Shown here one piece after another: positions 1 to 10,424 of a DNA stretch of 10,424 nucleotides. A program made the position numbers and the translations under genes. The DNA is taken from the UHGV virus genome UHGV-0117022. One strand, given 5' to 3'. The notes under the pieces were generated by a model. That model was not told the DNA's origin. It ran no database searches and worked only from the letters and a program-made list of their open reading frames with translations. The stretch's first letter is position 1. Each line of letters starts with the position of its first letter. Source of the stretch: a virus.

Positions 1-74
1 TCCGTAACGCCTCTGCCACGCGCGTAACGTGACAGGGATTAAGGGTAAACTAACTGATTTTACAAGTTTTTATT

Positions 75-1361
75 TTACCCCACTTTCTTATGGGGCATAC
101 ATGGGACACTTTCAGATAGTCTTTTGTTAAGGAGTTCTATCTGTTCGTGATTGTTGTCTTTCATCCATGCTCCGTAAACATTGAATACCATTTGTGCGTT
201 TGTGTGGCCCATCTGGCTTGCGATAAAACTAGGATTAGCTCCAGCGGCAAGTGACCAGCATGCATAAGTATGCCTGGATTGGTACGATTTTCTGTGTCTC
301 AGACCTGCGCGTTTTAAGATACTTGTCCATGACTCCCTGATGGAGTCAACCTTATAGTGCGGTCCGGAAAACTGCCGCTGTTTTATTACCTGAGGACTAA
401 AAACAAAAGTGCATTTATGCACAGTACTTCTCCCATATTCCCTCTGCTTTACCTCTACAGAATGTTGCTTTCCAAGCATGGTCATTTCCGCCTGACTTTT
501 AAGAGCATCAATAGCTGGTTGAACCAGATGAATTGTCCTTCCGGTGCCAGCATCGGTTTTTGGTGGAGTGAATTCGCCAAGTTTTGTATAATTCCTACGG
601 ATGGTTATAGTCCTTGCTTTAAGATCTATATCTTCCCATGCCAGCGATACCAGCTCCCCGTGACGAATACCCGTGTATACAGCGAGAATCCACAGGTTTT
701 TTGTTTGTTGATGACGGCAAGCCTCAATAAAACGAATAAATTCGTCACGGGTGAGAGGATCTGGTTTTACCTTGGACTTTTTTAAGGGTGCCAGACCGTT
801 AAATGGGTTTCCTGAGGTATAACCATTATCTGTTGCAAATTGAAACATTCCAGCTATGGTTGTCATATAGTAGTTTACTGTGACCACTGAGCGCCCTTTT
901 ATGGAAGAAATCTTTCCATTAGAAAGCTTATGGTAACCGGTCAACAAATCTCTCCTTGCGAAAAGTAAATCCTCTTTTGTTATGGATGAAACCAGTTTTT
1001 TCTCACCCAACATAGGCAACATGTTTTTAATTACTGACTGGTAACGATTAAGTGCATTCGCACAAATCTCAATTTTCTTAAGGTCCAACCATTTTTCCGA
1101 AAGTGCCTTAACGGTTATCTCTCTTTTTCCCAGACCAAAGTGTTTCAGGTTAGGGGAATTAGGGAACTGTGTGGCGTAGTCGAAACACCCCATTCTGATT
1201 GCAAAACAAACGGAAGTGCGAAGTTCACCTGCGATCTTCCGGTTTTTGGCGGTGTCAGGAACACCGAGGTTTTCTCTGACACGTTTGCCATTATAGTGAA
1301 ACCATATACGGAGTGATCCTCCATGGTTTTCAACGCCTGTCGGGTATGATACGTTACTCAT
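75..1361 (-). CDS. int: Tyrosine-type site-specific integrase (lambda Int family), 428 aa
   Basis: ATG at 1361..1359 preceded by GGGAGG RBS. C-terminal catalytic signature visible in the translation: TGIRHGEL (box I Arg), HRKSYQSRHTYA (His-x-x-Arg) and NVYGAW (catalytic Tyr). N-terminal region resembles an arm-binding domain. Confidence 0.92.
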   Translation of the reverse strand: MSNVSYPTGVENHGGSLRIWFHYNGKRVRENLGVPDTAKNRKIAGELRTSVCFAIRMGCFDYATQFPNSPNLKHFGLGKREITVKALSEKWLDLKKIEICANALNRYQSVIKNMLPMLGEKKLVSSITKEDLLFARRDLLTGYHKLSNGKISSIKGRSVVTVNYYMTTIAGMFQFATDNGYTSGNPFNGLAPLKKSKVKPDPLTRDEFIRFIEACRHQQTKNLWILAVYTGIRHGELVSLAWEDIDLKARTITIRRNYTKLGEFTPPKTDAGTGRTIHLVQPAIDALKSQAEMTMLGKQHSVEVKQREYGRSTVHKCTFVFSPQVIKQRQFSGPHYKVDSIRESWTSILKRAGLRHRKSYQSRHTYACWSLAAGANPSFIASQMGHTNAQMVFNVYGAWMKDNNHEQIELLNKRLSESVPCMPHKKVG

Positions 1362-1394
1362 TAAACCTCCCAGACGTCCAGGAGCATTAACAGG

Positions 1395-1649
1395 TTAACC
1401 GGAACTTGCATTTTTGGCACCTGGTTGTTTCTGGTTTTCGATCCATCGCATAATTTCTTCGATGTTGTACAGGCATTCACTGTAATGCCCAGGATCACCT
1501 TCTACAGCGTAATGGCGGTATTCTTTTCCCTGCATCCATGACTTTCTCCTGGCCCGCTCGATGGTGCCGGGCTTTAGCCCTGTTGATGCAATAAGGACTC
1601 TCTCCGTACACCATTTGCTGGGGGTTATCTGATAGATGATTGTCTGCAT
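1395..1649 (-). CDS. xis: Excisionase-like small DNA-binding protein, 84 aa
   Basis: Small basic ORF immediately upstream of and co-oriented with int; ATG at 1649..1647 with GAGG RBS. Call rests mainly on position and size; sequence similarity to a named Xis family was not verified. Confidence 0.55.
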   Translation of the reverse strand: MQTIIYQITPSKWCTERVLIASTGLKPGTIERARRKSWMQGKEYRHYAVEGDPGHYSECLYNIEEIMRWIENQKQPGAKNASSG

Positions 1650-1667
1650 GCCAACCTCATAAAACTT

Positions 1668-1802
1668 TCATCCACGGCAGTGGCACCACATTTCAAACAT
1701 TCGCTTCACAACTTCACGACAGTAGAAACCGTCAACATCTCGCGTCAGATCATAGCGATTGCCGTAACGCTGGTGGACCCATCGTTCAAATGCTTTATTC
1801 AT
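1668..1802 (-). CDS. Hypothetical small protein, 44 aa (MNKAFERWVHQRYGNRYDLTRDVDGFYCREVVKRMFEMWCHCRG)
   Basis: Not in the supplied ORF track (below its size cut-off); hand-translated. ATG at 1802..1800 preceded by AAAAGGAAG RBS, stop at 1670..1668. It fills the gap between the upstream ORF stop (1808..1806) and the xis RBS. Confidence 0.4.
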   Translation of the reverse strand: MNKAFERWVHQRYGNRYDLTRDVDGFYCREVVKRMFEMWCHCRG

Positions 1803-1805
1803 TCT

Positions 1806-2048
1806 TTACTTCCTTTTCATGGCTCGTAATTTTTTCAGATGAGCTTCCTGCTCTGTTTCTGCCAGAATTTTGCGGTACTCCTGGTGGTCAATATGTTCGA
1901 ACAGGCTGTTGAACTCAGTGATGCGTACCCGCCCGGAGCGCCCGTCCATCCTCCGAAAGAATACCGAGTGAACAGTACTGCGAGTAATTTTTACCGGGTA
2001 GCCAGCACTATCGGTGTATATCTGCCCGCGTTGAATCAAAGCGAACAT
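1806..2048 (-). CDS. Hypothetical protein, 80 aa from the first ATG (track ORF 1806..2084 begins at a TTG)
   Basis: Open frame in the leftward operon. The codon at 2084..2082 is TTG; the first ATG is at 2048..2046. No recognisable motif. Confidence 0.4.
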   Translation of the reverse strand: MFALIQRGQIYTDSAGYPVKITRSTVHSVFFRRMDGRSGRVRITEFNSLFEHIDHQEYRKILAETEQEAHLKKLRAMKRK

Positions 2049-2132
2049 GTGGTTATCCCCATCGACAAATCGAGAACACAACAAACGCTGCTGCGAATAC
2101 CACCCCCAGAGTTACGATTGCATCAGGCCAGC

Positions 2133-2882
2133 TCATTGATTCACCTCCTGCCTGTCGTCCGGCATTCGCTCACTACAGCTTATCCAACCATCCGGAGTTA
2201 CCGGAACTTGTGGAATGGCTGTCTGCTCTCGAACGTCATTAGGCGCTATAGGTTCTGCTGCCAACTGACTGGCATATTTGTTAATGGTAACGATAAGCTC
2301 TTGCTCAGCCTCATCCAGACAATCACCGATACCTCGCCTGTCACCGTCAAAATCATCGAAATCGGCACGAATCCTGGCAACCTTCAGGATTGCGGACAAC
2401 ACCTCACTAGGAATTGCCGGATAGTTGGTTGACGTTTCCGCGATTTCCCGAAAATTATTGGTTGACGAATTCTTGTTTTCCCGAAAGTTTCCGGACTGAA
2501 GCATGGCGGCGCGGCAGGAGTTCCAGGCAAATAGTGCGGCTTCTTCCACTGAAGGCGGAGAGTATCGCTCGATAAACGCCTGTGCATTTGACAGCCTCCA
2601 CTCATGAGGCAATACCGGCGCTGGCGGGGCGATGCGTCCAAGCAACTTATTTACCTCTTTCGCCATCGCGTCATATTTATCTAAATAGCGATTAGCTTCT
2701 AAGCAGACTCGGTGCATCTGATCTGAGTTAACTCGTTTAACGGGATCTGCTTCCAGCGATGCCAGTGCAATCCGTGCCAGTTCTTCCGCTTCTTCTGCTG
2801 GCAGTACAACGTTGCTACCCGGTCCGTATGTTTCGCGCCACTGCTTGATTGTCAGCAGTCGCCCTTTGGTAATAGTGATCAT
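2133..2882 (-). CDS. Hypothetical protein, 249 aa
   Basis: Long ORF whose start overlaps the stop of the upstream nuclease-like gene in an ATGA arrangement (2882..2879). The C-terminal WISCSERMPDD stretch is reminiscent of the start of phage DUF551-type domains, but this is unverified. Confidence 0.55.
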   Translation of the reverse strand: MITITKGRLLTIKQWRETYGPGSNVVLPAEEAEELARIALASLEADPVKRVNSDQMHRVCLEANRYLDKYDAMAKEVNKLLGRIAPPAPVLPHEWRLSNAQAFIERYSPPSVEEAALFAWNSCRAAMLQSGNFRENKNSSTNNFREIAETSTNYPAIPSEVLSAILKVARIRADFDDFDGDRRGIGDCLDEAEQELIVTINKYASQLAAEPIAPNDVREQTAIPQVPVTPDGWISCSERMPDDRQEVNQ

Positions 2883-3394
2883 GCCGCGTTTCCTTCTTTC
2901 TTATTAACAATCACACCGTCATATATTTCATTAAGGTGCCCTCTCAACTCCATGCGCCTTAATGCAGATAACATGTAATCGCATTCAACCTGCTTATTCC
3001 CGGTAAATGGCTTATCGTCAGGATTACCCCAACAGCAATTACCCCTGGGCCATCCATGTACTTTCCGTACTCTTCCGTTAACAACGTGAAGTAATCCCCA
3101 GCCGGGAGGTAAATCCTCAACTGAAATAATTTCCGGCTCACTAATAAAGAATCGCCAGTCGCCCATGCCAAGTGAGGGATTTTTACGGAAACGCTTTTTT
3201 CTATCTGCCAACAAGTCAGCACGAGAACACTTCGCCTCTATCAGGCATGATGCTGAATTTCTGAATCCCATAGCATCTGGCTGTTCTCCGGTACTGGTTA
3301 CAGCAACAAAGCGGTCATGAAAGCAAACCTTGAACCCGTTGCGCTTAAGGAACTTGTACGCAATCTGACAGAGTTCGTGGTGTGTTAACGCCAT
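2879..3394 (-). CDS. Putative PD-(D/E)xK-fold nuclease-like protein, 171 aa from the ATG at 3394 (track gives a TTG-extended 178 aa ORF to 3415)
   Basis: ATG at 3394..3392 is preceded by a near-perfect AAGGAG RBS. The translation contains QPD...(13 aa)...LIEAK, consistent with the PD-(D/E)xK nuclease motif (VRR-NUC/MmcB-like proteins are examples of that fold). Family assignment is not verified. Confidence 0.5.
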   Translation of the reverse strand: MALTHHELCQIAYKFLKRNGFKVCFHDRFVAVTSTGEQPDAMGFRNSASCLIEAKCSRADLLADRKKRFRKNPSLGMGDWRFFISEPEIISVEDLPPGWGLLHVVNGRVRKVHGWPRGNCCWGNPDDKPFTGNKQVECDYMLSALRRMELRGHLNEIYDGVIVNKKEGNAA

Positions 3395-3395
3395 A

Positions 3396-3710
3396 TCACT
3401 CTCCTTTGATGCCAATGTTTACAGCCTGGCAAGCCTCTTTGAGCACCCAGTCAACAGCGTCTTTCCATACTCCGGTTTCGACTGGCGGATTTTCACGCTT
3501 AACCTGTTCATAGAAGCGCACTGCTTTAATCAATCCTTCTGGTCCCTGCAAGTTAGCTCGCTGTTCTTCTTTGGTTTCCAGCTCATCCAGCAGCGCCAGC
3601 ACAACCTGAGGTGTGACTTTCATACGAAATGCCAGCAATTTTTGTGGTGTGGCTGCTATTTTTATTGCTTCTGCCGCCTCACGCAGTGCCTGATAGTCAA
3701 TCTTGTTCAC
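3396..3710 (-). CDS. Ead/Ea22-like family protein, 104 aa
   Basis: GTG start at 3710..3708 with AAGGAGG RBS, overlapping the upstream stop as GTGA. The N-terminal IDYQALREAAEA...ATP followed by LLDELE matches my recollection of the conserved Ead/Ea22-like N-terminus found in lambdoid prophage accessory regions. Confidence 0.6.
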   Translation of the reverse strand: MNKIDYQALREAAEAIKIAATPQKLLAFRMKVTPQVVLALLDELETKEEQRANLQGPEGLIKAVRFYEQVKRENPPVETGVWKDAVDWVLKEACQAVNIGIKGE

Positions 3711-4408
3711 TGGTTGCCTCCTTTGCGAAGCTCTGCGGCAAAGTCAACTAACCACTCGGTCATTTCAACCTTCCCTACCAGGTCTGAACCAGGAAACATA
3801 CAGCAATCACTCTGCGCCGCTTTGAAATCCTTATACTCATATTCCTGAGCCACCAGATTTTTTGCAGCGTCTATAGCAGCATCCACCCCCTGCGCCCGCA
3901 CTTCAGCCAGGCATTTGCGAAACTCGGAAACGTACTGTTCGACGCTCATTCCCCAGCTAAGTGGACATTCATTGAATGTTTCGCCTTCGTGCTCTTCATC
4001 AGGTAGCTCTTTGGTAAAGAACTCACGTTCAATGGCGTGGAGTGTGTCAGCAAAACGACGTAAGTTACTCAAACCTGTCGTAATGGAGAATTCAGGAGCA
4101 TCACATCCGACGCCCATCTGCTGATAAACGGCGGTTTTGAAGGCCTTAAGCCCCGCATTCTCCGCCGCCAGCGCCGAAAACTTCTCGTGTGCCAACTTAA
4201 CAGCCGCATCAGCCTGCTTAATTGACTCAATCGCTTTCTGCTGGTCTTCGGCCAGCGCATTAGCACGCACCAGTTGCACTTCCAGTTGCGTTGCCAAATC
4301 GCTGATCAGCTTTGCCACACTGCGCATATCAACGGCACCACATTCTGCTTTCAGTTCCGAAGCCATCTCATGCCCGGCGGCAACTAACCCTTTGATATTA
4401 CTTTCCAT
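3707..4408 (-). CDS. Hypothetical coiled-coil-rich protein, 233 aa
   Basis: ATG at 4408..4406 with GAGGA RBS. The N-terminal half is Ala/Glu/Lys/Gln-rich, suggesting coiled coil. Translationally coupled to the downstream Ea22-like gene. Confidence 0.55.
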   Translation of the reverse strand: MESNIKGLVAAGHEMASELKAECGAVDMRSVAKLISDLATQLEVQLVRANALAEDQQKAIESIKQADAAVKLAHEKFSALAAENAGLKAFKTAVYQQMGVGCDAPEFSITTGLSNLRRFADTLHAIEREFFTKELPDEEHEGETFNECPLSWGMSVEQYVSEFRKCLAEVRAQGVDAAIDAAKNLVAQEYEYKDFKAAQSDCCMFPGSDLVGKVEMTEWLVDFAAELRKGGNQ

Positions 4409-4469
4409 CTTTATCCTCGCTTATCCACATAACTTATTGATTACATTGATAACTAAAAAGATCGTCGAT

Positions 4470-4814
4470 TCAGAACTCTTCGATTTTCCAGCCACCACCT
4501 GCTTTCTTTGGCTTAACAGTTACCCCGATGATTCGGAACGGATATTGATCTGCGGCGACTTTGGTTTTCACCCTGGCGTCGTCGGTCCAGAAACCTTTCA
4601 CTTCGTGCAGTTCCATCTCTCCGGTGGCGAGCATCACAGCGAAATCTGGCGTATAGAACGTGTTATCAGCTAACCGCAGCTTGATACCCTCGAATCGATA
4701 CCAGGCGATTTCCCCTGCACGTTTACGCAGCTCAAGGTGCTGGCAATACGCAGATTCTGTTTTGTTCATCTGGCCTGTTTTGAGTCGACCAAGAGCCTGT
4801 ATCTGTTTTCTCAT
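4470..4814 (-). CDS. DUF1064-family phage protein (possible PD-(D/E)xK-like fold), 114 aa
   Basis: Motifs YCQHLELRKRAGEI ... YTPDF ... ELHEVKG match the conserved pattern I recall for DUF1064 proteins, which are common next to phage replication genes. ATG at 4814..4812. Confidence 0.6.
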   Translation of the reverse strand: MRKQIQALGRLKTGQMNKTESAYCQHLELRKRAGEIAWYRFEGIKLRLADNTFYTPDFAVMLATGEMELHEVKGFWTDDARVKTKVAADQYPFRIIGVTVKPKKAGGGWKIEEF

Positions 4815-4831
4815 GATTTACCCTTGAGCTA

Positions 4832-4903
4832 ATTAAAAACCACATAAGACACGAAATCAATAGATTTTAGAATATTTTATTACCCGCCAGGTAATCATTG
4901 AAA
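4832..4903 (-). promoter_or_regulatory. Putative repressor-controlled internal promoter region: operator ATTACC-CGCCA-GGTAAT at 4879..4895 flanked by sigma70-like hexamers
   Basis: Perfect copy of the immunity-region operator palindrome. On the minus strand it lies in an 18-bp spacer between -35 TTTCAA (plus 4903..4898) and -10 TAAAAT (4879..4874). A second, stronger candidate lies just downstream: -35 TTGATT (4860..4855), 17-bp spacer, -10 TTTAAT (4837..4832), about 20 bp before the DUF1064 start. Confidence 0.45.
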
Positions 4904-4904
4904 C

Positions 4905-4926
4905 GTAAAAAAATGCGCTATCGCGC
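4905..4926 (-). terminator. Weak candidate intrinsic terminator after the P-like gene
   Basis: On the minus strand, GCGC-GATA-GCGC (4-bp GC stem) is followed by a run of seven T. The stem is short, so the call is tentative. Confidence 0.3.
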
Positions 4927-4931
4927 TGGTA

Positions 4932-5717
4932 TTACTTGATAAATCCTGCCGCCTTTCCCCGCCTGTATTCCTCCATCAGCCACTGCGCCGGTGTTATTCC
5001 CCCCAGGGTGGCGGCGTTAGGCATGCACCCGAAACTTCGCCCTGGTGGATGGTAAACGTCTCTCCCTGTGTCCGGAGGTGTACTCATGGGTTCTGGCTTT
5101 GCCTGTATGCTGATCACCGGATCGGGTATCTGCTGTCCGGAAGCCACCTTTTTCGCCCAATCATCGAGCAGCCTGCGCGCGTGTTTCTCAACCTCAATCT
5201 CGCTAAGCTGGCGCTGATACATTGCACGGCGGGTATCACATACGACCCAGTACATAACCGGATGTCGCCACGGGAATCTTTCGGGACCACCAGGATATAA
5301 ACTTTTTTCCTTGCTGTACCGGTGAAACTCCGCCATCACATCGTCAATGGTGACGCCAAGAACCATCTTGCTGTCTTTACACCACTTGATAAATTGCCCT
5401 GGCGACGGCCAGAACGGAGATTCACTGGCGCGGGCGTGGCGCATACCAGCAGAAACCTGTTCACGGGTTCGGATCCCCCCTTCGGCAAACGCAGCAATCC
5501 ACTGCTGTTTTGCAGCAACTTCCTGCTCTTGCGTCTTCAGGTTGGTTACCACTGCCGCCGGAAACAGTTGTTTCAGCTGTTTGAAAAGGGCATCAACAAG
5601 CCTCTCTGCTGACATGTTCACCACGTTGTCATTGTTGGTGTACTGATGCTCATAACCTGACATGCGAGAAAGGGCTTCTCCGTCACGGTTTTGTATCGCG
5701 GTAAAAACGTTGTTCAC
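4932..5717 (-). CDS. P: Lambda P-like replication protein (replicative helicase loader), about 261 aa
   Basis: Clear similarity to recalled lambda P: window MRHARASESPFWPSPGQFIKWCKD versus lambda MRVARRQNRPFLPSPGQFVAWCRE. Likely start is GTG at 5717..5715 (GGAGGA RBS 6 nt upstream, GTGA overlap with the O-like stop) rather than the track ATG at 5732. Confidence 0.78.
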   Translation of the reverse strand: MNNVFTAIQNRDGEALSRMSGYEHQYTNNDNVVNMSAERLVDALFKQLKQLFPAAVVTNLKTQEQEVAAKQQWIAAFAEGGIRTREQVSAGMRHARASESPFWPSPGQFIKWCKDSKMVLGVTIDDVMAEFHRYSKEKSLYPGGPERFPWRHPVMYWVVCDTRRAMYQRQLSEIEVEKHARRLLDDWAKKVASGQQIPDPVISIQAKPEPMSTPPDTGRDVYHPPGRSFGCMPNAATLGGITPAQWLMEEYRRGKAAGFIK

Positions 5718-6529
5718 AAGAAATCCTCCCATGCTTCAGGGCTGTTCCAGTGCGGAACGTTGTTATCAGGTAATGTTGATTGCTTCTGTCTGCTAATCTG
5801 CAGCCTCCTTGCCAGCTTCTGCTCCCACTGTGCCTGATGGTATGCCTTACCCTCAGCCATCCAGTAAATTCTGAACTCTGCAAGTTCCTGTGCCGTTGGC
5901 AGACTGTCCAGGTAGATTCCCTGCAATGAGCTTTTCCGAAGAAAGTCATCTGATGGCTGCCATTGTTCATGCATGACAAATTTACCTAATTGCCCTGGCC
6001 CACCAGGAGGAACAAAGTTATTCATCACGGCGTTGTTTGCGACGGGGTCATGAGGCACAGAATCCCCGGTTTTTGTCCTGCTCTCCCTCTCTTGGTTAAA
6101 TGACTGGTTATATGACTGGTTCTGGATCCCGTTTTTGGGATCATTCAACATCCCGTTTTTGGGATCATTCAACATCCCGTTTTTGGGTATATTCCCGTTT
6201 TCGGTAACATTACCGTTTTCGGGTTCATTGCCCCCCTCCCGGTTGCCTTTAATGTTCCCGTTTTTGGTTATATTAAGAGAGAAAACCCGCACTCTTTTTG
6301 TCGCTCCCTTTCTCTCTCCGGTATCTGAAATAAGCCCCATTTTCATGAGCGATATAAGCCCGGCCTGCACGGTTTTTTTATTCAGGCAAGTGTCTTTAAC
6401 GAGGCGTTCTATGCTGGGGTAGCAGAGGTTATATTCATCGGCTCTGTCAGCCATCGAGAGCAGTATGAGCTTTAATGATGAGCTACCTGGATCTGTCTCC
6501 CAGGCCCAATCTGTTGCATGTCTGCTCAT
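5714..6529 (-). CDS. O: Replication initiator, functional analogue of lambda O: N-terminal HTH domain, Asn/Gly-rich repeat linker, C-terminal DnaT-like domain; 271 aa
   Basis: N-terminus LKLILLSMADRADEYNLCYPSIERLVKDTCLNKKTVQAGLISLMKMGLIS looks like a winged-HTH replication-initiator domain. C-terminus WQPSDDFL...ELAEFRIYWMAEGKAYHQAQWEQKLARRL resembles the DnaT C-terminal pattern. It sits directly upstream of and is coupled to the P-like gene, and carries iterons internally. Confidence 0.75.
   Translation of the reverse strand: MSRHATDWAWETDPGSSSLKLILLSMADRADEYNLCYPSIERLVKDTCLNKKTVQAGLISLMKMGLISDTGERKGATKRVRVFSLNITKNGNIKGNREGGNEPENGNVTENGNIPKNGMLNDPKNGMLNDPKNGIQNQSYNQSFNQERESRTKTGDSVPHDPVANNAVMNNFVPPGGPGQLGKFVMHEQWQPSDDFLRKSSLQGIYLDSLPTAQELAEFRIYWMAEGKAYHQAQWEQKLARRLQISRQKQSTLPDNNVPHWNSPEAWEDFL
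6126..6290. repeat. Iteron array (candidate replication origin) inside the O-like gene: six copies of (A/T)TCCCGTTTT(T)GGG
   Basis: Direct repeats read from the sequence at 6126..6141, 6150..6165, 6174..6189, 6192..6207, 6210..6225 and 6275..6290, with spacings of 24, 24, 18, 18 and 65 bp. Each unit has internal dyad symmetry (TCCC-N6-GGGA), as lambda ori iterons do. A further short direct repeat ATGACTGGTT x2 lies at 6101..6122. Confidence 0.6.
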
Positions 6530-6544
6530 GATTAATCTCCGCTA

Positions 6545-6745
6545 TCAGCTTGAGTGTTGTGGGGAGGAATTAATCATGATCTGCTTAATCTCTGCCCTGA
6601 TGCGACGGTTTGATTCCATGGTGCACTCAACACAGTGTCCGTTGTAAACCCAGCGTTCACTGTCATGTCCATGCTTACATGGTTTTCCGGTGTAGTAGCG
6701 TTTAAGTCCGCGCTTTGCGGCATCAATACGTGTAATGATTTCCAT
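6545..6745 (-). CDS. Small Cys/His zinc-ribbon-like protein, 66 aa from the ATG at 6745 (track ORF extends to 6808)
   Basis: Translation MEIITRIDAAKRGLKRYYTGKPCKHGHDSERWVYNGHCVEC contains a C-x-H ... H-C-x-x-C arrangement. It occupies the cII-like position between the Cro-like gene and the O-like gene. Start choice is uncertain (ATG at 6781 or 6745, both with weak RBS). Confidence 0.45.
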   Translation of the reverse strand: MEIITRIDAAKRGLKRYYTGKPCKHGHDSERWVYNGHCVECTMESNRRIRAEIKQIMINSSPQHSS

Positions 6746-6825
6746 GGTAAGCCCTGTTATTAGTATTGGGATTACGGTCATTTTGTGCTGACACAAAAAA
6801 AAGATCAACCAGATTTGGTTATTTA

Positions 6826-6840
6826 TTACCTTTGAGGTAC
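6826..6840. promoter_or_regulatory. Operator-like site TTACC-TTTGA-GGTAC (9 of 10 half-site matches)
   Basis: Same palindrome as the immunity-region operators, placed just downstream (in the leftward sense) of the terminator hairpin and upstream of the Zn-ribbon and replication genes. A nearby small palindrome AACCA-GATT-TGGTT lies at 6808..6821. Confidence 0.4.
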
Positions 6841-6846
6841 GAATAG

Positions 6847-6874
6847 ATATGAAAAGACCGCCGGGTGGCGGTCT
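6847..6874 (-). terminator. Intrinsic terminator candidate directly downstream of the Cro-like gene
   Basis: Perfect 8-bp stem AGACCGCC / GGCGGTCT (6855..6862 and 6867..6874) with a 4-nt loop. On the minus strand it is followed by TTTTCAT; there is no T-run on the plus strand. Confidence 0.5.
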
Positions 6875-6895
6875 ACAGAGGGTTGTAGCTGGATA

Positions 6896-7126
6896 TCATG
6901 AGTAGAAGAAGTATGCCAGTTCTGCTTTTGAGCGCAGCCATTGTCTTGTTTTACAGGCTTTAAAAAGCCCATTCATCAATACTTTACCTGGCATTTTGCG
7001 CTTACCTGTTAAGTGAGTCTGGATATAGTGACTCGTCGTTCCGGCTTCCTGTGCGAAGGCTTCACGCTCATCCGGAGTAAGTGCAAGCCAGTGCTTTTTG
7101 AAATCGAAATGTCCGTTATCGCTCAT
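6896..7126 (-). CDS. Cro/CII-like small HTH DNA-binding regulator, 76 aa
   Basis: Small ORF transcribed divergently from the repressor gene, starting 154 bp from it across the operator cluster. EREAFAQEAGTTSHYIQTHLTGKRK looks like an HTH followed by a basic stretch. The functional label is from position. Confidence 0.55.
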   Translation of the reverse strand: MSDNGHFDFKKHWLALTPDEREAFAQEAGTTSHYIQTHLTGKRKMPGKVLMNGLFKACKTRQWLRSKAELAYFFYS

Positions 7127-7162
7127 AGCTATTGCCTGATATTTATTTCAGATAATAAATAT

Positions 7163-7225
7163 TCACCCATAAGGTAACAAAAATCAAGGATAGTTACCTA
7201 TGAGGTGCATTTACCTGTTGGGTAA
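7163..7225. promoter_or_regulatory. Operator cluster (OR-like) between the divergent Cro-like and repressor genes: three TTACC-N5-GGTAA-type sites
   Basis: Sites at 7163..7177 (TCACC-CATAA-GGTAA), 7194..7208 (TTACC-TATGA-GGTGC) and 7211..7225 (TTACC-TGTTG-GGTAA, perfect). Promoter hexamers for both divergent genes must lie in 7127..7280, but I could not place them unambiguously. Confidence 0.6.
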
Positions 7226-7280
7226 TATTGCTTTAAATTGAATCATCTACTGATTCATATATGAGGCGATTTTCCAGAAA

Positions 7281-7865
7281 ATGAAAAGTATCCAGGACGT
7301 CCGCAGGCAAAATCTCAACGACTTGATCGACCGTGAATTCAATGGTGTTCAGACGCGGATGGCAGAAAAACTTGGAACTCAGGCAAATCTGGTAAACCGC
7401 TGGGCTCTTGGCAAGAAGGTTATCGGCGACCAGGTTGCGCGAAAAATTGAAGCTGCCGCCAATAAACCCCGTAACTGGCTTGATATCGATCGCTCGCTTT
7501 CTCAGGAAGGTTTTCAGCCTGTCGGCCCAAGCGACATTGGTCAGCTGGCGGCTCACAACCTGGAACGCTGGATGAGCGAAAGCCGCGACCTTTCAACGCA
7601 GGGAAAACTTCACCGCGCATCCGGCGTCGCCCAGGTGACAATCAGTCGCCTGTTAAACAATGAGGTCAGCGTTTCCATTTCCACCCTGGAGAATGTTGCA
7701 TCCGCATTCGGGCGTCACGGCTATGAATTACTGATTCACCCGCACGACCCTGCGACCATCAACTATGACCGCTCGCGCTACGCATTGTTACCCGAAACCG
7801 AGAAAGCAAAGATCGAAAGTTACATTGAATTTGTCATCAACCAGAACGAAAAAAACAAACAATAA
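7281..7865 (+). CDS. Prophage repressor (CI-like role) with two HTH (XRE-type) regions and no recognisable S24/LexA-type peptidase domain, 194 aa
   Basis: N-terminal VQTRMAEKLGTQANLVNRWALGKKVIGDQVARKIE and a second HTH-like segment GVAQVTISRLLNNEVSVSISTLENVASAFG. The gene is monocistronic, bracketed by operator clusters and followed by a strong terminator. I saw no Ala-Gly/Ser-Lys cleavage-domain signature. Confidence 0.7.
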   Translation: MKSIQDVRRQNLNDLIDREFNGVQTRMAEKLGTQANLVNRWALGKKVIGDQVARKIEAAANKPRNWLDIDRSLSQEGFQPVGPSDIGQLAAHNLERWMSESRDLSTQGKLHRASGVAQVTISRLLNNEVSVSISTLENVASAFGRHGYELLIHPHDPATINYDRSRYALLPETEKAKIESYIEFVINQNEKNKQ

Positions 7866-7885
7866 AATCATACTTTTCAGTAAGT

Positions 7886-7912
7886 AAGCCGCCTTCTGGC
7901 GGCTTTTTTATT
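7886..7912 (+). terminator. Rho-independent terminator of the repressor gene
   Basis: Stem AAGCCGCC / GGCGGCTT (8 bp) with loop TTCT, followed by TTTTTTATT, 21 bp after the repressor stop codon. Confidence 0.75.
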
Positions 7913-7922
7913 GCCTATACTA

Positions 7923-7999
7923 TTACCTGATGGGTAATTTTTTTAACTCATATCTATTGACATCAAACCAAATACGCATAATTATTACCTCAACGGTAA
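7923..7999 (+). promoter_or_regulatory. Rightward early promoter/operator region (PL-like role): two perfect operators flanking a consensus -35
   Basis: Operators at 7923..7937 (TTACC-TGATG-GGTAA) and 7985..7999 (TTACC-TCAAC-GGTAA). Consensus -35 TTGACA at 7957..7962; an AT-rich -10-like stretch (CATAAT/TAATTA, 7977..7984) abuts the second operator, though the exact -10 and spacing are ambiguous. The first rightward gene starts at 8019. Confidence 0.6.
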
Positions 8000-8018
8000 C
8001 AGACCGAGGTAACAAGTT

Positions 8019-8171
8019 ATGCAGTGGAAAATCATCAACGGTTGGTACTGCGTTACTGCATGCGGATTCATGAGCTGGAAGTTCCGCACCTTACAGGAAG
8101 GCATTAAGTGGGCTTTCGTCAGCAAAGAAGCTCGCGATGTGGCCAACGATAACGAGATATGGGAGGGCTGA
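8019..8171 (+). CDS. Hypothetical small Trp-rich protein, 50 aa (MQWKIINGWYCVTACGFMSWKFRTLQEGIKWAFVSKEARDVANDNEIWEG)
   Basis: Not in the ORF track (too short); hand-translated. ATG at 8019 with GAGGT RBS 8 nt upstream. Its stop TGA at 8169..8171 sits 2 nt before the next start and within that gene's GGGAGGG RBS. First gene after the rightward promoter. Confidence 0.45.
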   Translation: MQWKIINGWYCVTACGFMSWKFRTLQEGIKWAFVSKEARDVANDNEIWEG

Positions 8172-8173
8172 TA

Positions 8174-8473
8174 ATGAACGTTAATCAGCAGAAAAATCTT
8201 CAAAAAATCATGCTGGCATTCGACAAGGACTACCGCCTGTCAGAACAGCTATATGACCGACAAGTTGAACTGATTGAGAGCATCCGACTTCATCAACTGT
8301 CCTCAACTTTCGACGTTGTAACAGGCAAAGGCGTTCGTCAGGAAGTGCTGGAGGCTGCTAAAGACAGCCCTGAGTTCGAAGAACTGATGGATGCCTACCG
8401 GCGCGAGGCAATGGCAATTATAGCGCGCTGGGATCTGGCGGATCAGCTTGATGGACAGAGGGACGCGGCATGA
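8174..8473 (+). CDS. Hypothetical protein, 99 aa (track ORF begins at an upstream alternative start, 8159)
   Basis: ATG at 8174 with GGGAGGG RBS; the stop overlaps the exonuclease start as ATGA (8470..8473). No motif recognised. Confidence 0.5.
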   Translation: MNVNQQKNLQKIMLAFDKDYRLSEQLYDRQVELIESIRLHQLSSTFDVVTGKGVRQEVLEAAKDSPEFEELMDAYRREAMAIIARWDLADQLDGQRDAA

Positions 8474-9291
8474 AACCGGGAATTTATTTCGACATCAGCA
8501 ACGAAGACTACCACGCCGGTGACGGCGTGAGTAAGTCGCAACTGGACATGGTTGCCAAGAATCCGGCGCTTCTTAAATGGGTTCAGGCAGCACCAGAAGA
8601 CGAAGAGAAAAAGTCTGCACTGGATATGGGAACCGCATTGCACTGTCTGCTTCTGGAGCCTGGAGAATTCGACAAACGCTTCATTGTTTCACCGAAGTTC
8701 GATCGTCGGACGAAACAAGGTAAAGCTGACGAAGAAGCATTTCTTCGTGATGTAGCGGATATGGGGATTACGGTACTTGATGCCGAGCAGTGGCGGAAAC
8801 TGGAGCTGATGCGTGATAGCGCAATGGCTCACCCGGCGGCACGCTGGATGCTGGAAGCACCTGGTTACTGCGAAGCATCAATGTACTGGAACGATGAAGA
8901 GACGGGTGAGTTGTGCCGAATTCGTCCAGACAAATGGCTGAACGAGCACAACGTGATCGTCGACGTGAAAAAGGTTGCAGATATGGACCGTTTTGCACGT
9001 CACATCGAGGAATTCCGCTACCACGTGCAGGACGCAATGTACCGCGAAGGCGCAATGAGGGTTACTGGTCAGCCGCATGGTTTTTTCTTTCTTGCCGTGA
9101 GCGAAAGCATTGATTGTGGTCGGTATCCGGTACGCGTGTTCGGGCTGGATGCGCCGGATGTCGATGCCGGGCACGCTCTGTTCCGCCGGGATCTGAATAC
9201 CTATCACGAATGCCGCATCAGCGATGAATGGGGCGGCGTGGAAATTATTAAACGCCCTGAGTGGGCACGCAAACAGGATATGTACGTATGA
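8470..9291 (+). CDS. RecE-like (exonuclease VIII-type) PD-(D/E)xK recombination exonuclease, 273 aa
   Basis: N-terminal GIYFDISNEDYHAGDGVSKSQL matches the start I recall for short prophage exonuclease VIII / RecE C-terminal nuclease-domain proteins. RPD...IVDVK fits a PD-(D/E)xK core. It is coupled to the downstream annealing-protein gene. Confidence 0.7.
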   Translation: MKPGIYFDISNEDYHAGDGVSKSQLDMVAKNPALLKWVQAAPEDEEKKSALDMGTALHCLLLEPGEFDKRFIVSPKFDRRTKQGKADEEAFLRDVADMGITVLDAEQWRKLELMRDSAMAHPAARWMLEAPGYCEASMYWNDEETGELCRIRPDKWLNEHNVIVDVKKVADMDRFARHIEEFRYHVQDAMYREGAMRVTGQPHGFFFLAVSESIDCGRYPVRVFGLDAPDVDAGHALFRRDLNTYHECRISDEWGGVEIIKRPEWARKQDMYV

Positions 9292-10205
9292 GCAACGAAA
9301 TTGCAATCACCAATGATGTGTTGGCTATTCGGGGAATCGATGAAGTTACATGGAGCGCTCTGAAAAACAGTATTTACCCTGGGGCAAAAGATGAATCGGT
9401 AATGATGGCAGTCGATTACTGCCGGGCGCGTCAACTCGATCCTCTTCTTAAGCCGGTACACCTGGTACCAATGAGTGTTAAAGACTCGAAGAGTGGAAAG
9501 AATGAATGGCGCGACGTGGTCATGCCTGGCATTGGACTTTATCGCATTCAGGCCTACCGTTCCGGCGATTACGCAGGCGCTAATGAACCTGAGTTCGGTC
9601 CAGATGTAACACAAACGCTTTCAGGCGTGGAGGTTACCTTCCCTCAGTGGTGTAAGTACACCGTCAGCAAGCGAATGGCAAGCGGGGAAATCGTAGAGTT
9701 TAGCGCCAAAGAATACTGGATTGAGAACTATGCAACTGGGGGGCGTGACACATCGGCACCAAATGCCATGTGGAAAAAGCGCCCTTATGCGCAGTTGGCA
9801 AAATGCGCAGAGGCACAGGCATTACGTAAAGCATGGCCGGAGATTGGTCAACAAGCCACAGCTGAGGAAATGGAAGGTAAATATATCGACTCACCTGACA
9901 TTATTGAACGTGACGTAACTCCAAGAAGTCAGGCAAAGCACGGCACAGCATCCAGCATGAACAGTCTGATCAACGCTAAACCAGTGAAAAAGCATGATGA
10001 GCAAACGCGTAAAGCGGATAGCCGTGATCCAGAAGAAATGCTGATGGCCTTTACCAGCGCAGCGATGAATTACAGCACTGTCTCCGAACTGGATAAGGCT
10101 TACAAATACATTGCACAAAAACTTTCAGATGATGACGAACTGCTGGCAAAAGCCACCGACGTTTACAGCGTTCGTCGGGAAGAATTAAACGAAACATCTA
10201 TGTAA
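9288..10205 (+). CDS. Single-strand annealing protein of the Bet/RecT (Red-beta) superfamily, about 305 aa
   Basis: ATG at 9288 overlaps the exonuclease stop as ATGA (the track start at 9261 is a GTG). Segments VDYCRARQLDPLLKPVHLVP, GIGLYRIQAYRSGDYAG and MWKKRPYAQLAKCAEAQALRKAWPE align by eye with lambda Bet/RecT conserved blocks. Confidence 0.75.
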   Translation: MSNEIAITNDVLAIRGIDEVTWSALKNSIYPGAKDESVMMAVDYCRARQLDPLLKPVHLVPMSVKDSKSGKNEWRDVVMPGIGLYRIQAYRSGDYAGANEPEFGPDVTQTLSGVEVTFPQWCKYTVSKRMASGEIVEFSAKEYWIENYATGGRDTSAPNAMWKKRPYAQLAKCAEAQALRKAWPEIGQQATAEEMEGKYIDSPDIIERDVTPRSQAKHGTASSMNSLINAKPVKKHDEQTRKADSRDPEEMLMAFTSAAMNYSTVSELDKAYKYIAQKLSDDDELLAKATDVYSVRREELNETSM

Positions 10206-10254
10206 CCACCACCGCGGCGCCACACGCGCCGCACTGCAACCAAGAGAGGTATTT

Positions 10255-10424
10255 ATGAAAGGTGCATTAGATAAGAAGAAACTCCTGGCGGTGGTGCCAC
10301 TGTCATGGAGCACTATCGACCGTATGGAGCGCGCAGGTGAATTTCCTAAACGCTGGTATATCACTGACAAACGCTGCGCATGGAACCGTGACGAAGTTGA
10401 GCGTTGGCTTGATGAACGTCAGGC
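10255..10424 (+). CDS. AlpA/excisionase-like HTH protein, partial (3' end beyond window)
   Basis: ATG at 10255 with AGAGAGG RBS. Translation MKGALDKKKLLAVVPLSWSTIDRMERAGEFPKRWYITDKRCAWNRDEVERWLDERQ shows the AlpA-family pattern: short N-terminal HTH followed by W...E.E.WL. The frame is open to the window end. Confidence 0.55.
   Translation, partial: MKGALDKKKLLAVVPLSWSTIDRMERAGEFPKRWYITDKRCAWNRDEVERWLDERQ

Follow-up and report, generated by a model that had tools for sequence, protein, structure and literature searches.

An int-xis module behind cro-O-P in UHGV-0117022: two common Escherichia coli prophage arms joined inside a shared repeat, most likely by assembly

In the stretch of virus genome UHGV-0117022 analysed here (10,424 nucleotides, hereafter the window), genes for integration and excision follow replication genes on the same strand, and the question is whether this order represents a distinct mosaic architecture, a rearranged or satellite-like derivative, or an error of assembly, all of which the first-pass annotation had raised. 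Open reading frame (ORF) calls and a Pfam profile search of the window proteins, the basis for the domain assignments given here, bear out the gene order that it described: the minus strand carries one packed block from int (75-1361) to the cro-like gene (6896-7126), including xis and the P- and O-like genes, and the plus strand carries the repressor (7281-7865), two small ORFs, a RecE-like gene (8470-9291) and a RecT gene (9288-10205). All window ORFs are open. Its description of the order as non-canonical holds in one respect only: the sole unusual point is that int and xis lie downstream of cro-O-P, whereas recombination genes adjoining the repressor are the lambda-like norm and are found also in phiV10 (YYZ-2008 and phiV10 maps). 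The window combines two common E. coli prophage arms, one lambdoid and one phiV10-like. At 100% identity it matches ERZ1755949 NODE_1686_length_12174_cov_4.38, a SPAdes metagenome contig of low coverage (mean 4.38) that ends where the window ends on the right and extends to the left of position 1 into mlrA-yohO-yehW-yehX.

Positions 1-3418 are the attL-int-xis-DUF4222-ea arm of a lambdoid prophage in mlrA (yehV), with the following features outside the repeat that is described below:

17-37, plus strand: attL core of 21 bp, CACGCGCGTAACGTGACAGGG, an exact match to the 'direct repeat due to prophage insertion' of YYZ-2008
75-1361, minus strand: tyrosine integrase of lambdoid mlrA prophages, 428 aa (Pfam Arm-DNA-bind_2 and Phage_integrase)
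1395-1649, minus strand: Xis, a DUF1233 excisionase (Pfam E = 2e-29; RefSeq name xisR)
1806-2084, minus strand: DUF4222 gene (Pfam match)

The integrase with its arm-binding and catalytic domains, the DUF1233 Xis and the att core abutting mlrA all place this arm with the lambdoid mlrA prophages, and positions 1-3418 are colinear and ungapped against five such loci (L031-type). The stretch restricted to lambdoid arms at high identity (1-2160) ends at position 2160. The DUF4222 gene is present in all mlrA lambdoid arms compared; in phiV10-like context only a divergent copy was found (85% nucleotide identity, one contig). Locating attL and attR had been proposed as a check, and the attL core is in place at the left end; a second copy was not found in the window, and none lies near its right end. 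Positions 1-2151 are 100% identical to E. coli VR50, adjoining mlrA there, and 2099-3412 are 100% identical to the L031-type loci, with divergence from 3413; this combination of VR50-type and L031-type sequence within the left arm was itself not seen elsewhere. In lambdoid genomes the arm runs on canonically to a cI-type repressor (with an S24 peptidase domain) and divergent early genes, the full order on the YYZ-2008 map being int-xis...exo-bet-gam-N-cI / cro-O-P. The window lacks this continuation, in which N, cI and the recombination genes follow int-xis on one strand and cro-O-P diverges from them: to the right of 3418, the int strand carries DUF1064-P-O-cro.

Positions 2161-10424 are the early region of phiV10/epsilon15-like podoviruses (Uetakevirus), at 97-99% identity, and 3413 is the first base specific to this right arm:

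3396-3710, minus strand: Ead/Ea22-like gene, 104 aa (Pfam Ead_Ea22; 99.8% in the phiV10-like contig L007)
3707-4408, minus strand: eae-like gene of the phiV10-like early-right arm, 233 aa (RefSeq relatives named 'eae-like domain protein')
4470-4814, minus strand: DUF1064 gene, homologue of phiV10 p45 (Pfam match; phiV10 map)
4932-5732, minus strand: Lambda-P-like replication protein (Pfam Phage_lambda_P, E = 6e-57)
5714-6529, minus strand: O-like/DnaT-domain replication initiator (Pfam HTH_36 and DnaT)
6545-6808, minus strand: small ORF (ORF call)
6896-7126, minus strand: gene in the Cro position, 76 aa, homologue of phiV10 p41 (position and homology)
7281-7865, plus strand: double-HTH repressor of the phiV10 p40 / ZX5 ORF21 type (Pfam HTH_3 and a second, weaker HTH; without a peptidase domain)
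8470-9291, plus strand: RecE-like PD-(D/E)XK exonuclease, DUF3799 (Pfam E = 2e-21)
9288-10205, plus strand: RecT-family annealing protein (Pfam RecT, the family of lambda Bet; colinear with E. coli CRKP-1)
10255-10422: start of an AlpA-like gene, cut by the contig end (gene calls on the source contig, L016)

The phiV10 map reads int'...RecT-RecE-repressor / cro-O-P-DUF1064-ea genes-terminase, with the phage's own integrase beyond RecET, and the window has the same colinear early region, from the ea genes through DUF1064, P, O (DnaT) and cro to the repressor, with RecE and RecT on the repressor side. Positions 4251-10424 are colinear with the guaA prophage of E. coli CRKP-1 at 98.3% identity, and 3286-6253 match an independent contig at 99.97%. 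The exact eae-like protein occurs in only 4 contigs, each time adjoining DUF1064 and P. The repressor is 98-100% identical across 47 IMG/VR phiV10-like loci, and a repressor role has been demonstrated for ZX5 ORF21 (PMC9782041). The cro-like ORF has no Pfam match, its role resting on position and homology to phiV10 p41. Iteron-like tandem repeats within O (6093-6229: 24 bp x 2.6 with 100% match, 18 bp x 3.1 and 12 bp x 2.4) probably mark the origin, by analogy with the lambda ori inside O. The first-pass annotation had suspected joins at 4815-4931 and 7866-8018, and both intervals fall inside a stretch (4251-9313) that is colinear with phiV10 at 97.7% identity, so that neither is a break. Terminators are annotated in phiV10 after the repressor and after the P gene; terminator-like hairpins follow the repressor of the window at that same place (7886-7905) and its Cro-position gene (6855-6874), and the hairpin scan gave none at 4815-4931.

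At its two ends the right arm departs from Uetakevirus. The attP core of the group, ATTGAGTGGGAATGATT, is absent from the window at up to 2 mismatches, and the native site would fall beyond the contig end; in place of a P4-type integrase at the 3' end of guaA, the window has the lambdoid Arm-DNA-bind_2 enzyme adjoining mlrA; and its ea genes lead not to a p55-like gene, terminase and structural genes, the normal continuation as seen in two contigs (L076 and L025) and in phiV10, but to DUF4222-xis-int-mlrA.

The two arms overlap in a 1.26-kb repeat of accessory genes, and it is here that the order changes:

2161-3418: shared repeat, 100% identical to the lambdoid copies and 99.84% to the phiV10-like IMG/VR contig L076
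2133-2882, minus strand: truncated DUF551 ORF, 249 aa, in the repeat (ORF call)
2879-3394, minus strand: cassette ORF, 171 aa, in the repeat (2879-3415 in the ORF calls; cassette DNA 2740-3417)

Copies of the cassette in lambdoid, phiV10-like and other lambdoid settings are at least 98.7% identical, against about 98% for a plasmid copy, and 9,926 collection blocks list the exact cassette protein; more widely, ea-type genes, including a DUF4222 gene, move between both arm types. In L076 the repeat copy is followed by p55 and terminase. In the lambdoid prophages the repeat sits at the distal end of PL, in the phiV10-like phage at that of PR, with outward transcription in both, and hence any switch inside it places xis and int behind cro-O-P and co-oriented with them. 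Two independent MEGAHIT contigs, L017 (k119) and L018 (k127), terminate at 3294 and 3286; each end lies exactly k bases short of 3413, which is where a graph branching at the edge of the repeat would leave it.

The junction was found in none of 5,426 complete E. coli genomes, where the phiV10-like core is present in 414 and this int arm in 464, in none of 50,697 phage records, and in none of the 47 IMG/VR phiV10-like loci. The gene order of the window was thus not found as a standing architecture in any phage group or genome searched, and the idea that it might be standard for a known group, which would have told against the first-pass reading, gained nothing from phage records, E. coli genomes or IMG/VR loci.

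We conclude that the odd order is most likely an assembly chimera, and otherwise a rare recombinant; a new phage layout is improbable. Both flanks are attested separately, the join lies inside a 1.26-kb repeat of 99.8-100% identity, and closed genomes lack the junction. On this context we infer that the join is probably artefactual and not a true crossover, the assembler having switched paths between two prophage arms inside 2161-3418. In native context the lambdoid arm is the far end of a leftward, repressor-side operon and the right arm a phiV10-like immunity-replication-recombination region; the repeat was probably present in both prophage types of that gut sample, and a metaSPAdes-style assembler at 4.4x could have crossed it from one type into the other. 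The repeat is longer than the usual short-read insert size. Chimeric contigs are known to arise in metagenome assembly where related genomes of low abundance have k-mers in common (review PMC7299287). The pairing of VR50-type with L031-type sequence in the left arm, which was not met elsewhere, points the same way. Among the explanations offered with the first-pass annotation, then, the rearranged or artefactual one is favoured, and assembly error, which it had named as grounds for giving up its claim, is the form we prefer, at 2161-3418 rather than where it had looked; a distinct architecture is opposed by the absence of the junction elsewhere, and a satellite by the single att core and the matches to full-size prophages.

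Assemblers mostly stop at an unresolved repeat, and a contig that passes through one, as here, lends some weight to a real path; the source contig is, moreover, reported from 2 samples, which are not necessarily independent. Less probably, in our view, an mlrA lambdoid prophage recombined homologously with a phiV10-like phage or prophage by a crossover in 2161-3418. A Campbell-type single crossover of a circular phiV10-like genome into a resident lambdoid prophage yields exactly such a junction, the window being the right-hand junction of a nested 'prophage in prophage'; alternatively, recombination between the mlrA prophage and a guaA phiV10-like prophage would invert an interval of about 416-430 kb. 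By either route the product is a rearranged composite, in which the lambdoid int and xis would be read from the phiV10-like early-right promoter by accident only. At 1.26 kb and 99.8-100% identity, the repeat suffices for recombination by RecA or RecET, and RecE and RecT are encoded in the phiV10-like arm itself. The orientation suits both routes (K-12 has mlrA on the plus strand and guaA on the minus strand; in the orientation of the window both are minus). On one chromosome, ERZ28761307 contig_5448, the two parents occur together on opposite strands, separated by about 430 kb. In E. coli, homologous recombination between prophages does take place and is common (bioRxiv 10.1101/2020.12.02.407981; PMC3945230): in O157, prophage-bounded inversions occur even in single-colony cultures (bioRxiv 10.1101/2020.12.02.407981), and exchange with resident prophages is enabled by phage recombinases (PMC3945230). 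Against this stand the 0 of 5,426 complete genomes, though hundreds carry each parent, and the coverage of just 4.4x. The mlrA-guaA interval, moreover, lies within what we take to be one replichore, judged by K-12 coordinates and the positions of oriC and dif, which also counts against a real junction. Documented O157 rearrangements were mapped at repeats of at least 5 kb only and are terminus-biased, and the repeat here has 1.26 kb. The reciprocal product would still have two repeat copies, for which short-read phasing is no better, and the contig therefore gives little extra support to a real junction.

A viable hybrid is improbable. This would be a phiV10-like podovirus whose early-right operon had gained a lambdoid int-xis-attP module at its end through recombination in shared ea genes, the phage integrating at mlrA instead of guaA and expressing int and xis with its replication genes. 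The layout is workable on paper: attL (17-37) is intact, every window ORF is open, late genes could sit past the right contig end, and ea-type genes, DUF4222 among them, travel between arm types. However, no phage record, IMG/VR contig or complete genome in the sets searched has such a layout, all Uetakevirus prophages examined sit at guaA with their own P4-type integrase, the published attachment site of the group is the 3' end of guaA (PMC9782041), the window is without late-activator-like genes (p54/p55 equivalents), which normally come after the ea genes, and the sole basis is one low-coverage contig. Still more improbable, to the point of being hardly credible, is a satellite-like or defective element of about 10 kb (PICI/P4-like) with its own int, regulation and replication module. 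The compact int-xis...replication...repressor layout is superficially satellite-like, but the window has a single att core, with no copy close to its right end; for replication it carries an O/P pair as in full-size phages, in place of a primase-replicase; all parts are 97-100% identical to full-length prophages; and there are no capsid-redirection or packaging genes. Measured against a small element with two att sites, a primase/replicase and helper-exploitation genes, the PICI/P4-like candidate fell short.

The main lesson of the favoured chimera is one of caution: ea genes are near-identical between the end of the lambdoid leftward operon and the end of the phiV10-like rightward operon, and for this reason short-read metagenome contigs can fuse the two arms and mimic a new layout. 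If real, the junction would be a modest case of a known process, prophage-prophage recombination leading to a hybrid or nested prophage, possibly with an integration module moved between unrelated phage types. A viable hybrid would have its integration retargeted from guaA to mlrA, and its int and xis coupled to lytic early-right transcription, no longer to the repressor-side transcript.

Among known systems, the mlrA/yehV lambdoids (YYZ-2008 [Pankowvirus], VT1-Sakai and the E. coli VR50 and SCU-105 prophages) have the att core, Int, Xis, a 44-aa ORF, DUF4222 and the DUF551/cassette genes in common with the window; in them, further ea genes lead on to exo-bet-gam-N-cI / cro-O-P or its equivalents, whereas the window switches at 3413-3418 to the phiV10-like arm. 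Uetakevirus (phiV10, vB_EcoP_PAS61, TL-2011b, vB_EcoP_ZX5 and Salmonella epsilon15) shares with it the double-HTH repressor, the divergent cro-position gene, O/DnaT, P, DUF1064, eae/ead, the RecE-like nuclease and RecT. Beyond the ea genes, these phages have DUF551, p55 and terminase, and the window has lambdoid xis/int and mlrA; the integrase of the phages is P4-type and lies beyond RecT, adjoining guaA; and RecE and RecT, separate ORFs in the window, are annotated as a single fusion in phiV10. The large prophage-mediated chromosomal rearrangements of E. coli O157:H7 described by Fitzgerald et al. (bioRxiv 10.1101/2020.12.02.407981) offer a parallel, in that hybrid junctions could arise by recombination between homologous prophage segments that lie inverted on one chromosome; that study mapped repeats of 5 kb or longer with an identity of 98% or above, and its rearrangements concentrate towards the terminus and were confirmed by long reads or optical maps, whereas in the window the repeat has 1.26 kb and the junction is seen in a single metagenome contig. 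The window also matches the conditions for chimeric contigs set out in PMC7299287, namely sequence common to related genomes, low abundance and branches in the de Bruijn graph: other assemblies break at the same branch, and the genomic context suggests that the join in the window is one.

The gene order described in the first-pass annotation is borne out by open reading frame (ORF) mapping and Pfam scans of the window: the minus strand from int to the cro-position gene forms a single packed block, and the repressor, the RecE-like nuclease and RecT are encoded on the plus strand.

Genes of the window, with coordinates, strand and assignment
75-1361, minus: int (Pfam Arm-DNA-bind_2 and Phage_integrase)
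1395-1649, minus: xis (Pfam DUF1233)
1806-2084, minus: DUF4222 gene (Pfam)
2133-2882, minus: 249-aa ORF (Pfam, just the first 16 residues of the DUF551 domain)
2879-3415, minus: 178-aa ORF (171-aa version, 2879-3394), without a Pfam match
3396-3710, minus: Ead/Ea22-like gene, 104 aa (Pfam scan)
3707-4408, minus: eae-like gene
4470-4814, minus: DUF1064 gene (Pfam scan)
4932-5732, minus: lambda-P-like gene (Pfam scan)
5714-6529, minus: initiator, O/DnaT (Pfam HTH_36 and DnaT)
between the initiator and the cro-position gene, minus: small ORF
6896-7126, minus: cro-position gene (assigned by position and by homology to phiV10 p41)
7281-7865, plus: double-HTH repressor (Pfam scan)
between the repressor and the RecE-like nuclease, plus: two small ORFs
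8470-9291, plus: PD-(D/E)XK RecE-like nuclease (Pfam scan)
9288-10205, plus: RecT (Pfam scan)

The initiator gene contains three adjoining tandem arrays at 6093-6229: one of 12 bp x 2.4, a perfect one of 24 bp x 2.6 and one of 18 bp x 3.1. They code for the protein's N/G-rich linker and, by analogy with the lambda ori inside O, are probably origin iterons. The repressor (7281-7865) has two helix-turn-helix domains and is without an S24 peptidase domain, so that RecA-stimulated self-cleavage is unlikely as its route of induction; the study of phage ZX5 points to an antirepressor (PMC9782041).

The left arm is that of a lambdoid prophage in mlrA. By megablast against phage records, window 1-3417 matches the lambdoid/Stx phages PhiR5_1, VT1-Sakai and YYZ-2008 at 95-97%; positions 1-2151 match at 100% the mlrA-adjoining prophage of E. 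coli VR50 and of two other genomes, and five mlrA prophage loci (L031, L032, L034, L035 and L036) are colinear with 1-3418 without gaps. The 21-bp att repeat annotated in YYZ-2008 is found at 17-37, and a search of the window for this repeat returned no second copy. In all of the mlrA prophage genomes, the arm runs on the same strand through further ea genes to a cI-type repressor, and cro and the replication genes diverge from the int arm. Two haplotypes meet within the left arm, VR50-type at 1-2151 and L031-type at 2099-3412 (100% each), which overlap by only 53 bp and were not seen together elsewhere; 74 sites separate the int arm of L031 from the window, and the combination could be due either to a second path switch or to natural mosaicism. 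Between 2151 and 2158 the VR50-type prophages hold about 183 bp extra, a deletion that the window shares with L031-type mlrA prophages, and in the DUF551 protein encoded by the 249-aa ORF at 2133-2882 the domain itself ends after 16 residues.

The right arm belongs with the Uetakevirus group, whose attachment site is the 3' end of guaA and in which an ORF21/p40-type protein has been shown to be the repressor (PMC9782041). Window 2155-10424 matches phiV10, PAS61, phiv142-3, TL-2011b and ZX5 at 97-98% (megablast, phage records). In phiV10 the genes from terminase to lysis are followed by a plus-strand int'; then come, leftward, DUF1382, methylase, PerC, AlpA, RecET, p38, p39 and the repressor p40, and, rightward, p41, p42, a DnaT-type initiator, P, DUF1064, eae and ea22 through p55, back to the terminase. 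This order is repeated in the PAS61 phage record and in the guaA prophages of E. coli CRKP-1 and OZ039041. The right two-thirds of the window is thus the early region that is standard in a well-characterised phage group.

The assembly joins suspected by the first-pass annotation at 4815-4931 or 7866-8018 are rejected: both places fall within sequence that is colinear with phiV10 as well as with independent contigs, the gap 7866-8018 holds a terminator-like hairpin (7886-7905), and phiV10 has annotated terminators at both equivalent positions. A second hairpin (6855-6874) lies 3' of the cro-like gene, and phiV10 has annotated terminators at positions matching both hairpins; a hairpin scan found none at 4815-4931, where phiV10 annotates one after the P gene. 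The RecE-like and RecT genes (8470-10205) are separate ORFs with a 4-bp overlap, whereas phiV10 29722-31482 is annotated as one RecE-RecT fusion; the RecT core (9313-9957) is similar to that of other guaA prophages and dissimilar to that of phiV10.

The two arms join inside a repeat at 2161-3418. The window has no mismatches with the lambdoid prophage L031 over 2099-3412, the first difference being at 3413 and similarity stopping at 3418; the IMG/VR phiV10-like contig L076 carries 2161-3418 at 99.84%, followed by the remainder of the DUF551 gene, a p55-like gene and the terminase. Both phage types thus have a 1.26-kb stretch in common, 99.8-100% identical, and a 678-bp cassette (2740-3417), which codes for the 171-aa protein, forms the core of this stretch. 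Copies of the cassette are at least 98.7% identical in the leftward arms of lambdoid phages, in the rightward arms of phiV10-like phages and in a nin-type region of a lambdoid; a plasmid copy is about 98% identical. The exact protein occurs in 9,926 collection blocks, and in its behaviour the gene resembles a highly mobile accessory gene. Exact matches to the 104-aa Ead/Ea22-like protein were found in one phiV10-like prophage and in large integrative elements (ICEs) with ParA, DnaB, topoisomerase III and SSB, so that ICE-like islands share this phage accessory gene. A DUF4222 gene stands in the rightward arm of another IMG/VR phiV10-like contig (L107, 12091-12437; 85% nucleotide identity to window 1805-2151), and so even a gene of the lambdoid arm moves between both arm types.

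The repeat lies at the distal end of the leftward operon in lambdoid phages, where it is read towards xis and int, and at that of the rightward operon in phiV10-like phages, where it is read away from cro-O-P. Any context switch inside it therefore gives cro-O-P, ea genes and xis-int on one strand, which fully explains the order taken as non-canonical. An independent phiV10-like contig (L018) is identical to the window over 3286-4828, base 3413 included. Two SNPs inside the repeat are informative, 2519 carrying the lambdoid allele and 3413 that of the right arm, which places a switch, if any, between these sites and does not separate artefact from crossover. The distinct architecture proposed by the first-pass annotation is not supported; its alternative, a rearranged element or assembly artefact, gains support, at 2161-3418 rather than at the places suspected.

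The whole window is 100% identical to ENA ERZ1755949 NODE_1686_length_12174_cov_4.378909, one of four contigs returned by exact look-up of the eae-like protein; the name has the SPAdes contig-naming format and gives a coverage of 4.4. The look-up gives 2 samples for this contig. Beyond the left edge of the window it runs on through mlrA, yohO, yehW and yehX, and it ends at 10424, inside an AlpA-like gene. The combination is known once, in a 4.4x contig, across a repeat that cannot be phased, and we consider the junction to be probably an assembly chimera. Two independent MEGAHIT contigs that share this right arm stop at window 3294 (k119) and 3286 (k127). In each case the end lies k bases to the left of 3413, as is characteristic of a de Bruijn graph that branches where the repeat ends. 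The left arm's own unseen combination of haplotypes also counts towards an artefact. Ordinary short-read inserts are shorter than the repeat. According to reviews, chimeric metagenome contigs form where a repeat exceeds the insert size and coverage is low (PMC7299287). Among 5,426 complete E. coli genomes, the phiV10-like core is present in 414 and the window's int arm in 464, with no place covering at least 80% of window 1-4900 or of the whole window; megablast found no phage record spanning both sides of the junction, and 0 of 47 phiV10-like IMG/VR loci had the window's xis or int downstream.

That the junction is a real recombinant is possible, if rather unlikely. In K-12, about 416 kb separate mlrA, a plus-strand gene, from guaA, a minus-strand gene, and both are minus in the window's orientation; a real junction would accordingly require inversion of the interval, or insertion of a circular phiV10-like genome into a resident lambdoid prophage by a single crossover. 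The latter is the simpler route, and an orientation check by hand found that it reproduces the window's order exactly. One 2.3-Mb metagenome contig (ERZ28761307 contig_5448) carries both parental prophages at their standard sites (L126, 19.9-32.1 kb; L025, 449.8-466.3 kb), on opposite strands and with about 430 kb between them; the window's junction would have to stem from such a configuration, of which this contig is a natural case. Rearrangements mediated by prophages have been well documented, but those mapped by Fitzgerald et al. were limited to repeats 5 kb or more in length, were terminus-biased and were verified by long reads (bioRxiv 10.1101/2020.12.02.407981). Either real product would keep two copies of the repeat, so that a short-read contig adds little support for them. 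An autonomous hybrid phage is improbable, and a satellite extremely so, the latter being rejected on the single att copy in the window and the Pfam type of the replication genes.

Both components of the window are members of known families. The reading that some known phage group has this order as its norm is rejected: the phiV10-type integrase sits on the repressor/RecET side, and no phage record or phiV10-like IMG/VR locus has the window's gene order. Recombination genes on the repressor side, which the first-pass annotation named in its title as part of a non-canonical order, are found in the lambdoid phage YYZ-2008 (int-xis...exo-bet-gam-N-cI / cro-O-P) and in lambda itself, where they adjoin the repressor as they do here; the sole oddity is thus the position of xis and int, downstream of cro-O-P and on its strand.

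Follow-up and report, generated by a model that had tools for sequence, protein, structure and literature searches.

What is encoded between the excisionase gene and the Ea22-like gene of an E. coli lambdoid prophage, and does it serve the lysogen or the incoming phage? The question is raised by positions 1668-3710 of a 10,424-nucleotide stretch of viral genome UHGV-0117022, which is referred to below as the window. The first-pass annotation regarded most of this interval as an integrase-proximal accessory cassette, in which a putative nuclease of 171 residues (called NUC here) is coupled to a 249-residue protein, and as a slot for lysogenic-conversion, superinfection-exclusion or anti-phage genes. 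Judged from its sequence, the interval appears instead to hold the usual cargo that lambdoid phages of E. coli carry in their early operon, without sign of an anti-phage defence system. Rather than a single cassette, it probably represents two adjacent pieces of one long and densely packed early operon. The first piece would be a mobile module that runs from an Ead/Ea22-like gene through NUC to a mosaic gene of the Eaa/DUF551 type. The second would be an integrase-proximal set composed of a 27-residue membrane peptide, a DUF4222 protein, a 44-residue protein, the excisionase and the integrase.

All four minus-strand open reading frames (ORFs) listed by the first-pass annotation are real and were located at the positions it gave (Table 1), but the count of four is one too low, because a fifth gene of 27 codons was found. 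The flanking genes had been named correctly: the upstream 104-residue protein has an Ead_Ea22 Pfam match and the downstream gene encodes a DUF1233 excisionase. In all E. coli contexts that were read, an Ead_Ea22 gene lies upstream of NUC. The prophage is of the mlrA-integrating type, and the related locus L058 runs on into mlrA. The co-orientation of int with O/P in the window (3418-4255) may stem from a real recombinant or from a chimera of the assembly, which has 4.4x coverage (ERZ1755949). Two of the frames can be read from alternative starts. The NUC ORF spans 2879-3415 (178 residues) from a TTG, or has 171 residues from the ATG at 3394, which is preceded by the Shine-Dalgarno sequence AAGGAG. 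The DUF4222 ORF spans 1806-2084 (92 residues) from a TTG, or has 80 residues from the ATG at 2048. The junction of NUC and the 249-residue protein gene reads gcATGAtc, which is the ATGA overlap described earlier.

Table 1. Features of the interval and of its integrase-side flank (positions in the window).
Feature	Coordinates	Strand	Remarks
Integrase gene	75-1361	-	context of mlrA-integrating prophage
Excisionase gene	1395-1649	-	DUF1233; downstream flank of interval
44-aa protein gene	1668-1802	-	phrog_3871, PHROG E 1.5e-31
DUF4222 protein gene	1806-2048	-	80 aa; Pfam PF13973 E 1.4e-14, phrog_285
Membrane-microprotein candidate gene, 27 codons	2053-2136	-	conserved frame; previously unannotated
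Eaa/Ea22-type mosaic protein gene, 249 aa	2133-2882	-	short form without DUF551 core
Near-identical ~670-bp block	2746-3417		NUC and first ~45 codons of downstream gene; blastn
NUC, predicted MmcB-like/Hjc-like PD-(D/E)xK nuclease, 171 aa	2879-3394	-	motif, predicted fold, weak family matches
Ead/Ea22-like protein gene, 104 aa	3396-3710	-	Pfam Ead_Ea22 E 1.6e-9

The fifth gene, MSWPDAIVTLGVVFAAAFVVFSICRWG, fills what had been an 85-nt 'gap' between the genes of the 249-residue and DUF4222 proteins, and its start ATG overlaps the stop codon of the former, again as ATGA. The same frame is found with the same pattern in phages BP-4795 and 933W at 65-72% nucleotide identity, where the other frames are closed. 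Its dN/dS ratio is 0.2-0.55, and full-length tblastn matches were obtained in 70 phage records. The product is a putative single-pass membrane microprotein, an assignment read from its hydrophobic sequence and not from a prediction tool. The neighboring 80-residue protein scores 53.8 bits with DUF4222 (PF13973), for which the cut-off is 27. Its gene always occurs together with a 44- or 48-residue protein gene and with xis and int of the same type, and the position of the 44-residue protein gene between DUF4222 and xis is conserved.

The 171-residue protein is predicted to be a metal-dependent endonuclease of the PD-(D/E)xK superfamily, within its MmcB-like/Hjc-like branch. The QPD...LIEAK motif noticed earlier is present, with QPD at residues 38-40 and LIEAK at residues 51-55. 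The catalytic residues D40, E53 and K55 are invariant across 30 relatives (alignment A1); in a more diverse alignment (A2) D40 is invariant and E53 and K55 are at least 90% conserved. The predicted fold contains the α-β-β-β-α-β core that defines the PD-(D/E)xK superfamily, and the D...(D/E)xK residues lie on strands β2 and β3, an arrangement that is kept across the relatives. The model is similar over its whole chain to PDB entry 3DNX (SPO1766), which we take to be the structure representing the MmcB-like family PF06319, and shares with it a C-terminal β-hairpin followed by helices (residues 96-160).

No Pfam family, PF06319 and PF01870 included, matched the window protein at E values up to 10. 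Among its relatives, weak PF06319 matches were found in 11 of 32 (best E 2.9e-4), and one relative (P0380) scored 23.1 bits, above the cut-off of 22. PF01870 (Hjc) is matched by the relatives only below its gathering score (best E 1.3e-4). Searches of PDB sequences with single proteins gave chance-level matches only, and a PDB profile search pointed to 3DNX at a formally non-significant E of 0.52. Literature searches for MmcB, alone or combined with 'phage', returned annotation-level mentions only. The motif, the predicted fold and the weak family matches together back the earlier suggestion of a PD-(D/E)xK nuclease, and the remark that the protein has no usable annotation was borne out.

The dN/dS ratio between NUC and its relatives is 0.03-0.10, with synonymous sites saturated at 75% amino-acid identity, and the frame is therefore a real coding sequence. 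In the RefSeq records examined the gene is either left out or flagged as a pseudogene. The possibility that NUC is broken in the 'frameshifted' RefSeq relatives was considered and rejected, as the ORF there is intact and 100% identical. NUC thus appears to be a well-conserved, yet uncharacterised MmcB-like nuclease, intact and under strong selection.

The NUC gene is carried by 928 of 5426 complete E. coli genomes, in up to six copies per genome, and its carriers include relatives of Stx phages, phage-plasmids of the P1/P7 type and IncF plasmids. The family comprises 3298 clusters at 50% identity and spans unrelated neighborhoods in Gammaproteobacteria, an alphaproteobacterial MAG and Flavobacterium. 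The identical protein is also encoded in nin-type regions, 3' of O/P, and upstream of terminase genes, a homolog is found on plasmids, and in most cases the gene is located far from int. Proximity to the integrase, which the first-pass annotation had emphasized, is thus not a property of NUC.

The reading that we favor, at somewhat less than an even chance, is that NUC is an early-expressed DNA-processing nuclease serving the replication, recombination or repair of its own element. It would be made early, either during lytic growth or when the element reaches a new cell, and would cut the element's own DNA where this is branched, stalled or damaged, thereby supporting its replication, recombination, repair or establishment. 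Computation shows the fold, the catalytic motif, the purifying selection, the range of contexts and the lack of a conserved partner; we infer the timing, the substrate and the role. Against this reading, the window protein matches no Pfam family, and NUC is not simply the junction resolvase of the element, because RusA, NinG and a resolvase-like DUF1064 gene are found alongside it. The 249-residue protein, a helical member of the Ea22 family without the C-terminal DUF551 domain, would be a neighbor by mosaic linkage and not an obligate partner.

An unlikely alternative is that NUC is an establishment or anti-defence factor common to phages and conjugative plasmids. Within the first minutes after entry into a new cell it would either degrade a nucleic acid or intermediate of a host defence or process the incoming DNA. 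In the leading regions of IncF plasmids the gene order is ssb, a ParB-like gene, psiB, psiA and then a 66%-identical NUC homolog, which has an intact catalytic motif and overlaps psiA by 1 nt. NUC homologs occur in 865 plasmid records. Leading regions are enriched in anti-defence genes according to PMC11541004, although the main text of that paper does not name the NUC family. Furthermore, orphan N6/N4 or C5 methyltransferase genes adjoin NUC at loci L016, L019, L033 and L040, and in one large phage contig NUC lies among small early genes. The position next to psiB-psiA and the recurrent orphan methyltransferases suit an anti-defence or establishment role just as well as they suit processing of the element's own DNA. 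However, NUC matches no known anti-defence family, and enzymes with an MmcB-like/Hjc-like PD-(D/E)xK core are classically enzymes of DNA repair or resolution. The plasmid position may also result from hitch-hiking, since the hok locus lies next to NUC there and is likewise found 3' of the NUC module in phages. We give a similarly low chance to the wider proposal that the family constitutes an unrecognised entry or establishment nuclease of temperate-phage early operons and F-type leading regions, with the 27-residue peptide as a second undescribed early product.

The edges of the NUC block raise a different possibility. Compared with loci L048-L053, the window is 98.96-99.4% identical (blastn) between common sharp ends at about 2746 and 3417, and this ~670-bp block is ~99% identical in at least six otherwise different phage backgrounds. 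Selfish spread could account for such a block: NUC would then be a homing-like endonuclease that cuts NUC-less alleles at the Ea22/Eaa junction. The related phages BP-4795 and 933W carry Ea22-like and Eaa/DUF551-type genes with no NUC in between. The number of E. coli genomes that carry NUC, and its multiple copies, would also suit this explanation. Nevertheless, we consider it improbable, given that the family is ancient and broad, occupies unrelated neighborhoods and is under strong purifying selection, and that genes of this region generally exchange mosaic segments at conserved linkers. We know of no MmcB-like homing enzyme.

Slightly less probable still is the original proposal of cargo expressed in the lysogen for superinfection exclusion, lysogenic conversion or anti-phage defence. 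At E values up to 0.1, the four ORFs of 1668-3415 had no match in PADLOC-DB 2.0, and the sole PADLOC match, to HamA (E 0.026), was at chance level and fell on the upstream 104-residue protein gene outside that range. An NCBIfam scan of all genes gave nothing meaningful, and neither a promoter and terminator scan nor an Rfam scan gave a signal above chance. Since there are no PADLOC or NCBIfam matches and no promoter or terminator signals, and since all of the genes lie closely packed in a single long early operon, co-directional and contiguous with it, a conversion or defence cargo is unlikely. The usual distance of NUC from int and the P7 module, which lies inside an operon for which a C1 operator is annotated, argue in the same direction. 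What speaks for such cargo is that the interval adjoins int and xis in mlrA-type and related prophages, that nucleases are frequent defence effectors, and that functions are unassigned for the membrane peptide, the DUF4222 protein and the 44-residue protein.

The 249-residue protein had been described as a protein of unknown function. Across at least 97% of its length, however, it matches proteins annotated as Eaa or as DUF551 domain-containing at 98-100% identity. Of the 68 profile positions of DUF551 (PF04448) it retains no more than 1-16, while relatives with the full domain are 293-311 residues long and 98-100% identical. The short form ends in ...MPDDRQEVNQ and the long forms in ...MPDDGQEV[core]PLPEPPQEVNQ, and because the C-termini align in this way, the comparison indicates an Eaa/DUF551 mosaic whose DUF551 core was probably lost by an in-frame deletion. 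The truncation was considered as a junction unique to the window, but this was rejected, as the short allele is also present in ordinary mlrA prophages; a 253-residue short variant occurs on 861 contigs. Pfam Ead_Ea22 does not match the protein. AlphaFold2 gives it a helical structure, but the model is not reliable (pLDDT 39.6).

Downstream of NUC, the first ~45 codons of the next gene always accompany it in E. coli, where this gene encodes 172 to 401 residues with differing C-termini. The 26 neighbors that were scanned 3' of NUC include three DUF551 proteins, two N6_N4 methyltransferases, RusA, a NinB-like protein, TraC and others, with no partner family recurring across the range of NUC; NinF and NinG genes were also seen in this position, and an ATGA overlap with the downstream gene is common. 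Outside E. coli, blastp with the 249-residue protein gave matches of linker length only. The downstream neighbor varies outside E. coli and NUC therefore has no obligate partner, so the supposed coupling of the two proteins does not hold. That the 249-residue protein regulates or neutralizes NUC, in the manner of a toxin-antitoxin or nuclease-adaptor system, is very improbable: the ATGA overlap, the constant ~45 codons and some database proteins with NUC fusions, in which the added domain is DUF551 (P0340) or a dATP/dGTP pyrophosphohydrolase (P0344), are in its favor, but the gene 3' of NUC is unrelated outside E. coli, the E. coli partner is variable and in the window lacks DUF551, and the Serratia/Morganella and plasmid copies of NUC have no such neighbor.

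No new defence system emerges from the interval. It is of significance that NUC still lacks a Pfam model capturing its family, despite its presence in ~17% of complete E. coli genomes. Recognition of NUC as an intact MmcB-like nuclease under strong selection corrects its omission from the RefSeq records examined or its annotation there as a pseudogene. It also supplies a specific biochemical hypothesis for one gene among the numerous 'ea/nin' accessory genes, and it points to a function that phage early operons have in common with the leading regions of plasmids.

Among known systems, the MmcB-like nucleases (PF06319/DUF1052) are represented by Caulobacter MmcB, the only member for which an SOS-regulated role in tolerance of mitomycin C and cross-links is known (PMC9578287). 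MmcB is a chromosomal SOS gene, whereas NUC is encoded on phages and plasmids, and the window protein lacks a PF06319 match. The archaeal Holliday-junction resolvases of the Hjc type are minimal PD-(D/E)xK nucleases; the Pfam matches of the NUC family to them all remain below the gathering score, and NUC has the additional C-terminal hairpin and helices. Pro-lysogenic activity has been reported for Ea22. The variants of Ea22 are mosaics, in which the N-terminal segment is combined with helical modules in the middle and with a C-terminal domain that can be exchanged (PMC10834534). The 249-residue protein has the same mosaic build as lambda Ea22, P22 EaA and the Ea22 variants of Stx phages with DUF551, but differs from them in the missing Ead_Ea22 match and the deleted DUF551 core. 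The nin-region recombination functions NinB/Orf, NinG/Rap and RusA share the neighborhood and the operon of NUC in many prophages, and NUC may plausibly have a similar role on branched DNA. NUC has no relationship in sequence or fold to NinG or RusA and accompanies them without replacing them. Finally, the leading-region islands of plasmids combine ssb, psiB, psiA, ardA and orphan methyltransferases, and in IncF plasmids the NUC homolog takes its place among these genes, directly after psiA.

The 171-aa product, NUC, had been described in the first-pass annotation as a putative PD-(D/E)xK nuclease, and this assignment proved to be right. Its reading frames, its ATGA overlap and its QPD (residues 38 - 40) and LIEAK (residues 51 - 55) motifs are also as described. 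NUC had no match in Pfam, NCBIfam or PADLOC, and its PHROG assignments, 9263 and 631, are both of unknown function. Residues D27, E37, D40, E53 and K55 are invariant in 30 Enterobacterales relatives. At 35 - 56% identity D40 is still invariant, conservation of E37, E53 and K55 is 90% or higher, and an SRxDFxAD helix motif is likewise retained. Such conservation of the catalytic residues supports a catalytic role. The AlphaFold model (pLDDT 79.5, pTM 0.75) has an α-β-β-β-α-β core, in which D40 immediately precedes β2 and ExK lies within β3. A profile search of the PDB aligned NUC with 3DNX, formally without significance (E 0.52), through a common IE.K.SR.DF.AD.K motif; 3DNX presumably represents PF06319. 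In individual Pfam scans of the relatives, Hjc was weakly matched by 19 of 32 and MmcB-like by 11 of 32, and one relative, P0380, passed the PF06319 cut-off. Foldseek against viral models led to phage proteins that bear the name 'MmcB-like DNA repair protein'. Structure and family searches agree, and we conclude that NUC genuinely belongs to the PD-(D/E)xK nucleases, in an MmcB-like/Hjc-like branch, with predicted activity. Purifying selection on its reading frame is strong (dN/dS 0.03 - 0.10, with synonymous sites saturated at 75% amino-acid identity). MmcB itself has been described (PMC9578287) as an SOS-regulated PD-(D/E)XK endonuclease with a protective role against mitomycin C in Caulobacter.

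An exhaustive profile search yielded 3298 family representatives at 50% identity (E up to 0.001). The homologs from a word-indexed search form 308 clusters, every one unnamed or 'hypothetical'. In RefSeq E. coli annotations the intact gene is uncalled or flagged 'frameshifted/incomplete hypothetical protein', and the RefSeq P7 record labels it (upf89.0) 'minor tail protein' (loci L001, 8591-9103; L002, 7778-8290; L054-L057; L063, 4661-5176). Acinetobacter and Burkholderia plasmid matches lie under genes annotated 'adenylosuccinate synthase'. Some database proteins (P0340, P0344, P0257) fuse NUC to DUF551, a dATP/dGTP pyrophosphohydrolase domain or TniB, and a protein with the pyrophosphohydrolase domain adjoins one E. 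coli copy. These fusions and neighbors may point to a connection with modified-nucleotide modules; alternatively, gene calling may have produced the fusions as artefacts.

On the minus strand of the window, genes follow one another without a break from int through the cro-like gene. Those of the 1668-3415 interval abut one another with overlaps or few-base gaps, NUC joins the 249-aa gene by the ATGA overlap, and the NUC ATG is preceded by an AAGGAG Shine-Dalgarno sequence. Three other genes of the window, one on the minus strand and two on the plus strand, belong to nuclease or recombination families.

Features of the window, with strand and assignment
Feature	Position	Strand	Assignment
int	75-1361	-	ORF
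xis	1395-1649	-	ORF
44-aa ORF	1668-1802	-	phrog_3871
80-aa ORF	ATG at 2048; 92 aa from TTG at 2084	-	DUF4222
27-codon ORF	2053-2136	-	fills 85-nt "gap" between 249-aa gene and next gene
249-aa ORF	2133-2882	-	Eaa/Ea22 mosaic protein, DUF551 short form
171-aa ORF (NUC)	ATG at 3394; 178 aa from TTG at 3415	-	PD-(D/E)xK nuclease
104-aa ORF	3396-3710	-	
233-aa ORF	3707-4408	-	
DUF1064 protein	4470-4814	-	matches PHROG 190 'Holliday junction resolvase'
lambda-P-like, O/DnaT-like and cro-like genes	beyond 233-aa ORF and DUF1064 gene	-	
273-aa protein	8470-9291	+	Pfam DUF3799; close relatives annotated PD-(D/E)XK nuclease-like domain
RecT/Bet-type recombinase	9261-10205	+	

The four reading frames originally listed for the interval stand, but the list was incomplete, having missed the unannotated 27-codon ORF (MSWPDAIVTLGVVFAAAFVVFSICRWG). 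This ORF begins with an ATG that overlaps the 249-aa gene's stop codon (ATGA), and its own stop is 4 nt ahead of the next ATG. Its product is read as a putative single transmembrane helix because the sequence is hydrophobic. The phages BP-4795 and 933W have an ORF of equal length (loci L060, 2753-2836, and L061, 2501-2584), with 65-72% nucleotide identity and the other frames closed, and share with the window the pattern M-x-W-P-[DE]-A...[FY]-S-[IL]-[CF]-R-W-[GR]. In tblastn, 70 phage records gave a match over the full length. Together with DUF4222 and the 44-aa phrog_3871 protein, the ORF forms a constant set beside xis/int of the window's type.

The 249-aa protein, previously called unknown, is no orphan: an identical database protein and longer forms (293-311 aa), 98-100% identical, go under the names Eaa or DUF551 domain-containing protein. 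Of the 68 DUF551 profile positions, it retains only positions 1-16. The long forms read ...SERMPDDGQEV, a core of about 50 residues, then PLPEPPQEVNQ. The short form has ...SERMPDDRQEVNQ instead, which fits loss of the DUF551 core by an in-frame deletion bounded by two QEV repeats (window 2133-2205, minus strand). Short alleles occur often, and one variant of 253 aa is present on 861 contigs. The protein is built as a mosaic: a conserved N-terminus of 45 residues, helical modules in the middle, a PDGW linker and a C-terminal domain, the middle modules and the C-terminal domain being swappable. The same build has been described for the Ea22 variants of Stx phages (PMC10834534). The PDGWISCSERMPD linker, which opens DUF551, is a recombination hot spot, matched by itself in hundreds of phages. 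Structure prediction, proposed earlier for both large proteins, gave a core fold for NUC but an unreliable, helical model for the 249-aa protein (pLDDT 39.6).

The identical 171-aa protein is found in 9926 indexed blocks of an assembly collection. Of 5426 complete E. coli genomes, 928 carry the gene at 90% nucleotide identity or more; it lies at 1049 places on chromosomes and at 248 on plasmids. The E. coli contexts read share a constant module: an Ead/Ea22-like gene, NUC and an Eaa/DUF551-type gene of 172-401 aa. This module occurs at the distal end of the early operon that runs leftward, by DUF4222/xis/int (L048, L049, L051, L054-57); in a nin-type region, where O/P precede it and RusA and Q follow (L050); in a podovirus-like prophage, between O/P with DUF1064 on one side and terminase on the other (L053, L001); and in P7, downstream of the annotated C1 operator Op(hea). 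The proximity to integrase emphasized at first is thus incidental to NUC.

The window is the reverse complement of sequence in a 12.2-kb metagenome contig of 4.4x coverage (ERZ1755949 NODE_1686), which continues into mlrA. Its left 3.4 kb (1-3418) matches ordinary mlrA prophages at 97.8% identity. The right 6.5 kb (3888-10424) is 99% identical to another phage type, in which the operon runs towards the terminase genes. The cro-O-P operon therefore reads straight into xis and int. Not one complete E. coli genome reaches 80% coverage of the window. With its junction zone at about 3418-4255, the window is either a true recombinant that arose through the Ea22-family region shared by the two types, or a chimera of the assembly.

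The NUC homolog of Serratia, Morganella and Klebsiella prophages is a nin-region gene in the company of NinB, NinG, DUF1367, Dam and Q, and its downstream genes differ between these prophages. A neighborhood survey covered 34 genomes, from Enterobacterales to Shewanella, Salinicola, an alphaproteobacterial MAG and Flavobacterium. The homolog frequently overlaps the next gene by 4 nt, and that gene varies: DUF551 (three times), methyltransferase (twice), RusA, NinB-like, TraC or zinc-finger proteins. RdgC, phage O protein, C5 and N6 methyltransferases and TraC are also found nearby. traC abuts the homolog in two conjugative-element contexts (L030, L036), and an orphan DNA methyltransferase does so in four loci (L016, L019, L033, L040).

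Our preferred, tentative reading is that NUC would be an early-expressed, metal-dependent endonuclease acting on branched, stalled or damaged DNA of its own element, thereby aiding replication, recombination or repair of that element. It is preferred because of the MmcB-like/Hjc-like fold and the neighbors O/P, NinB, NinG, RusA, RdgC and SSB. The main rival, a function in entry or anti-defence, is rather unlikely; it is suggested by the methyltransferase and psiB-psiA neighborhoods. The latter belong to IncF conjugative plasmids (L043-L046, L064), which carry a 172-aa homolog (P0090), 66% identical and with the same catalytic residues, in the order ssb, DUF905, ParB-like gene, psiB, psiA, NUC, hok and, further on, traM; NUC overlaps psiA by 1 nt. 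Leading regions have been described as anti-defence hot spots (PMC11541004). Homologs are present in 865 plasmid records. The NUC...hok order also occurs in phages (L050), and in 933W hokW follows the 27-codon ORF.

A block of ~670 bp (window 2746-3417), which takes in NUC and ~45 codons at the start of the next gene, is 98.96-99.4% identical, with identical sharp ends, across the different E. coli backgrounds compared. A homing-like selfish nuclease would account for this block but fits poorly with the breadth of the family, and is improbable. Two further readings have the least support. Nothing marks the interval as a lysogen-expressed cargo unit, since it has no PADLOC or Rfam match and no promoter or terminator signal above chance, and its genes are joined by overlaps or few-base gaps; defence expressed from the lysogen is accordingly still less probable. 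Least probable of all is an obligate pair of NUC and the 249-aa protein, whose supposed coupling is linkage by mosaic recombination without conserved functional pairing, as the next gene varies.

The novelty is practical, not conceptual. It lies in the size of the NUC family and its poor RefSeq annotation, its distribution in both phages and plasmid leading regions, the movement of the Ea22-NUC-Eaa module between operons, and the conserved, unannotated 27-codon putative membrane peptide. The interval itself is composed of known kinds: an MmcB-like PD-(D/E)xK nuclease of a subfamily that Pfam misses, an Eaa/Ea22 mosaic protein and DUF4222.

Follow-up and report, generated by a model that had tools for sequence, protein, structure and literature searches.

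The window, by which we mean the whole 10,424-nucleotide stretch of the virus genome UHGV-0117022 analysed here, spans the immunity and early region of a Uetakevirus prophage resembling phiV10 and epsilon15. This prophage is a hybrid: a lambdoid int/xis module located at mlrA makes up the left ~2.15 kb of the window and is joined there to the Uetakevirus early region. An earlier note on this DNA had placed the dyad at 4880 between the P-like gene and a DUF1064/accessory/xis/int block; its position between the P-like and DUF1064 genes stands, while xis and int belong to the lambdoid module and are foreign to the operon. The features of the early region are presented in Table 1.

Table 1 Features of the early region, in window coordinates (operators and promoters are predicted)
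Feature	Position	Strand	Details
Proximal operator, distal leftward promoter	4818..4832	-	minus strand TTAGCTCAAGGGTAA, one mismatch, centre ~+1
Promoter, DUF1064/Ea22-type gene block	4832..4860	-	-35 TTGATT 4860-4855, 17-bp spacer, -10 TTTAAT 4837-4832, predicted start ~4825
Upstream operator of distal pair	4880..4894	.	perfect dyad, centre ~-62, 62 bp from 4818 site
Weak putative intrinsic terminator after P-like gene	4907..4926	-	GCGC-GAUA-GCGC then U7
Promoter, gp42-like/O-like/P-like replication genes	6780..6808	-	-35 TTGATC 6808-6803, 17-bp spacer, -10 CAAAAT 6785-6780, predicted start ~6773
Imperfect operator	6826..6840	.	minus strand GTACCTCAAAGGTAA, centre ~-60 of replication-gene promoter
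Intrinsic terminator after cro-like gene	6855..6874	-	-15 kcal/mol, z -4.7
Cro-like helix-turn-helix gene, 76 aa	6896..7126	-	phiV10 gp41 / epsilon15 gp39
Leftward lytic promoter, cro-like gene	7152..7188	-	TTGTTA(7180-7175)-N17-TATTAT(7157-7152) or alternative with invariant TTGATT 7188-7183
Cro-proximal operator	7163..7177	.	TCACC half, one mismatch; inside core of leftward cro promoter
Middle operator	7194..7208	.	two mismatches, GGTGC half; 17 bp from 7211 site, 31 bp from 7163 site
Repressor-proximal operator	7211..7225	.	perfect dyad over -35 and spacer of repressor-gene promoter
Repressor-gene promoter	7210..7238	+	TTTACC-N17-TTAAAT
Repressor, 194 aa, SPC32H Rep type	7281..7865	+	HTH domains and homology to SPC32H Rep
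Strong intrinsic terminator after repressor gene	7886..7905	+	-21 kcal/mol, z -6.9
Upstream operator, rightward early promoter	7923..7937	.	perfect dyad, centre ~-62
Rightward early promoter	7957..7985	+	TTGACA-N17-AATTAT; gp39-like, gp38-like, RecE-like, RecT genes
Proximal operator, rightward early promoter	7985..7999	.	perfect dyad across -10 and +1

The repressor

By homology, the 7281-7865 protein is the predicted immunity repressor of the prophage, a full-length homologue (~42% identity) of the Rep protein of Salmonella phage SPC32H. The SPC32H Rep/Ant immunity system (PDB 5D50, 5D4Z) was reportedly described by Kim and Ryu (J Virol, 2013) and Kim et al. (PNAS, 2016). A phmmer search against PDB matched residues 1-190 to 5d50_A (E 4e-42) and residues 89-190 to 5d4z_A (E 4e-20). 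Both proteins have the same three-part architecture, with an N-terminal HTH DNA-binding domain, then a middle domain that is again HTH-like, and an oligomerisation segment at the C-terminus. The Pfam search matched the window repressor only to HTH domains, at residues 21-61 and 104-148, and found no LexA/S24 peptidase (autocleavage) domain in it; SPC32H Rep likewise has no peptidase domain. Among relatives, Rep identity ranges from 42 to 78%, with an invariant recognition helix, NLVNRW, in the N-terminal domain. F184 is also invariant and aligns with a Phe that, according to PMC9986798, lies in the tetramer interface; the second interface Phe is a Tyr here. The window repressor is 100% identical to ORF21 of ZX5, whose overexpression gave no free phage and lowered the holin and endolysin transcripts by >99.9% (PMC9782041).

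Dyad sites and their conservation

Four perfect TTACC-N5-GGTAA dyads are present in the window against 0.01 expected, a number reached in 0/200 shuffles, and seven dyads have at most one mismatch (0.20 expected). The repeats had been claimed to exceed chance, and these counts bear this out; the coordinates given for the four perfect sites (4880-4894, 7211-7225, 7923-7937, 7985-7999) are exact, and 6826-6840 (GGTAC) and 7163-7177 (TCACC) indeed have one mismatch each. The site at 7194-7208 (TTACCTATGAGGTGC), described as near-perfect along with these, has two mismatches; we still count it as an authentic operator position, since epsilon15, SPC32H and a Klebsiella phage all have a perfect dyad at the syntenic place. 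An eighth copy was overlooked at 4818-4832 (TTACCCTTGAGCTAA), with one mismatch and 62 bp from 4880. A two-mismatch match at 7002-7016, within the cro-like gene, is at chance level (3.3 expected) and was left out of the count. The extended consensus is aTTACCy-N3-rGGTAAt, and the phiV10 genome contains 14 dyads with no more than one mismatch (0.64 expected).

The earlier note had allowed for a common host-factor site; host DNA is at chance level for the motif, with no perfect and 2 one-mismatch dyads in 50 kb of the E. coli chromosome (1.1 expected) and a single one-mismatch dyad in 15 kb of host sequence next to a related prophage. The dyad is over-represented relative to both chance and host DNA, as an operator set should be.

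The same dyad occurs at syntenic positions in phiV10, BUCT554, Tyrion, epsilon15, Klebsiella phage BUCT711 and SPC32H, and its positions are also kept in Enterobacter and Klebsiella relatives despite the divergence of their repressors. Mean column identity is 0.90 in the half-sites, 0.51 in the N5 spacer and 0.63 elsewhere (p ~1e-11), and the half-sites are invariant in two sets of 66 and 53 distinct cassette sequences. As judged from these alignments, selection is confined to the half-sites, and the spacer is free to vary across the genus. The distance between paired dyads is nearly always the same: 62 bp in 163 pairs versus 63 bp in 3 and 61 bp in 1. Positional conservation with constraint limited to the contacted bases is the pattern of an operator set maintained across relatives.

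Part of this set has already been annotated. The epsilon15 GenBank record (AY150271.2 / NC_004775.2) labels the same 15-17 bp dyad as 'repressor / lysogeny' (protein_bind repressor) at several places: downstream of the repressor gene, in the gap separating the replication gene from its leftward neighbour, and ahead of terS, gp3 and the tail-fibre gene. The epsilon15 sequence also contains, unannotated, all three sites of the control region, the site that follows the terminator and the distal pair's proximal member, and GenBank records of the phiV10 type have no equivalent repressor-site annotation. The layout, previously regarded as unusual, is instead the genus-wide norm; since it is common to the whole genus and partly annotated in epsilon15, the dyad finding is correct but largely ordinary.

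Predicted promoters and terminators beside the dyads

Conserved sigma70-like hexamers are overlapped or flanked by the dyads, while a consensus promoter scan of the region found 4 promoters against 4.7 expected and is, overall, not above chance. The predicted rightward promoter has 10/12 consensus matches, with CTATTGAC invariant, and the epsilon15 counterpart of the 7923 site upstream of it is one of those annotated as repressor sites.

The predicted distal leftward promoter, CTATTGATT-N17-TTTAAT (4860-4832), has the same layout as the rightward promoter at 7957-7985. CTATTGA and the -10 hexamer do not vary among 7 phages, and across 66 distinct cassettes their conservation is 90% or higher. 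The 4880 dyad had been assigned to a sigma70-like promoter spacer, but the conserved promoter is located downstream of it, between 4880 and 4818. A spacer reading that would fit, TTTCAA(-35)-N18-TAAAAT(-10), with hexamers that the earlier note does not give, was rejected: its -35 is not conserved in the 7 phages. By its predicted position, 4880 is the upstream member of a -62/+1 pair, 4880/4818, laid out like 7923/7985. Where the window has the 4818 site, a perfect dyad is found in each of the 6 aligned relatives, in a 99.5%-identical APEC prophage and in almost every one of 80 IMG/VR loci, so the mismatch in the window is a private point mutation. The GGGTAA half of this site doubles as the Shine-Dalgarno sequence of the DUF1064 gene (ATG at 4814). 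The 4880 dyad lies 13 bp past the U-tract of the putative terminator that follows the P gene. This terminator keeps its stem and T-run unchanged in 7 phages, has a fold of -8.4 kcal/mol (z -2.1) and is annotated in phiV10 as a putative terminator.

The 6826 site lies, as claimed, after the post-cro terminator (15 bp past it) and ahead of the replication genes, and a genus-conserved predicted promoter follows it, with TGGTTGATCTTTTTT and AAAAT invariant in 6 phages. This promoter matches 8/12 consensus positions and so falls below the scan threshold. Across the genus, the GGTAAT half of the dyad never changes, and its partner half is degenerate (nnACC) in every case; the GGTAC half recurs in 51/56 IMG/VR loci. 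The weak post-P terminator and the 8/12 match of the replication-gene promoter both count against the cassette explanation set out below.

Do all of these sites act as operators? In one alternative, only the core-promoter sites (7163, 7211, 7985 and 4818) do, and the post-terminator sites 4880, 6826 and 7923 are auxiliary anchors that increase local repressor concentration, or roadblocks to elongation. No promoter of its own would then go with 6826, and transcription of the replication genes would come from read-through of the cro promoter. This would suit the position of all three sites 13-17 bp past a terminator, the constant imperfection of 6826 and the weakness of the proposed replication-gene promoter, which has no full dyad at +1. 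However, TTGATC-N17-CAAAAT is invariant among phages whose surroundings are only ~64% conserved, the replication genes would otherwise be deprived of transcription by the strong terminator at 6855-6874, and a non-exhaustive search of the named early genes recognised neither an antiterminator-like gene nor a nut-like element. We consider this alternative unlikely.

In the divergent control region, the predicted cro promoter has 9/12 consensus matches, with AAAAATCAA invariant in the genus alignment and two hexamer readings that fit; the TCACC imperfection of the 7163 site within it is found in 80/80 IMG/VR loci and all genus members. The 7211 dyad, including its N5 spacer, is invariant in 80/80 loci, and both hexamers of the predicted repressor-gene promoter are invariant or near-invariant in 6 phages. 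This order of affinities is puzzling, with a perfect dyad over the repressor's own promoter and an always imperfect one over the cro promoter, the reverse of lambda.

The dyads could also be chiefly targets of the cro-like protein (6896-7126), which would close early transcription in lytic growth, with Rep binding them secondarily or only in part. This protein is an HTH 'transcriptional repressor' (phrog_35, E 5.6e-13) with an invariant AGTTSHYIQ.HLTG; its identity across the genus, 58-84%, is higher than that of Rep and could account for the invariance of the half-sites. Cro and CI use common operators in lambda-type switches, and the recurrent TCACC half-site could mean differential affinity for two proteins. 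The Rep recognition helix is invariant too, though, the epsilon15 record gives the sites to the repressor, and Rep overexpressed alone silences lytic genes in ZX5 (PMC9782041). Primary use by the cro-like protein is, in our opinion, improbable; dyads shared by Rep and the cro-like protein are more likely than use by Cro only. The idea that the dyad is a host-factor site, or a repeat due to chance or base composition, and plays no part in immunity has only the A/T-rich intergenic context in its favour; on in-silico evidence it can be dismissed given the counts above, the strictly intergenic location beside promoters and the conservation confined to half-sites.

Proposed repressor-gated cassettes and related systems

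The homology to SPC32H Rep, the identity with the ZX5 protein and the repressor-site annotation in epsilon15 agree with the earlier proposal that the dyads are the operators of one repressor; almost certainly, as far as the DNA can tell, they are operators of the prophage's own repressor, placed at each early promoter. Control of three leftward units and one rightward unit by this repressor, also proposed before, is supported in that each early unit has a terminator followed by a dyad near -60 and by sigma70-like promoter elements that are conserved; 6826 and 4880 each follow a terminator and precede a predicted promoter conserved in the genus. As a whole, we give a probability of about 0.8 to an explanation in which Rep operators lie in repeated early cassettes. 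The sites, their counts and conservation and the repressor homology are observed; that Rep binds the sites, that the promoters are active, that dyads pair or loop and that they act as roadblocks is inferred.

Each cassette begins with an intrinsic terminator; after a gap of 13-17 bp comes a dyad whose centre is at about -60 to -62, and an A/T tract then leads into a predicted promoter of the sigma70 type. Two cassettes, 7923/7985 for the rightward recombination operon and 4880/4818 for the leftward DUF1064 block, have another dyad downstream at a distance of exactly 62 bp, or about six turns of the helix, over the predicted -10/+1. Three further dyads lie in the divergent cro/repressor region, where they cover the core of the predicted cro promoter (7163) and the -35 of that of the repressor gene (7211). 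All dyads would be bound by Rep in a lysogen, so that each early unit is silenced on its own; read-through from a neighbouring unit would be halted behind its terminator, making a lambda-style antitermination cascade unnecessary. Induction would, by homology, depend on a LexA-controlled antirepressor rather than RecA-mediated cleavage. The antirepressor locus is outside the window; in phiV10, a LexA box (CTGTATAAATACACAG) lies 22 bp upstream of p24, an 85-aa, small Ant-like gene.

PMC9986798 and PMC9638917 describe the SPC32H Rep tetramer as having two pairs of DNA-binding domains ~100 Å apart and a C-terminal domain of the kind found in DNA-looping regulators; one tetramer could thus plausibly hold two dyads. 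The site geometry of 62, 31 and 17 bp appears consistent with tetramer binding. It is possible, though we consider it doubtful, that the fixed 62-bp (-62/+1) pairs and the 31-bp control-region pair are the DNA counterpart of this tetramer. A single tetramer would then clamp the two dyads of a cassette from one face of the helix and wrap the promoter into a micro-loop, and the upstream dyad would double as a roadblock behind the preceding terminator. If so, Uetakeviruses would have exchanged the antitermination cascade for autonomous 'terminator-operator-promoter-operator' cassettes, all freed at once by one antirepressor. A 62-bp loop would be very tight, which is a counterpoint to looping.

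The closest known system, SPC32H, also has TTACC-N5-GGTAA dyads at matching genome positions. The window repressor differs from its Rep as another immunity allele, with strongly diverged middle and C-terminal parts; the host is E. coli. The middle site of the control region, perfect in SPC32H, is degenerate in the window, and SPC32H, like epsilon15, differs in a third dyad ahead of the first rightward gene. With lambda, the window shares a control region of three sites from which the repressor and cro genes diverge, another set of operators that guards the recombination operon beyond the repressor gene, and operators that are dyad-symmetric HTH targets. In contrast to the three adjacent sites of lambda, its operators are paired at -62/+1; extra putative repressor-gated promoters, each preceded by a terminator, lie inside the equivalent of the single PR operon, and the repressor is predicted to be non-cleavable and tetrameric. 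Instead of N-extended single PL and PR operons and a RecA-cleavable CI, there are three predicted leftward terminator-promoter cassettes; no N- or Q-type gene was recognised, nor an N-like gene among the small early genes.

One repressor with many scattered sites is also the arrangement of P1 C1, mycobacteriophage L5 gp71 with its 'stoperators', and N15/PY54 CB. The L5 stoperators are asymmetric, orientation-dependent and often within genes. PY54 is described in PMC4488713. The window resembles these regulons in its many sites per repressor (14 in phiV10), some of them where an elongating polymerase could be stopped, and differs in that its sites are symmetric, intergenic and paired at a fixed 62-bp phase.

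Dyad sites and their conservation

Searches of the window confirmed perfect TTACC-N5-GGTAA dyads at 4880, 7211, 7923 and 7985, as the earlier note had claimed; these four compare with 0.01 expected, and no shuffle of the window matched this count. When up to one mismatch was allowed, seven dyads were found versus 0.20 expected, the additional ones being 6826 (GGTAC), 7163 (TCACC) and a site overlooked in that note, 4818-4832 (GCTAA). All of its dyad coordinates were right in the exact and mismatch searches, and its description of sites as near-perfect fits 6826 and 7163 (one mismatch each) but not 7194-7208, which takes two. A two-mismatch match inside the cro-like gene (7002-7016) is within chance and was rejected as an operator. 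As an observation, the operator set is correct and statistically well founded.

The dyad occurs in host DNA only at chance level, whereas the whole phiV10 genome contains 14 dyads with at most one mismatch versus 0.64 expected; in these wider scans, phiV10, epsilon15 and an APEC prophage served as proxies for the window's own full prophage. The dyad is present at matching positions in phiV10, the Enterobacter phages BUCT554 and Tyrion, Klebsiella phage BUCT711, epsilon15 and SPC32H (a Salmonella phage with a Rep/Ant immunity system). The repressors of these six phages are just 42-78% identical to Rep, the 194-aa repressor of the window, but an unchanged NLVNRW recognition helix is found in the N-terminal domain of all genus repressors. 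In the GenBank and RefSeq records of epsilon15 (AY150271.2, NC_004775.2), the dyad is tagged as 'protein_bind: repressor / lysogeny' 3' of the repressor gene, in the interval separating the replication gene from the leftward gene that follows it (the equivalent of 4880), and ahead of terS, gp3 and the tail-fibre gene.

In four regulatory-region alignments, the half-sites had a mean pairwise identity of 0.90, compared with 0.51 in the N5 spacer and 0.63 elsewhere (half-site versus other columns, p ~1e-11 to 1e-13). We also compared 80 metagenomic or viral contigs (IMG/VR), all with a 100% identical Rep and representing population variation, not distant relatives. Among their 66 distinct versions of the distal leftward cassette (the unit upstream of the DUF1064 gene) and 53 of the rightward cassette, the half-sites were invariant and the spacers free to vary. 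Constraint is restricted to the half-sites, and 134 distinct perfect sites gave the extended consensus aTTACCy-N3-rGGTAAt with A/T-rich flanks. Enrichment, syntenic half-site conservation, Rep homology and the epsilon15 annotation together support the core proposal that the dyads are probably operators of one repressor. Full-text searches for the dyad or for Uetakevirus operators found nothing defining the operators, the primary papers on epsilon15 and SPC32H lying outside the searched text; in the paper on ZX5, operator binding is only speculated upon (PMC9782041).

The imperfections of the dyads are also conserved, not random. The cro-promoter site (7163-7177) carries TCACC in 80/80 loci and in every genus member, with the imperfect half switching sides in the epsilon15 group, and the post-terminator site (6826-6840) carries GGTAC in 51 of 56 loci. 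The dyad over the predicted promoter of the repressor gene is perfect, while that at the cro promoter is imperfect in all cases. The conserved imperfections at 7163 and 6826 suggest that affinities are tuned, or that these sites distinguish Rep from the cro-like protein, which is highly conserved in the genus and a candidate co-user of the dyads. The TCACC variant recurs at several weaker or one-mismatch sites, such as 20877 and 24692 in phiV10.

Outside the early region, dyads are located at 87, 105, 3252, 20497, 20877, 24692 and 26870 in phiV10 and at 12, 30, 2932, 19896, 24704 and 26882 in epsilon15. They lie at the terS start, ahead of the head operon and of int, flanking a small Ant-like gene, and within the divergent region for serotype conversion and lysis. 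Because several of these positions are common to both phages, Rep may directly gate the late, lysis, conversion and integrase units, with feedback on ant.

Predicted promoter-operator cassettes

A consensus promoter scan of the region was non-discriminating (4 found versus 4.7 expected), and promoters were therefore assigned by conservation. Transcription is predicted to start near 7992 and 7245 on the plus strand and near 7145-7153, 6773 and 4825 on the minus strand. The predicted elements are listed together with the genes in the table.

Genes, dyads and predicted regulatory elements of the window
Feature	Position	Strand	Details
Integrase	75-1361	-
Excisionase	1395-1649	-
DUF1064 / resolvase-like	4470-4814	-
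Distal cassette, dyad	4818-4832		downstream of promoter
Distal cassette, predicted promoter	-35 at 4860-4855; TTTAAT 4837-4832	-	CTATTGATT; 17-bp spacer
Distal cassette, dyad	4880		followed by AAAAT tract
Distal cassette, terminator	4926-4907	-	weak yet invariant
P-like replication protein	4932-5732	-
O-like protein	5714-6529	-	HTH_36 + DnaT
Tandem repeat	6093-6121		12-bp unit x 2.4
Tandem repeat	6126-6187		24-bp unit x 2.6, 100% identity
Tandem repeat	6175-6229		18-bp unit x 3.1
gp42-like	6545-6745	-
Replication-gene cassette, predicted promoter	-35 at 6808-6803; CAAAAT 6785-6780	-	invariant TGGTTGATCTTTTTT; 17-bp spacer
Replication-gene cassette, dyad	6826-6840		GGTAAT half invariant, other half always degenerate
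Replication-gene cassette, terminator	6874-6855	-
cro-like HTH protein	6896-7126	-	PHROGs match
Control region, dyad	7163-7177		always TCACC; in core of predicted leftward cro promoter
Control region, dyad	7194-7208		degenerate in window, perfect in epsilon15 group
Control region, dyad	7211		perfect, spacer also invariant; overlaps -35 of TTTACC-N17-TTAAAT
Repressor (Rep)	7281-7865	+	two HTH domains
Rightward cassette, terminator	7886-7905	+	strong
Rightward cassette, dyad	7923		followed by T-tract
Rightward cassette, predicted promoter	-35 at 7957-7962	+	CTATTGACA; 17-bp spacer, AATTAT
Rightward cassette, dyad	7985		over -10 and +1
Two small genes	8019-8171, 8159-8473	+
RecE-like	8470-9291	+
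RecT	9261-10205	+

The distal leftward cassette has the same plan as the rightward early cassette, and in both the dyads are spaced by exactly 62 bp. Across all loci, the spacing of the pair was 62 bp in 163 cases, 63 bp in three and 61 bp in one. The control-region dyads are spaced by 31 and 17 bp; 31 bp corresponds to about three helical turns and 62 bp to about six. At the predicted replication-gene promoter, dyad 6826 is located near -60, with just a TTACC-like half-site at +1. In the control region, TTTACC-N17-TTAAAT is likely the promoter of the repressor gene, and a rightward promoter at 7132-7160 with 7163 at +1 (a 'CTATTG' resemblance) was rejected, being missing in the epsilon15 group.

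The earlier note had placed the 4880 dyad within a sigma70-like promoter spacer without naming hexamers, and TTTCAA(-35)-N18-TAAAAT(-10) matches that description. We reject it as the main promoter because its -35 is unconserved in 7 phages and in the 66 cassettes, although a second, tandem promoter at this position is possible. After the dyad comes an invariant AAAAT tract, for which an UP-like or bending A-tract is the better interpretation. In a -62/+1 pair, the 4880 dyad takes the upstream position and the 4818 site the proximal one. In the window, the latter has a private C-to-G change (TTAGC for TTACC on the minus strand); its equivalent is perfect in the 99.5%-identical APEC E18055 prophage, in phiV10 and 5 other phages, and in all but one locus detected at that position among the 80 contigs. 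This change may represent leaky repression or decay in a hybrid prophage.

Promoter-like and terminator elements accompanying the dyads are conserved, and such terminator-dyad-promoter elements support the view that 4880 and 6826 mark putative extra repressor-controlled units within the leftward gene string. As the earlier note stated, the arrangement differs from that of lambda; it is, however, normal for the genus and already partly annotated.

The GGTAA half-sites also serve as Shine-Dalgarno sequences: GAGGTAAC lies 7-8 nt ahead of the gp39-like ATG (8000-8018), and GGGTAA, containing the GGTAA half of the 4818 dyad, forms the ribosome-binding site ~3-5 nt ahead of the DUF1064 ATG (4815-4822). 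Transcripts beginning at the predicted starts would have leaders of only ~10-27 nt.

Repressor and proposed mode of control

By sequence comparison, Rep is homologous to a structurally characterised tetrameric repressor, aligning along its entire length with SPC32H Rep (PDB 5D50; E 4e-42), and a domain search found no peptidase domain in it. According to papers that cite the SPC32H studies (PMC9986798, PMC9638917), that protein consists of N-terminal DNA-binding, middle dimerisation and C-terminal tetramerisation domains, binds palindromic sites as a tetramer with two domain pairs ~100 A apart, and is dismantled by the antirepressor Ant. The Rep of the window is 100% identical to ZX5 ORF21, overexpression of which abolished free phage and lowered holin and endolysin transcripts by >99.9% (PMC9782041). 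The cro-like protein had no Pfam match.

In a lysogen, Rep would sit on all dyads, and a single tetramer could bridge paired dyads. Dyads located right after terminators would also stop read-through, so that each unit would be insulated and independently repressed. We infer that Rep is released through a LexA-controlled antirepressor. A perfect LexA box, CTGTATAAATACACAG, is present in phiV10 at 20822-20837, 22 bp upstream of p24, a small, Ant-like gene of 85 aa, which agrees with the antirepressor arrangement under LexA control that is reported for SPC32H. A TCACC-type Rep dyad lies another 40 bp upstream of this box.

Rep belongs to a known family, and the layout is genus-wide and known, though thinly documented; the characterised SPC32H/epsilon15 system is extended here to E. 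coli relatives, with no new system revealed. The analysis usefully contributes a cassette model, the fixed phasing of 62 bp and a corrected assignment of the promoters. A correct operator/promoter map shows which genes lysogens keep silent, the promoters that induction switches on and how int/xis would be expressed in hybrids like this one. Compact phased operator cassettes with a non-cleavable, antirepressor-released repressor are possible synthetic-biology parts.

Origin of the window and repeats in the O-like gene

Over 4400-8300, the window shares 98% identity with the E. coli phage phiV10 and the related phages PAS61, ZX5 and phiv142-3, epsilon15-like podoviruses of the genus Uetakevirus. 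This stretch was found in 562 of 5,426 complete E. coli genomes (~10%), including APEC, ExPEC and O157 strains. The left ~2.15 kb (1-2160) is foreign to the phiV10-type phage: it combines the host mlrA (yehV) 3' end with a lambdoid int/xisR/DUF4222 module, and its junction with the early region of the Uetakevirus lies near 2155, inside DUF551/Ea22-type genes. In contrast, native phiV10-type prophages occupy guaA and carry a P4-type integrase at the opposite end. Because the left module is foreign and none of the complete E. coli genomes carries the entire window at a single location, the window is a hybrid or rearranged prophage. Recombination brought in the int and xis genes, and the repressor does not natively target them; in the hybrid, the repressor-controlled distal promoter would now run into them.

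The O-like gene holds tandem-repeat arrays within 6093-6229, and every 24-bp unit folds as a small hairpin. By analogy with lambda O, these repeats look like origin iterons within an initiator gene.
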